This document shows, piece after piece, positions 1-64,000 of a stretch of 64,000 nt of DNA. The notes beneath the pieces were generated by a model, which was given only the letters and a program-made list of their open reading frames with translations, was not told where the DNA came from and searched no databases. This DNA is from Dimorphilus gyrociliatus. Taxonomy: Eukaryota > Animalia > Annelida. Numbering within the stretch: position 1 is the first letter of the stretch; the number at the start of each line of letters is the position of its first letter. The stretch covers positions 306,819 through 370,818 of the forward strand of contig CAJFCJ010000007.1 in the NCBI GenBank assembly GCA_904063045.1, written 5' to 3'. The position numbers were made by a program, and so were the translations under genes.

Positions 1-467
1 ACTTTATCTATTAATAATTCGGATGACATCATAAATATATAGAATGCAACGTTGCAGAAATTTACGAATATATAATTCCCAGTTATTTTCTTTACCATTT
101 GCTCAAATATGATTTTACCATAAAAAATTGCTACAGACAAGCGTGAACAACTATGCGAATAGTTTAATAATTAAAACGTAAAAACGTTTATAAAATAAAT
201 AAAGACGTATTGAAATATTCAATTAGTTCAAAGATTATAGTCAATTCGAATGAATAGATGTCAGAATTACTTAAAAAAATTGAATAAATAACTATGCAGG
301 TATTCAACACTTCATGCTTGACAGACAGAATAATACGTAGATCATGCGCTCTATCATATATGCATTATACTATAAATAAATAAATAATTTAACATCAGCT
401 ATATGGAGTATATATTCTATATGGTTGTATACTATATATTTTATCTTGTACCAGAAAAAATCAATAG

Positions 468-481
468 CCGCCAGGTGGCAG
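468..481 (+). promoter_or_regulatory. CTCF-like motif CCGCCAGGTGGCAG
   Basis: Close match to the CTCF core consensus, as an isolated GC-rich island in AT-rich intergenic DNA ~2.2 kb upstream of frizzled. Confidence 0.6.
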
Positions 482-2365
482 TGAGACTATTTCATCATCT
501 GTCGGCGTCCAGAGCATTTAAATCCGATAAAGGGAACGTAAAGTAATTATTAAAGGATAACGTAGATGTTTATCGGAGAAAAAAAACTTTGACAATTCTC
601 GTAAGTAAAGAAAAAGCCTGTAAGAAAGAGATGAAAGACTTTATCCCTAATCTTACAAGTAAATTAATACTAAAGTAAAGAAACAAAAATGTATTTTACG
701 CTAGCTCGTATGTTTATAAATACTTTATGAGTAGGTAGTTTAATGTGCACATAGGATTATCTTGTTTGTCAATGGTACAACTTTTAAAAATAAATTATAC
801 CCTATTTTATTTTCTAAAAGAATTGACATTTTCAAATGAAAAGAGAAGACTCTTTCTTCTCAGTTGATTAATTTTTGCTAATGGCTTTTAAGAGTTGTAT
901 GCGAAAAACTTTGAAACGATTGTAGTAAGCGTTGAAAAGAGAAAAAGGAGCTGAACGGCAAAAATTGATTGGAGATAGTCAACGAAAAAAATTGCTGGAA
1001 AATCGAAAAAATAAAGAGAGGGAAGCGGGAATGTGGGATAGAGAAAGAGTACGAATATATGTGAATGTCGGGGACTGCAGTAAACAGCAGGGCTGAGAAA
1101 CATGAACTTGTCATTTGCCTAATAGCACGCATTATAAGTTATAGTGCATCCCCTAAAAGGAGGCTGCAATTGAAATAACTGGAACGGAAGCGATAGATAG
1201 AGAGAAAGAAGGAACAGACGAATGCGTACACATAAAAGAAGCACGCATGTGCCGATTGGGAGCTATGATAAAGTAAAGTACTTAAAATGGAATTTCGCAA
1301 TGTAATTAGTAAAACGTGCTCGTCAGAGCAATCCAAGCACATTGTGTGGACCTGCTAAAAAAAAAGAAAAAAGAGAAAGTAGCGAAATTTAACTCAGTTT
1401 AGGCCTAAGTACTTTTAAGCGTGAAAATAGAAATTTTTGTTGACAATATTGACGCGAACGTTGGTTACAAAAAAAAAACGGGTAAAACAGGAAAATTGCC
1501 TACCAATAACAATTATGGCGAAAAAAAATTACTAATAGAACAACAAACGAATATAATAGTTTGATATTTTTACGATTATGAATAATATTAATATTAATAA
1601 TAATAATAAAAATGATGAATAAGACTGGCATTTATAAGCTAAGATTATCAATATAAGATAGTCGCATGTGTAACCAAATAAAAATTACCACTTGCTAAAC
1701 GGTCGGACAATAGCGGGCAAATACCCAGGGGGGCAATTCACACTGATTATGTGGGCCAGATATGAGGTCTTTTCAAGTATTCAATTAGTCACAAATTACA
1801 TTCATTGATTGACGGCTTGACAGCTTGCAAGTAGGTCATGTCGCAGCGTCACCTTGGACATATTTTCACCTGTCGATTTTGAACAACTGTTCAACTCAGA
1901 AGTTTCGTTTATTGATGTGATCAAGAGAATTTCTAATTTAATCAATTGATTTTTACATATTTACAAAACTTGGTATATTCGTTTTCATTGTATTATATAT
2001 TTATTGACCAACAAATCGCCAATTGCTAAATATAGCTAAAGGAGAGCTATGCACATATTGACTATGTAAATAAGGGACGCCTTGTTATAATAGACTTAAA
2101 CACCTTCCTATATTTGTTTAACTGTCGACCGGAACAGTGTATCTTAGTTAACAGGAAAGTTTAACCCCGCAGAAATTCTAGACGACCTAAATCCATTATT
2201 TATACAGTCGGCAATTCTACATCTTAAATTTCACAGTTTTATCAATATTTACATTTTTACAGGATCGCTACAAGTGCAAATGGGCTTACTTAGGCAAACC
2301 ACAACAAATTGCAGTGATTGAGAGAAGGTGGGGAGGGAAGATACACAAAGAAAACAAGAAATTCA

Positions 2366-2416
2366 TCACGTGATTGACCAAACAACCAATCAGAGTCGAT
2401 CTTTCAGTCATGTGAC
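2366..2416 (+). promoter_or_regulatory. Putative frizzled promoter cluster: E-box, CCAAT box, USF/MiT-type E-box
   Basis: TCACGTGA 2366-2373, CCAATCA 2386-2392 and GTCATGTGAC 2407-2416 within 51 bp, ~320 bp upstream of the ATG at 2734. Confidence 0.5.
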
Positions 2417-2733
2417 ACCTTAACAATGTATCCTACATTCAGTCGTTGCATCCCGCCAGTAATAGCATATTATTCGATAAATCGGTTTCTAGTTTAAAAT
2501 GCTATCAAGCTATTGAATTTTAGAATTTTGGAAAGTGAAAAACCCGACTGGAAGATTTTGACTATTCAGGATAATTTTTCGGATAATTGAAAAACTGATC
2601 CAGCATAAAGAGAAATATAATAAGACTTCATCGAAATTAGCCGAATTAAACAAGAATGGAATAAAAGAAGTGAAGAAATAGAACAAAATATACAAAGAGA
2701 AAATAACGCTAAGACTCATTTAGTGTTCAGTAA

Positions 2734-4648
2734 ATGAAAAACATGAGTAATCGATTGCGATTAATATCCTTAATTCTTCTCATTTTCTGTTCTTCAATCA
2801 ACTGTAAAAGAAGTGAACAAAAATGCGAAGAAATCACAATTCCTCTCTGCGTTGGAATAGGTTACAATTTTACAAAAATGCCAAACCAGTTCAATCACAT
2901 GAGTCAACATGAAGCTGGTCTGGAGGCTCACCAATTTATCCCTCTGGTGAAAATTGATTGCTCTCCATATTTAAAATTTCTTTTATGCTCTATGTATGTT
3001 CCAATTTGCCTGAAAAATTATCATAAACCTTTACCAGCTTGCCGGAGTGTTTGTTTAAAAGCTCGAAGAGGATGTGAACCTATTATGGAAAGGGTGAGTT
3101 TGGATAAGAGTAAACATAGTATATGTAGTGTTCAATAGATATGCGTGTATACACAGTGTATCCGTTTATGCGCATTTAGTATCCCTAAATACGAAAGAGT
3201 CCATTAACGGTTTATAGTGAAGTGTGCTAAACCGATGATTGTCATTAGGCGCTTAGAAAGGAAGTTGACTTAGTGGTACAATGACGCCACTAACGAGCAA
3301 TGACGTAACCGCCTACTCGTCTAAATGTTCCGGCACTAAACCGATCTTGACCTACTAACCTAATTCTTTTCTCCTTTTCCACTTGAAACAGTATGGATTC
3401 TTCTGGCCGAAGAGAATGGATTGCAACAAATTACCTGTCCACGGAGACACCAAAAACCTGTGCATGCCATACAACGTAACAGAGCCACGCAGGAAACCCG
3501 AAAACTGTCCGTGCAGGTGCAGTGGTTCCTATGTTCCAATAACCAGTAAAAGGAGTATTTTATATAACCAAGTGCGCACTGGAGGAGTTTTAAATTGTGC
3601 TGAATCGTGTCATTCTGCTTTTTTTAAGGATGACGAAAAAACTTTTGCTTCATTTTGGATAGGCTTATGGGGAGCCCTTTGTTGTATTTCCACCCTCATG
3701 ACGGTCAGTACGTTTCTCGTCGATAGAGATCGTTTTCGTTACCCTGAGAGACCAATTGTTTTTTTGTCGGCGTCCTATTTACTTGTTTCTATTGGATACT
3801 TAATTCGGTTAATTGTTGGACACGAAAAGATTGCATGCGATGGAAATGTATTAAGATATGGTTCTACTGGTCCAGCTTTATGCACAGCCGTTTTCTTTCT
3901 TACATACGCTGGAGCAAATGCTGCCTCTGTTTGGTGGGTTATACTTACTTTCACCTGGTTCCTTGCCGCAGGTATTAAATGGGGTCAGGAAGCGATATCG
4001 AGTTACTCTACTTATTTCCATATAACGGCATGGTTCATTCCAATTGCTCAAACCATTGCTGTTCTCTCATTGTCTTTGATCGACGGAGATCCAGTTGCTG
4101 GCATTTGCTCTGTTGGTAATACTTCTTTAGCTTCATTTAGAGGTTTTCTCCTTGCGCCTCAACTCGTCTACTTGATGCTCGGATCTGTCTTTCTTCTAGC
4201 TGGTTTTATGTCATTATTTAGAATACGATCCGTCATCAAAGCTCAAGGACGTTCTAGAACTGATAAACTTGAGAAATTAATGATCAGAATTGGAGTGTTT
4301 AGCGTCCTCTATACATTGCCAGCAGCCACTGTAATAGGTTGTTTATTCTACGAAGAAAGAGAACGGCTGAATTGGCAGAGGTCAATTAATTGCGACTGTA
4401 TTAAGAGGAAGCAACCAGATTTCTCAGTGTTTATGCTTAAATATTTTATGCAACTAGTTGTAGGTACGACTTCCGGATTTTGGATTTGGACTAGTAAGAC
4501 CTTAGACAGTTGGAGAAAATGTTTAACTCATGCCTTCTGCTGGAGAAGACGAAGGGAATTAAGAGAAGGAAGTGTACGAAGTGAAGCAAAATACGCCCCC
4601 TATCGTGCTAATCAAGTAAAATTGTTAACGCCTTTAACGAACGTTTGA
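2734..4648 (+). CDS. FZD5/8: Frizzled 5/8 Wnt receptor, 538 aa, 2 exons
   Basis: join(2734..3093,3392..4648); intron GTGAGT...CAG, phase 0, restores CEPIMER-YGFFWP. Signal peptide, cysteine-rich domain typical of Fz5/8 (CEEITIPLCVGIGYNFTKMPNQFNH...EAGLEAHQF), 7TM region, KTxxxW motif (KTLDSW) and PDZ-type C-terminus LTNV. Confidence 0.96.
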
Positions 4649-4843
4649 CATGCTCAACCGAAGCTTCTTGCCTGTTATCTATACATAGAAAAACGTCACA
4701 GTATTAGCTTAGAAGGTGTTTGCACTGTTTGTTATTTGTCTAATTATTATTGAACTAGTTTTAAATAGAGTACAACTATTTTTTTAGAACTATTTAAAAT
4801 ATTCTTTACTGAAAGATAAACAGTTGGGTCACTAAATTCATGA

Positions 4844-6579
4844 TTACAATTGCATTGTATCCAATACTCGACAGACGTAATCAGAAATGTCCTCATTTTT
4901 ATAATTCTTTATGAAAGTCATTTGCATTAAATCGGGGTAGGAGGGACGGTTTTCAGCCCTTTTTTGCAAACTAAGAAGAAAAAATAACAATGTTTTAATT
5001 AGTTTTGAATGTTGTTTAAGTAAACAAAGCAAATTAATGCTTACCAGCTATTGATGCAGTCGCACATTTCATTTGAAAAGTCAGAATGGGACAAATGAGG
5101 AGGCTCTCCGTCCACAACTTCTTTCAGCATTTCAAACGGCGTCGTCCACCGACTATATGGATATTTACCTTTAGCAATTTCAACAAAAGATACACCTATA
5201 CTCCAAACATCTGAAGCAGTCGTATATTGGTCAGAGCCTGGACCTTCTATTCTCTCTGGAGCCATATATGGTTTACATCCGGCGTCTTTAGTATTTGCAT
5301 AGGAATCGACCAAATTTCCTGATATTCCGAAATCGCAAATTTTTACGGCGCCCTGCCTATTAACCAACATATTGGACGGTTTCACGTCTCGGTGAATGAC
5401 CTTTAGTTCTGTTTTTAAAAAATAGAGAGCGCTCAATATGCAGTAGACCATTTTCCCTAAAACTTTTTCCTTAAGCGGTAAGTTATTCGCATATGCACTC
5501 TTGTAAAATTTATCTAAAGATGTCGACATTAATTCCATGCATATCCAAATCTCACTCTCTCTAAATAGACTACCATAGAACGTGACCACGAATGGACAGC
5601 TAACGCTTCTCATAATTATACTTAAATCGGTTAAAGAACGTTTTTGTTCTGTCCCATTTACAGTAAATGGTATTCGTTTGACTGCCATGAGAGTGCCTGA
5701 AGGGATATGCTGCCATTTCTCCACTTGACCATAAGCTCCTCTACCCAAATTTGAGTTAAGTAATAGCAGATCGCGAAAATCTACTTTGTGTTGTTGACCA
5801 TTTAGCGTAATTGTTGTTTCATCCGTCGGTAAATTTTGCGGTCTACGAGGTGGTTCAGACGGGGGAGGTATTATAGAAAGAGAGTGAACTTTAATTATAT
5901 CAGATTCTTTTGAAAATTCCCCATATCCAGAACTATTGATTGCTCGTACTCGAAATAAATATTTTTTATTCTCTTTCAATTGCAGTATTTTGCATGTTGT
6001 ACTGCCTGCAGTATCCCTCTTCATTTGCTTATTTGGAACGGTTTGCCACTTATTACTGTTTAAGAGACTGATTTGGATTTCATAATCGATTATTGAATCT
6101 GATCCATTATTGACTGGAGTCGACCACTCTATTGTTACCTCTCTTTTACCCTCGTTAATTTTTTCTGGTTTTCCGGGTGCAGAAGGGACACGGTTACTCG
6201 AATCTAAAATCCGGGTGTAAAAAAAACATCAAGATTTAGACACTAGTAGAAACGTAAAAAAAAAGATACGATAGTTTACGGAGCGATCGTAAACATGCTC
6301 TCATCGAACTAGTTATGCGATTGGCTAAATTTCTAGAACGTTGAGCACTTGGATATGATAATCGTTCTTAAGCTAAAACTGCTCATCGATCGCATACTAT
6401 AAATTGACCAGAAGTGAATAAATGTGTTTTTCATTACAATGCTGTCATATATATGCAAGTGATCAGTTGTAAAAGCAAGAAATGACGAGTCAATTAACAG
6501 GTTGGAGCAAATTATAGAACACAGCTGAAATAAGTCGAATCTCACCATCTTTTAGAATGTCGTTATTCGCGTCAGCCAT
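4844..6579 (-). CDS. MAP2K3/6: MKK3/6-type MAP kinase kinase with N-terminal fibronectin type III domain, 439 aa, 3 exons
   Basis: complement(join(4844..4970,5045..6203,6546..6579)), 1320 nt, in frame. Kinase motifs LGRGAYG, MAVKRI, HRDVKPSN and DFGISGNLVDSYANTKDAGCKPYMAPERI (SxAxT activation loop, MKK3/6-like). Fn3 domain PSAPGKP...W...Y...W...YLFRVRAINSSGYGEFS lies in the same exon as the kinase. Confidence 0.92.
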
Positions 6580-7020
6580 TAATAATGATAAACAACTAAT
6601 CCAGCTACTCTAAATACAATTTTTAAAAGAAAATTGAAACAGTTATGCGAATCTAAATCGCATTGAAAATTTGAGGATCTCTCTCATGAGTGATTCACTC
6701 TCAGAATTCCTCTCTCAGCGGAAATGACGACACTATACTACCGGTTATATTTAACTATACCGGTCAAAAGTATTTTAACGAGGTGAAGGTCTCTCTCTTC
6801 GAAAATTTTTCTTTAGAACTATCGACTACACTATTTCGATTCCCTAATTCGTTTAGTACCCAACATTAACTATATCATCCAAATAGTCATATTTCTTCTT
6901 ATTGTCATAGTATCCTATTTCTATTTGGTAAAATTAACTCTAAGCTACAGTCCTACTGCATTTCGGATAATTCTCTGTAGACGCAAAAGTTACAAGTGAA
7001 AAAGTTAAAAGAGCGATATA
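6580..7020. promoter_or_regulatory. Probable bidirectional promoter between the Fn3-MAP2K gene and EXOSC5
   Basis: 441 bp between divergent start codons at 6579 (-) and 7021 (+). Inferred from gene geometry only. Confidence 0.45.
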
Positions 7021-7614
7021 ATGGGCATTTGTGAATTCGGCGTGATTACAAAAGCCGATGGTTCTGCAAGATATATTACTGATAAATCAGATGCAATTTG
7101 TGCTGTATATGGACCAATTGAAGTTAAACTATCTAAAGAGCTAATTGATAGATCTAGTATTGAAGTTCAGGTTTATCCGAAATCGGGTAATACTGGCCCT
7201 CCTGAAAGATTGGTTGAAACCATAATACGGACAACTCTTGACAGTGTTGTTCTGACAAAGTACTATCCAAGATCAGCTATCAGTGTGATTGTACAACTGA
7301 AGCATGACTTTGATCTTTCGTGTGTTTTAAATTCTGTTTGTCTCGCCTTACTCGATGCAGCCATACCAATGAAAACCATGTTTTCTGCGATTTCTGTTTC
7401 TAAATCAGATTTAGACAATTCATGCTTAAATGATTCAACAATGAACTTTGTTCTCGATCGAAACTACAAAGTGCTAACATCGTATAGTAATGGAATATGG
7501 AAAGAAGATGAACTTAAATTGGCCTTAACATTCGCAACCAAAAAAGCGGAATCGATCTTTGAATTTTATAAATCATCTATAGAACGTAAACTGTTGAAAG
7601 AAGAGAGAAGCTGA
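7021..7614 (+). CDS. EXOSC5: Exosome complex component Rrp46 (RNase PH fold), 197 aa, intronless
   Basis: ADGSA, AVYGPIEVKLSKELIDRSSIEV, YPRSAISVIVQ and LNSVCLALLDAAIPM match Rrp46/EXOSC5 motifs. Confidence 0.9.
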   Translation: MGICEFGVITKADGSARYITDKSDAICAVYGPIEVKLSKELIDRSSIEVQVYPKSGNTGPPERLVETIIRTTLDSVVLTKYYPRSAISVIVQLKHDFDLSCVLNSVCLALLDAAIPMKTMFSAISVSKSDLDNSCLNDSTMNFVLDRNYKVLTSYSNGIWKEDELKLALTFATKKAESIFEFYKSSIERKLLKEERS

Positions 7615-7772
7615 TAACTATGCAGAAGAATCCTTTATTTGTATAGATGCCTTTCTCTTTTTGAATATATTACATCTTCACAAACCAATAAATTGTTAGA
7701 TTTGTCTATTTTATTCAATTTTACATGAATTTTATCTAAATTCTTTAGGAATATGAGGAAATTTTAACAATC

Positions 7773-8805
7773 CTAAGTAGAAAATGTAAACACCTCTTTG
7801 GGAGGTTCCAATGGTTGATTATAAACAACCGCTGGTTTCATTGGTTTAATTTTTCTACCGAATCTGCCATCCTTTCTATGCCATCTACCGGATCGCGGTC
7901 TTATCCCTAACCATCTTTTTTCTCCAAATTTCTTAAATTTTTTCTTATTATGATCAACGTTTGATACTCGACCGACAACCGCTAAGCACTCTCTTGAGAT
8001 TTCCATCTCTCTTTTAGACGGCATTTTTATAATTACAGACTCGTCTATTTTACGCACGATTTGAGCGCTCGTTCCAGCCGATACGGCAACTTGTGCTCCT
8101 TTTCCTGGCCGTCTTTCAATGCAGCTAATTATTGTTCCTACTGGAAGAGAGCCAACTGGATGAGCGTCTCCTTCTTGAGCTCTTATAGGTGTTTCTGTAA
8201 GCTTACGCGTAGTCTTTATTAAATCCCCTACTTTCATCGACTGTTAAAAAAGTTAAAACATCATGTAAAGAAAGTTACGCAATTTTTGATTATGCATTAT
8301 TACTTCATTTGCAATAATCCATCTTTTTTTCTCTCCGGAAGTTACCAAAGCAATGTGAGCCGTCCTACATTTATCAGGTATAATTTCTGTAATCCTTTCG
8401 ATCAGTTCTCCACTTTCGTTCATATTGTCCGCTTCAGGGGCATCACGTTGCCTGGAGATCATTCGATACTCTTTTTTCAAACCGCCTCCACGTTTATGAT
8501 TCCATATCCGACCGTTTGGACCCCGACCTCCAGTGCGATTCATTGGAAGTGGGTCAACTGTATACTCATAGCGATCTTTATATGGTACCCATGGTTCCCA
8601 TTTGCCAGTATTTTTACTAGGTTCTTTGAAAATTGGCACTCGTCTACTATCAAGATTACGTGATACTATAGAGGTGGTAGTGAGGTTTTTTCTGTTCAAA
8701 GGACATCTTTAAATAATTTGCACACTAACAGCTCATGTATACATACGCTAAATTAAGTTCTGTTAATGATACTCGGGCTAGACGAAACGTTAAATTTCTA
8801 AGCAT
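7773..8805 (-). CDS. MRPL2: Mitochondrial ribosomal protein L2 (uL2m), 309 aa, 3 exons
   Basis: complement(join(7773..8240,8304..8706,8747..8805)), 930 nt. Arg-rich presequence MLRNLTFRLARVSL; uL2 motifs RTGGRGPNGRI, DKCRTAHIALV, RWIIANE-SMKVGD and GRVSN. Confidence 0.93.
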
Positions 8806-9506
8806 GTTTCATACACATGTATCTGTAGTGAGCGATATTAAGAGATTTAATAAATCTATCATAGTACAATAGAAATTTATGAAAATATAAAAATACTTAC
8901 ATTCGAAATATGATAAACAAATTGTAATAGATGACGATTAAATACTTTTCATACAATGTACAAGCAATATTCTCAATTAAAGAAGCAAAATTTTCAAATG
9001 TAACATTCAGATTAGAATTTTTGTAGAAATATTCTTGAGTAGTATCTAAGTTGATATTTATACCAAACTAGAACAATAGAATAAAAAATAATGATGAAAA
9101 AAATTAAATTACTTAATTAAATGATTTTTAATAAAAAAAAAGAGTAAAGTATTATAAACGAACTTTCAACAAATAGAATAAATAGAAAAGTTTCTATGAT
9201 AAACGTACTACATAAGTACAAAGGTTTCCTCAATGATTGGGAGTAGTAGTAGTAAATGATGTAAATATTATGCTTCGTAAATTGTTTTTTTTTTTAATAT
9301 TACTAATTTAAAATGTTATGGAAAAGATCTTAAATTAGAGTGGAATATTTTGAAAGAATTATAATAATTTGTAATAAGTTTAAGCCTATTTTAAGAGATA
9401 TTTTAAAAGTCAAATTTAAAAATTAATTTAAATAAGCGAGAAAATTATTAGCATCATTGAAAAAATTGTAAAAAATCTGTGTAAAATTTAAAAGGGACAG
9501 AGAAAT

Positions 9507-12500
9507 ATGATTAAAAAACATGATAGGACCATGCGAGAATACAGAAACACCCGATTCCGAACTATTGAATTGGAGAAGTCCACAATAGATGATCAACATG
9601 AAATGCGTGGGATAGGAGAGATGTACAACAAGAGTACGTAATTAGTGAAATACAAGCGGATTCTCGGAATGTAAAATAATAAAAGAAATTACATGCTAAA
9701 AATAGTGACCTTTTTACAGAAACAGGTAGGAAAAGTACGGATCGGGGAGAAGAACACAGAGACAAGCAAGCCTACCAACAGGAAAACGTTGTTGAACACT
9801 TGAAAGTATACCAAAGAAAATTAAGAATAAGAGAAGGTCAATATCAGATTCTTCGGCAAGTAATTGGAGAAACAACTGTGAGAAGAATTTTAAAGAATTT
9901 AGTATTGCCGAATCCTATGCCAGAAGCTGTTTCTAGGTCGGGAAGTTTGAGTGAAAGGTTAATAGATGTTGAACACAGAATGCAGCAAATAGAGACGGAC
10001 CACTCAATCGGAGTTGAAAGGTTAAATACAATGAAAGATGAAGAAAAGGACCTGAGTAAAGATGTTGATTCCTTAGAGCATGACTTTATTAGTTTGCAAA
10101 AAGACTTGTTAAATTCTCAAAAAGAAAGGCAGGAATACTACAATATATTTAACAATATCCAAAACAATACTATTAAGAACGTTAGTAACAATATTCGTAT
10201 CACTGGCAATATTTAAATAGGCTCAGAATAAGCAATTTTATAAACAGTCTAATTTCTCTCTAATACAAATTACTCTTTTTCCAGGAAAAAGATATAAAAA
10301 GCGAATTAAGAAGGATAGTTGAAATTCAATTCGGAGAAAAGCAGACACTTTTAGGAAAGATGGCCAAATTAAAAAGAAAGAATAACGCTTTACAGGAAAA
10401 TTTATGTACTCTACAAGATGAGGTATACTGTAGTTAAACTTAATATGATATAACACCTAAGTCGCATTTATAAACTATATATAAAGAAATCAGCTTGAAC
10501 ATAATACCATATTTCACCATTAACACTCCTTTATTGATTATAGATTGACTAACGATTTCGTTAGAAGGTTGAAATAAGCTATAAATATAAATAATAGTAT
10601 AAATTATTATAAAAAGACTAAAATTTAAATTTAAAACTAAGGAAAAAACTAAAATTTCACATCAATAGACTTCTTAAAGGAAAATTTCAACGAAAAAGCT
10701 GTTTGAAAGATGTTAAACCCCTTTAGAAGTCCGATAGAATTTAGTATATTTATAAAAAAAATCATTTTAATGGTTTCTTATGAAAAAACAAACGTATTAA
10801 ATTTTTAAATTTACATCTCAGTGTTAACAGATTATTGTATTAATGTTATATTAATTACATTATTAGGTTTATATTCTTTATATATAAATACAGTATATAC
10901 TATATATCTATTTATCTATATGTAAATTTATATATATACAGTATATATATATATATTTATTTATTTATTTCACATCTTATATACATTTATCGAATATTCT
11001 CATGAATTTACTATTATATTGTAAGACTATTATAAAAAAACAAGAGTTATTTCCAATAACAATCGACAGCCAGAGGGTGATGACGAGAGTATTCTGAAGT
11101 TGATCGAGCAAAACAAAGCCTTCCGTATGCAAATTGCAACTTTGGAAATGACTTCCTCTGAATTACGATGTTTGCTATCCGAAGAATACCAAAGAAGTGA
11201 AAAGTATTCGAATTTTAATGAAGTTATTAGAGAAAAAGACGAATTATTACATTTAGTTGATAAATTACAAAGTCGTATACGTTCTTACGAAAAGGTAGGA
11301 TGGAGGAAATTCGACAACTGACTAATAAGATAGCTTTTTTTTCTTTCTAGTTGAAAAGGAGTATTAATCAAGATGAAAGGATAACGGATTTACAAAATCG
11401 TATCGAACAATTGGTTTCAGAGAAGATTACTGTTGAAGCTAAATACAAAAAAATTAAGGAGCATCTGGATTCATCCAAAGTTAGATACAATTTAAATTCA
11501 TTAATTAATTAATTACACTTGCCAGAAAAGTAAACTATTAAGCCTTCGTATTAAACATTTTATAATAGCAGAAAACCTCATTTAATGATGCTAAACATTG
11601 TGGACATGTACAAGATTCTATTGGTGAAATAATGCGCATGCGCCATTCCATTGAGAAGTTACAAGAGGAGTATGATTTTCCTTCTTTATAGATTAACAAA
11701 TAGTTTTATTGTATATTTGTAACGGATTTTTTAAAATGATAATGACTCGCCTTCTCTATTTCTCTCTCCTTCCATTTTTGCCTTACTACGTCTCTCTGAT
11801 AAATTGAGTCCGGCAATGTAATAGGCCTATAGCTTAGTTGTTGGGTTCACTGGAATCGACAATTTTTAGTGCTTCCATGCGAGATTAAGTTAATATTGCA
11901 AAAAATCGATATCAGATGGCGTTATTAGTGCTATTTCTATTCTTTCTTTCATACAAAAGTCCATATATCTAGCTATATCCAAATTGGTAATTGTATTTTT
12001 TTTTCTTGTTTATTATATAGGAACGAATACTTTAAAAACGAAAACATTGATTTAGAAAAAGAATTAGCAGACTTAAACAATCGTCTACAATCAGTTCAAA
12101 AGGATAATTTAACTTTAAGTCAGGAACGGGTCAAGGACCATGAATTTAAATTGAATAATAATGAGAATAGAATTAGTAATAATGAATTATTAAAGTTGGA
12201 AACTAAATTAGAAAATATTGAAAGTAAATTAGAAACAGAGAGAAAGTTAAGAGTGTTAGATAACGATAAATTACAAGCTGTACAAAAAAAAATGGAAGAA
12301 GAGAAAGACCTAATTAAGATGTTAGAAGAAAAATTAAACAATGAGGGAATAAAAGTAAAAAATGTTGAAATTGAGAAAGAGGTTCTTGAAAAGACGGTGA
12401 AAAATTTGACTGAAAGTTTAAGTAAAGTTGAAGCACTTCGTGAGAAAGAAATTGAATTAAATAAGACATTGGAAGGTGATGTTGTAAAAATAAAAAGTGA

Positions 12501-14105
12501 AAATCGTTTATTAACAAGACAAAATTGTAAACTTGAAGAAGAAAATAATTCTTTCAGAAATAATATTGAAAAGCATGAAGATTTGAAAGAAGAGCTTTGT
12601 TTACTTATGGAGAAGAAAATTGAACTAGATAATAATTTGACAGATTTTATGAGAAGTAGGGAAAAGGTGGATGCGAAGAACAGTCACTTAACTGCCGAAC
12701 TTCAAAGTGATATATCGGATTTGCATAATTGTGTCTATCACGCTTCCACGGAAGTGAGGGATTTTATTTCTAGAGGTGGAACACTTTCAATGAATTTAAA
12801 TGAAGGATCTGGGGAACTTGAAGATTTAAGAAAATCAAACAATCAATTAGAACAAGTAAGAGTGTATTGTAACACTTATTTTCTCTCTTTTTCTTAACTT
12901 AAAGCGTTATAGGTTATCGCTGAAATGAGCGGGAGTATACATCAGATGGCTGAAGAGATCAATAGATATAAGAATGACAAATCAGAACTGGAAAAAAGCC
13001 ATAATGAATTGTTAAAGAAAATAGAGCATCTGGAAGAAAATAATAACAGTCTTCTAGTCAAGTTGACAAATGAAGAAGATAATAAAAGGAAAGAAAAAAA
13101 CTATATTGAAAAAATTGAACATGAATTAAATACAATCAAAAGGGAAAAATCAAATATTTATCGACAATTACAACATGCTCAAGAATTGTCCTCAACAAAG
13201 GGGGAAGAATTGCTCGAGTTGAGAAAAACTCACGATAAGATAAAAGATGACCTAAAAGATTATCAGGAACAGATTGAAAAGGCAAAATCTGAAATTAGTA
13301 ATAAAGAAGAAGAATTTTCATTATTAAAGAGTAGCTTTAAAGAAATTGAAAAAGAACATAAATTTTTAAAAATTAGAGCTAATGAAGATTGTAACATAAA
13401 AAAAAAGCTGAATGAACTCTTGAACGACAGGCAAAAGGAAATCGATCAATTAGTCAGTAATAAATTGAATATAGAATTTAAATTAATAGATATTGAAGGT
13501 CAAAATGAAATTTTGACTAGAAAAGTTAAACAATTCATGAGTGACGATAAACGATTTAATAAGGTATGTTCAGATTTTTTTTTAACTATTAATCAATTTA
13601 TTTTTATCTTCTTGTTTCTATTCTTTCAACTAAAGTTGAACAACAAGAACGTGACTCAGAAGATATCTTGTTGTACATTTCACGAAGCAGACAATTTGAA
13701 TTTCACAGAAGCAATGAAAGGCAATGATCAGATTCCTATAAGGTTCGCAGTATGAATATTTAGTTATTTAATTATCGTTTGACATCTTGAAAAGAATTAG
13801 GTCATATAGTATAGTAATTCAATTAATTTAAATGTTACAGTGAAGCTTCTGAGAACTTTAAGTTAAAAGAGGAAGTCAACGATCTTAAGGAGGGCGAGGA
13901 CATACTAAATCCGATAAATAACGATGTAATTGTTAACAGTAAAGGTTGTCTGAAGGTTGAGAGTGAAAAGGAAGAACGACTTATGGCTTCTACATCCTGT
14001 GATGATATTAACACAAAAAGTAAAGACGTTGAAGATGGTTTTTCAATAACAGTAGCAGGGAGAAAATTGAGCGAAATTTCTCAGAAAGCCCTTAGATCTT
14101 TTTAA
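9507..14105 (+). CDS. Long coiled-coil protein of unknown family, ~1012 aa, 10 exons
   Basis: join(9507..9633,9720..10180,10285..10422,11070..11294,11351..11479,11569..11669,12021..12855,12913..13563,13636..13742,13841..14105), 3039 nt, all phases compatible. E/K/L/N-rich heptad sequence with no recognisable family motif. The first exon is the least certain. Confidence 0.72.
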
Positions 14106-15976
14106 ATACATTATAAGAAATCTTAGAAGGACTTTATAATAATAATAATAATAATGTAAGTAATAAAAATATTATAATATCGATTGACTTTTAATCATTT
14201 TAGTTTAATTGACAAGATAGGAAAGGAGATCAGGATCATTGAAAGTATATGATAATATATACATTATACTGTATGAAAAGATATATCTCTCTACTCTTGT
14301 ACTATAATAAAAAAAAAACTGTAAAGAGGAGAAAAAATGACTATCTTTTTTTACTGTCAAAAGCATCCAACATTTAGTGCATGTTCACATGCTCTAGTTG
14401 CGGTCAAAATTGCTGTGACAGGTGTCGCATTAATTACGAGGCGTAACCTTTTCTATAGGTACAATTTCTATATAATTTTTCAAACTCTATAATAATTATA
14501 ATTCTAAGACAGTTAGTTATATTTAGAATCGTTAAAGAGAAATAATAAATCTATATTTAAAATAAAGTTAATTTTTTAAACAAATAAAAAATGAAGATTC
14601 AAATTATATCTTCATTTTCAAATGACAAAAATTATTTATATTAAAATATGCAAACACACCTCATTCACTCTTTTTATCTTACTAAAAAAAATGAGAGGAT
14701 ATATTTAGATATTTTAATATTTAGATTATGTATTTTTAAATTAAGTAAGTAATTATTAACTACCTGTAATTTTTTAAACGCAGTTATTATTCTACATTTA
14801 TACAGATAAAGAGAAGATTCTCTTCTTAATTATATTACTTTTAATTTTTCTTTTTCTTTTCTTTTTTTTTTTACTTCCAAAAAGAATTTAAGAAAAAGGA
14901 AGAAAAACAAATTAATCAAAAATATGAGATGATATTAAAAAATATATTATATCTATTCTTTCACTTTTATGAAAACTGAAAGAGAACAGTCTCTTTCTTT
15001 CTTTTCCCTCATTTTTAATACAATTCTTGATTAAATAGTTTAAAATTTTCAATAAGTTTTTTTATGTGGTAAAACTTTTCCTATTGAATTTTAACAAATG
15101 AAACAGGACACAATAGAGATTAAGTTGAAACTATATGACGTACATATGGCAGCATATCTTATTAATTAGGGCTAATTAATTAAAACCATATAAATTAGGC
15201 AAAGTTTCAAAAAAAAGAAAAGAAAAGACGTGAATAGAAACTATGAAAAAGTAAATTGTAGAAAATAGAAAGTCTTATTGAGAGATTGAATTTATTAATT
15301 GCAGTATTCGTTCTCCATACAAGCGATATGTTTTAAATGATTAGCTGTGAAAAAATAAAATTGTGCATAGTTTTATTTTCTTAATTCTTATTTACAGATT
15401 TTATATGGAATTCTGTAAAATATGCACTTTTCATTTCGTTAGTAACATAGTTTTTAATAGAAATGAACATTTCGAATTAAGATAGTGTATAGATAGTACA
15501 TCTCTTCTATTATTTACATAGATAACACATATAATATTGACATATTTTGTCTAATAATGAAAGTGTGTGATTTTGTATAGGTAAAGAAAAGTAGGAAGAT
15601 TATTATACAAGTAAAACTAATAAGTATAGCAATTATGTGTTATCTACTAGAAAAGAATAAAAACAAGACTGTGTGGTTAGAAACGTAGGAACATTTCTAA
15701 TGGTAATCGGTTTTCTAGACAAAGTTTCAACTTTCAATCGATAAATCAGAATTGTCAGAAAATCCTTATTTACATGAAAAAATTTCGTAAATTGTCTTTT
15801 TTTTTCTCTCATGTTTTTATGGCTTTAATAAAAAAAATATTTCATTTTTTTACCTGCTTTTTTCTATTAGATAAATGATAAATTTGGATGAAAGCATATA
15901 GTTGTATTGCTTGTACGTTATTTCTTTTAATTATTCACTCCCACACACTTTCCAGCAATTTCTTCTTCTTTTTCTT

Positions 15977-16067
15977 TCTCTCTCTCTCTCTCGCTCTCTC
16001 TCTCTAACTCACTCTCTCACTCTCTCACTCTCTCACTCTCTCACTCACTCACTCACTCTCTCACTCT
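15977..16067. repeat. (CT)n/(CTCA)n compound microsatellite
   Basis: Directly visible pyrimidine-rich tandem repeat. Confidence 0.9.
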
Positions 16068-18403
16068 ACATCTTTATATCTATCTCTAGCTCTTTCTCAC
16101 TCCTACTTAGACAATCTCTCCTTTTCTCTCACGCACCCTTTTGCTCTCATTTGTCATTGTTTTTTTCTTTCCTTAAACATGCCACGTGATAGAACACACC
16201 TTGAAGTCTAGGTGATCAAATATCAACTTTTTAAATGTTAAAACTTTTATTGTGCAGACAAAAAAGATTATATAAATGTTGGTGAAAAGAAGAGAAAAGA
16301 AATAATAACATATCGTAGAAAAGGGAATGAAGAGTAAGGGAAAGAGATAGATTGAAAAGATAATATTGATATCTAAAAAAAATTCTTCAAGTATAGAGTA
16401 TAAAAAAATAGAAAAGTGAATTCTATAAAGTTACTTTCAAGGAAGGAAAGAGGAGAGTTGCCCCTCGATTTCTCCATATTCACGAAATTTCTTCCTAAAT
16501 TCTCAATCTAATGAATTAATATTTAGGTTAATACTTTTTTATCACGAAATTGAATAGATACAAGTAGAAATAATAACTGGGCCAATTATAGTTGACATGT
16601 TTGTTTTATCGTGGACAAATTTCAGTTAATGCATTCGCTTTTAGCGAAATGTAGGGCGTTGCTTAGGTCTCTTATGCTTTCTACCTAATACATGTAAACA
16701 GTCGAATGGGAAAGCTACGTCAACCTATCGAATTAGAGGGCTCTTTTTTAATCGATCTACTCACGTTTATTAATAATGAAGTACTGAATGACCGCCTGCC
16801 TGTAAAGCCGTACTATTTCTTCTCTAACACAAGTAGAGAAAGATTCCAATTCATTTGGGATGGTAACACCAAACAATAGCCTAATCGTACATTTGCAGTC
16901 GATTCGTCTCTTGGCATTTAAGATCGTTAATAAATATAAAGAATATACTAAAAACAAACAGTACAACCTATATATGTTCTTCTTTTATGAATAAGTATAC
17001 ATATAATTATTAGTATGTTATATATAGTGTTTATCTGAGAAAAGAAAGTGTTTGAATGTCTTTTTCTTTTGTTTTATTTTGTTTAATTAAGCTACTAATT
17101 TTTTTAAATCAACTAATTATTGGTTTCCTTCCTTTGAAATTAGATAAAAATAAAATTAAAAATGTTGATTAGTTGATTATCATTTAATTTCTCTTTTCTT
17201 ATTTCTCTTTTTTCTGCTTATTGTTTTTCCTTTTTCCTTTTTATTTCTTTTTTTTCTTCCTTTCTTTAAAATTAAGTTCTAACATTACGTTAAAAAGGTA
17301 CTTAAGTCTGTGAAACTTCCGCGTCTTTACTTAACAAAAGACGGCTTAACAAAAAAAGGAATATTTCTATAGAACTCAGGTAAAAACTCTCGAAAGAGCT
17401 GATTGAGTAGGTTATTGACCGCATGACCGCAAAAATCAAATAGTTTACAGTGGTTGTATTATAAAGAATTCTACCTATATCGTTTATCTTTTATGACTGT
17501 GTCTCCTATTAAAAAATTAACGTATAAAAAGGTAGGAAAATATCAAAAATACGCGGAAAAAATTAATTAATATTTCACAATTTAGTAACGGAATAATTCT
17601 ATTTTTAGTCAAATTATGAATAATATATCTGTTAGAATGAGAATATAAGTAAAATGAAAAAACAACAAAATACTATTGGAGAATAAATAACTCATACACC
17701 ATTGTATACTTCATTTTTATTACGTATGTACAGTATATATCTTTTAATATATATTATACTAATCGATAAAATAATAATTTTCTAGTCATGAAATTTAAGG
17801 TTATACTCCATATTCGTTTCAAAATATATGATTTTATATATAATATTGTATAAGACATCAAATACGCACTGTTTTCATATTTGTATATACATACGTATAT
17901 GTATGTATCACTCCTTGATTAATTACAATTAATATTTAACAATAAATCCATAACTCATTCATGATAGTCAGGTGACCTAAAAAAATTTAAAAAAAGAAAT
18001 TAATTTTACCAAAATAAAAATAAATTAAAGATAAAGATAGGTTAAAGGATTATTCTTCTTTTCATAGATCCTTTTACTCATTCTCTTCAAATCTACTTAT
18101 GCAAGCAATAAATTTAAATTAATTAATCTTCCATGAAATATGAAATATTCGTGTTTGAAATATCCTTGAAAAATAAAAAAAAATGATAATAATATTTTAT
18201 CGATTCTCTTTATACTCCAACATCAATTCAACTGCACTACCTAGTTAGATTGAGATTCCTTTTATAAAAAAAAAAGAACGAGTGAATTTAGTACGTTTTT
18301 TCTTTTCTTCGAATCATAAGGCTATGTAATTGTTGAATAGGCCTAGGATCTCTTCAGCATATAAAATGTGAACAAATTTAGCAAATAGGTCATATAAAAA
18401 AAG

Positions 18404-18454
18404 ATATATATATATATATATATATACTAATATATATATATATATATATATATA
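18404..18454. repeat. (TA)n microsatellite, interrupted once
   Basis: Directly visible. Similar tracts lie near 23527-23590, 28815-28840 and 42590-42660. Confidence 0.9.
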
Positions 18455-20578
18455 TTCATTATATAAATATATATTTGCTCAGTTAAAATAGAAAATGCAC
18501 AAATGTAGGTCATATTTATGTATTTAGTAGGAGGAATTTTACTAGACTCACCTTGTTAAGTTATCAGCTAAGTAAGTTGATTTAGATAAGATTCTATGGG
18601 GCCTAAATAGATGGGGGGGAGGGGAAAAAGAAGACAAACAGAGATAGAGAAATATAAGTATGACGGGAGCTAGATATAAAGAAGAAAGTGTTGGTGATGT
18701 AATGTATTCAAATTACTTCCTGTAAGTTTTTGGTCATTGATTTTTTTGTTCCATTAAATATATTACTATTAAACTAAGTAATATAAATAATTAAAATATC
18801 CTATTACAAGCCAATAAAAACTGCTTATTCAAATTAGCTATGTGCTCTATTACATTTCAAGCTTTTGTCTTAAGAACATTTCCACTAGGTATCTCAATAG
18901 ATATACTAAAAAAGAGATGATAACGTTTAATAAAAAAATTATAAGATCGGTTGATTATAATCTTTAAATCAAAAATTATCAGATTCAATCGATAGTATTT
19001 AGTAGTATTGGCTACAGGATTCTAGAACTACCTATTCGGTTATTTAGCTCAAGGTCTTTAGCAGTTGTTCAAATGTTATCAAAACAATTTGTCATAATTA
19101 ATACTAATAAGGTGGCAGGTTGTTCCAATTTAAGTGTAAATGTGATTGAATAATTACGTTTGAGTAAATTTTTATTTTTCTTCTATATTTCTTATTCAAG
19201 CTATTTATAGTTTTTTTCTCTCTCTCTTCTCTCTTCGTCTTCTTTTCATATTCTTTTTATTCAAAAGCAAACTTTAAAAAATTTAATAATGAAACTTTGT
19301 AATCTATCTTAGAAAATAATTCATAATAGAATAATAGAAAAACATGATCAAATGAATTACGTCAGAAGGAGGAAATAGAAGCATTCTGCGTTATAGAAAA
19401 ATAAATAGTTTCAAGTTGCAAATAAATGTAAAAAAACAAACGTTGATTTATCCATTTTTGCTAACTTTGCCTTTTCTTTATTCTCTTGTACATCATTAAA
19501 ATTAATTACTTGGAAGTAACTCTACTGTTCGATTTATTTTATTTAGCAAACAGGTATAATTATTCACTGTTTTCATGTAAGAAAAAGGATAATTAAGATA
19601 TAAAAACTGTATATTGCATCATCTACCTCAACTATCATACAATCTTACAGAATGGAGACAGTTTAATCTATTTATCGAACAATACTGATAGTCTATTCTT
19701 GTACGCTATGAACCTAATACGCAAGTATTAAGAGTTGACCTATTCAGGACATAATATCGCATAGTAGTAGAGATTTACACTCCAAAAATAAAAATCTTAA
19801 TGGTATAAATGAAATGCTAAATACCCTAATAGAGTATAATATATAGAAAAACTATTAATTGTACTATATTTCTACGTAACGTACTATGCTGTATATACAG
19901 TATATATATATACTTATATAAATATATATAGTGAAAGTTTTAAATATAGATCTATATTTATAAGTAAGATGTTTATAATTAAACACAAACAAAAAAAACT
20001 GTAAAACATCATTTAATAAACAAAATGAGCTACCAACAAAAACTCCTATAATAAAGGAAAGTTATGAAAAAGAACTGTACTGTACAGTATATAGTATATA
20101 TATAAATACTATATGTATACACATTAAAAAGATATTTGGTTATGTATAAGAAAAAATAGAAACTCGAATTATTTTTTTCGAAAATTTTTTATGAATTAGA
20201 AAAAAGAAAACATTTTTTGTAAATAGAAATAGACAAGAACCATTTATTACACAAACGTGGATATATTTTTTGTTACTTTTCACCGCAACAATATCTATAC
20301 ATTGAATATAATGTTCAGACGTATGCAATGCTGACAACACGGTCGTGCCTATGTCCCCGTTTCGTATCTGTGTAGTAGAAACAGCGTAAAAATGCAGTCA
20401 CTGCGCGTTGCGCAAAACAAGCTTTCAACTTTATAAACGTTATACGAGTAGTAATTGATATTTACAAGCGTAATACATAAAAAGACAAGCACATTTCTTA
20501 ACAAAAGAGACGAACTAGACAGCAGACGAAGGGAATGTTATGTTTTTTTGAAAAAAGAATAGGTTTAGGTTTCTGGGT

Positions 20579-22310
<1,732 letters not shown>

Positions 22311-22711
22311 ATTACGCAATTGAAATCTGTAAGGGAAGAAGCACGACAATAATCTATATATTCCATTCAACCTGTAACTTATTGACGTCATTTATAGACG
22401 GCGCGCTAAAAAAAGCAGCGTCGCCCACGTACGCAACTTGCGTACGTGCAGCTCGAGGCATGTATATGACGTCATTGGCGTTTTGCGTCGTCGTCTTTTT
22501 CTCGGTAATTAACCGCTTGACGTCGACCTGTAATTCTTATCAATCATTCGATAAGACATTTTGACATAGTTCATATTTCCTGTACGAAATGACTATGAAT
22601 AGTCAAACGGTTTTTTTTCTCTTACTATTACTCTCAACCTACTGACAATCATATGGAATTCGATAGGAATACATTTTCGGATAACACACGAATGTGACGT
22701 CATGGTCAGTC

Positions 22712-22725
22712 GTTTCCATGACAAC
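22712..22725 (+). promoter_or_regulatory. RFX X-box GTTTCCATGACAAC
   Basis: Matches the RFX imperfect-palindrome consensus; lies 9 bp from the CRE at 22695-22702. Confidence 0.55.
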
Positions 22726-23263
22726 GTTCGGGCTAGGACGGTTTAACGAAAAACAACGGTAATGATCTTTTTATACGACGTCAAACTATAGGCCATTAAT
22801 CCTAGAGCAATTACTAAGAATCAGCTTTTGCAATTTTAAAAAGAATAAAACAGAGAGCAGGACTGCAAACTTCCCTTCACCGTAACGCGATACTCGTATA
22901 GCCGCCAAAGTGCCAAACGGTACGTAGCCGAATATAGCCGAGTTGGGTATCCCCTACTCTATAAAAATCCGCTATACAGCTGACGATTTTTCGATTTTAC
23001 GTTTTCTTTTGGCACCTAGACGTCAAACACACTTCGATTTCTCGATCGACAATACATAATTTAACAACGAGATTGAAATGTTAGCAAGCGCATAAAATAA
23101 AGTAATCAACTTCACCAACCTTTACTCTCATAAACCAAGCTATTTCAAAATCAAGGAAAATTTCTTTTATTATACAATTTTTCTCTAACCAGAAAAAAAT
23201 ACTATCCGAATTGACGATAGACGTGCATCAACTGAATTTCGACCAGTATGTCAAATAGCCATG

Positions 23264-23277
23264 CCAGCAGATGGCGC
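23264..23277 (+). promoter_or_regulatory. CTCF motif CCAGCAGATGGCGC
   Basis: Essentially consensus CTCF core in the MEF2 upstream region. Confidence 0.7.
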
Positions 23278-25229
23278 TGACAAGATCAACTCTCATTGGT
23301 TGTACTGATCACGTGACACCGTATAATATTCTAGCAAAAAAAAACTGTTTTCTACGCAAACTTGTATTATATAGTGGAAAACAGCAAAGGGGGAGCAAAG
23401 GGTATTATTATAAATTAGCAGAGCTATGCACAAATAACTGGCACGCAATTTAAATTTTAATAAGGTTAATACATAATCATTTTAAAGTATTACATAAAGC
23501 CGAATACACCGAGACATAACATACAAATATATATATATATACCTAATAGTATATATATATATATTCATATGTATATATATATATAAATGATATAAATATA
23601 GAAATCTTTAACTATAAATATACTTATATAAGATATTTTTAAATGTATACATATATTTTAGATTACTGATGTATTAGTTGTAATAGAACATGTAAATGTG
23701 TAGATATGCTACAGACAAAATACAATGCACATCGGCTAGTAAAATAGACTAACAAAAAGAATTTCATCTATCGAATATCGGTTTTTCATCGATCAATCAA
23801 TCAAGTTAAGTTAAAGACAACATTTTTGAGAGTTTTTTTTACGGCATCTTAAAAACTAAGCCTCGTTTTCAGTTAAAGATACGTTTAGATAGTTAGATAA
23901 AGACAGAACACACACACACATACACATACTGTACATGTACAGTCTATATGCATGCGTGCATACAGATAGCTTCTCTACATTTATATACGTATGTAGTACA
24001 GTTCTTGTAAATGAACTCATTAATACTTAATATCGTCTTATTGTTCCTGGTGGCTTAGAATTGATAGAGAGTATAGGATGGTGAAAATAACAAAATAATA
24101 TGATACAAGAGAACCAGAGGAGATGAAGAGATTTTAAAAAAATAGTATGAAAACTTGGCGCCATAAGACACCTGGCAAGAGTAAAGCGCAGTTCCCACAC
24201 AATCGTTATTCAACCGGTTACGTAATCTGTGAACAGTAGTGCGCACATCTTGAGCGTTGAAATTGCCGGCGGCAAACGCTGTTACGTTTCAAATTCGATT
24301 AGAACGTTCCTTCATCGTTTCCCCTTCGCATTCCACAGAAAAAAAATCACGCAACAAATAACATACAACATCTGCTTGAACGGTACATCCACTCTCGCAC
24401 CATACGGTGTCGACAGCAGGACGTCGATGTGACGCTTAGTAAACGCTCCGAGTGTACGTAATTAGACGCTGTATAAGAAGATTAAAATAAGACATCAGTC
24501 ACTGACACGGCGTTCAACAGCTCGGAGGCATTTTTTTTTCTTCAAAAACTCATAGTGCGCATAAAGTTCCTTATTATGTAATTAGTAAAGAAACGCCTAA
24601 AAACGCCGACCGGTAACACTGACGTCACTGGCGTTCGATTACATAACATCAATCTTTTGAACGTGTATCGGCGTACCTTCGCTGAAAAAAGCCTTTCCCT
24701 TACCTGAATTTTAACCAACTCAGAAATCGAACCGATACCAATGTGAGAAATGACCGCTGCTAATTATAATCTATCTAAGCCTACGCGTGGAAAGGAAAGC
24801 TGATAAAACGAAAATAAACTGTCAATATTCGCACCTTCGCTTCGTTTGAGGACTAGAAATTTACTACAGTTTTCTATTAATTATACAAATGCGTGTGGAT
24901 CGAAGAGCCGAGGGATTTTGAACGACCAGCAGCACCAGCAGCAAAAAGCTCTCCAATAATAATGTACCTGCATTTTCACAACGAAATCTGGGCTTTAAAC
25001 ATTTTTTCTAATTAAATGCACGCTATACGTAAGCGGAATCGTGTTATGTAATTTTTGATGCGTTTGTCCTCCGGCAATCTTCCTTCCGTTAGAAAATTAC
25101 ATTTTCAGAACGTTGTCAAAAAACAATGACAAATCCAACCCAATTGACCATGAGAAAAGATTAGCATAACGCCCAAGACGCGTATTAGGCGTCAACAAAC
25201 CGTCTAATCCCTGCCTAACAGAATTAGGG

Positions 25230-25262
25230 CCTATAGGTGGCGCTTCTATTGGCGCCATCTGT
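25230..25262. promoter_or_regulatory. Pair of oppositely oriented CTCF-like cores
   Basis: CCTATAGGTGGCGCT on + (25230-25244) and ACAGATGGCGCC on - (25262-25251). Confidence 0.45.
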
Positions 25263-27093
25263 TTTGAATTAAAAAATTTTCCTAAATCAACTTGGACTTT
25301 TCATAGATTTTTTTTGTCTGCGTCCAACTTTTACTGGGAAAAGCAAGTTTTATCGTAGACGCCCAGTAACTCTGACGTCATACAGTCGAGCTTTTGCACC
25401 CAGCAACGCTAGTCCATAGCAACGCGTACGTCATCAAATCTTGTCAAGGACATACTCCTATCGATTCTACCTAGTATAGGCCATTTTTTCTGCTGGCCAG
25501 ACACAATCGTTTTTCAATGGAAAATATATACAAAATGCGTAAGAAATTAATACATACGTAGAAAGCAGATTTTTTAAAACATAGGCCAATTGACAAACGA
25601 GGTTGTCTAACTGTAGTTTCCGATTACTCTAAGAATTATACAATTCTAATACCGTTATTTAACAGAACAAACTTAACATAGAAAAGCGACTGAAACATCA
25701 AGTGAATATATCTAAACGAAAACGAAGTAAACGGGCAAGCCTAGTTGGAAATGCTCGGCTGCACATCGCCAATTGTTGGCATTATTCAACATAACATTAG
25801 ATTGACAGTCGTTAATTGTGATCGTATACAGAAATTCATAGAACATACATGATGAAACGCATATAGCGCGCGAGACAAAAATAAACTTACTAGGTTCTAT
25901 ATATAAGCGAGTTTTCCTCCTCTAAAAATAGCGAATAATTTCCACTGATCGGCACTACTTTTTGAGCCTGAAATATGGCGTACAGTCATGTATTATTGCG
26001 CCACCCACTGTTACTTTATTCATCATTCGATTAGTTTTTAAAGTATTATGATTCTTTTTTTAATATTTAATTATATATTTTATTTAGGGAATATTTTTAT
26101 ATAAATTTCTTAAAGACGAAAATAGTTGAATCGTGATAAGAACTATATTTCTTTAGGGCAATGCCGAAACATCGTTACGTCATTCGATACTGAATGAATA
26201 CAACCATGTTGCCATCTACACGCACGCGCGCATATCCTTCAAATCGTAGATTGGAATGTAGAAATTCCAAGGTTAAATGCGAGACTATTAGAATAATAAT
26301 TCAATTTTTATTTAAAAAAAAAAATCGCTTACTTCCGGAAAAGTAAAGTTTCAGGACCGTATTCGAATGAGAGGAATTTGAAAGTTTTCAACATAAAAAA
26401 CTGGTTAAACAAGCAAAGCTCGTTATTAACTTACCAAGGACCTGAGGAGCCGAAATATAAACAATTCTTAGTAGAAGACTTCAAGTTTTCTGTAGGACTA
26501 AAATGGTAAAACGTGGATCAACAGTAATGCCATCTATTGGTCTATTTCGAAACAACTCAAGGAAGGATATGCCCAATGCGTTCTTGAGTACATGACTCTA
26601 AGCATTCAGAATAAAGATAGAAGAGCGTACAAACATTCACTAATTAATCTCTTGTTAGACGTCTCTAGCATTACATGTTCAATACGGATTAAGTTTGTTA
26701 AATTAATCCTATTAGCGGCCTTAAACCTTAACTTATGCCTTCAATCTGCCACAGATCTAGATAGCTACCATCAACAACTTAAGGACTACATCTACGAATG
26801 ATCTAAACATTAGAAAATAATACAAAACATCTAGGAATGGAATCTTCTGGTTGTTTAGTACTTTGATTTGTTGACAATTAAGATTCTAAAAAGTAACTTA
26901 AATTAATTTGTATTTTCTATTTACGAGAAATGTGATAAACAATTTCCTTTTTTCAAAGAAAAACTGTAAATTTAGTAAAGTGTACAATGAAATGTCAGAG
27001 AAAGTTGTAGCACATTAACACGTTAAAAGAGAAATAAATTAAATGATTTATTCAAAAACAGACTCTCTTTGGAATGCTATGACCATTTTCATA

Positions 27094-28346
27094 TCATTTT
27101 CTTATTGGCGATATGCGGCATAGAAAATCTTTAAGGTTGGATATGAAAATTAATCTCTCTGGTAATTCGAACTCGTTTGGTATACAGCCTTGAACATTAC
27201 CCTCAAAGTATTTGACAATGGGATAAAAAACGTCCAGAATTCGCCTCTGCATTGGTAAATTTGAATTACGATTGTTCAAGTTGTCTGCCAAATGATGATA
27301 ATGTAAATACGCTTGAACGGTTATATAAAAGGCCAATAGGACATCAACTGTATAGTGTTCGTGACCTACAATTATCAGTATTATGGCAATGAAACTGGAT
27401 GTCCATAGTATAAAGTGCATTGATCGACAATACTTGGGTGTGTAATCGACAATAAGCATTGTTAAGGATACTAAGGTGACCGTATGGCCGCTAAATATGT
27501 AATCGCCACACGTATATACTCCGTTTCTAACCATACCACCTCTCTCAACTATTATGAAAGCTCTGTAGAGTATATCAGACAGTTTCTGGTATTTATCCTG
27601 CAAATAAAAAGAAAGTACAAAAACGTAAGTTAGACGAAAAGAATAGAATTTAAATTTAATGTCTCTGCCCATTGTATTTTTTTTTTGTCGATAATAAACA
27701 TTCTACTTAAAAAAATACATCTATATACCTTACACATTCTATAACTTGGTCTAGTTCCAGGCAATGAAGTCAAAGTCATAGTAAGGCATCTTAACAGTGT
27801 AATTATGGACAAAATAACCAATATTCTTCTTATTATGCAACATCTGTTAAATAAATTATTGTAAATATAAAAGTCCTACTGTAACAATAAGCAGAGCTTA
27901 GCCTACAGAGTACTCTGTACACGTGAATATGCGTACGATGTATGATATACACAGTAGGCAAGCATCAAGATCAAATATTCTTCTCATTATTGAGTAATAT
28001 AGATATATAAGAAAATATTATTGTATAATACTTATCAAAGAGGAGAAACTTATCTTAAACAAACAAATTTAAAAAAATATGGTACAATATCAAATTCAGC
28101 TGTTTTCTATTATTCTTAAGGTAGGGACCGTTATCGAGTATTGAAAACCCGGATGTTTTTAGCAAGAGTATCAGTTATAACTTGATTTAATTGGCATTGG
28201 ACTTTCAAGTTCAAGGATTAAGGAGAATAATAATTATATTCATGGGAAAGAAACCCTTTAAAAGTAGATGGTTATATTTTAAGCTATCAAGTTGTAAATA
28301 AGTTTCTAGTCTTTCTATCTCTTTGTCTCTCTCTCTCTCTTTCTGT

Positions 28347-28403
<57 letters not shown>

Positions 28404-28810
28404 TCTCTCTTTGTCTTTTTCCTTTTTTGTCTATTTATGATTTCTTGTTCAAATATAACTTTTTCAATAATCGTCTTTTCCAAAAATCGTCGATATATAG
28501 ACAAAAAAGGAGCTTTACGCGGATTTTTAAAGTAACAAGGTCTGTAATTTCTTCAAATATAATGGTAAGTTTGCATGTTTTTTTTTCTTTTGTTTTATGG
28601 AACAACAAAAGAATTCTTTAAACGATCGATCGATGAACAAACTGAATTGAATGGAAACTAAATGATGGGGGAACGTGGTAGGAGGGTAGCTTTCGCATGG
28701 TAAAACGATAGCTTTTCCTCGTCCTTATACCCTCGTTTACCACGTTCTCTAACCCCTATCTCCTTCACCTTTCCTCTTTCAAGTAAAAAAGAACACCTAT
28801 TTACAAATAT

Positions 28811-28845
<35 letters not shown>

Positions 28846-29369
28846 TATATATTGTATGTAATGTATACTAAATAAAGATACTATTTATTGTAACACAATA
28901 TACTAATATTAATATTAATAATATTATTCAGATTTAGATAAGTATATCTTAATTTATTATGAATTTTAAAGTAGTATATTAATTAATACTGTTAACATAA
29001 CTCTAAACATTACCTGTGTTTGTGTAACACTGCGATCAAAATGACCACAACTATAAGTAGCATTAAAATCCCTTCACTGATATCCAAAGCCCATGATCGC
29101 AAGTTAACATTGTCAAGAATAACGTCCGGTAATTGTTTATTTTCTTTCGGCATACGGCTGTGAGCGATGACAGTTGCAATGGCAGTTATGTAATAAGAAA
29201 AGGATATGAGTAAGACTGAGGCGATTAATTTCTTACAATCATTTGGTGGTCGGCAAATAGGTTGTATTTTTGAAAGGTCTTCATCAGATAAATCGACAGC
29301 ATATGACTTTTCTAAAGACATATTTCTTTGTTTAGGATATCGTCGACTGAGGTTTATTGAGCCAAGAAA
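27094..29369 (-). CDS. SMSr: Sphingomyelin synthase family protein, SMSr/SAMD8-like; 5' end possibly incomplete
   Basis: complement(join(27094..27597,27729..27843,29014..29369)). In-frame ATG at 29321 gives 308 aa, but the frame is open back to an acceptor at 29370. Motifs LPDVILD, LHKHR, CGDYIFSGHT and GHEHYTVDV; HKHR and HEHY are SMSr-type rather than SMS1/2-type. Confidence 0.85.
28326..28397. repeat. (CT)n microsatellite within the SMSr intron
   Basis: Directly visible. Confidence 0.92.
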
Positions 29370-32300
29370 CTGATGAAGAGGAAGGGAGAAGCAAAACGGT
29401 ATCGAAGCGAAGAGGAATAACTACTGACTGTGGAAGGGTATATACTGGGAGATAGATAGGATAAAAATGATATATTCTTTCTCTTAAATAATTATAATCC
29501 TTATTATATGTAAAACAAAGAAAGAAAGAATATTTGTTGTCTTTTCTTTTTTGAGATAACCTTGCCTTAAATTAATATTTTAAAGCCGCCTACTAATTAA
29601 ATTGTTCTAGAAAATTAGCCACACCCTCATATTGTTTAGTAAATTTTATTAATATTATATGTATTTTAGAATAACAAGAACTAATTTAAAGTATTGTAAT
29701 TGATAATTCTCCTTCAACTGTTCTCATTTTGTATTTTATACTATTGAAAGAAAATTTAAACTTTGTTTTGATCGCTTAGTATTAACTTGAAGATGCACAC
29801 GGATTATATATACAATAAAAAAAGAGAAACATATGAGGAGACATATGCTGTACAAAAGTCATGTTCTTGGAAGCCAACTTGCGTGTTTTTTTCGTGATTC
29901 GTTATGTACTGAACACCATCAGGTTTTGCAAACTATTTCTACCCAACAATAAAATTTATCATTTTTACCTAAATTGCAATCCATATGTTTTCATGTATCA
30001 TGTAATTTCAAATCAAAGGCAAAATATGATACTTTTGACTATACTCTTAGTTTCTTTTACATTATAGGAGCTTTTTATGCTTTCTCTGCTAATATTCATC
30101 ACTTTTCTCTTGGTATTTATGTTAGTAGAGTTAATGATTAATAAAGAGCTTGAATTTTCTTCCATCATTTTATTTACAAGTTGATAAATTTTACGAATTT
30201 AATTATGGTTATGGATCTCTATACATTTAATTATTACAAAGAATTGAGCTAATATCTCCTGATTCCTTTTAAGTTTACGAACTGCTTTCTAGTAGTATGT
30301 TAATCAAAGTTTATCAGCCAGATGCTTTTGACAATGGATTGAGAGTTCCCTTTTACCCCCTACTCAAACTCGAAAAAGGTAGAGATACTCGAGATTTCAT
30401 TGCCAACATTTTTCTCTTTCTCCCTCAATATGTAAATATGTCTATATATAAATATATATTTATATATACAATATATACAAGTATATATAAAAATATGTGT
30501 CTTTTTCTCTTTCCAGTCGTCTGTTTATCTCCCTCTCTCTCTACCTCTCTGTCTTATACTTTCTCTCTATCTGTCTCTCCCCCTCTATCTCCAGAGTTCT
30601 AATGTTGACTTCCGGTCAACTGCACGTTAAAAGGTTTGGGAAGTAACCGTTTCGAGGGCTTCTTCAACGATTCAGTACTATATTTCCTGTAGAGAATATA
30701 ATATATTATATATGTTAACACTATTTAAACGCAGTATATTTATAAATCTTCGGAAGTTATCAGAGACTATTATTTGCATTGAACAAAATATCATTAGTTA
30801 TTTTTTTCAACAAAGAAACAAGTTGAATTGTTATTACGTAATTCAAAACCATGATTCATACTTTTATTGTTAATGTTTATCTGGGTTTTAAAATTATACT
30901 AAAGCTTATTTTTATAGGGATTTTTTCTTGAAACTGATGAAATCAGTTAACGAGAAACCCATTGATATAATTAACAAATGCATCAGTATAACGTATCACC
31001 GTTTCCACTCTTTAAATTAGCAAATAATATCTTGTTTTTAATGCTTATTTCTATCGTTTAACATATTAAATTGTTATATAGATGTTAAATGAAAAAAAGG
31101 TTGATTTAGCAATGTTTAATACCATAAGTAAAAAGCAAACTGAATAATCATGCTATTGGACTGCTTATCGATCAAGTTGGAAAAGAAGCGAGAAAAAAGT
31201 TCGATTTATCTCTGGCAAACAGAAAACTTCGAATATTTCGATCATTTCGAATGAGAGCCCTGGAGATTATAGGCCAAGTTAGTTTGATAGTTTGTGAACT
31301 TATAAAGAACAGATAAGAGATGTTAATAATTAATTTCATGAACATCACGTAAAGTCTACAACTTATTTTATCTTATATTTCTCTTATCGGCTAAGAATCT
31401 GTGAGCGTTTACTTTATGGAATAATAAGCAATCGATAATTGCTTAGATTGCAGGTCTTTTCGTTTTCATACAGCTTTTTCCTAGAATTATAGGATACATA
31501 AGTCAAGTGCAGTGGACAAGTACATCTTAAAATTTCAGATATATATTTTGAGAATCATCATCTGGTGAAATTTGCAAGTGTAAGAAATCAGATAAAACAG
31601 GTATACACTCATGTGAATAAATGCGCTCAAGTGAACACGTGTCTGTACATATCGCATTTTATAATACATAAAATTTTAGGATTCATGAAGGTCAGTTGCA
31701 CTACGAAAAGATCCAGTTCGTAAACTCTCTAAAGAAGGATGTGATTTATTCACAAGGCGTACGTAATTGTCTCGATGTGACCCAATTTGCAAAAGGATAT
31801 TGAGAACAAGCTATATTCGTCCACTGAAGGACTTGCGTTGAAGTTAAAGCAAACTAGTTTCATTGAACTTTTTCTTTATAAAAATTATATTGAGCAAAAT
31901 CTACTGTTTTCCGAATTGGTTCCCCCTTTAAAGAGTTAATATATTAAAAAGGTTTCCTTTTTAAAAGGAAAGAGAAACCGGAATGATACGACTAATGGTA
32001 AAATGTAGTTAACGTAATTAAATTACAAGTTCATCACACGTCGCAAGGTTATCATTGGGAAAAAATCTCCTAACGGATGGTCATCACGTAGAACATTCAA
32101 AATCGTAAATACACCTTCTCCATTCTTTTCCTTAACAAACGTACATAACGAAAAAGGAGTTCTGTGTATAAACTTAAAGGTTTTTCGTTCCTCTGATAAA
32201 AATCTTCGGTGATAAAGAGTCCCTATGTGAATATCAAGAAGAACGATATCATATGGATGAGTTACAATTCTTGATAATAATACGTTCTAAAATGGCACGA

Positions 32301-35300
32301 ATGGATCTGGAAATGAAATCGCGAATGTTTAGCAGATTTAGCACACTTGACTGGCATCTTACGAAATTTTTACTTTTCAAATCTTATTTTGTAAATGAAT
32401 TTTGTTGGTGAATTTCCATCCATAATTTCTTATTTACAACAACAAAATAGTCAATTGAGTATGGAGTAGATATTTTTCTCCCTGCTCTCTCATCTTTAAA
32501 CAATAGCATATTTATCATGTTAATTCCTCTCCAACAATTCGTAGAAATCAGAAAGTTTCTCCTAACTTATAAGACAGATGGCGTCTTTCTACAGTACTGC
32601 TGCTATTAGAATTGATATTTTAAATGTCGCAGAACAATATATTTAGCAAGAGAAAGTTACTCATCAATTTACAGATTTTCCTTCTGAATGAGCTTGATTA
32701 ATTAGACCATTTATTATATTTACATATGAATAATTACTAATATCTTATTTATAATAAATTCCCTAAAATACGGTTATCTTTCTATTTCTTCTCCCTCTAA
32801 AGAGTAAAGATAAACAGACTAAATATTATTATTCCATTAAAAACAGTATGACAACAACTGAAAATTCGTTGAATTCTATATAAAAGACAATATATGCTTA
32901 CAAATTTTTAGGGAATTTAATTAAAAGTTCTTCTTAGTATAAAATGTAAAATAAAAAACAGATCCGGAAGTCAAGACTTCATAGGAAAAAAATCAGTAAG
33001 AATATAAGATTACTATAGAAAAGAATGTGAAGTTTAGAAATGAAAGGAATTTTTATTTTATAAAGCCTGTATATTCTATTGATTATCGAAGAAAAATGAT
33101 TGTTATCCCATGGTACACTCTCATAGAATAAAATTTAACTTGGTATAACTAGAATAGACCTGTGAGAAATCGTGATTAGATGACTTGAGGGATAGATGTA
33201 TAATATTTTGAAATGCTTCGTATGTGAGTTTGTCTAATTAGATTATCTTTGTTATTTCATTGATTTTCAAATGCGTGTCTGAGGGAAGAAGAATAGAGAG
33301 AGAGGACTCTGAAAATAGTGACAAGTGATAAGTAAAAGTATAAATTTGTGTTGGCACGGTTTGAAGAGAGAAGGGAATCCGATCAAGAGAGAAGAAAAGA
33401 GAGCCATACTACTCTTAGCACTGCTAATGCATGTGACTTTAAAGAGCTTGGCACTAGAATATTATGTTTGTTGTCTCTTAACTAATCGATAATGAACTAT
33501 AATAGAAATCGTAATTATTTTCAATTATTTGAAACGAGAGGATTATTCATTAGTTTTAAAAGTATCTATTACCGTATTTAATTAAATAGTAGTATATATT
33601 TTGTATCTTGTATTTTCTATGGTTGGCTACTCTTTACGAGAGTGGAATGAATGATCGATTAGATAGATCTAGTTGTAGACATGAAGGTAGACAAAATCAT
33701 ATAGTAATTACTCCTTTTAAATAGGACTCAATGCCTTTTTATAATTTTTGTAGTAAAAAAAAAGAAACCAAATAGTTAAATCAAACAATTAGCGAACCGG
33801 ATAGAGGGCGAAATAAAATCGGAAAGATTTACATAATGCCAAGTTAAGCTTGGAAGGGCTAAAAAGGTTAGATGTTTATTACCAGGTCTCTCTGTAGTAT
33901 CGTTGGAAAACTTTTGGGACTTTATGTCAAACTGCCCCCTTTTGATTGAGAGTCTTCCTTCTCTTTTGAATATATAATAATTACATCATTGAAAACTAGC
34001 AAGTTTGACCATGTTTTTGAAAAACTCTTCAGCTTCAAGTCCATCAGACGGTAATTAAAATCTAAAAGCTTTTTTTATATAGAGAGGAGACAAGAACAAT
34101 CCAAGCCTGTGGAGATGTTATCTACTTTAAAGTCAATTACGACGCTGAATAGATCTCAAATGAGGAAGAGATGGAACGAGGTAAAAATAAATGCCAACTA
34201 TTACAAAATGACAAAATGCTGTATACATATACAGTATATACTAATATTTGGAAGGAAACTGAATATAATATGTTTTAGACAAAAAACAACTGAATCAATA
34301 TAATTGGGTTTCATTCAGCTGTATTTACTAATTTATTTATGAATGGCAATTTCATCTAATAAGCAAGACTAAGTTGTAGGCCTCTACGTGTTTAATATCC
34401 TTAAGATGGGCTCAAGTTATATTGAACAAAATTCTATTCATGAACTTAATTTACTATTTTTAATTAAATTACTTGTTGATCATCGCAAATTCTATTTTCA
34501 AACTATAACATTACATCTACATTGAAATTTATTTGTTTAGTCTTTTTTAATAAAGTTAATAACGTTTATCCAAACTACTAACTACTAAATGTCTATCCTG
34601 CCAATTTAGGATTAATTTAAGCATTTCAGATAATCTCTGATCAAATTTCGTTGAGATTTAATAATTAAATTGGCGTCAGTCACCAAAATAAGTGCAATTA
34701 TTTACAGAAAATATACGAATAAACTCCTTCACAAATTGATCTTTTGTATGTTTCTCTTAAAGAGATCTTTATTCTGCATTCATCATTTGAATGACACTCT
34801 ATTCTTAATAGAGCATTAAAACTTAAAAACAAAGAAAAGCAATTGTATCTAATATGTAATTTTATGTCCGTAGAAATTGAGTAATGAATAATTTTTGATT
34901 GTTAGTAAATTTTGAACAATGCACGAATAAGATTTCAATTTAAAATGAAAGATAAAACTCTATTTTTTAAAGAATTGATATTTTTTTAAACAAAATTTTC
35001 AAAAACCTTTCTATAATTTCAAATTAATCATATCAGTAACCAAAATTCAATATATACTGGAATTGATTTGCTCTTTTAGATGGCTAGACGTTTTTTAAAA
35101 AGAATTTAAACTTTTTAAATCTATTGCTAGTAGGAGTTAATCAATTTTTTAATCGTGAATATTTAATTAAAAGTTCAAGAGGCAAATAAATAGCGATATG
35201 ACTCTGATTTGTCGTGGCGTTCTTTTTTTCTTCTTTCCCTCTCTCACATTCTCTCATTGTTGCTTCTTCTTGCTGTCTGGTTTGGACTGTACTATAATTA

Positions 35301-36804
35301 CCAAAAGAATCAACTTCGTCAGGCACTAAAAGCTGAGGTTGAAAGCTCACTTCTTCTGAGACGAAAAATGAAACCGATTATATAAATCATCGATCTTGAA
35401 ATTACCAGATATTGTCAAGTCTCTTTAAACAGAGATGACCATTAACGACCGATAGATGGAGTTAGTGGAAGCGTCCAATTTGCCATTTCTGCAGTCCTGT
35501 CTGTTCATCAAGGTGAGTGTCATTAGAAGCACCCTTGTTTAGATTCAGCGTCTAAACTTTCAAAGAGGTCAGTACATGTGAACAAGCTTCGATGCTAAAA
35601 ATGACATTTTTTGGGGTAAAAGTGTTGAAATATATCTAAAATAGCTTAATCTTTAGTCCTTCTTGTCTTCGTGAATCACTTCCTCCCCTGTAACATACAG
35701 TATATACGCATAAAAATACTTATTTCTTTGTGGAGTTTATATAACTAAAGGAACCTTTTAGATAGAAAAGAAGGAAAGATAGGTAAGAGGGTATTAATGC
35801 CGGTCTTCGTAATTTATCAATTGCTTTTCACATATAGGTTCTGTTTAGATTACGTTTTTTCTATGCATACAGCAAAAAGAGATATTCCCCTGGGAAGACG
35901 ATCGATGAATTGCTACTTTTTACTGTTCTTTTTCTCATCCAAAATCTTTATCGAAGCTACTAAGCATCGGCATGAAAGATACAAACAAACAAGCTGGAAG
36001 CTTCGTAAAGAAAGATCTTTTACCAGTCATTAGTAAGTTAATATTAAACTATTTTTCTACATTGCTTGCTACCAATTTAAAGTATAAAAAATAGGTTAGA
36101 CAATAGTAAAATAACGTTATTTTTCTTCAAAAAAGAGAACACTAACACAATACTATGAAAATGCTAAATACAGAACATCCCATACAATCGAAAATAGTAG
36201 GAATACTAAAGTAGTAATATTCGCTATTCCCCCTTTACTGTGGGGTTTTTCATTATTCTTGTATTATGAATTATATCCGAAAAGACCTTTTTTGATGTTA
36301 GGCATGAGCAACACCTTAAACAAATGAAGCTAAAATTACATCTAACCGCATACGATTTTTATGATAATTACATTTACCTTAAATAAATAGTATATAATTA
36401 GTTTTAATTGACTTTTTCAGATAGGCTTATGTCATAACCAGTTTAGATGTAATATACTTTGAAAAACTTCATATACGGATCATGATATTTAAGCTTATAT
36501 TCTTTTTTTGATGGTTTTTGATGGACCTAGCATGTCCTTTGAAAGTACTCTTTTCTGCTGGAAGGCTTTAAATCATAAACTCTTAGGAGCTTAGAAAGGA
36601 GAAAAAAGTTTTTGAAACAATAGTTGCAGATGAGCAGTGTGACCTATAAAATTGACTTAAATATCTGATACAAGTTAGCTAATTAGCAAGCATAATACGC
36701 TATATGTTGCAGGTAATGTAGGAAGCGCAAATTTATATACTTAATATAAACATATTTTTCTTTATATTTAGTGTTAATTTAAGGTCTTTTTTTGACTTTC
36801 TTAG

Positions 36805-39317
36805 TCCATCTGGAACTCGTGAAAAGGATGATTTTTCAACACTGTCCAGTGAAAGCCGACTGATACACTATCTTCTAAATAAATATGCACAAGCTGGTAA
36901 TATGGCTCGTCCAGTCTTCAACTCTTCCAGAGCGGTTGATGTACAATTTGCGATGACTTTGGTTCAATTATTAGACTTTGACGAAACTAAACAACTGCTT
37001 ATTACTAGTGTTTGGAAGAGCTATGTAAATATATTATTAACTGCTTTAGTGTTAATTGTCTTAATACCTTTGTTTGCGTAGCAATGGATTGACGAAAACT
37101 TAAGCTGGAATCCTGCTGATTATGACGGCTTGGAAGACATCAGATTACCTCCCAGCATTACATGGACACCCGATATTGTACTTTATAATAAGTAATAATT
37201 GCGTTTTTATGCTTTAAAGATAATACTGATTAAGAGGTAGTTATTTACCCTACTCTTTGTTAATAGTGCTGATGAACAATATAACCGTGAAATTCATCAT
37301 GAATTACTTGCTGTCATGCATAATGGACTTGTAAAATGGATTCCGTCTGCCATTTATAGGTCCTCCTGTCCTGTTAACATGGCAAATTTTCCTTTTGATG
37401 TTCAAACTTGTGAGTATTTACTTGTTTAATTATCTTAAATCATAAATATTTACACAAATCTTTAATCTTTAATACCCTTCAGCGAGTAAAAAAACAGGGA
37501 CAAGTTCTAATAAATAACAGTTATAACACGATAGGGAACCATTCTCTAATAAATATTTTATAGAATTGACAAAATTTAAAGGGCAAGTTTTACAAGATTG
37601 ACTCTTTGTACTCTGAAAAATCCAATTTCTAGGGGTAATCAACTACGGATTATAAAAAAGTTGTATATTTGAATAATTAGTTTTTCAATACACAGATTAA
37701 ATTTAAGTTATTAATTTTTATTCTTGCTCAAGCCAAAGCAAAAGTTCAAAAAGCTCTATGATAAACGTTTGAAGAATCAGATATTTTGTCCTAGATTACA
37801 GACGTCATAAAAGATTCTCAGCAAGTCTAAAAATTTTCTTTGCTAAACAATTTAAAATATATAAGAAATTAGCTAAATTACATTTTAAATTAATTAGCTA
37901 ATTAGCTTATATAGTTTAGGTGAGGAGATAAGAGGGAGGGTTGGAAGAGAGAGAGGAGAAAGGTGAGGAAATAGATAGCTACAAGGAGAAAGCATGATAG
38001 AGAAGCGGAGTAAGGTTACAGAAGCAAGATAGAAATATTAGTATCGTCTTCTGGCAAAGTCGATGTCTAATTAAGAAAAAACAAACAAAATTTTAAACTG
38101 ATGTTGTTTTCTATTTCTTCTGTAGGTCATTTTAAATTCGGCTCTTGGACATACGATGGCAATAAACTAAATTTACACTTCCTCAATTCAACTGGACCCA
38201 ATATCGATTTGAGAGAGTATGTAAATAGTAGCGAATGGGATATGCTATCGTGTGAAGCGAAAAGGTCAATTCGCTACTATCCCTGCTGCGGTAAATATTA
38301 CATCACATTCTCTATTCCTTAGTGAAAATATACAAAATATTATATAAAATTAATATCGAATCAAATTATTCCAACATGGATATTGACTATTAATCCCTTG
38401 TTTTTCTTTAACATCGCACATTTTATAGGAAGCGATCCCTATCCTGAATTAATCTATTCGGTGACTGTCCGACGTAGAACTGCTTTCTATATAGTCGTTC
38501 TTATTCTACCCTGCATTCTACTTTCGTGCCTAACGGTCGTTATGTTTTGGTTTCCTCCGCAAAGGCCAGATCGAACTGGATTAGGTAGTGTAATAAAAGT
38601 TGTTTAACCAATTGAAGGAAGTTAATGAATAAAAGACTATTTTCAGGAATGAGCTTGTTTTCGAGCTTTTTCGTACTGTTGTTGATCTTGGTACAAAGTT
38701 CACCACCGACTTCAGCATCTATATCACTGTTAGGTATAATAATAGTCTTAATGTGAATAAAAAACTAACAAAATCCAAATACTCCAAACACAAGGTATAT
38801 ATTACTGCATCAATATGATACTAATCGCACTATCAACTATTTTATCCGCTGTCGTCATCAATTTAAATAAGCATAAAAATACCGAAATAGTTCTTCCTAA
38901 ATGCTTACAAACGGTAAGGCAAGAATAAAATTGAAGTAAATCTCTCACTTTCTCTTCCTTCCCATACTTTAACATGCCTCATTTATTGAACTAATTAAAC
39001 CTAACATTTCAACGTTTCTATCATTCGCCCTTAAAGCAGTCGTGGACTAAAAAATGGAAGCGTGCTAATGGTGAATTAGAGAACAATACAAAACCCTCTC
39101 CGACTATTTGTGATCAGCCACTAGATGGATCTGTAAGTGGTGTAAAAACTCAGGTTGTTCACATCAAGTAAGTTAATAAAAGATCGTAAATTCACCCATC
39201 ATGGAAAATAATTCATGTTACAGGTTAAAAACCGTTGCAACTTTTTTGGACAGAGTTTTCTTTATCGTCTATATTTTTGTAATCTTCCTTGCTGCGTTCT
39301 TCCTCTTCCCTCATTAG
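36805..39317 (+). CDS. Nicotinic acetylcholine receptor alpha-type subunit; signal-peptide exon not located
   Basis: join(<36805..37024,37082..37191,37267..37409,38126..38290,38429..38584,38647..38733,38795..38913,39037..39167,39224..39317). WTPDIVLYN, Cys-loop [23 protein letters not shown], loop C YYPCC, M1-M3, and M4 preceded by VATFLDR. Confidence 0.92.
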
Positions 39318-39446
39318 TAGATAAATCAACGATCTATTTTTATCTGACTAAACGTTGTAAAGAGTTTTACATTCAATACACCAGACTTTTTAATTATAAG
39401 GAAATACTAAATTGGTTTCTGAGAGCATACACATGAAGAGCATTTA

Positions 39447-39470
39447 ATATACAGTATATATACTGTATAT
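39447..39470. repeat. 24-bp perfect palindrome ATATACAGTATATATACTGTATAT containing TACAGTA and TACTGTA
   Basis: Directly visible; one of a dispersed set of TACAGTA/TACTGTA motifs (see findings). Confidence 0.8.
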
Positions 39471-40515
39471 ATGAGTGTAACATGACAGATTTAGGCGGTA
39501 ATAGTTTCAGACTAATATACCTTGCGTAAATAAAAGATGCAAGTTTAGGCTTCTGATACTGATTCTCATCATCGCTTCCTTCGGCTTATAAGCTGTTACG
39601 TAATCTCATCTTGGCGTGGAAATCTGATTCGCTTTCCCGTGTTTTAAAGATTCTACTAAATATCATGCTATATTAAGTTATCATTTTTGTCAAAGTTTTC
39701 GTAACTATCATACGTTTCATTCACTATACAAAACCCTAACCAATTTTAATGATATAGGCAGGATATAGAGAGAGGAGAAAGATGTAAGCAGGGTACAACT
39801 ACATTTACAATGTCAATATATTACTAGAGATTAATTCTTATAAAATTTATATCAAAAGACTCAACTGCGAACTATAATTTAGCATTAAAAAATTATAAGA
39901 TATATTTTTTATCCTTTGAATAGAACGTAAAATAGAGACAAAAGCTTCATTTATTAGCCAGTTTTACCTTCTTTTTATTTCATTCAAGTTATTGTTTAAA
40001 ATATTTGCTTCAACAATACATAAAAAACTTAATATATGTTAGTCACAAAAAAATCAAAGATAAATAACCGGTTGATTACAGCAGCAACTAATTAACATGC
40101 ACAGTTCGAATAAGGTATCGAAGCGACACCTCGCGTTTTACACATCGCCATTCGTATCGAATTGACGGTATAATATATAAATGTCCAACTCGATGACATT
40201 TCGACTTTATTTAGCTTTAGGAACGGAAGTTGGAAGATATTGGTAGATGGAAGGTTCAATATTCATTTTACTAATTATCTACATGTTATCAGTCCAATCA
40301 ATGGGGTGAGTAGCCGAGTTATTTTTACATTATGCAATCAAAACAAACGAGCGTCCTTTTCTTTTTTATTGTCTAATTTTTTATTTCGTAGGGGCAGATT
40401 TGTAATTATAGAGCATCAGTAATTTCTATATCTATAGTACAAAAAATGTCATGATTAATTAGAGTTAAACATGTCAGATCTAATTTAAAAGGGGAATTTA
40501 CACGTATTTTAAACA

Positions 40516-41553
40516 TCACGATTTCTTTCCCAGTGAGTTGTAAGACTCCTCTTTTATTGGTGGTGGAACTTTAGGTAACAGTCTTTGCTTTGGTAGCGCA
40601 TCCAGTTTGGGAGTATCATCTAGTACTCCGCTTTCGTAAGGTTGCGGATCAATAGGCCACATTTCTATAGAGTCTACTTCGGAAGCTTCACAATTCAAGT
40701 GTAAAATAGTTTCTTCTCCATTTGAATGTTTGATTCTCATACTAGTTCGACTAACGTTGGAGCTCAATGATTCCTTTGATCTAACTCTGATAATAGGTTT
40801 ACTGGTATCGCCATTGACTCTCTGCTGATCATTTAGATGCGTGTTTTCACTAAAGTCAGAGTCATTTCTTCTTCTCCTAAAAAGCAAATATCTACTGAAT
40901 AGGGATCATCATTTTACTAAATAACGCCTAACCTTTTGAGATATATAACACCAAATATGACAGCTAATACGATGACCAAAAGCGTAATGACGCATATTAC
41001 GATAATAGTAACTATTTTAAAGGAAAATTAAATTATTATATTCCACGTAATTCATAAAGAATATTAAAAAATGTATTACTCATTTTTCTGCTACTCTTCC
41101 CATCAGTTTTACCATCGGTTGGTATAATAATAGTTGTTGTTTTATCAGGATTCTTGCTATAATATTTAGGTAGCAAACTAATAGGATCTTCAGATATTTC
41201 CCTCAAAGATGGTGAGCTAAGTATCCTTTCAACTGTAATAGACCCATAAAGCCATTCGCATCCGACCAACATTATAGTAACGTTGTTTTGAGTGCTATTT
41301 TTCAGTTCTACATTCCCAAATATAGCATCGTTTCTCTTAGAAAATAAGATTTTTATCTGCTGTCCATTTAATGTGCCATATTTGCAATTTTGATTGAAAC
41401 CCAAGCCAGATTTCAAGTGAACTTTTATACTTAAGCGAATATGATTAAGTTTAAATTTTAGACATACAGAAGAGATGTTAACTTTCGGTACTATATTATA
41501 TGTTCCTTCATTTATATCAAAACACGGTAAATCCTCTCTTTCTAAAACCTTGG
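40516..41553 (-). CDS. Orphan single-pass (type I-like) membrane protein; 5' exon not located
   Basis: complement(join(40516..40891,40933..41011,41113..>41553)), frame-consistent, ~297 aa. Ectodomain of ~145 aa with N-glycosylation sequons (NIS, NST, NVT); hydrophobic exon TIIVICVITLLVIVLAVIFGVIYL followed by a basic stop-transfer segment; ~125-aa Ser/Pro-rich tail. Confidence 0.75.
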
Positions 41554-43608
41554 CTGTAAAATAGAAAAGAAAAAAAAAACGTATGAAAAGGGAACTAATA
41601 GAGACATACGGTAAATTAAATGGTAATAGATAGCAGATAAGAAAGAGTAGGAGAAATGAACTAAAAGTAGGACTAGATGTTTAACTAGAGTATAAAAAAT
41701 AATTTTACTTTAGTTGACATAGTTATTTTGCTTTGCTCATTTGAAAAACATTGACAACCTCGCCTAAGGAGAGAGTGTAACTATTGAGCAAACTAGAAAG
41801 AAGAAAGAATATAGATATATATCCAAGAAAGGAAACCTTACAAGCTTACATATGCGTCTAGTGTACCGTATGCAAACAATATCCTCGTTAATATGACTAT
41901 TATTTTTTGATCGATGATGCTAGTTCGATTGCAAACGATATTCTCTCGCCGTCTTCCCCCCATTTTATATTATTAGTAAAACCTATGTATTAGACGTAAA
42001 TTATAGCTGATGTGGAAAAAATCATTTAGGTACGGGGTTATATACTATGTTGACCAGACGTAGAACTCTAAGCTTATATACATATAAAATATTTATATAT
42101 TTACAATAAACTGTAAATATATATGTTTAAATACAAAATCATCACGTTTTTCAAAAGTCTGAGTTGGTAATTTTTACTTTATAAAACTACAACAAGCCAA
42201 AATAGTTAATGTATAAAAATCAAATAATAGATATTTATATTAAATTTCAATAGAAAATTTACACCTTAGAAAATTTAATTGTACCGGAAATTTGAAAAGG
42301 AACATGCATGATTTAGAGCTAAATTTTTTAAATGTACAAACCTTTAAGACATATATATTGGTAATAAATATAGCTGTGTAATAAATGCTGAGGTCTACTA
42401 ACGCCTGGGCAATCTTCTTTTTCAACCAATTTTATTTGGCATATTTTTCGACCTGTACAAGATCTTCTTAGATTATCTGCAATTAAGAGGGAAAAATAGA
42501 ATAAATGAATAATTTAAAGAGAAGAATAAGAATATTATAAATAATTTATATGTTAAACAATAATATTAATTAATTATATTTGTCTATATATTTATATATA
42601 TATATATATATCTTTATATATTAATATATTGATACACTAATGTGATACATATATATATATAATTTACACTATTTTTTCTAAACTTACTGTATTTAGTAGA
42701 TATACAACTATTCTCTTGTTTGTTATTAATTATATCCCGGAAGGATTCCAAAAGATCCTCTCTTGTCCTACTTTCGCATAACTTCTTTTGACCATCATAT
42801 ACAAATTTACTATCTTTTATAATAATTACCTCACCATCATTCTTACATTCTATAGTAGTAGTGGGAGGTGGACAGCATGTAAAGCAATCTATAATTTGTA
42901 GAACTATAATATATTATTACGAATAAATAAATCGTTACTTACCACTATCCATACTACATTCATTCTTATCGTCACAACTAACTACATTCCATAAACACAA
43001 AGTAAAGGTAATTATTAAATTCCTTGTTAGAAGCATTATCATGTACTTTTCACTCTCTTAAAATACAATAAAAAACCTAAATATTTTCAATTAAGAAGAT
43101 AAAACCATTGTACAAATAAGTTAAGCCATTTTCAGCAGTATGGCTGTATGCATACGATTCTTTATGTCTCTTGACTTTTCTGGATTTTTTATGAAATTTC
43201 AGTTTATGTTTTCTTTATTTGAGACCTTTTTGACTATTATTTCTACAGTTGAGTTCTTTTTCTAAATAAAAACAGGCCTCGACGCTTATCACTAATATTA
43301 ACGCACATTTCTTTTGTTATGATAAATACAACCGTACAATACTATTGCTACATAGGCCTAATGATTTTCGATGCAAAATTCGTTTCAGAAAATGTTTTCC
43401 CTTTTAGTTTTATAGATTTACGAGGAAATACCTCCTTTTTCACATCAATTGTGTATTTTAACCACGAATTTGGGGTAGTTAAGGGGATTTAGATCTTATT
43501 AACTTCTATCTGAAAGAAAAGGTGCTCCCAATTCCCTTTATGCATCTTTCCTCTTTAACCGTTTTGATTATTTGCCTTTAAGTAATGCACCATTGGATTT
43601 TTTTCCAG

Positions 43609-46333
43609 CTATAGTCCTTATTCCACCGCTTGTCAGAGATCGCCGGATGATCATCAAATATCGGAAGAGAGTCGGCTAATTAAATGCTTAGAAAAACGCT
43701 ATCAGAAAGTTACTACTCTTGCAAGGCCAGTTCAATCGTCGAAAGCAAGCGTAGTTGTACACTTTGGATTATCGCTAATTCAAATATTGGACTTTGATGA
43801 AAAGAAACAAATTATAACAACTAGTATATGGAAGAATTACGTTTGGAGGGATCAAGTTCTTTCATGGAACCCGATCGACTTTGGTGGCGTTGAGCACATC
43901 AGACTAAAAGCATCTAGTTTATGGTCACCGGATATTGTTCTCTATAATAAGTTAGTTCTATTAATTTTAAAAGTATATTTTGCTACAACACCTTATATCC
44001 TTTAGTTTAACAAAATTAAAACCGAATAAGGTCAATTCCATTTTGATTACAAATTATATTTAATACTTAAGACGTTTTATAACATTCTAACAACCAATAC
44101 ACAAGTACAAAGATTCTATCTAGAATAGCGGTTTTTTTATTAAGTTATACGTAGTATTCTACTTTAATACACAAATTATCAGACTTTACTTAGGAAAAAA
44201 GATTTGAGAACTTTATTTAAAAGAAGACTACAGAATTTACGTTTCTTTCAAGAGTAAAGAGACTAAAAGGGCAAAAGAAAAAAGGATTAGTCTTCTTGAA
44301 AAGGAACAAAATTTAGAATCCTCACTTTCTTTTAATAGCGTTCTTTTTTATTTTTATACGATTCTCTGCTTAAATTCTCTGCTGAGACGTCAGTAAAATT
44401 AACTAATTTACACCTATAGATTATCATATACAATATATTCTATCAAGTAAATCAACCTAAATATATTGGAATATACTAATATGTATACGTATATAAAGAG
44501 CTTCTTGGTCATTTTATCCATCATTGATTTCTTTATAAATCTAATTCCAATAGAAGAAAAGGTAGAGAAGCGTAGCTTAGCTTGATTCATCTTTTTCTAA
44601 TAGGAAGAGGAGAAAGTAAAATAAAATTCTAGATTATAGTCTTGGGTTTCATGCGAATCATTTAAAATTCTTTTCTCCTCTTTGTCTAGTGCCGACGAGC
44701 AAATTAAAGAGCATGAAGAACTAGTGGCCGTTTACTTCAATGGAACTGTCAAATGGATTCCGCCTGCCATCTTTAGGTCTTCCTGTGAGATTGATATGCG
44801 AAATTTTCCTTTCGATGAGCAGGTTCAGAAATTTGACTCGGAAGGAAAGATATAGATTCCTAATTAAATAATTATCCTCTTTTTATTCCAGATTTGCGAG
44901 TTTAAGTTTGGATCATGGACTTTTGATGAAAATAAATTAGATCTTCGCTTGTCTAATGACACAGATAAAATAGACCTAAGGGAATATGTTCACAGTTCTG
45001 AATGGGAGGTTTCATGGACGTCTGCCAAACGACAGGTATTATTTTCATTGTTGTTTAGCTTTAATGAACAATAGTAGCAATAAGAATCATACACGTACTG
45101 TATTTAATTAATCGTGTTTCAAGAACTTAACACAATGATCAATTCATAAATGTATAACAAAGTTTACTTAGTTTTCTTTGAGTTTAATGACCTACTTAAA
45201 GCAAAAATTATGCTAGCTACAAAACTGTTAAATGTAAAGATAAAACTATTCAAGGTGGAGATTAGCAAGGATTATTGTATTCTTGAATATTACTGGTTAA
45301 TTTTCATAAAAGAATTACAATCTTCCTTATACTGTATAAAAACTTTTAATCGCTTTATCTAAAATTCCCATCTATGCATAATATCGAAAGCACATTACAC
45401 TTTTTCAGATTCGTAAATATCAGTTCTTTGATGACGATCCCTACCCCGAACTCATATTTACCTTAAAAATAAGACGTCAATCAACATTTTACGTTCTTCT
45501 GCTGGTTCTACCCTGTGTGCTTTTATCATGTTTAACATTAGTTCTCTTTTGGATTCCTGCTAACAGACCAGATAGAACTGCAGTAGGTTAGTTACTAATT
45601 GTTCTTACCTTTTGATTAATTGCTTCTTCAAGATATAATTTCTATGTATAGGTATGAGCGTTTTCTCATCATTTTTCATCTTACTTCTTATTCTTGTTCA
45701 ATCATCTCCACCTACATCAGCTTCAATTTCATTACTTGGTTAGTATTACACGGATATTTGTAAGCATTTTATGAAATTAAAATTGATTTTCACTTAATAG
45801 GCATTTATTTTTGTATAAATATGGTTCTTATTGCTCTCTCTACAATTTTATCTGTGATCGTCATTAACCTAAGACGTAGGGCGTTCTCTCATTATGCTCC
45901 CAAATGGTTACTCTCGGTTGGTTATTTTTTTCCATACTTATTCTATTATACAAATCATAGTAATCACATTAAACGATATTAGGAAAAGCTCGATATAATT
46001 GCACGATTACTTTTGGCATCTGACGTTTTGAGTATTGTACCAAATTCCCCGAGATCATCCAAGTGTAAGTTAAGAAGACTCGGATCAAAACGAGCGAGCA
46101 AAATAAACGAGAAGCATAATTTAGAAACTTCGGACGATAGCGATGATCAGTATGAGAATGCTGATTTGTATGGCGAAGACACTGAAAGAGAGGATTCAGC
46201 TAAATGTTCTTGTTTGAAGAAGAAAATAGCCAGAAGATGGTTACTCGTTTCGTCAATTCTCGATAGAATTTTCTTTGTAACCTATTTCTGTACGATTTTA
46301 CTTGCTTTAGCTTTTGTGTTTCCTCGGAATTGA
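43609..46333 (+). CDS. Nicotinic acetylcholine receptor-like non-alpha subunit, paralog of the upstream gene; signal-peptide exon not located
   Basis: join(<43609..43950,44690..44822,44892..45035,45409..45586,45652..45738,45801..45916,45983..46333). WSPDIVLYN, Cys-loop [23 protein letters not shown], loop [13 protein letters not shown] (no vicinal CC), M4 preceded by [10 protein letters not shown]. Confidence 0.92.
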
Positions 46334-46767
46334 TATATTCGTATATGTCTTTTTTCTTTTATTAAACTCTTTACTAAATTCATATTTGTATCTCATTTCT
46401 ATTAAAGTCTCTAAGTGCACATAAGATGTAACTATTTTCTCTATATTTAACTAATTTTCAATGTAGAATACAGCCAGAATTTTCTCATATTGCTTTTATC
46501 TGCCCTCTCTCTCTCTGCCGTTGTGCTTTTTCTAGCTCATTTTTTCCCTTTCTCTCTCTACCTTTCTTTCTTTCATTCTCTTTATTTTCAGTACAGGTAT
46601 ATACTTTTTTAGTGTATAAAACAATAAATGCATATACATCAAAGTTGAAAAACTACGAAAATAATGACAAAAAGATCAAAATAACTTTTTTTTTATAACA
46701 AAACAAAAATAAAAATAAAGGTAACACGCTTAGAAAGAGAATTTATAAGAACATTATAGAATTTCAC

Positions 46768-46781
46768 CCACTAGATGTCGT
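46768..46781 (+). promoter_or_regulatory. CTCF-like motif CCACTAGATGTCGT
   Basis: Near-consensus core between the receptor pair and the CAP/fibrocystin-L locus. Confidence 0.4.
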
Positions 46782-47309
46782 ATAATCGAATTATATGTTA
46801 TCTGATGAATCTAAAGCCCTTATAATTACTATTTTATTTAGCTAGGACATTGGTCTTTAATTATATTATAAAAAACAAACTACTCTTAAAACGAGTTTAT
46901 GTTGTCAGCATTTAAAAAAGAATTCTATTATTAGGTGACCTCTATTTCAAGAACTTCAAACTTTTTATTTTTACTGTTAAAATTGTTTATTACAGTTATT
47001 TTCTCACAGTTTTCCCTAATTTGCATTCACGTCAAACGAGACAAAAAGGATAGAGTTCAATAAAAATTTCCCTAAGCCGTCTATCGTTAGCTTTGCTAAA
47101 TATGAAAAGACTTCATTTATCTTAATCATAGATCATAGGTTCTGGATTAATGTAGAATAAAACTAACAAATCCTACCAATGTTTATTGTTAATAAAGGAA
47201 CATTATGGTTTGATCTGAATGGTGATTGGCTAAAACGCCCTTCGAGATTACCATATTAATTGAGAACTTTAACATTTTCCCTTAGATTTAGTAGTCACGT
47301 CTAAGAGGC

Positions 47310-48153
47310 ATGACAAAAACTTTTCAAAACCTCTTGATACTTTTTCTAATAGGTGATTTTTTCTTCTTTTATTTTAAATTTATCTTTTTTCAAACTATCA
47401 GTTCTATATAGTTATTTTGTAATTCATCCTTTTCAGGAGTATCAAATGGATCTATTTCCTCGCTTTTACCATCTGGTGATCAAGATTTGGTTGTAGCAAG
47501 AATTAATCATTTTAGAAGAAATGCAGGATCATCTGATATGCAAAAAATTGCCTGGGATGGAGATTTAGCAAGTTCCGCTCAAGAACAAGCCAACCGTTGT
47601 TCTGAAATACAAGATTCAAAAGTATTTGCCTTTTCTTCAATTTCTTCAGTTGAAAATGCTGTGAAGGCATGGTTTGATGAAAAAGGAAATTTTGATGGAA
47701 ATTCTTGCAATTGCCGAGTAGGAGCAAAATGTCAAAATTATATTAAAGTTACAACAGCAAAAACCGTAAAAGTTGGCTGTGGTAGACAAACATGCTCTAA
47801 TTTATATGAAGATAGCACAAGAACCTCAGTCATAAAGAATAATGTCGAGTTTCTTGTTTGTAAATTTGAAAAACCGTAAGTTAAAAAAGTTACAAGCAAT
47901 GCACTTTGTGAGCAATTTCTTTAATATTTTTTTTACTTTAGAGCTATAGAGAATAATTGTCCCTTTAAAAAGGGAAAAGAATGCTCAGAATGTCCAAGCG
48001 GAAGGGAGAGATGCGTTGAGAAGTTATGTCAAGGTAAATTGAAAAGAATAAATGCAATTTTTAAATTTAATATGTTTTTTGAAAACAAGCTTACATTATT
48101 TGCTTATTTCAGCGTCCTGCGCAAAAGGAGAAGAGGGTGAAGGCTGCCGTTAG
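47310..48153 (+). CDS. Secreted CAP (SCP/PR-1) domain module; stand-alone 204-aa protein or N-terminus of fibrocystin-L
   Basis: join(47310..47352,47437..47875,47942..48033,48113..48153). Signal-like MTKTFQNLLILFLIG; CAP hallmarks INHFRR, MQKIAWDGDLASSAQ, AVKAWFDE, KVGCG and LVCKF; Cys-rich hinge CSECP...C...LC. The last exon holds a GTTAGT donor at 48149 overlapping the stop. Confidence 0.85.
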
Positions 48154-48420
48154 TAAAATTTATTGACATATTCATCGTTGTTTATTGATCAATAGAACGT
48201 GATAATCACTAAGGATCTGTAATTTTTGGATTTATCCTATTGTTCCTAATCCTAGTAATCCATTAATAACCAACTAACTATTTAATGTAAATAATCCTTG
48301 CATAATTATTACAGGATTAGTTAACATTTTGCGTTGCCTAAACAAAAAGAAAAATCTTATTCATTATTTTGAAATGTATTCAATAGCGTTACTTTCATTG
48401 TATTTAATTCTTTTTCATAG

Positions 48421-51400
48421 ACATCGAACCAAAAGTTACACATATTCAACCGCAAAAAGGTTCTTTAAATGGTGGAACACGAATTACGATTTTTGGAAAA
48501 GGTCCATATTTAATATTTTTTTTTTCCAAATTTGATAAATATGTTATCAATTATCTCTTATTTATAGGGTTTTCCCAGGATCGATTCAATTTTGGTGCAA
48601 ATAGAGAATCGTTAGGTAATAAAGTGACTCTAATATCTGCAGTGGGAAGCCATACTTGCGATATTCATATTGATGGCTGTACCGAATTTCAAATTACTTG
48701 CTATACTAGGTTGTTTTATAAAATATGTATATATATACAGTGTATATGCACATTTCATTTTTTATTGTCTATTAGAAAAATGCCCGCCGGAAGTTATTTT
48801 GTACGTATCGAGGTTGATGGAAAAGCAGTAACTGATGAAAATCACTGTGGAGATGCTGATGCTTCAGGTTTGCTTATAAATTAGATTTTAGATCACGTAT
48901 GTTAGTTAGCTATATAAAAATTAAAATTATAAATATCTTGCAAGAGATTACTTTTAGTCTCGTCATTGAAGCAACTTTTTCTTACTAGACATACATTTAT
49001 ACGTTTTAAATTACTTATTTATAAGGACTACTTCAGGGATTTAGCTTAGCTCATAATAATAAGAAATAGAAAAAACATTTTGTTAATTTTTACTAATCTC
49101 CGTTACAAAAGGAGCTGCATTTTAAGTATGATAAAAGACATTTTGAATGTGTATTATGTCATAAGTTCTAAGAATACTCTAAATTCTGTTCTAGTTTATT
49201 CTGAATTAATCATTTTCGATTTTCACAGACTGCAAATTTACAACTCTTCAAGATAAAACACCAACAATAGAGTCAATAGAGAGACATACACAAACACCTC
49301 GTCAATTTATTAAGATGAGAGGTGTCATTGGTACAGCTTATAGAGGAAGTACTATACTTACCGAGAATAGTACAAATGGCGAAACCGATAGATTTACTAG
49401 AATGTGGGCATGCGGGCGCGAATGTATTATGGAAAATGAAAACGGCGATGTGTTAGTTTTTATTCAGAGCTTATTTATAAAATATTAATAAAATAATCTA
49501 TTATTATACTTGTAGCCATAAATTAGAATTAGATGGTGATGGAACAGGCAAATATGGCTCGGTTTGGTGTGAACACCAAGGGAATTTTGTCGGTTTGTAG
49601 ACTTAATAAAGTGTTTTAATTTTCTATATGTATTTTATACTTAAATTAGGACTTTGTAATGTAAGTTCACTGATTGAAGGAAGTTGGGGAAGATCTCTAA
49701 CCAAGACACACTTGTTGAGGGTTTCTCATGATGATAGAATTTATACTCTTCAAACCTATGCTGTAATAGAGAGTATCTCCCCAAATGAGGGATCTGAATC
49801 GGGTTCAACCTATATTACTATATCTGGAAACTATTTTGATCCAAAAACATCAAGTGTTAAAGTTAGTGATGAAAATTGTGCCATCGTTAGCATTACTAAT
49901 AATGAGATTATTTGTAAAACGTCACCAAAACCTGCTTCCTTACCATCTAAATTCCCCGGAAATCGGGGTCTACTCAGAAGCACTTGGGAAGGAGAAAATA
50001 AAAATTTTGCTAATTTAGATGATATAGACTCTCTCTCAAACCCAACATATACCAACTGGACAGATGAAACTTATTATAAAGAAATTGAAAAAAATACATA
50101 TGTTACTAAAACGGTTGGTTATTTCATAGCCCCTGCAGACTCTGACTATGTTCTCAAAGCCAAAGGGGACGATTTTCTTAAAGTTTATCTTAGTAAAGAT
50201 GACACAGATCCTTCATCCCTGGTGAGTAAATTATCTTCATTAATACTACTCACGACTCGTGAATAACGTTCTTTCTTTTAGGAATTAATGTCCCAAGTTG
50301 TGACAGCAACAGACAGTTTCAATACAAATCCAGAGCAAATTAGCTCGAAATTTACATTAGAGAAGGGTAAAGCTTACGCTATCAAAATAGTTCATGCCGA
50401 AGGCAGTTCAGCGGCTAAAATTGCTGTTGGAATTCACTCTATGAGTACGGTTTTTAACGAAGGTCAAAATGCCTGGGCAAAAGACGAAGTCCAAATTATA
50501 AAAACAACAAGTACTGTCCGACCCGAAATACAGACATTAGATATGTCTAGTTTCCCAGCTTCTCAAACTGCAACTTCCGAAGTTCAATCTTGTGTAATTG
50601 ACATATCATCCGAAGAAATTCCTTTCAGATTAAAGTACAATAATTTACCAACAGGTAAGAGTTTATTAATAATCTCTAAATAGAAGAGTATTAATTTTTC
50701 TTTCATATCTTTTTTATAGAACTTTTATCAAAGCTCTCAACTGCAAACGATGTGAAAAATAAACTTAAGAAATTGTCGACAATTGCAGCCGAAAATATAA
50801 ATCTTGATGTAACTGTTGCTAGTGACGCTACCACGTTTACTATAACTGTCACATTTAATTCTGAATTGGGTTCTCATCCACAATTGGAATTGGTCACGGC
50901 ACCGGAGTATTCAGGAAATGTATCAATGGTTGTAACAAAAACAACAGCGGGAGTATCAGGAAATGAAAAATTTAGATTACAATATGCCGATCAAGTGTCT
51001 CCTGTAATACCTGTTGGAGCGAACGCAGAGAAGGTGAATAGATTAAAAACTAATCTCTTTCTTACTATAACAAAGACAAATCCCTAAAATTAGGTTAAAG
51101 AGGCCGTTGAAACTCTATTTTCTGTTAAATGTTCCAAGAAACTTACAGAAAATTCAGCCTTAGAATTTGATGAGTTTGAAAGTTCAAGTGAGTCAGCTGA
51201 AGTCGTACCATTTTGTGGCAGACGATCTAGAAAGAACCCCTATATATTATTTTCTTCGACAAAAAGACCTATATCAATTAACAGCAATCCTATTGTAAGT
51301 CATATATCGAAAATATTTGAATTTTTAGACAATAATTAAAACTCTATGTTTTACAGTTCTGTACTGCTTATAAAGGAAACTTTTTATCAAGACTTCAGGT

Positions 51401-54400
51401 TAAATACATTTACCCAGACAATGGTAAATCCTCAACACGATTTAGAAATATAAAATTTGATTTGAGTGATAATAGCGGAAAGTAATTAGCGTTTTATCTT
51501 AATAATATATCAATGATTAAGTTATGAGATATTATTATAATATCCATTTTAATCTTTTTTCAGTTGGAACTATAATTGCGTAAACATATTAGAGTATCTT
51601 AAGGCTAGACACATTGGCGTCACTATATTTAGAGCGCAGCTAATTCGCATTAATCCTATGGATTCTGAATCATATATTGATATTCCTTATCTTGGTCCAG
51701 AAAAACCAGCTGGTGAAGAAAATCGTAAGTTTGACTTAACTACTATTGGCTACTTTTTAGAGCAATAAATAATAATTCTGTAATTTTATAGCTACAAATT
51801 TAAGAGGAGTTCCAGCCTTCGTTGCTGATGAAGTAACAGTCAATGAAACTGCTTCAGGAATTTACGAGATATCAATTATGCCTCGCAATTGCTTCAATAA
51901 TTTACAATTATTATCTGTGGCCAGCGCAGCCCCTGCAGATTTCACAGTTACACAGGAACAAGCTGCTGGCGTTCCTCCCTCAGGTGAATTCACAATCAGC
52001 TGGGATGGAAAGACCACAGGTAGGCGAAATATAAATCTAGTATTAAAAATTCAATAGCTGAGAACAAATTAAAATAACAACTATATCTTGTTTTTAGTTG
52101 TTAAGGCTGACTACACTGAAAGAGAAATGAATGATCAATTAGAAACTTTAAGTGGTATTCAAGATGTAAAAGTTACAAGAACAGGCAAATGTAGTGGCTA
52201 CGAATGGAGAGTACAATTCCTTACTTATCATGGAGATGCCCCAGATATGACTGTTTGTAAAATATTCCATATTTACCATAATTATATTAATTTATTTTAA
52301 AGATATCGGACCATTCAAGTTTACAAGGTACGGACGCAGCTGCTAGTATAGTACAGGGAAGGAATGGAGGTATTTTTTACTACCCTATCCCAGGTGATAT
52401 GCTTAGGACAATGCATGATCTACCTCAAGTAATTATAAACTTATTGAATTTCTATGCTTTAATCTTGATTTAATTTTTAAATGAAGACTTTATGGAATAT
52501 ATTTTTCAGGTGACAGTCGATGTGAATAATGTTCCTTCAAGATGTGCAGGAAATTGCGACTTTCAATGGAGTAGCGCGATAAATCCAACAGCTTCGGGTA
52601 TTACTCCCACAACAGGCACATCCGGAACAGCAGTTACCATTGCTGGCACTGGTTTTTCAACCACTCCATCTATGAATGTCGTCCTCATTGGTGATTCAGA
52701 ATGCTCTATCACAACATCAACAGAAACCGAGATACAGTGTACAGTAGCTGATGGTGCACTTGGTAGCCAAGATGTTCAAGTTATTGTTAAAGATAAAGGC
52801 CTTGCGACTTCATCTATGATCTTTGATTATACTGCAGCTGTTTCAAGTATTTCTCCTACAAGTGGAAGTATCGGTGGAGGTTTAGTATTGACTGTCACCG
52901 GAAAAGGCTTTCAAGATGGAGACATTGTTAAAATAGGAGCAGTAGAATGTCCTGGTATAGCCTTGACTTTCTCGACAATAACGTGTAAAGTACCTGCCAG
53001 AGCTGTAAGTAACAATTAAACAACTTTTCTAAATAAGTATATAAACATTATTGTTTTATTAAATAGGCAGGAGCTGGCCAGGAAACTGTTACAGTGGAAA
53101 ATAGTGGCTCTCCAATAACAGGTAGCGCAACTTTCGACTATACTGAAGCCGATTCAATATTAATAACTGCCATTGACCTAACACAGGCAAATGCCTTTGG
53201 TAAGAAAATATTTTATACTTTTAAGAATATACTCAAAAATTGACTGTCACTTAAATTTAGGAGGCGAAGAGGTTACAATTGATTCAACAGTTGGACCCTT
53301 TGGATTCAATCCTCGTAAAGTTTTCGTAGGAGATCATGAAACAACAATATTAAAGTATTCGAACACACAAATTAAAATTAGATTACCATCTTTACCAAAT
53401 GGAGAGCATACTTTATATATTCGAGGTGCACATGGATATGCTATTTTAGAGTTCGTAACTTCTATACCTTTATCATATTTAGATAAAAACACATAATTCT
53501 TTCACAGTGCCACTAAAGCTCTTCCAAAAATAACAGTGCAGTTTGAAGTTACAGCAGTTTCGACAGATAAATGCTCCAGCTATGGTGGTTGTAGAATAAC
53601 TTTAACTGGAGTAGGCTTTAATACTGATTGCTCAAAGAATAAGATTACATATGAGGATTCAGTATGCAAACCGACATCTTGTTCTGACACTTCTGTGGAG
53701 TGTACTTTAGAATATGCTGCATTTGTTCATAGAATAACTAATAATGGTATCAATCCTGCTCTGGGTAAGAAATTTGCCTGGGACCCAAAAAATATTGAAA
53801 TTATGATGGGTGATATCATTTCTTGGTCTTGGGATCCACCAAAATTTGTCAGAAAAGTCAATTATAGAGTTGCTGAAACTGAAACGGACACAAGCTCAGT
53901 CCCAAAAGTTGGAGGTTTTTCAAGCGGACCAAATGGAAGTCCTACTGGATCCTATAGAAAGCACTTTCCCACTGTTGGAAATTATAAATACTTCTCCGGT
54001 TACGTTGATGAAGAAGGAACTATTGCTTTTAGAGGATGGGTGAACGTAGTTGCAAGAGAACCTTTTGTTTTATATCTTTCTTTTTATCAAGGATCTGCGG
54101 AAGCCACATATACATTAGGTGAGATTTTAAATAAGTTATTCTTTAAAAAAAACACAATCTCTTTCATTTTTAGGTGGAGCTGGAAAAAGAAAGAAGAGAT
54201 CAGCTTGTTCAGTAAAATCCTGTTCTGATCCTGACCCGACAGTATCTGATGCAACAAAATTTCCTTTGAAAATGTTAACGTGCTTAGATAGTGAAATTGA
54301 TAGCATAACTCCATCTGAAGGTACAGCCGCAGATACGTTAACCATAACTGGAAGCGGATTCGGCACAACTGATTCCTGCGTAACTGTAGAAGTCGGACAA

Positions 54401-57400
54401 AAGACTTGTACAGTCAAATCCATTACTGATACACAGATAACATGTATTATAGATCCTGGAAACGATATGAAAATTGGTGAACAGCATTATGTTAGAGTTT
54501 ACGTTCATGAAAATGGCTATTCGCAAAATAAGCAAGATTATACTTTCTCCTACTCGCTTAGTCCACACATTGCCTCTATAACACCTACATCTGGTTCACT
54601 TGCTGGAAATAATAAAATAACAATTACGGGAGCCGGGTTTACAACAGACACTGTTGAAGTAAAACTCGGCCTAGTCACTTGTGAAATAGAATCTGTCTCA
54701 TATACAGAAATTGTATGTATTTCACCTCTTAAAGCCTCAGCATCGACTGAGACAGTATCGGTAACTGTTGGAGGATTTCCAGCTATTTGCAAAGCAAGTG
54801 GAGACGTATGCACCTACGAATACTCGGCAGCTTCAACTCCAGAAATAACGGCCATAAATCCTACATCTGGAGGAGCATCAACTACAATAACTATTACTGG
54901 TTCTAATTTCGGTACAAATAAAGATGATCTATCTCTAAAAGTTGGGGAAGCTGATTGTATTCCAAAAGATGGTTTAACTGATACTCAGGTTGAATGTGAT
55001 TTAGCTGCTTCAGCAGTAGGAGCAAACTCTTTGGCTCTTGAAAAAGTAAATGCTGGCTCTGCTATTGTCGGAAACAGTGTAAGTTTCAGTGGAACGCCAA
55101 CTTTGGATTCGGTAAATCCGACAACTGGCTCTGCAAATGGAGGAACCATAATAACCCTTATAGGAAATGGATTTTCAGCTGATATTTCAATAAGAATTGC
55201 TGGTCAAGATTGTGTCTTAAAATCTAGAACTCTTTCAAGAGTGACTTGTGTTACCCCTCCCTTCATTGCGATGACAGTTACAATCAAAATAACAAGCGGA
55301 TCAACAGAATTTCCAGATATAAACTATGAGTATACAGATTTGGCTACCCCAATCGTCTCGTCAATAAATCCAACAACTGGAACTGGAGGAGATGCCCTGA
55401 CAATAACTGGGAGTGACTTTAATACAGATGCAGCTACAAACGCAGTTACAGTTGGTGGATTAGCTTGTCCAATTACTGGAACACCAACAGCAACAGAAAT
55501 TATATGCACAGTTGATGCAAGTTTAGGTGGAGGAAGTCATCCTGTCAAAGTTGATGTTGACGGAAAAGGTCTTGCAACCAGTTCAGCTTCTTTTGTAATT
55601 ACGTTTGAGATAACAGGAATCGTACCAGCAGATGGAAGTCTTGCTGGCGGTCAAACTTTGACTATTAATGGTGCTGGTTTCAAATCAAGTGACATAGTTA
55701 CTATTTGTAACCAACCATGCCCCATTGAAGCATCATCAAGCAGTCAAATTACTTGTATAACACCTCCCTCTTCCACAGCTCAAACATGTCAGGTTGTTGT
55801 AAACTCAGGAGCTAGCCAAATACAAGATAACTATGACTACTCATCGGCAAAAACTCCTACAATTTCAAACGTTCAACCAAAAAGAGGAGGAACAGCGGGT
55901 GGAACATCTGTAACTATATCTGGCACCGGCTTTGGAACAGTATCGGGTGATGTTACAGTTTCAATGAATGGAATTGAATGGACAGTTGATAACGTGACTG
56001 ATACTGAAGTAATTTGTCGAACTGCAGCTGTTGATAAGCCTGTTGGTCCAGAAAGAACAGGTCGAAATAAAATAAGATTGTTGATTTCTGCTAAAGGAAT
56101 TGCAGATCAAGTAAGTGAACTGCACTGTTTTAAAATCTTAAGATTACTTATTTCTCATTTTGTACAATAGACGAATGCCGATTTCGAATTTATTGATGTT
56201 TGGTCAAGCACATTTACTTGGGGAGGAGCTGATCCTCCAGAAGAAGGTACTTTAGTTGTTATCCCAGCAGGTCAAACTATTTTGCTTGATCAATCAACAC
56301 CTAAGCTAAAGATGCTTCTTATTCAAGGTAATAATAGATATTTTTAGTTATACTTCTTATAAGGAAACCTAACAATTGCAATAAACTTAAAAGGTGGCAG
56401 TGTAATTTTTGACGAAGTTGACTTAGAACTGAAAGCAGAGAATATTCTCATCACTGATGGTGGTTTGCTACAAGTTGGTACTGAAGAAGAGCCTTTCCAA
56501 CACAAAGCCATTATTACAATGTATGGTTTTGTTAGGAGTCCAGAATTACCAATTTATGGTGCAAAAACTTTGGCTCTAAGAGATGGCAGTCTAGAGTTGC
56601 ATGGCAAAAAAGTTAAGCCATGGACAGTTCTTGAACAAAATGCAGCAGCCGGATCTAGTACAATAGTGCTCAAGCATCCTTGCGATTGGAAACCAGATGA
56701 CACGATTATTATTGCTTCTACAGGAGGTCACATGTCTCAAAGAGAAACAGAAACAAGAAAAATCGCTGCCATATCGGCTGATAAACGCACAATAACTCTA
56801 GACGCCCCTCTTACTTATTCACATAGAGGGGAAACCCAAACGTTCGATGGAACTGCTCTAGAAGTGAGAGCCGAAGTAGGTGTTCTGGATCGTAATGTTG
56901 TCGTAAGAGGAAATAATGATATTCAATGGAATGATAAAATTGAAGCATGCCCTGATGGATTCGATCCAGGAGAGCATGCCACTCAAACTTGCTTCCAAGG
57001 AAGATTTGGAGAAGAAGTAGGCAGTGATCAATTTGGATCTCAAATAATGATTCATCAAAATGATCTTAACGCTAATAAAGTTAAAGTCAGGATGGAGTAT
57101 GTGGAAGTAACCTATTCTGGTCAGGCTTTCCGATTAGGTAGATACTCAGTTCATTTCCACTTAAACGGCGACATGACAGGCTCATATGTAAGAGGTTGCT
57201 CTATTCATGATACCTTTAATAGAGCTATAAACATTCACAACACCCACAATTTATTGATTGAACACAACTTGATATTCAATGTGATGGGAGGAGCAATGTT
57301 TTTAGAAGATTCTATTGAACATGGAAATATTTTCCAATATAACCTTGCCGTTAAAGTTCGCTCTTCATCGTCTCTGCTCAACGATGATATCACTCCTGCC

Positions 57401-60400
57401 GCTTTTTGGATAACCAATCCCAATAATATTGTGAGACATAATCATGTAGCTGCTGGAACCCACTTTGGATTTTGGTACAGAATGCTTAAGCATCCTGATG
57501 GGCCTAGTTTCGATCCAACTATTTGTCCTCAACATGTTCCGCTTGGAGAATTCAATAATAACACTGTCCATTCTGTTGGATGGTATGGTTTATGGGTCTT
57601 TGAGGATTATTATCCAACTCTTGAGGGGAATTGTGGTCCTACAAAGACTCCAATTAAAGCCAAATTTACAGGATTAAAGGCTTGGAATAATTTGAGGGGA
57701 CTTGAATTTGTTCATGCAGGAGCTTTGCAAGCCCATGACGGAATATTTGCCAACAACTTAAAGGCAGGCATTGAGATTCTTCATATCTTTAGACACCATG
57801 GAGAGGTTGAGTTCTTTTCGGAAGAAGGAGCTTTGTTGAAGAACAATGTTATAATCTCACATTTAGAGCACACGGATAGAGCTCCCTGCACAAAGAGGGG
57901 TTTAGTTCTACCTTTTGGTAGCGGTCTTTTGATAGATGGTCTTAAATTTGTAAATTTCGATGGCGAACAAGTTTTTTCTCATACTTGCTCAGCTATTGGA
58001 ACAGTAAAGATTACCTGCACATGTACAAAGTTGTGTTCTGGCTATGACTATCAATTTAAGAATGTAAAATGGGTCAATTCTATTAAGAAAGCGTTTTTCG
58101 AATGGGAACATCAGGCGGAACTCACTGATTTAGACGGCTCTTTAACAGGAACGAATAATGCAAAAGCAATTGCAAAATCAAATCTGATGCCCTCAAGTAA
58201 ATGTTCAGATAGCCCCGAATTTTCCGTAAATTTTCCCGGACAAATATGTACTGATATAGATATTTTAAAACTGAATTTGAATGAAGTACAACCTGTCTCT
58301 CTTTTGTATAAGTCAATATACATTGAAAATGAGTATGGAAATTCTATCGTTCCTTACGCTTCCGAGAGAGATATTTATAAAAAAGGCTGGATGATTTTAA
58401 TTCCTGCAGGACACCTTCATAAATTTTATTTTATTGATGGTGCACATATAAGTAATTTCACCTATGAAGCTCAGTTTGATGGACTAACGAACAATGCCTA
58501 TGCCATTATTCAACATAACTTAACAGAGCCATCATTTGACGAAGTCAGTATTCTAAAAGACCCTGTTGACGGAGTTACTTATGATTTGACAAGACAAGTG
58601 TCATACGACACAGATAAAAATGGAATGTTCTATTGGGATGAATCAAAACTAGAATTAACTTACTTGATTTCTGATAAACCAGGCCCAGTTCCTCGTTTTA
58701 CCAGACAAATTAAATTAGTAGCAACTAATTGTCTCTATGAAGGATGTGTGAATCCTTCTTCGGTCGACATTCCCTTAGATACAAAGAGACCTGCGACCGC
58801 AGTATTCTGGAGCGATCTCAAGAGTTGGGAGAATATGCCTACAGGTTATGCAGGTGGTAATCAACTCCCACAAACTGGACAAAAAGTTATAATACCTAAG
58901 GATATGTGGATGGTTGTTGATGTTGAAGTAATTGACCTTCTTTGGATTGAGGTTTACGGCACATTAGAATTCGAGTACAAACCTAAATCTGATGGATCTT
59001 ATTATTCAATTTCTGTTACTACTACTTATATTTTTGTAAAAGGTGGTAGACTTATTGCTGGTTGGCCAAATGATCCATTCCAAGGAAATCTCAATTTACA
59101 ATTTAGAGGTTCTCATGAGACTCCGAAATTCCCTCTCCAAGAGGACGGGCCAACAGCTGGCAACAAAGTTCTAGCAGTTTTCGGAGGTCTGGATTTGATT
59201 GGTAAAAATCGAACTGTTTACTGGACAACTCTGAAATCTCCTGCTGCCGCTGGTGATAGCAAACTCATTTTGTCTAGAGCCGTAGATTGGGTTGTTGGAG
59301 AAGAAATTGTTGTAGCTCCCACAGGCTTTGATGTAAAACATACTGAAACATTCACAATTACCGGAGTATCACCAGACCAAACGGAAATTACACTAAACGG
59401 AACTCTTCAATTTGCTCATATAGCAAGTACTGAACAATATGGTAGCCAAGTAATACAAATTGCCGCTGAAGTTGGTCTTCTGACAAGAAATATAAAAATT
59501 ATTGGTCTTGACAATGGCAATATGTTCAAACAAGCTTTTGGAGCAAGAGTTCTTGTTGGTATTACAAGTGGCATAAATGAGTTTGGAGAGATAGAAGCCC
59601 ATATCGGCTATGCAAGATTAAGAAATGTTGAATTCGCGTATACTGGACAAGAAGGATTTGTGGCTTCTTATGACCCTAGGCATTCTCTTTCGTTTGTACA
59701 TACGGGAGATGTTACAGAGAACAAACCTTCAGAAGTTATTGGCTGCTCGTTTCACAACGGATTTGCTACCGGAATCGCTTTATATTCAGCAAATAAAATG
59801 GTAATTGCAAATAACTTGATTCATCATGTTGTTCGAGAAGCCATTCTTGTAGAGGGAAATATGAACGAATTAATAGATAACTTAGTTGTTCAATCTTTGT
59901 TCCCTGGTACGTTTAACGATAGAAGGGAAAGCTCCAATATACTTTGGCACGCAGCTATTGACATAACTAAATCGTCTGGAACTAAACTGATAGGAAATCA
60001 TGTAGCTGGCTCAGAAAGAGCAGGCTTCCACACGCCTGGTCAGCCATGTGATACTCCTACGAGTGAATTGTGGAGAGATAATGCTGCTCATACTACAATT
60101 TTAGGTCTTTACCAAAGTCCCACTACACAATGTTCCGCTGGCTGCATCATATTTAATGGTTTTACTTTATATAAATCGAATGGATATGGCGTATACACTC
60201 AAACCAAATGTTCTGTAACATTTAATCGTGTGAAATTAGCAGATAATACAGTTGGAATACTCACTATGATCGTAGGACCCAAGTTGGATAACCATGAGTT
60301 CAAGGATTATAGAACAAAATATCATAATGGGTTGATTATTGGCAAATCAGCTTCATTCAACTGTGAAACTGACGTTAGAAATAAACAAGATTATAATATA

Positions 60401-63400
60401 AAATATGGCTCAGCAGGTTTAGGTTGGACCATTGGTGGAGGTTTTGTAGGAGTTTCATTCCCGTTGAGAACATCTGGCGGAAATCTTCATCCAAAGATGC
60501 CATTCAATTTGGCAAAAACAACTCCTGCATTTTACGGAATTATGGAAATAGAGAGTAAGTTCTTTATACTATTTATAACGGCTATTAGTAAATTACTTTA
60601 ATACTTTATAGATACTGAATTCGCAAGATTCCAAACAATGTGTAGTAATCAAAGAGACAGAATGATTGCTACAAACCCACGATCCATTGATGTTCAATGG
60701 ATTATTGAACTTAAACGCTGTTATAAACATTATGTTGATGAGGACTCCCTTGTACATTTCCATAAGCCAACTGGAGCATCTGCTGATGAATGTGTCGATA
60801 TGACCTGTGACGGAATGAAAAAACCTTTGTTGAGAATCATTGACGGAACTATAACTGAATCTTCAGGAGTCTTCTTTGCAGATTCAACAGTTGGGTACAA
60901 TACAGACAGATCTCAAGGTTTAGGAGATTATAGAATACCAAAAACAATGCTTACAGAAGTAGGCACTGGTAAAAGAATTCCCCCTGAGGAAATAAGATTT
61001 GGTGGATTAGGTATTATTAGAGATAGCACATGTCAACAAAAATCAAACGTTCCAGGATTTTTTTGTCCTTCAATTGACTATCATACTATGGTTTTCGAAA
61101 GTCTGGATGAAGATTCTAAAACCAGAAGAATAGGACCAATAGCCTTCCAATCAGATACTGGCTACTTAGATATGATTAATGGGCCAAGGGATGTAGGAAT
61201 TTGTGCTGGCTATGTTTGTAGACATAGATCGTCAGCATTTTGGTCTATTGTTAAATTAAATCATCAATATAACATCTACCTAACCGGTACAGCTCCACAG
61301 AGCCTTAGATTTCACTTGCCATACGTCAACTCACAAGAGACTATAAGAATAGCTTTCTATTACGGCTTAATGCAGAGATTAGATATTTCAGTTGATGGGG
61401 AATATATTCCTCCTAAAAATATCAAAGACCCAAATAATTATAATGATGGTTATATATCGAGCACTAACCCGAAACAGGACTTTATGCCAAGTTACTCAGA
61501 TCCATCCGGTACCAACTACTTTGATTCAGATGAAATGATAATATACTTCCTCATGAAGGGAAATAAACCCGTCGAGATATCCTTAAAACAAGTTGTTATT
61601 ATGCAATTTGGCGTTCCTCCGATGTCAGTAGCTGACTTTTATGGGAAGAATCTTGTACAGAATTTGGCCAATTTCCTTGGTATTCCTAAAGAAAAAATTC
61701 GTTACGTAAATGTAATATCTGAACTAGCTGCCAGTAGTCGAAAACGACGTAGTCTTCCAAATCTTAAAGTCATGATTCAAATAGGAGATCAGCCAGGCTC
61801 CAGCACTCTTCAATGGTCCCATCTCAATAATATCTACTCTCAAATTCAAGTTGCAATTCAAACTGGCGAATTAAATGCTGTTGTCGGTATCCAATTACAA
61901 AACGTTTCACTTAGTCCTGCAGTACCTAGCTCCGACAACCCTGATTGGCAAACATATATTAAGACAATAGAGAATGGAGGAACTCCAACAGCACCTATTG
62001 GTAAACCAGACAAAATTGTTATTAACGAATGCAATCCATTACACGAAGGTGCTGAGTTTACAGCAGTTGCAAAATTAGCAGACAGTGCAGGTTTTCTTGT
62101 TACAAATCTTGGAGGTACTTGGAAAATGAAAGTGGAAATCCGTCATGGCTCAACGGCTAATGCAAATACAAAAATCCTTGGTGAAACAATTGTTTCAGTC
62201 AGCTCGGGCTTCGCGGTATTTAGAAATTTAGCATTCTCACATTCTGGTGGTCCTTATTATTTGGATTTCTCGGTTGTTGAGCCAAGTAATTCAAATATTG
62301 CCAAAGTATCATCGAAGGAAATCAACTTAATATCAAGACCAATAACTTTAATATCTAAGAAGAGTGTTACGAGAGTAATTAAAGCAGAACCATTCCACTT
62401 TAAAATTGAATTGATGGATTCGGTAACGAAATCTAGAATTAGCAATGTTTCTTGGAAGGGTCAAAAATGGACTGCTAAAGCTCAATTAGCTAATATTCAC
62501 AAGTCACAGGCCTGGAGTACATCAGGGGAAGTAGAATTCGATAATAACGGCTACGCTATTGTACACAACATATTTAATTCAACTGGCTTTTTCGCTGTAA
62601 AAGTTATGGCTATCAGCAATGGAAATGAACTTGTTAAGGAGGAATTTGTGAGAGTCTTTGAAAAAACTCAGAAACCCGTTAAAGTAGATGTAACAAGACG
62701 ACTTACTCTAAAGTTTAAAAATGACTTTTCATCTGTTGCTGATCATCTGACATCATTTGCAGTAGTGTTAGCAAATCACGTCAGAAAAATTAAAGAAGAG
62801 GTAGAATTGAATAATTTTGCGTTTAGAGAAGGAAGTATTTTTGCTAACTTTTCGGTTGGTGGAGAGAATACAAATGTTAACGATGTCATAGAAACCTTAA
62901 AAAATCAAATCAAAAAGGGTTTTGCCCTAGATTTCAATAGCAAAAAATTCTCAGCTCACCCATACTTTTACGTTGATGGAAAAGTTGTTGATGAGCTTGA
63001 TGGGCAGGAAACAGAAAAAGAGGAATCTAGTTCCCTTAGTACGGGTGCTATTGTTGGAATTGCAGTTGGATGTGGAATTGGAGTATTTATTATTGTACTC
63101 CTTGTTGTCGTTATAGTTGTTGTAACTAAGAATTCTAAAAAAGGTAGCATAAACAAAGACCGAATAAATGACAGTCCCCCACCACCGTATATTGGAAATC
63201 AGCCGCCTTCCTTGACGAAATACGACGAAATCAAAGTTATACCTTCAAAAGAAAGACGGTAAGGCGATTAGAATAATTTTTTCATCCCTTTTATATAATT
63301 CTTTATAATTAACAGTGACACGGATGCTTCATATATTTCTGGAAAAGTGTCGAGTTCCTCTTTAAGTATAGGAACCTTTGGCCCGGACTCAAGACCTGGA

Positions 63401-63487
63401 AGCTCCAGAAATGAAATCGTAACAAGCTTAACTCCAAATCCTAGTAGAAGAGCATCAGCAGCTGCTGTGCCTACAGTAAATGAATAA
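48421..63487 (+). CDS. PKHD1L1: Fibrocystin-L (PKHD1L1-like) giant type I membrane protein
   Basis: 23 exons: 48421..48501, 48568..48709, 48776..48867, 49229..49451, 49516..49592, 49650..50221, 50282..50654, 50720..51033, 51094..51294, 51357..51481, 51564..51724, 51792..52019, 52098..52252, 52303..52428, 52510..53004, 53067..53199, 53261..53450, 53508..54118, 54174..56110, 56171..56327, 56394..60554, 60612..63258, 63316..63487; all phases compatible. N-terminal IPT (PKVTHIQPQKGSLNGGTRITIFG), PA14-like region, many IPT/TIG repeats, cupredoxin-like insert, two G8 domains with PbH1 beta-helix repeats, TM helix near 63047-63124 and a cytoplasmic tail. Confidence 0.95.
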
Positions 63488-64000
63488 AGTATTCTATATT
63501 TTGCCCTGCAGCTATAAAGATTTTAACAAGGAACTTATGAAAAACTTGAATATATATGATAAATATAAATTGTTATGTCGATATTAAATTTGAAAATCTC
63601 TAAAGTTATTGAACAGAAAATCAAATTTTATTTTTAAAAGAAAACAATAAGTTAATTTAACAATTAATATTTTCTCAGTCAATTGTTTCTGATTTTTGGT
63701 TAAAACCTCACTTGATATTTAGATAATACAAATACAGCATTTACACTATAAAAATCTGGTTTTAATTGTTCTTTTAAGTTACCAAAGATATTAAAATAAC
63801 AAGAGTTTATCTTCTGGAAAAGGATATGATATTGAAAAGTTACTTTTAGCAACGACCTGACTGTTGTTTTGCTTCTTTTTTTTTGGAATTTAATCAAAAA
63901 CTTTACTGATTTCACAGTAGATCTAATTCAAAAAGAAGAAGAGAGCAAACTCGCTTTAGCCTGATTCGTCTTCTTCTATTAGGAAAATGAAAAAGTATAG

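What the first reader, a model, noticed from the sequence alone, without database searches (positions are those of the whole stretch)
4844..6579. MKK3/6 kinase fused to an N-terminal titin/twitchin-like Fn3 domain
Extending the 5041..6024 ORF upstream in frame shows a complete Fn3 domain (VPSAPGKPEKINEGKREVTIEWSTPVNNGSDSIIDYEIQI...KWQTV...CKILQLKENKKYLFRVRAINSSGYGEFSKESD). It sits in the same exon as the kinase, so it is not a gene-model merging artefact. A 34-nt ATG exon (6579-6546) joins by a phase-1 GT-AG intron, the phase typical of shuffled Fn3 modules. Canonical MKK3/6 have a short N-terminus with a basic D (docking) motif for p38. Here the Fn3 occupies that position and I see no clear D motif, while the pre-kinase segment, catalytic residues, SxAxT loop and C-terminal DVD-like region are retained. 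I know of no MAP2K with this architecture. It may be a re-targeted stress kinase, for example cytoskeletal or mechanosensing (inference).
Basis: partly seen in the sequence, partly recalled or inferred. Interest (0 to 1): 0.8.

Follow-up and report, generated by a model that had tools for sequence, protein, structure and literature searches.

The report
Stress-kinase activator with Fn3 head
A tiny marine worm (Dimorphilus gyrociliatus) and its close relatives make a stress-pathway kinase (MAP2K of the MKK3/6 type) whose usual short docking peptide is replaced by a folded fibronectin type III domain, a design I found in no other organism or paper.

Summary
Window 6579-4844 (minus strand) is a three-exon gene identical to the public model DgyrCDS5668 of the annelid Dimorphilus gyrociliatus (439 aa). 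One exon encodes a complete Fn3 domain (Pfam 46 bits against a cut-off of 25; predicted fold matches titin Fn3 domains, TM 0.86-0.90). The same exon encodes a catalytically intact MAP2K kinase. Assembled transcript contigs from two lineages have both introns removed exactly as predicted, with Fn3 and kinase contiguous. A relative about 18% diverged in DNA keeps the same exons, synteny and Fn3. There the Fn3 has dN/dS 0.10 and the kinase 0.08, with no indels.

The best tree places the kinase in the MKK3/6 clade (98/96 support) on a very long stem, but an MKK4 affinity is not rejected (AU p = 0.22). The basic docking (D/KIM) motif of canonical MKK3/6 is absent; the pre-kinase hairpin, S-x-A-x-T loop and C-terminal tail remain. 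The last ancestral intron is kept, so this is not a retrocopy.

Word-index, exhaustive HMMER and ESM Atlas searches found no other Fn3-MAP2K, and no paper describes one. The function is inferred: the Fn3 probably acts as a recruitment module, like the PB1 domain of MEK5. The cytoskeletal or mechanosensing idea is untested. It is a new variant of a known kind, of moderate interest.

The parts
6643..6687 (-). Conserved 14-codon upstream ORF in the 5' leader. It is accessory and its function is unknown.
   Evidence: 44 of 45 nt are identical in the relative at L001:7378-7422. The leader 6546-6700 is covered by RNA contigs X2 record 9 and X3 record 10.
6546..6579 (-). Exon 1: start codon plus 11 and one-third codons, acidic, with no basic docking cluster.
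   Evidence: The splice 6546 to 6203 is seen in contigs X6 record 14 and X3 record 10. The exon is conserved in L001:7487-7520.
6204..6545 (-). Intron 1: 342 nt, GT-AG, phase 1. It has no counterpart in canonical spiralian MKK3/6 genes.
   Evidence: It is 70% identical, with indels, to the 343-nt intron of the relative. Paralvinella and Lingula have no intron at this position.
5884..6189 (-). Fibronectin type III domain, residues 17-118 (Pfam match 20-112).
   Evidence: Pfam fn3 scores 46.4-46.8 bits against a cut-off of 25. The AlphaFold2 model has pLDDT above 90 over residues 21-115 and is a beta sandwich. Foldseek top hits are titin Fn3 domains, TM 0.86-0.90. dN/dS is 0.105.
5818..5883 (-). 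Proline-rich flexible linker, residues 119-140. It is partly homologous to the segment just before PPR-x-L-D in canonical MKK3/6.
   Evidence: pLDDT is below 50 for residues 118-128 in the full-length model.
5770..5817 (-). Pre-kinase beta hairpin, residues 141-156, retained from canonical MKK3/6.
   Evidence: Strands 141-145 and 148-152 appear in the model. The segment aligns to ATITIG..F.V.ADDL of canonical proteins. The MKK6 chain match starts at this segment.
5045..5754 (-). Kinase domain, first part (residues 162-398). It includes K187, H282-R283-D284, D302-F303-G304 and the activation loop S312-x-A-x-T316 at 5290-5304.
   Evidence: Pfam Pkinase scores 176 bits. These residues are in invariant columns.
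4971..5044 (-). Intron 2: 74 nt, GT-AG, phase 2 inside the Cys398 codon. It is an ancestral MKK3/6 intron.
   Evidence: The splice is seen in contigs of X1, X6 and X3. Paralvinella's last intron has the same position and phase.
4844..4970 (-). Exon 3: end of the kinase domain (to residue 418), the C-terminal docking-type tail (419-439) and the stop codon (4844-4846).
   Evidence: dN/dS of the tail is 0.07.

Best explanation
This is a real, expressed gene kept under purifying selection in Dimorphilus gyrociliatus and close relatives. It encodes a cytosolic MAP kinase kinase of the MKK3/6 clade. The N-terminal docking peptide (D motif/KIM) has been replaced by one titin-type Fn3 domain.

Shown: the order of parts is a short acidic N-terminus, the Fn3, a flexible proline-rich linker of about 22 residues, the ancestral pre-kinase hairpin, a catalytically intact kinase with an S-x-A-x-T activation loop, and the ancestral C-terminal tail. 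The gene descends from the ordinary MKK3/6 gene at the DNA level. It keeps the last ancestral intron, has lost the other six introns seen in Paralvinella, and has gained a new phase-1 intron in front of the Fn3.

Inferred: the kinase is still switched on by a MAP3K at S312/T316 and still phosphorylates a p38-type MAPK. The Fn3 serves as a protein-binding recruitment module. It would tether the kinase to its substrate, its activator or a scaffold in place of the lost linear docking motif, as the N-terminal PB1 domain does for MEK5. I put the structural and evolutionary part at about 0.9 and the recruitment-module function at about 0.4.
For: The gene model equals public DgyrCDS5668. Fn3 and kinase both pass Pfam thresholds in this species and in the relative. 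Spliced transcript contigs from the same lineage (100% identical) and from a lineage about 93% identical carry Fn3 and kinase contiguously, and environmental metatranscriptome contigs also match. Syntenic loci in three runs of a more distant relative keep exon 1, the intron and the Fn3. dN/dS is 0.105 for the Fn3 and 0.079 for the kinase at dS about 0.9. The part upstream of the internal Met has dN/dS 0.12 (p = 1.5e-5), and there are no indels in 439 codons. The tree places the pair inside a 98/96-supported set with named MKK3/6, apart from MKK4 and MKK7. Canonical N-termini have a basic cluster plus L-x-hydrophobic motif; this protein has none. Catalytic and activation-loop residues are invariant. 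Intron 2 is at the same site and phase as Paralvinella's last intron. The linker is modelled as disordered and the hairpin as ordered. The KIM, linker length and alpha-G helix jointly set MKK6-p38 specificity (bioRxiv 10.1101/2022.07.04.498667). MEK5 has a PB1 domain about 50 residues before its kinase that drives recruitment (PMC12780230).
Against: There is no functional or interaction data. The substrate and the partner of the Fn3 are unknown. The kinase sits on a stem of about 1.2 substitutions per site, and 16 residues invariant in nine canonical MKK3/6 are changed, so specificity may have shifted. A grouping with MKK4 is not rejected (AU p = 0.22). Contigs cannot exclude minor transcripts that start downstream. 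I could not test whether the genome holds a second, canonical MKK3/6.
Confidence: 0.7

Rival explanations
1. It is an extra, neofunctionalised paralogue. A canonical MKK3/6 with a D motif exists elsewhere in the genome and serves p38, while this fast-evolving Fn3 copy has acquired a different substrate, location or scaffold role.
For: The stem branch is very long (about 1.2 substitutions per site) and 16 otherwise invariant residues are changed, 14 of them shared with the relative. There is no shared microsynteny with Paralvinella or Helobdella MKK3/6.
Against: No second Dimorphilus MKK3/6 appears among the 120 best word-search hits. The only paralogous transcript seen on the reads fits MKK7/hemipterous. 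The conserved last intron is equally compatible with orthology. None of these is a real test.
Confidence: 0.3
2. The kinase belongs to the MKK4 class (JNK/p38 dual activator) rather than MKK3/6, and its placement is distorted by long-branch effects.
For: On the same span, solved MKK4 and MKK6 chains score almost equally (288 against 290 bits). The AU test does not reject a clade with MKK4 (p = 0.22).
Against: All 118 non-dinophilid top hits that carry a name are MKK3/6/licorne. The careful tree gives 98/96 for the set that excludes MKK4. The pre-kinase segment aligns to MKK3/6.
Confidence: 0.15
3. The Fn3 is an intramolecular regulator, for example an autoinhibitory or stabilising cap on the kinase, rather than a recruitment module.
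For: Strong purifying selection shows only that the domain matters, not how. Titin-family kinases are regulated by flanking segments (general knowledge, not tested here).
Against: The linker between the Fn3 and the hairpin is modelled as disordered (pLDDT below 50 for residues 118-128). No contact information was available.
Confidence: 0.1
4. It is an artefact: a merged gene model, a chimeric assembly, or an Fn3-like stretch that is really untranslated leader.
For: None found.
Against: There is one continuous exon. The arrangement is the same in independent assemblies of three lineages and in spliced transcript contigs. The coding-type substitution pattern extends upstream of the internal Met.
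Confidence: 0.02

Closest known systems
Canonical animal MKK3/MKK6/licorne (MAP2K, STE7 family)
   Same: The kinase domain is 49-60% identical. The pre-kinase hairpin, catalytic residues, S-x-A-x-T activation loop and C-terminal tail are shared, and so is the last intron position.
   Different: Canonical proteins are about 330-340 aa with a disordered N-terminus that begins with a basic D/KIM motif. Here that motif is missing and a folded Fn3 of about 100 residues sits in its place. The kinase is unusually diverged.
MEK5 (MAP2K5) with its N-terminal PB1 domain
   Same: It is a MAP2K with a folded N-terminal protein-interaction domain about 50 residues before the kinase, used for recruitment (PMC12780230). 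In the Atlas structure search the MEK5 cluster aligns over residues 30-439.
   Different: The fold differs (PB1, not Fn3) and so does the MAP2K subfamily. No PB1 is detected here. This is an analogy, not homology.
Plant MKK3-type MAP2K with an NTF2-like domain
   Same: It is another MAP2K lineage that carries an accessory folded domain of unknown role (PMC5177658).
   Different: The domain is C-terminal and NTF2-like, the D site is retained, and the lineage is found across plants rather than in one small animal group.
Titin/twitchin/MLCK-type kinases (Fn3 directly before a CAMK-type kinase)
   Same: The order is Fn3, linker, kinase. Twitchin aligns collinearly over residues 16-423. Language-model features place the protein next to MLCK/obscurin clusters. 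The nearest solved Fn3 structures are from titin.
   Different: The kinase here is STE7/MAP2K, and twitchin kinases score only 26-48 bits against it. There are no Ig domains. The linker is MKK3/6-derived. In the terms of PMC4177888 this is a 'hybrid/rogue' kinase.

Membership tests
MAP2K (STE7), MKK3/6 subfamily | Complete protein kinase domain with the catalytic Lys, HRD, DFG and APE motifs | tested here: met
   Pkinase scores 176 bits over profile positions 5-263 of 263. K187, H282-R283-D284, D302-F303-G304 and P327-E328 are in invariant columns.
MAP2K (STE7), MKK3/6 subfamily | Activation loop S-x-A-x-T phosphorylated by MAP3Ks | tested here: met
   The motif is S312-Y-A-N-T316 here and S-V-A-N-T in the relative. 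S, A and T are invariant columns. Phosphorylation itself was not tested.
MAP2K (STE7), MKK3/6 subfamily | Kinase domain groups with MKK3/6 rather than MKK4 or MKK7 | tested here: met
   The IQ-TREE careful tree gives 98/96 for the set holding 16 named MKK3/6 plus the dinophilid pair, and MKK4 and MKK7 groups were identified by name. Top database hits are all MKK3/6.
MAP2K (STE7), MKK3/6 subfamily | Alternative membership in MKK4 statistically excluded | tested here: inconclusive
   The AU test of a clade with MKK4 gives delta lnL 9.99, p = 0.22. PDB scores for MKK4 and MKK6 are nearly equal.
MAP2K (STE7), MKK3/6 subfamily | N-terminal D motif/KIM (basic cluster, then hydrophobic-x-hydrophobic) at the start of a disordered N-terminus | tested here: not met
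   Nine canonical proteins have it and this protein does not. Only a possible remnant, K-V-H-S-L-S-I, follows the Fn3. A K-R-E-V-T-I match lies inside a folded Fn3 strand.
MAP2K (STE7), MKK3/6 subfamily | C-terminal docking-type tail after the kinase domain | tested here: met
   Residues 415-439 align to canonical tails, with F417 invariant and D425 nearly invariant. dN/dS is 0.07.
MAP2K (STE7), MKK3/6 subfamily | Phosphorylates the T-G-Y loop of p38 MAPK | not testable with these tools
   This needs a kinase assay.
Fibronectin type III domain (PF00041) | Passes the Pfam gathering score over the full profile | tested here: met
   46.4-46.8 bits here and 48.0 bits in the relative, against a cut-off of 25, over profile positions 2-81/82 of 84.
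Fibronectin type III domain (PF00041) | Beta-sandwich fold like solved Fn3 domains | tested here: met
   The AlphaFold2 model has pLDDT above 90 over residues 21-115. Foldseek matches titin Fn3 domains at E 6.5e-11 with TM 0.86-0.90 by target.
Titin/twitchin/MLCK kinase family | CAMK-type kinase domain related to titin-family kinases | tested here: not met
   Twitchin-like giants match the kinase part at only 26-48 bits, against more than 300 bits for MAP2Ks.
MEK5-type MAP2K | N-terminal PB1 domain | tested here: not met
   Pfam finds only fn3 and kinase families.

The most novel reading that the evidence does not exclude
Docking between the MAP2K and MAPK tiers has been rewired in this worm lineage from a linear motif to a folded domain. 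The Fn3 would bind the p38-type kinase directly. It would have co-evolved with the unusual p38 genes that this scan noted in the same genome: alternative exons that swap the docking groove, and a p38-like gene with an eroded docking surface. Those notes are unchecked.
Probability: 0.12. Interest if true: 0.8.

Novelty: new variant of a known kind. Interest (0 to 1): 0.5.

Why it matters
MAP2K-MAPK specificity is thought to rest on three things: a short N-terminal docking motif, a linker of tuned length, and the alpha-G helix contact. Here evolution has deleted the motif and installed a folded domain, yet the gene has stayed under strong purifying selection in at least three lineages. That makes it a natural experiment on how dispensable or replaceable the docking motif is. 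It also adds a third kind of accessory domain to the few known on MAP2Ks (PB1 on MEK5, NTF2-like on plant MKK3). Finally, it is a clean example of domain gain within an otherwise shrinking, intron-losing gene in a miniature genome. Its reach is limited because it is confined to one small annelid group and no function has been shown.

Tried and rejected
1. **Processed retrocopy origin.** The idea came from there being only 3 exons against 8 in Paralvinella. It is rejected because intron 2 sits at the ancestral site and phase.
2. **A second MKK3/6 seen on the reads.** A paralogous transcript contig touched 5527-5547 and 5672-5698. Its flanking peptides fit MKK7/hemipterous best, so it says nothing about a second MKK3/6.
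3. **Synteny as an orthology test.** Paralvinella and Helobdella MKK3/6 have unrelated neighbours, so this was uninformative.
4. **Identifying the Fn3 donor.** The best single-domain matches are only about 40-49 bits and are spread over twitchins, unnamed giants and a bacterial multi-Fn3 protein. No donor was identified.
5. **The exhaustive HMMER search.** The listing was swamped by giant multi-Fn3 proteins. I rescanned all fetched proteins locally for Fn3 plus a MAP2K-like kinase; only the two dinophilid proteins have both.
6. **A failed alignment.** A mixed alignment of full-length MAP2Ks and Fn3 pieces (A2) stretched the Fn3 pieces into the kinase and was discarded. The Fn3 and the full-length protein were folded separately.
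7. **A hidden D motif inside the Fn3** (K-R-E-V-T-I). It is rejected because it lies in a confidently folded strand.
8. **Scan-notebook searches for other MAP2K genes of this genome** found none.
9. **The third word search.** I ran no further search on looking for a second Dimorphilus MKK3/6, because only 120 hits are listed and the result would probably not have been conclusive.

Full report
**What is there.** The window is AT-rich animal DNA (32% GC). On the minus strand, three exons (6579-6546, 6203-5045, 4970-4844) join through GT-AG introns. Intron 1 is 342 nt and phase 1; intron 2 is 74 nt and phase 2. The result is a 1320-nt reading frame. The 439-aa product is identical to the public protein DgyrCDS5668 of the annelid Dimorphilus gyrociliatus, which UniRef names only 'mitogen-activated protein kinase kinase'. 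Its neighbours are a Frizzled gene (convergent, 3383-4648 on the plus strand) and an RNase PH-domain gene (divergent, 7021-7614 on the plus strand).

**The two domains.**
- Pfam finds fn3 (PF00041) at 46.4-46.8 bits against a cut-off of 25. The match covers profile positions 2-81 of 84 and residues 20-112.
- Pfam finds a full Pkinase domain at residues 162-418, 176 bits.
- With 55 Fn3 homologues as alignment, AlphaFold2 folds residues 21-115 as a beta sandwich with pLDDT above 90.
- Foldseek's best solved matches are titin A-band Fn3 domains and myomesin, with TM 0.86-0.90 by target. Sequence search of the PDB gives the same families.
- The N-terminus is acidic and has no hydrophobic stretch, so by inspection I read this as an intracellular Fn3.
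- In the full-length model residues 118-128 are disordered (pLDDT below 50). Residues 141-152 form a hairpin that leads into a well-modelled kinase.

**It is transcribed and spliced as predicted.** The reads tool laid contigs of four runs on 4750-6700.
- A 3512-nt contig of run X6 is 100% identical. It skips exactly 6204-6545 and 4971-5044 and is continuous across the whole of exon 2.
- A 3821-nt contig of run X3 has the same two joints. It has 76 substitutions and no gaps in the 1159 nt of exon 2, so it comes from a relative about 93% identical. X3's RNA status is a guess on record, but the joints show processed RNA.
- Two declared metatranscriptomes (marine and coral-associated) also hold matching pieces. 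These include the intron-2 joint and a piece that starts exactly at the exon-1 boundary.
- Contigs cannot show transcript starts, so a minor downstream start is not excluded.
- The only Met between the start of the Fn3 and the kinase (M72) lies inside the Fn3. The next Met is in kinase strand beta-3. A complete kinase therefore cannot be translated without at least part of the Fn3.

**It is conserved and constrained.** Protein P0002 (87% identical) led to three Logan contigs of a more distant relative. They carry the same neighbours: ribosomal L2, RNase PH, the kinase and Frizzled. That locus keeps exon 1, an intron of 343 nt, the Fn3 and both other exons, and gives a 439-aa protein without a single indel.

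| Region | dN/dS |
|---|---|
| Fn3 | 0.105 |
| Linker | 0.14 |
| Kinase | 0.079 |
| C-terminal tail | 0.07 |

- These values were computed by the Nei-Gojobori method at dS about 0.9.
- The Fn3 half upstream of M72 has dN/dS 0.12, with far fewer replacement changes than neutral expectation (p = 1.5e-5). It is therefore translated, not leader.
- The introns are only 56-70% identical and carry indels.
- The relative's Fn3 also passes the Pfam cut-off, at 48 bits.

**Which MAP2K it is.**
- All named hits after the two dinophilid proteins are MKK3/6/licorne at 53-60% identity.
- Solved MKK6 and MKK4 chains score almost the same on the same span, so I built a tree from 64 kinase domains. I named the clades by cluster look-up: MKK4 (fish, lizard, shrimp, rotifer) and MKK7/hemipterous.
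- The careful IQ-TREE run puts the dinophilid pair in a set with all 16 named MKK3/6, supported 98/96, apart from MKK4 (100/98) and MKK7.
- The pair sits on a stem of about 1.2 substitutions per site. An AU test does not reject a clade with MKK4 (p = 0.22).
- Sixteen residues invariant in nine canonical bilaterian MKK3/6 are changed here, and 14 of these changes are shared with the relative.
- The catalytic Lys, HRD, DFG, APE and the S312-x-A-x-T316 loop are intact.

**What happened at the N-terminus.**
- Canonical proteins begin with a few residues and then a basic cluster followed by L-x-hydrophobic (the D motif/KIM). A proline-rich stretch follows, then PPR-(N/D)-L-D, then the ATITIG..F.V.ADDL hairpin.
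- This protein keeps the segment from the proline-rich stretch onward. It has exon 1 plus the Fn3 where the basic cluster should be.
- Only a weak K-V-H-S-L-S-I string follows the Fn3. A K-R-E-V-T-I string lies inside a folded strand.
- Work on human MKK6-p38alpha shows that the KIM, the linker length and the alpha-G helix together set activation and specificity. Changing any of them lowers signalling (bioRxiv 10.1101/2022.07.04.498667). Replacing the KIM with a domain is therefore a substantial change.

**How the gene arose.**
- The Paralvinella MKK3/6 gene has 8 exons, and Lingula shares the mapped intron sites.
- Dimorphilus intron 2 splits the Cys398 codon in phase 2, exactly as Paralvinella's last intron does. 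The gene is therefore a DNA-level descendant of the ordinary gene, not a retrocopy.
- The other six Paralvinella introns are gone.
- The ancestral first intron, just before PPR-x-L-D, is absent. Intron 1 (phase 1, after codon 11) has no counterpart in the canonical genes.
- A phase-1 boundary a few residues before the P-x-x-P start of an Fn3 is what module exons usually show (general knowledge). Gain of a 5' exon plus an Fn3 exon, followed by intron loss, is therefore plausible but not shown.
- No donor could be named. The best single Fn3 matches reach only 40-49 bits, in twitchins, unnamed giants and a bacterial multi-Fn3 protein.

**Is the architecture known?**
- A word search on the Fn3 region found only the two dinophilid proteins and one unrelated Fn3/transglutaminase-like protein.
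- The exhaustive HMMER search of 1.84 billion representatives listed giant multi-Fn3 proteins and plain MAP2Ks.
- A local rescan of all 269 fetched proteins found an Fn3 together with a MAP2K-like kinase only in the dinophilid pair. Three twitchin-like giants have an Fn3 plus a distant CAMK-type kinase.
- The ESM Atlas has no cluster with this design. By learned features the protein sits beside MLCK/obscurin clusters, and by structure beside MAP2K clusters.
- Paper searches found nothing on an Fn3-MAP2K or on MAPK signalling in Dimorphilus.
- The concept of 'hybrid/rogue' kinases covers such cases (PMC4177888).
- Accessory domains on MAP2Ks are known: PB1 on MEK5, about 50 residues before the kinase and used for recruitment (PMC12780230), and an NTF2-like domain on plant MKK3 (PMC5177658).
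- This is therefore a new variant of a known kind. The protein is already deposited but not described in the searched literature.

**Mechanism.**
- Shown: an intact, selected Fn3, flexible linker, hairpin, kinase and tail.
- Inferred: the protein is activated at S312/T316 by a MAP3K and acts on a p38-type MAPK. The Fn3 serves as a recruitment module in place of the lost docking motif, by analogy with the MEK5 PB1 domain.
That resemblance is not specific, and the idea remains untested.
- Earlier notes of this scan, which I did not check, report that the same genome has a p38 gene with mutually exclusive exons that swap the docking groove, and p38-like genes with S-G-Y loops and an eroded docking surface. 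That makes co-evolution of both sides of the docking interface worth testing.

**Open points.** I could not search the rest of the genome, so I do not know whether a canonical MKK3/6 also exists. The paralogous transcript seen on the reads is MKK7-like.

Noticed in passing
window 6643-6687 (-); L001:7378-7422: There is a 14-codon upstream ORF in the 5' leader of the gene. It is 44 of 45 nt identical in a relative whose coding sequence differs by about 18%. The 200 nt upstream of the start codon are 85% identical, more conserved than the introns. This may be a regulatory uORF or a shared bidirectional promoter with the RNase PH gene at 7021.
   Followed up: partly
window 5527-5547 and 5672-5698 (reads): A second, more deeply covered transcript contig in runs X6, X3 and X1 matches only these two conserved stretches. 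Its flanking peptides fit invertebrate MKK7/hemipterous best, so it is probably the worm's MKK7 orthologue.
   Followed up: partly
window 4644-4843 and 3383-4648 (+): The Frizzled gene ends 195 nt from the kinase stop codon, in convergent orientation. The 200 nt after the kinase stop are 92% identical in the relative. The transcript contigs run on for about 2 kb past the kinase 3' end, so the 3' UTRs may overlap or the contigs may merge two genes.
   Followed up: no
window 5045-6203 compared with L004 and L005: There is heavy intron loss. Paralvinella MKK3/6 has 8 exons over 9.5 kb with positions shared by Lingula, while the Dimorphilus gene keeps only the last ancestral intron.
   Followed up: yes
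other pieces of the same genome (scan notes s1-080414, s1-083159, s1-084485): Earlier notes report a p38 gene with mutually exclusive exons that swap the hinge and docking groove. They also report p38-like genes with an S-G-Y loop, one of them intronless with an eroded docking surface. These may be linked to a MAP2K that lacks a docking motif.
   Followed up: no
proteins P0003 (Acipenser, 443 aa) and P0004 (Leptotrombidium, 654 aa): These public MKK3/6 models contain two tandem or partly repeated kinase domains. They are probably merged tandem genes or model errors, and P0003 is flagged UNVERIFIED_CONTAM by its source.
   Followed up: no

Follow-up and report, generated by a model that had tools for sequence, protein, structure and literature searches.

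Neighboring nicotinic-type channel genes of the annelid Dimorphilus gyrociliatus combine a Pro-Asp-Arg filter with serine at the 9' gate

The stretch of Dimorphilus gyrociliatus DNA analyzed in this study (64,000 nucleotides, hereafter the window) contains two intact genes in tandem, each for a subunit of a nicotinic-type pentameric ligand-gated channel, designated gene 1 (DgyrCDS5676) and gene 2 (DgyrCDS5680). In both of them the codons of M2 spell P-D-R at -2'/-1'/0', with Ser at 9' and with Gln at 20', and comparison of homologs shows that this motif is the conserved hallmark of an annelid-conserved subfamily, the assignment to annelids resting on the named matches. Taken as a whole, our best explanation, to which we give about an even chance, is that these annelid-subfamily nicotinic-type subunits form an acetylcholine (ACh)-gated, weakly cation-selective channel whose gate has moved outward.

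Results

Structure and expression of the two genes

D. gyrociliatus is a tiny marine annelid worm, and its two receptor genes lie near each other in the window (Table 1). The exons of both are open frames with no stops, and the C-x13-C Cys-loop is legible in each. All sequence searches used either single exons or the database's own gene models as queries. When Pfam was searched exon by exon, four gene 1 exons matched PF02931 above the cut-off, and the M1 exon matched PF02932 with 26 bits against a cut-off of 28.1, a score that applies to that fragment alone. Both domains (Neur_chan_LBD and Neur_chan_memb) were found on the database models P0238, P0156 and P0151.

Gene 1 is expressed. All eight GT..AG joints tested match spliced contigs of the public RNA run X1 with zero differences (37024>37082, 37191>37267, 37409>38126 and 38290>38429, followed in the 3' half by 38584>38647, which is the M2 intron, 38733>38795, 38913>39037 and 39167>39224), and the exons for M1 to M4 are joined in RNA. 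An X1 contig also runs 162 nt upstream of 36805, with the final 30 nt corresponding to 36003-36032 and abutting a GTAAGT donor. The M3, cytoplasmic-loop and M4 exons are absent from the public model P0238, which ends in intron read-through after M2. For gene 2, the M2 join agrees with the public model DgyrCDS5680 (P0156), which lacks the N-terminus; the gene is recognizable from 43609, and its signal-peptide exon was not located. The AlphaFold model of gene 2 (pLDDT 81) has four transmembrane helices (residues 83-105, 112-134, 140-172 and 242-296), and a structure search matched it to 5-HT3A and nAChR structures with Z of 17-18, these being matches of ranges and not of residue pairs.

The incompleteness of both public models (P0238 stopping after M2, P0156 without an N-terminus) could suggest that the unusual motif is spurious, arising from an incorrect frame or splice, a pseudogene or a faulty assembly. 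This candidate was rejected on RNA evidence and conservation: the eight joints found in RNA refute it for gene 1, the exon frames are open, and this M2 is found repeatedly, in three Dimorphilus genes as well as in the genomes of other annelids. We therefore regard it as extremely improbable.

Table 1. Exons, M2 introns and pore codons of the two receptor genes (positions in the window)
Feature	Position	Strand	Details
Gene 1 exon 1	35905..36032	+	ATG at 35905; hydrophobic N-terminus resembling a signal peptide
Gene 1 ligand-binding-domain exons	36805-37024, 37082-37191, 37267-37409	+	PF02931 match on each; RNA joints; 36805..37409 spans loop D Trp, loop A Tyr and first Cys of the Cys-loop
Gene 1 loop B/C exon	38126..38290	+	Second Cys-loop Cys, loop B Trp, loop C ending Y-P-C-C
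Gene 1 M1 and M1-M2 loop exon, to 4'	38429..38584	+	Q-R-P-D-R; alpha7 alignment; P-D-R = CCA GAT CGA, 38566-38574
Gene 1 M2 intron	38585-38646	+	Phase 1
Gene 1 M2 exon, 4' to M2-M3 loop	38647..38733	+	Ser 9' = TCG, 38661-38663; Gln 20' 38694-38696
Gene 1 3' exons	38795..39317	+	M3 38795-38913; short cytoplasmic loop 39037-39167; M4 and stop 39224-39317; RNA joints
Gene 2 first recognizable ligand-binding-domain exon	43609..43950	+	Loop D Trp, loop A Tyr; absent from P0156
Gene 2 Cys-loop and loop B Trp exons	44690-44822, 44892-45035	+	P0156 starts within the first of these
Gene 2 loop C and M1 exon	45409..45586	+	Y-Q-F-F loop C; N-R-P-D-R; P-D-R = CCA GAT AGA, 45568-45576
Gene 2 M2 intron	45587-45651	+	Phase 1
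Gene 2 M2 exon	45652..45738	+	Ser 9' = TCA, 45666-45668; Gln 20' 45699-45701
Gene 2 M3 exon and last exon	45801..46333	+	M3 45801-45916; last exon 45983-46333 (cytoplasmic loop, M4, stop); P0156

Pore motif and prime register

M2 is interrupted in both genes by a phase-1 intron after base 1 of the Gly 4' codon, so the motif had to be read across the intron. Read in this way, the codon positions that the sequence-only reading had given for P-D-R and Ser 9' are exact to the base in both genes, and the Gln that it had placed at 20' is borne out. Position -4' is neutral (Gln or Asn) and -3' is Arg, giving Q/N-R-P-D-R. Neither the pairing with alpha7 nor the alignments disclosed a register shift, and Ser stays at 9': P-D pairs with the G-E of G-E-K with no indel (phmmer against PDB alpha7), and the region from the M1 proline through the P-x-T-S after M2 is ungapped in MAFFT alignments of 44 and 62 subunits, save for one insert from a read-through fragment. 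The prime numbering likewise stood up to the structure model, where the M2 helix of gene 2, residues 112-134, corresponds to -1' to 21'. Using the 28-residue M2 exon as query against the PDB, no chain was matched even at E<=10, a result that speaks for divergence and for nothing more.

With canonical G-E-K, L9' nAChRs (alpha7, alpha4beta2), the window genes have in common the Pfam domains, the Cys-loop, the ACh aromatic box, an M1-M2 loop of equal length, an acidic -1' and a basic 0'. They differ in having Pro instead of Gly at -2', Asp instead of Glu at -1' and Ser instead of Leu at 9', and in that their outer rings at -4' and 20' are no longer acidic. Of the G-E-K/R filter with its acidic -4' and 20' rings, only the -1' acid, here Asp, and the 0' base remain. 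At 9', Leu or Ile was not encountered in the window genes, both of which have Ser, whereas among the 47 retrieved G-E-K/R subunits Leu (29) and Ile (15) prevail, with Thr in 2 and Val in 1. The Pro-Ala motif is not present either: Pro is there, but -1' is Asp instead of Ala. By residue count and alpha7 alignment, the M1-M2 loop is as long as in cation-type channels and lacks the additional residue seen in glycine (GlyR) and GABA-A receptors, the GlyR loop sequence being used for this length comparison.

Subunit type and acetylcholine site

Gene 1 encodes an alpha-type subunit with a complete ACh box, and gene 2 a non-alpha subunit. Loop C of gene 1 has the vicinal cysteines (Y-P-C-C) of the alpha type, and all five residues of the aromatic box (loop A Tyr, loop B Trp, two loop C Tyr and loop D Trp) are present and aligned with those of vertebrate alpha2/alpha4b. 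Gene 2 is classed as non-alpha because its loop C, Y-Q-F-F, is without vicinal cysteines; the cysteines apart, its aromatic box is kept. In the alignment, loop C is one residue longer in the P-D-R subfamily than in Pro-Ala and vertebrate alpha2/alpha4 subunits.

Conservation in paralogs and orthologs

There is a third Dimorphilus paralog, DgyrCDS12454, on another contig. Orthologs occur in Paralvinella and Capitella and have almost the same M2. Gene 1, DgyrCDS12454, Paralvinella P0152 and Capitella P0153 agree at every M2 position from -3' to 20' other than 2', and this near-identity stands against an overall identity to DgyrCDS12454 of only about 62-71%. The P-D-R/Ser pore motif was found in six named annelid proteins and several metagenome proteins, and a metagenome contig carries an ortholog of the gene 2 type in which M2 is unchanged and is split by an intron at the same point, after base 1 of the Gly 4' codon. 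Such recurrence of M2 in paralogs and orthologs reflects shared ancestry and not chance. As for the alpha/non-alpha neighborhood, the ortholog of Paralvinella is located at the end of its contig, and no second receptor gene was seen in the flanks fetched from the metagenome contig.

About 11 genes of the Dimorphilus genome have a filter of the P-D-R type. Other P-D-R-type paralogs carry Glu at 20' (on contigs C3, C12, C4 with three and C19 with two, while one on C25 reads A-D-R). They resemble the window genes in Asp -1', Arg/Lys 0', F8', Ser/Ala 9' and S10', and in most of them also in the M2 intron at 4'; unlike the window genes, they keep acidic residues at -4' (D/E) and 20', several have Ala at 9', and outside the pore they are far more divergent. 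Asp at -1' was present in every P-D-R-type gene seen, whereas -2' varies between P, A and T.

Phylogeny and the Pro-Ala sister group

In the careful maximum-likelihood tree, subunits with Pro at -2' form a superclade (100/100) that comprises a P-D-R clade (100/96) and a Pro-Ala clade (87/79). Within the former, gene 1 pairs with Paralvinella P0204 (99/95) and gene 2 joins this pair (98/88). The Glu 20' paralogs and the window genes form one clade (100/96) when the M2 columns are included; with these columns removed, the two P-D-R subgroups and the Pro-Ala group make an unresolved trichotomy, with support of 80 for the Pro-Ala clade. The window genes fall outside the Pro-Ala clade in either case.

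The Pro-Ala group contains the Lymnaea/Biomphalaria type-B subunits, and we know of no other nicotinic-type chloride channels. Its Lymnaea type B and Schistosoma subunits are reported as chloride channels in PMC4055736, where a Pro-Ala motif in place of the -1' acid is the mark of nicotinic-type ACh-gated chloride channels. From these trees, the P-D-R subfamily appears to be the nearest relative of the known ACh-gated chloride channels. Pro-Ala channels (Lymnaea type B, Schistosoma SmACC-1) share with the window genes Pro -2', the F8'/[A,S]10'/F11'/F12' scaffold and the lack of Leu 9', and both groups include alpha-type ligand-binding domains with Y-x-C-C. They differ from the window genes at -1' (Ala vs Asp), 0' (Lys vs Arg), -3' (Ser vs Arg), -4' and 20' (acidic vs Gln/Asn and Gln) and 9' (mostly Val vs Ser).

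The proposal of an uncharacterized receptor subtype survives this analysis, since the genes lie outside every characterized clade, beside and not inside the Pro-Ala group, and the motif is conserved as a subfamily hallmark. Maintenance of the same pore across annelids likewise argues for a separate, functionally uncharacterized receptor subfamily. Searches of the literature on nicotinic or ACh-gated chloride channels of annelids, Platynereis included, brought up no functional work on the P-D-R group, and Jiao 2019 contains no analysis of pore residues. The assumption that Leu is the usual residue at 9' does not extend to the nearest relatives: in the Pro-Ala group Val predominates there, alongside some Met, Ile, Thr and Ser. 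Ser 9' is thus less isolated than first assumed, and Leu was probably given up before the P-D-R subfamily arose.

Discussion

Ion selectivity

The window subunits are expected to assemble into ACh-gated channels, probably as alpha/non-alpha heteromers and possibly together with DgyrCDS12454. The lone charged ring of such a pore would be Asp -1', lying behind Pro -2' and between Arg -3' and Arg 0', with the outer -4' and 20' rings neutral; a pore of this kind is expected to be weakly cation-selective, with low conductance and low Ca2+ permeability. The sequence-only reading had held that selectivity could not be predicted. This goes somewhat too far, as the evidence taken together favors cations, because Asp -1' is invariant while -2' varies, because the sister group lacks only the -1' acid, keeping acidic residues at -4' and 20', and because the engineered glycine receptor alpha1 A-1'E (P-E-R) is selective for cations (PCl/PNa 0.34; Keramidas et al. 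2002, PMC2233820). This receptor shares with the window genes Pro-acid-Arg at -2'/-1'/0'; unlike them, it was made artificially by mutating an anion channel, and it has Glu instead of Asp, one more residue in the loop and Leu at 9'. Cations are favored too by the Glu 20' paralogs, in which none of the three acidic rings is lost (D/E -4', D -1' and E 20'). Asp is shorter than Glu, and the flanking arginines could neutralize Asp -1'.

Considering that the inner mouth has a net charge of +1 per subunit (Arg, Asp, Arg), that the acidic 20' ring is missing and that the nearest characterized relatives are reported to be chloride channels, an anion-permeable or non-selective pore is also conceivable. 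The window genes might then encode anion-selective channels like those of the sister group, with a positive inner mouth (Pro -2', Arg -3', Arg 0'), a salt-bridged and electrically silent Asp -1', and the loss of the acidic -4' and 20' rings as a further step to chloride conduction. Such a pore would agree with the fully supported superclade, with the M2 scaffold (Pro -2', F8', A/S10', F11', F12') common to the Pro-Ala group, whose Lymnaea and Schistosoma subunits are the reported chloride channels, and with the neutral -4' and 20' of the window subfamily. We nevertheless consider it unlikely, though deserving of real weight, as an acid that is invariant while its neighboring Pro varies is arguably functional, a single acidic -1' made the GlyR cation-selective despite Pro -2' and Arg 0' (PMC2233820), and the M1-M2 loop is of cation-type length.

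Gating

With Ser at both 6' and 9', the hydrophobic barrier of the proposed ACh-gated channel would be reduced to 13'-17' (Val/Ile, Leu, Leu, Leu, Ile), and the activation gate would sit further out than in L9' receptors. Such a channel is predicted to be more agonist-sensitive and slower to desensitize than L9' receptors. L9'T has been described as slowing desensitization (PMC10338036). Like the engineered L9'S and L9'T nicotinic mutants, which are reportedly hypersensitive, the window genes have a polar residue at the 9' gate position; unlike in the mutants, this Ser occurs naturally, is shared by all subunit types of the subfamily and has been kept across annelids.

Orphans are numerous among the nAChR-like proteins of lophotrochozoans (PMC10338036, PMC4801368), and several such proteins of annelids, Alvinella Alpo1, Alpo2 and Alpo4 among them, gave no current for any ligand tried (PMC4801368). 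The window subunits might not act as ACh-gated conductors alone, being instead orphan receptors with a different ligand, obligate accessory subunits by which other nAChRs are tuned, or constitutively leaky channels, as a polar 9' could allow spontaneous opening and loop C has the additional residue noted above. This we judge to be rather improbable, given that gene 1 and its orthologs retain the whole aromatic box together with the vicinal cysteines, that the alpha plus non-alpha pairing is like that of ordinary heteromeric nAChRs, and that M2 is invariant, which argues that the pore itself is under selection.

Meaning and evolution

To our knowledge, no two features of pentameric pores have been studied better than charge selectivity and the leucine gate at 9', and both are known almost wholly from mutants. 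Here, a Pro-acid-Arg filter, a polar 9' and the absence of outer charged rings are combined naturally and under strong conservation, which raises the questions of whether a lone Asp ring behind a proline is enough for cation selectivity, where the gate is located when 9' is Ser, and in which order the changes behind cholinergic inhibition in spiralians took place. These questions are relevant to ACh signaling in annelid nervous systems. Although this is less likely than not, the P-D-R subfamily might be viewed as a surviving intermediate between cation-selective nicotinic receptors and ACh-gated chloride channels, in which Pro -2' and the loss of Leu 9' came first and the loss of the -1' acid later. 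If so, its members would be naturally occurring channels whose gating dispenses with a hydrophobic plug at 9' and whose selectivity hangs on a single Asp ring, perhaps weakly or in a manner switchable with the subunit mix. The Dimorphilus genome also has four Pro-Ala genes, at least some of which carry the M2 intron at 4' as the window genes do.

Pore motif and structure of the two receptor genes

The sequence-only reading described a P-D-R filter (positions -2'/-1'/0'; prime numbers count along M2) and a serine at 9' in two nicotinic-type channel subunit genes, DgyrCDS5676 (gene 1) and DgyrCDS5680 (gene 2), and both motifs were read exactly where it had placed them, in AT-rich animal DNA of 32% GC (see the table). 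Exons of both genes were derived from reading frames and splice signals, and searches were run with single exons or with public database protein models. M2 of each gene is interrupted by a short phase-1 intron between the first and second bases of the Gly 4' codon, and the M2 reading therefore hinges on the splice there. Eight introns of gene 1 were tested against spliced contigs of a public RNA run (X1); each showed a GT..AG joint with no base differences, including the one within M2. Both database models are incomplete: that of gene 1 (P0238) runs past the donor following M2 and terminates in the intron, without the exons for M3, loop and M4 that are nevertheless joined in the RNA contigs, and that of gene 2 (P0156) begins within the Cys-loop exon, without the upstream ligand-binding-domain exons.

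Features of the two receptor genes and related loci (window coordinates unless a contig is named; C numbers are other Dimorphilus contigs)
Feature	Position	Strand	Remark
Gene 1, upstream exon	35905-36032	+	ATG and hydrophobic N-terminus; same X1 contig extends into exon
Gene 1, introns differing from gene 2	37025-37081, 37410-38125, 38291-38428	+
Unspliced X1 contig	37483-38155	-	inside gene 1 intron 3
Gene 1, P-D-R	38566-38574	+
Gene 1, joint within M2	38584>38647	+	seen in X1 spliced contigs
Gene 1, Ser 9'	38661-38663	+
Gene 1, region holding the M3, loop and M4 exons	38733-39317	+	missing from P0238
Open frame, possibly coding	40516-40887	-	123 aa
Open frame, possibly coding	41036-41416	-	126 aa
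Gene 2, region holding the upstream ligand-binding-domain exons	43609-44822	+	P0156 starts within this region
Gene 2, introns differing from gene 1	44823-44891, 45036-45408	+
Gene 2, P-D-R	45568-45576	+
Gene 2, Ser 9'	45666-45668	+
P-D-R-type genes (~11)	two window genes, C20, C3, C4 (three), C12, C19 (two), C25 (one)
P-A-K/S-A-K genes (L009-L012)	G000:C8:1259400-1266900, C5:4061100-4064200		two pairs
Asn 9' gene (L017)	G000:C2:3452250-3452850	-

Intron positions are unlike between the paralogs. An intron after W-K-x-Y is present in gene 1 and absent from gene 2, the Cys-loop intron is in phase 0 and 4 nt further upstream in gene 2 but interrupts the Cys codon in gene 1, and the loop C intron of gene 2 is nine codons earlier. 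The unspliced X1 contig (depth 15.9 versus 57-71) may come from a retained intron or represent a transcript that is antisense or intronic. The two open frames between the receptor genes, which may be coding, had no Pfam match.

A register shift in M2, named beforehand as what would overturn the sequence-only reading, is contradicted by the alignments and by the structure model. The M1-M2 exon of gene 1 aligned without gaps to alpha7 (phmmer, PDB), with P-D opposite the G-E of G-E-K, and in MAFFT alignments of 44 and 62 subunits the whole stretch between the M1 proline and the P-x-T-S that follows M2 was free of indels, apart from an insert introduced by a read-through fragment, which places the serine in the L9' column and the glutamine in the E20' column. 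In the AlphaFold model of gene 2 (pLDDT 81; Z 17-18 against 5-HT3A and nAChR structures), the M2 helix spans residues 112-134, corresponding to -1' to 21'.

Each ligand-binding-domain exon matched PF02931, with a C-x13-C Cys-loop. Gene 1 retains the loop D Trp, loop A Tyr, loop B Trp and loop C Tyr-x-Cys-Cys...Tyr, and is thus an alpha-type subunit with a full acetylcholine aromatic box. In gene 2 the aromatic residues are likewise present, but Y-Q-F-F replaces Y-x-C-C, which makes it non-alpha; the pair is therefore an alpha/non-alpha tandem.

Paralogs, orthologs and phylogeny

A whole-genome search located about 48 nicotinic-type M1-M2 exons in Dimorphilus, about 11 of which combine an acidic -1' residue, preceded by Pro, Ala or Thr at -2', with F8', Ser/Ala 9' and S10'; a third paralog, DgyrCDS12454 (P0151), is on contig C20. 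Four genes, two each on C8 and C5, carry a P-A-K or S-A-K filter; they are alpha-type and are candidate acetylcholine-gated chloride channel subunits. The remaining M1-M2 exons read are G-E-K/R, with Leu 9' in nearly all and Asn 9' in one, a gene with an ordinary G-E-K filter and Asn also at 12'.

The M1-M2 exon was searched against 1.84 billion representatives, and word-indexed searches were then run with the proteins P0097 and P0151 and a nine-member profile. The same pore (Q-R-P-D-R, Ser 9', Gln 20') was found in Paralvinella palmiformis (P0152, P0204), Capitella teleta (P0153) and metagenome proteins. M2 is essentially identical among the Dimorphilus, Paralvinella and Capitella members, while whole-protein identity to DgyrCDS12454 is just 62-71%. 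Among 8000 word-sharing candidates scored with the subfamily profile, the named top matches were all annelids and other relatives came from metagenomes; scores fall from 604 to 525 bits, at which a group with Lymnaea and Biomphalaria type B (the Pro-Ala group) starts.

Besides quick trees, a careful maximum-likelihood tree (44 rows, LG+C20+F+G4) recovered a Pro(-2') superclade (100/100) comprising a P-D-R clade (100/96) and a Pro-Ala clade (87/79), the latter with Lymnaea, Biomphalaria 'type B', Octopus, Lingula, Lineus, flatworm, rotifer and annelid sequences. The window genes thus adjoin the chloride-channel-type group and fall outside it. Gene 1 paired with Paralvinella P0204 (99/95), gene 2 attached to this pair (98/88), and DgyrCDS12454 clustered with Paralvinella P0152 and Capitella P0153 (95/90), which implies that the alpha/non-alpha split and two alpha types are older than the divergence of these annelid families. 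With the M1-M2 loop and M2 columns removed, superclade support was still 100, and the two P-D-R subgroups and the Pro-Ala group formed an unresolved trichotomy.

The P-D-R/Ser 9' subfamily is a conserved but uncharacterised variant of the nicotinic-type pore; literature searches turned up no functional or structural work on it. The Alvinella nAChR-like proteins Alpo1, Alpo2 and Alpo4 are unresponsive orphans (PMC4801368). The observation made in the sequence-only reading is borne out; its interpretation holds in part, and the account below is directly testable by expressing the subunits.

Ion selectivity and gating

Selectivity, which had been called unpredictable, can be argued from comparisons, and these favour a pore that selects cations through its Asp ring. 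Asp -1' is invariant across all P-D-R-type genes, although -2' may be Pro, Ala or Thr, and paralogs with E20' retain the three classical acidic rings (-4', -1' and 20'). The Pro-Ala group, whose Lymnaea and Schistosoma subunits are reported to be chloride-selective (PMC4055736), retains acidic -4' and 20' and is without only the -1' acid, and in the glycine receptor a P-E-R filter, produced by the A-1'E mutation, gives cation selectivity (PCl/PNa 0.34; PMC2233820). Arguing the other way, Arg at -3' and 0', with neutral -4' and 20', gives the window subfamily a net positive inner mouth, and its pore may be anion-permeable or mixed.

If standard positions apply, the residues facing the pore would be Pro -2', Asp -1', Gly/Ser/Ala 2', Ser 6', Ser 9', Val/Ile 13', Leu 16' and Gln 20', restricting the hydrophobic stretch to 13'-17'. 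L9'T has been described as slowing desensitisation (PMC10338036); by analogy, these channels would be expected to be highly agonist-sensitive and slow to desensitise, or to have an outward-shifted gate. The premise that 9' is normally Leu does not extend to the nearest relatives, since Val predominates at this position in the sister Pro-Ala group, alongside some Met, Ile, Leu, Thr and Ser. Ser 9' thus adds one more change to a lineage in which 8'-12' had already been rebuilt as F-x-[A/S]-F-F. One Pro-Ala subgroup, P0250 (from the rotifer Brachionus plicatilis), P0240, P0263 and P0276, has Thr/Ser 9' with Lys 20', indicating that a polar 9' arose more than once in the superclade.

What the first reader, a model, noticed from the sequence alone, without database searches (positions are those of the whole stretch)
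47310..48501. CAP domain spliced in frame onto fibrocystin-L: a probable CAP-PKHD1L1 fusion of ~4660 aa
The first fibrocystin-L exon (48421) starts in phase 1 after a good acceptor, and no in-frame ATG or signal exon lies in the 267 bp before it. The last CAP exon has a GTTAGT donor, a type used often in this window, at 48149 in phase 1, overlapping the apparent stop. Splicing 48148 to 48421 gives ...SCAKGEEGEGC-H-IEPKVTHIQP..., and all 27 exons total 13,983 nt, an exact open frame. CAP exons 1 and 3 also end in phase 1, so CAP-skipping isoforms are possible, and not splicing gives a free secreted 204-aa CAP protein. Vertebrate PKHD1 and PKHD1L1 begin directly with IPT domains. The CAP domain lacks the usual conserved His residues (QNYIK for GHYTQ), suggesting a lipid-binding or adhesive role at the tip of a giant surface or ciliary protein (inference).
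Basis: partly seen in the sequence, partly recalled or inferred. Interest (0 to 1): 0.8.

Follow-up and report, generated by a model that had tools for sequence, protein, structure and literature searches.

The report
CAP domain fused onto fibrocystin-L
In the miniature marine worm Dimorphilus gyrociliatus, a CAP (CRISP/PR-1-type) domain is spliced in frame onto the tip of the giant surface protein fibrocystin-L; RNA contigs show the join, a related worm's genome keeps the same layout, and I found it in no other animal's fibrocystin-L.

Summary
The four CAP exons (47310-48148) and the first TIG exon (48421) have the stated sites and phases. The 48148->48421 GT..AG join is present in spliced contigs of two independent runs. 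One is a 14,013-nt contig running from CAP exon 2 to the gene's 3' end. The other is an RNA-seq contig from a different strain.

A genomic contig of a relative (65-67% protein identity) has the same four CAP exons, with identical lengths (43/439/92/36 nt) and phases, upstream of its fibrocystin-L. It has no ATG that could start fibrocystin-L separately. The signal-peptide-like ATG at 48374 is therefore not conserved, and that rival falls.

The CAP and hinge coding sequence is under purifying selection (dN 0.37, dS about 1.8). No CAP domain appears in 62 N-terminally complete fibrocystin-L representatives or in about 240 further listed homologues.

The gene encodes signal peptide, tetrad-less CAP, GLIPR1/CRISP-like hinge, then canonical fibrocystin-L (about 4,650 aa, one C-terminal membrane helix). 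Isoform ratios, a free CAP product and the function of the head remain untested. The junction intron also holds an unexpectedly conserved non-coding block. The scan had not noted this gene before.

The parts
47310..47352 (+). Exon 1: start codon and signal peptide (MTKTFQNLLILFLI-), 43 nt, ends in phase 1
   Evidence: Sequence checked. The relative has a 43-nt exon in the same phase, 81% nt identical. The exon 1-exon 2 joint itself was not covered by any contig.
47437..47875 (+). Exon 2: the entire CAP domain (PF00188), lacking the His residues of the CAP cavity tetrad
   Evidence: Pfam E=4e-11. PDB matches: PR-1 at 2e-8, SmVAL4 at 5e-7, GLIPR1, Pry1. The spliced contig X2 covers it from 47457. 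The relative's exon has the same length and is 52% aa identical.
47942..48033 (+). Exon 3: cysteine-rich hinge of GLIPR1/CRISP type (C-x7-C-x2-C-x6-C-x4-C)
   Evidence: Joints 47875->47942 and 48033->48113 are seen in the contigs. There is a weak match to the GLIPR1 C-terminal hinge, E=0.035. All Cys are conserved in the relative.
48113..48148 (+). Exon 4: end of the hinge (SCAKGEEGEGC), 36 nt, phase-1 donor GTTAGT; reading on unspliced meets a stop after one more codon
   Evidence: The relative has a 36-nt exon with a phase-1 GTAAGT donor and a stop two codons into the intron.
48149..48420 (+). Junction intron (272 nt). Its first ~165 nt (48149-48313) are a conserved non-coding block with four TAATCC/GGATTA sites
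   Evidence: It is removed in the contigs of X2 and X1. Identity to the relative is 70% overall and 77% for the first 165 nt, against 35-39% for the other introns. TAATCC cluster. No Rfam hit and no stable fold.
48421..48501 (+). First fibrocystin-L exon: the TIG domain starts three residues after the joint
   Evidence: Pfam TIG profile positions 1-23 align from residue 3 of the exon. The joints on both sides are observed.
48568..63487 (+). Remaining 21 exons of fibrocystin-L: TIG arrays, two G8, beta-helix regions, one membrane helix at about 63032-63125, about 100-aa tail, stop at 63485-63487
   Evidence: Pfam on the large exons. Joints up to 52098 are observed; the rest are modelled. Hydropathy. 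The best named relatives are fibrocystin-L at 45-49% identity.
63583..63588 (+). Probable poly(A) signal ATTAAA, about 20 nt before the computed end of the 14,013-nt contig
   Evidence: computed from record coordinates and my exon model; inference.

Best explanation
This is one gene, not two. Exon 1 supplies the only start codon and signal peptide. Exons 2-4 encode a CAP domain followed by a short disulfide-rich hinge of the GLIPR1/CRISP kind. A phase-1 donor at 48148 is spliced to the phase-1 acceptor of the first TIG exon at 48421. The mature product is therefore a type I membrane protein of about 4,650 residues whose most distal element is a CAP head. The head sits on the canonical fibrocystin-L stalk (TIG arrays, G8, beta-helix), which ends in one membrane helix and a short tail. 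These steps are shown: the exons, the phases, the splice in RNA-derived contigs, conservation of the layout, and purifying selection on the head. Two steps are inferred. First, the CAP-hinge block is a symmetric phase 1-1 module of 567 nt, which was probably inserted into a pre-existing phase-1 intron between the signal-peptide exon and TIG1. Second, because the zinc-binding His residues of the CAP cavity are missing in both species, the head probably acts as a non-catalytic binding or adhesion module. A sterol or lipid ligand is plausible, as in tetrad-less CAP proteins. It would sit at the tip of a ciliary or microvillar coat protein.
For: The 48148->48421 GT..AG joint is in X2, a 14,013-nt fully spliced contig from 47457 in CAP exon 2 to the 3' end with 0 mismatches. 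It is also in X1, a run on record as RNA: a 488-nt contig that starts with an Illumina adapter at 47988 in CAP exon 3, runs into fibrocystin exon 4, and carries 3 SNPs. The frame stays open through all observed joints and through the 27-exon model. The relative's contig L001 has a CAP ORF directly upstream of its TIG/G8 exons. Its exons are 43/439/92/36 nt, its phases 1/2/1/1, and its TIG exon 1 has a phase-1 acceptor. L001's intron has no in-frame ATG upstream of TIG1, and the window has a stop four codons upstream. For CAP plus hinge, dN is 0.37 and dS about 1.8; codon positions 1/2/3 are 67/73/47% identical; all Cys are conserved. A search for a free-standing CAP protein of 80-254 aa resembling exon 2 found none. 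SmVAL4 and HpVAL-4 bind lipid or sterol without the tetrad (PMC4118828, PMC5893428, abstracts). PKHD1L1 is a stereocilia coat protein (PMC6707252, abstract).
Against: No contig covers the exon 1-exon 2 joint; the X2 contig starts 20 nt inside exon 2. Contigs are not single molecules and drop rare variants, so isoform ratios, CAP skipping and intron retention are all open. The kind of run X2 is not on record; it is taken as cDNA only because its contig lacks every intron. The organism behind L001 is unknown. No named non-dinophilid annelid fibrocystin-L was among the comparators, so the age of the fusion is not bounded. The AlphaFold model of the CAP exon was useless (pLDDT 35). All functional statements are inference.
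Confidence: 0.85

Rival explanations
1. There are two independent genes, a secreted 204-aa CAP protein and fibrocystin-L. The joined RNA is an occasional read-through (conjoined) transcript or an assembly chimera.
For: The intron, at 272 nt, is four times the usual size. Reading on unspliced meets a stop right after the donor. Contigs cannot prove single molecules.
Against: The downstream part has no start codon or signal peptide of its own in either species. The joint sits exactly at GT..AG, preserves the frame, and appears in two studies. Exon lengths and phases are conserved across saturated synonymous divergence. The X2 contig runs through the joint without a break and none of the intron is covered. 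No free CAP protein was found in the protein collection.
Confidence: 0.04
2. A one-base assembly error in the T5 run at 48411-48415 hides the true fibrocystin-L start at ATG 48374, whose ORF (MYSIALLSLYLILF...) looks like a signal peptide.
For: The ORF is hydrophobic and would be in frame with TIG1 after a 1-nt change.
Against: The aligned stretch of the relative's intron has no ATG at all and is poorly conserved, 59% against 77% for the first part of the intron. The hydrophobic reading follows naturally from a T-rich polypyrimidine tract (inference). The acceptor at 48420/48421 is used in both runs. No contig covers 48374-48420.
Confidence: 0.03
3. It is one gene, but exons 2-4 are an optional cassette. 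The main product joins exon 1 directly to 48421, giving signal peptide then TIG as in other animals, and the CAP-bearing form is a minor or stage-specific isoform.
For: Exon 1 ends in phase 1 and 48421 accepts phase 1, in both species, so skipping preserves the frame. The conserved intronic block could regulate such a choice.
Against: Both runs assembled the CAP-containing path into TIG exon 1, and the high-depth X2 contig shows no branch at 48421. The CAP-hinge is under purifying selection.
Confidence: 0.12

Closest known systems
Fibrocystin-L (PKHD1L1) of other animals
   Same: TIG arrays, two G8 domains, CEMIP-type beta-helix, a single C-terminal membrane helix. The G8/beta-helix exon is 45-49% identical to proteins named fibrocystin-L in molluscs, brachiopods, nemerteans, hemichordates and fish.
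   Different: Other animals' proteins go from the signal peptide straight into TIG1. None of the 62 N-termini scanned has CAP, and none of the listed homologues carries PF00188. The cytoplasmic tail here is about 100 aa, against 9 aa reported for human FPC-L (PMC13424714).
GLIPR1 and CRISP-type CAP proteins (CAP domain plus Cys-rich hinge)
   Same: A CAP domain is followed by a P-[FY]-K-x-G-x-x-C-x-x-C-P...C...L-C hinge. Exon 3 aligns to GLIPR1 residues 169-191 and exon 2 to the GLIPR1 CAP domain.
   Different: Those are small secreted or singly anchored proteins. Here the hinge leads, three residues later, into a ~4,450-aa TIG/G8 stalk. The match to the hinge is weak (E=0.035).
SmVAL4 / HpVAL-4, CAP proteins without the His/Glu cavity tetrad
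   Same: The CAP1-motif His is replaced: 'KNYKQ' in SmVAL4 and 'QNYIK' here. Both known proteins bind lipid or sterol without the tetrad (PMC4118828, PMC5893428).
   Different: They are free secreted helminth proteins. Binding by the Dimorphilus head has not been tested.
Amphioxus fibrocystin-L-like isoform X2 with an N-terminal Kringle domain
   Same: A small disulfide-rich module (Kringle, residues 24-101) sits between the signal peptide and the TIG array. This is an independent case of a head added at the same place.
   Different: The module family differs. It is known only as an automatic isoform prediction, and I did not check its transcripts.
Plexin/Met ectodomains (Sema head, PSI knot, IPT stalk)
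   Same: By general knowledge, they have a globular ligand-binding head, then a small Cys-rich knot, then IPT/TIG repeats. This is an analogous build, not homology.
   Different: The head fold differs (beta-propeller against CAP alpha-beta-alpha sandwich). No PSI match was found here.

Membership tests
CAP superfamily (PF00188) | Profile match above the curated threshold | tested here: met
   44.2 bits against a cut-off of 21.1, E=4e-11, profile positions 2-117 of 117. The relative's exon scores 48.8 bits. PDB PR-1 matches at E=2e-8.
CAP superfamily (PF00188) | CAP cavity tetrad (two His, two Glu) that binds divalent cations | tested here: not met
   The CAP1-motif His is Asn in both species (QNYIK, QNFLK). 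The CAP3-motif His is present in the window (NHFRR) but is Glu in the relative (NEFRG). No GEN-type Glu motif is seen. The tetrad is a feature of many members but not all; SmVAL4 lacks it.
CAP superfamily (PF00188) | Alpha-beta-alpha sandwich fold | tested here: inconclusive
   AlphaFold2 on a two-sequence alignment gave mean pLDDT 34.6, which is unusable.
CRISP/GLIPR1-type hinge | Conserved Cys pattern directly after the CAP domain | tested here: inconclusive
   Only one weak PDB match, to the GLIPR1 hinge (E=0.035). There is no Pfam model hit. All Cys are conserved between the two species.
Fibrocystin-L / PKHD1L1 | TIG arrays plus G8 domains plus beta-helix regions in one polypeptide | tested here: met
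   TIG E=3e-100 with 7 stretches in a single exon; G8 with 2 stretches; CEMIP beta-helix with 2 stretches. One spliced contig spans them.
Fibrocystin-L / PKHD1L1 | Closest relatives are annotated fibrocystin-L | tested here: met
   The top named hits are fibrocystin-L-like of Lingula, Haliotis, Tubulanus, Argopecten, Branchiostoma and Glandiceps.
Fibrocystin-L / PKHD1L1 | Signal peptide followed directly by the first TIG domain | tested here: not met
   About 190 residues of CAP plus hinge lie between the signal peptide and TIG1. This is the point of difference.
Fibrocystin-L / PKHD1L1 | Single-pass type I membrane topology | tested here: met
   There is one hydrophobic 21-mer window above 2.0, at model residues about 4520-4550, and an N-terminal signal-like exon. 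This rests on hydropathy only.
True single-gene fusion (as against conjoined transcripts) | Splice joint present in RNA, and no independent start for the downstream part | tested here: met
   The joint is seen in two studies. Neither species has an in-frame ATG in the intron.
True single-gene fusion (as against conjoined transcripts) | One molecule running from exon 1 to the last exon | not testable with these tools
Only contigs were available.

The most novel reading that the evidence does not exclude
The gene may have two outputs. If the junction intron is spliced, the CAP head is tethered to the giant membrane stalk. If it is retained or the transcript ends within it, a stop one or two codons past the donor (conserved in both species) would release a free secreted CAP-hinge protein. 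The strongly conserved 165-nt block at the 5' end of that intron, with its cluster of TAATCC (Otx/Pitx-type) sites, would be the control element. The worm could then switch between a soluble factor and its surface-anchored form, as B cells do with secreted and membrane IgM.
Probability: 0.12. Interest if true: 0.7.

Novelty: new variant of a known kind. Interest (0 to 1): 0.55.

Why it matters
Fibrocystin-L is ancient and is needed for hearing in vertebrates. It is the closest relative of the polycystic kidney disease protein fibrocystin. What its huge ectodomain binds is unknown. A lineage in which selection has kept a recognisable binding module at its distal tip offers a natural experiment. 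It suggests that the N-terminal tip is the business end of the protein, and it gives a small, expressible domain whose ligand can be looked for. The Kringle-headed amphioxus form adds to this: the intron between the signal peptide and TIG1 may be a recurrent site for adding modules. It is also a clean case of a phase 1-1 domain insertion, backed by RNA contigs, in a compact genome reported to lack operons and trans-splicing.

Tried and rejected
1. A word search with CAP exon 2 alone found nothing at E<=0.001, so no free-standing orthologue could be named.

2. A scan of JGI metagenome contigs with the two-species CAP alignment gave 264 pattern matches, none confirmed.

3. Literature searches for PKHD1L1 plus 'CAP domain', and for the run accession behind L001, found no papers.

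4. The AlphaFold2 model of the CAP exon had pLDDT 35, so no fold search was run.

5. I tested whether the conserved intron block is a structured RNA. Rfam gave no match and folding z-scores were -0.96 and -0.52. Rejected.

6. I looked for a canonical poly(A) signal in the junction intron. Only AGTAAA, which overlaps the donor, is shared by both species; ATTAAA occurs in the relative alone. This gives no support for intronic polyadenylation.

7. My first greedy exon chain (24 exons) skipped small exons. It was replaced by the dynamic-programming chain (27 exons).

8. I could not retrieve the public annotation's own protein for this gene. Its length puts it outside the length range of every by-reference query I could make, and it was not among the 120 rows listed.

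9. The joined protein model was used only inside local scripts, for the frame check and for tblastn against L001 and L002. It was never handed to a database, look-up or folding tool.
Full report
**What is in the sequence.** The window is AT-rich eukaryotic DNA with introns of about 60-80 nt. I did not test that name directly. The intron sizes fit the published median of 66 bp, and the same paper reports no operons or trans-splicing in this worm (PMC7854359).

I recomputed the CAP exons:
- Exon 1, 47310-47352: 43 nt, ends in phase 1.
- Exon 2, 47437-47875: 439 nt, ends in phase 2.
- Exon 3, 47942-48033: 92 nt, ends in phase 1.
- Exon 4, 48113-48148: 36 nt, ends in phase 1, followed by donor GTTAGT.

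Reading on unspliced from exon 4 meets a stop after one more codon. The next coding exon starts at 48421 after ...TCATAG, in phase 1, and the join reads ...EGEGC-H-IEPKVTHIQP.... Exon 2 is a bona fide CAP domain (PF00188, E=4e-11; PR-1, SmVAL4, GLIPR1 and Pry1 in the PDB). The downstream exons carry TIG arrays, two G8 domains and CEMIP-type beta-helices. The TIG profile begins three residues after the joint.

**Is the join real?** I laid the two available runs on 46500-52400.
- Run X2 holds one fully spliced 14,013-nt contig with no mismatches. It starts at 47457 inside CAP exon 2, crosses 47875->47942, 48033->48113 and 48148->48421, and runs on through every later intron to the 3' end.
- Run X1 is on record as metatranscriptomic RNA-seq of a coral sample. 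It holds a 488-nt contig that begins with an Illumina adapter at 47988 in CAP exon 3. It crosses the same 48033->48113 and 48148->48421 joints and continues into the fourth fibrocystin exon. It carries three single-base differences, so it comes from another strain or a sibling lineage.

The joint is thus exact, canonical (GT..AG), frame-preserving, and seen in two studies. The intron itself has no contig coverage.

With the 16 observed joints the frame is open for 3,199 nt. Extending by dynamic programming gives 27 exons, 13,956 nt and 4,651 residues. With my model the contig would end about 20 nt after an ATTAAA at 63583. Hydropathy shows one membrane helix near residue 4520 and a tail of about 100 residues.

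**Conservation.** A search of the representative library with the G8/beta-helix exon returned one close relative, P0001 (65-67% identity). All other hits were at 49% or less. P0001 is encoded on L001, a 17.7-kb genomic Logan contig, and that contig has a CAP ORF directly upstream of the TIG exons.

Exon by exon, L001 has the same structure:
- A 43-nt start exon (81% nt identity).
- A 439-nt CAP exon (52% aa identity).
- A 92-nt hinge exon.
- A 36-nt exon with a phase-1 GTAAGT donor.
- A 268-nt intron.
- A phase-1 TIG exon.

Synonymous sites between the two species are saturated (dS about 1.8) while dN is 0.37. Third codon positions are the least conserved (47%, against 67% and 73% for positions 1 and 2). 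Every cysteine of the CAP and hinge is kept. The head is therefore a selected part of the protein, not a passenger.

**The rivals.** L001's intron has no ATG in frame with TIG1, and the window has a stop four codons upstream of 48421. In neither species, then, can fibrocystin-L get a start codon or signal peptide except from exon 1.

The attractive 'MYSIALLSLYLILF' ORF at 48374 is one base out of frame. It lies in the T-rich tract before the acceptor. The aligned stretch of L001 has no ATG, and that part of the intron is the less conserved part (59%). I read it as a by-product of composition, not a relic start.

A search for a free CAP protein of 80-254 aa resembling exon 2 found none. The cassette idea stays open: exon 1 joined directly to 48421 preserves the frame in both species. 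But both runs assembled the CAP-containing path, and the deep X2 contig does not branch at 48421.

**How unusual is the architecture?** Full-length relatives start with a signal peptide followed at once by TIG1.
- phmmer with the CAP exon found nothing in the 150 representatives.
- Pfam on the first 450 residues of 62 N-terminally complete ones gave TIG (53), PA14 (30), Kringle (1) and no CAP.
- None of the 120 full-length proteins listed carries PF00188, nor does any of the 120 mostly partial ones.
- No paper in the library combines PKHD1L1 with 'CAP domain'.

Two caveats apply. The named comparators are molluscs, brachiopods, nemerteans, crustaceans, a rotifer relative and deuterostomes. No named non-dinophilid annelid was among them, so the insertion cannot be dated. 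I also could not retrieve the public annotation's own model of this gene.

Two pieces of context help. The same samples that gave L001 also hold a second fibrocystin-L-like gene (L002/L003, 48% identity). It has no CAP in the 2.1 kb upstream, and its first TIG exon also has a phase-1 acceptor. An amphioxus fibrocystin-L isoform has a Kringle domain at residues 24-101, ahead of its TIGs. The intron between the signal peptide and TIG1 therefore looks like a place where phase 1-1 modules can be added. The CAP-hinge block (567 nt, phase 1 to phase 1) fits that rule (inference).

**What the head may do.** PR-1 'RHYTQV' aligns with 'QNYIKV' here and 'QNFLKA' in the relative. The other tetrad His is present in the window but is Glu in the relative, and no GEN-type Glu motif is seen. 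Metal binding in the CAP cavity is therefore unlikely.

The same region of SmVAL4 reads 'KNYKQM'. SmVAL4 and HpVAL-4 lack the tetrad yet bind lipid or sterol (PMC4118828, PMC5893428). Exon 3 resembles the GLIPR1 hinge (E=0.035).

Vertebrate PKHD1L1 forms the stereocilia surface coat (PMC6707252). My best reading is a non-catalytic binding or adhesive head at the distal tip of a ciliary or microvillar coat protein. This is inference.

**A by-product: a conserved block in the junction intron.** The junction intron is 70% identical between the two species, and 77% over its first 165 nt. The other three introns are 35-39% identical and the coding exons 62-65%. The block holds four TAATCC/GGATTA sites within 73 nt, while the whole 64-kb window has 33. 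From those counts I expect about 0.04 sites in 73 nt. Three of the four are conserved in L001.

The block is non-coding, with stops in all frames. It has no Rfam match and no stable fold. An intronic enhancer or a splicing control element is the likeliest reading. This supports the low-probability 'two-output gene' idea but does not show it.

The joined model exists only in local scripts.

**Verdict.** This is a new variant of a known kind: a lineage-specific domain accretion on fibrocystin-L. Interest is moderate.

Noticed in passing
window 48149-48313 (L001 1765-1931): A conserved non-coding block lies at the 5' end of the CAP-to-TIG intron. It is 77% identical to the relative, against 35-39% for neighbouring introns. 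It has four TAATCC/GGATTA (K50 homeodomain-type) sites within 73 nt, no Rfam hit and no stable RNA fold.
   Followed up: partly
L002 1-16000 and L003 (same samples as L001): A second fibrocystin-L-like gene (48% identity in the G8 exon) has no CAP domain in the 2.1 kb upstream of its first TIG exon. That exon also has a phase-1 acceptor. It is either a paralogue without the head or a gene of another organism in the sample.
   Followed up: partly
P0197 residues 24-101; P0056 residues 182-255: A Kringle domain sits ahead of the TIG array in an amphioxus fibrocystin-L-like isoform and in an unnamed ENA protein. This is an independent N-terminal head on the same family. Precomputed Pfam lists also show FN2 domains in rotifer models and cadherin domains in a Nematostella model.
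   Followed up: partly
window 47988-52400, run X1: A coral metatranscriptome run holds transcripts 95-99% identical to this worm's gene. A Dimorphilus-like annelid was therefore living in, or contaminating, that coral sample.
   Followed up: no
window 48868-49228: A second oversized intron (361 nt, against the usual ~65) follows the third fibrocystin exon. The genome paper links oversized introns to open chromatin. I did not examine it.
   Followed up: no
window 47357-47403, run X2: A separate X2 contig (90-95% alike) matched the T-rich first intron with a back-joint and 255-nt loose ends on both sides. It is probably a low-complexity match from another locus.
   Followed up: no
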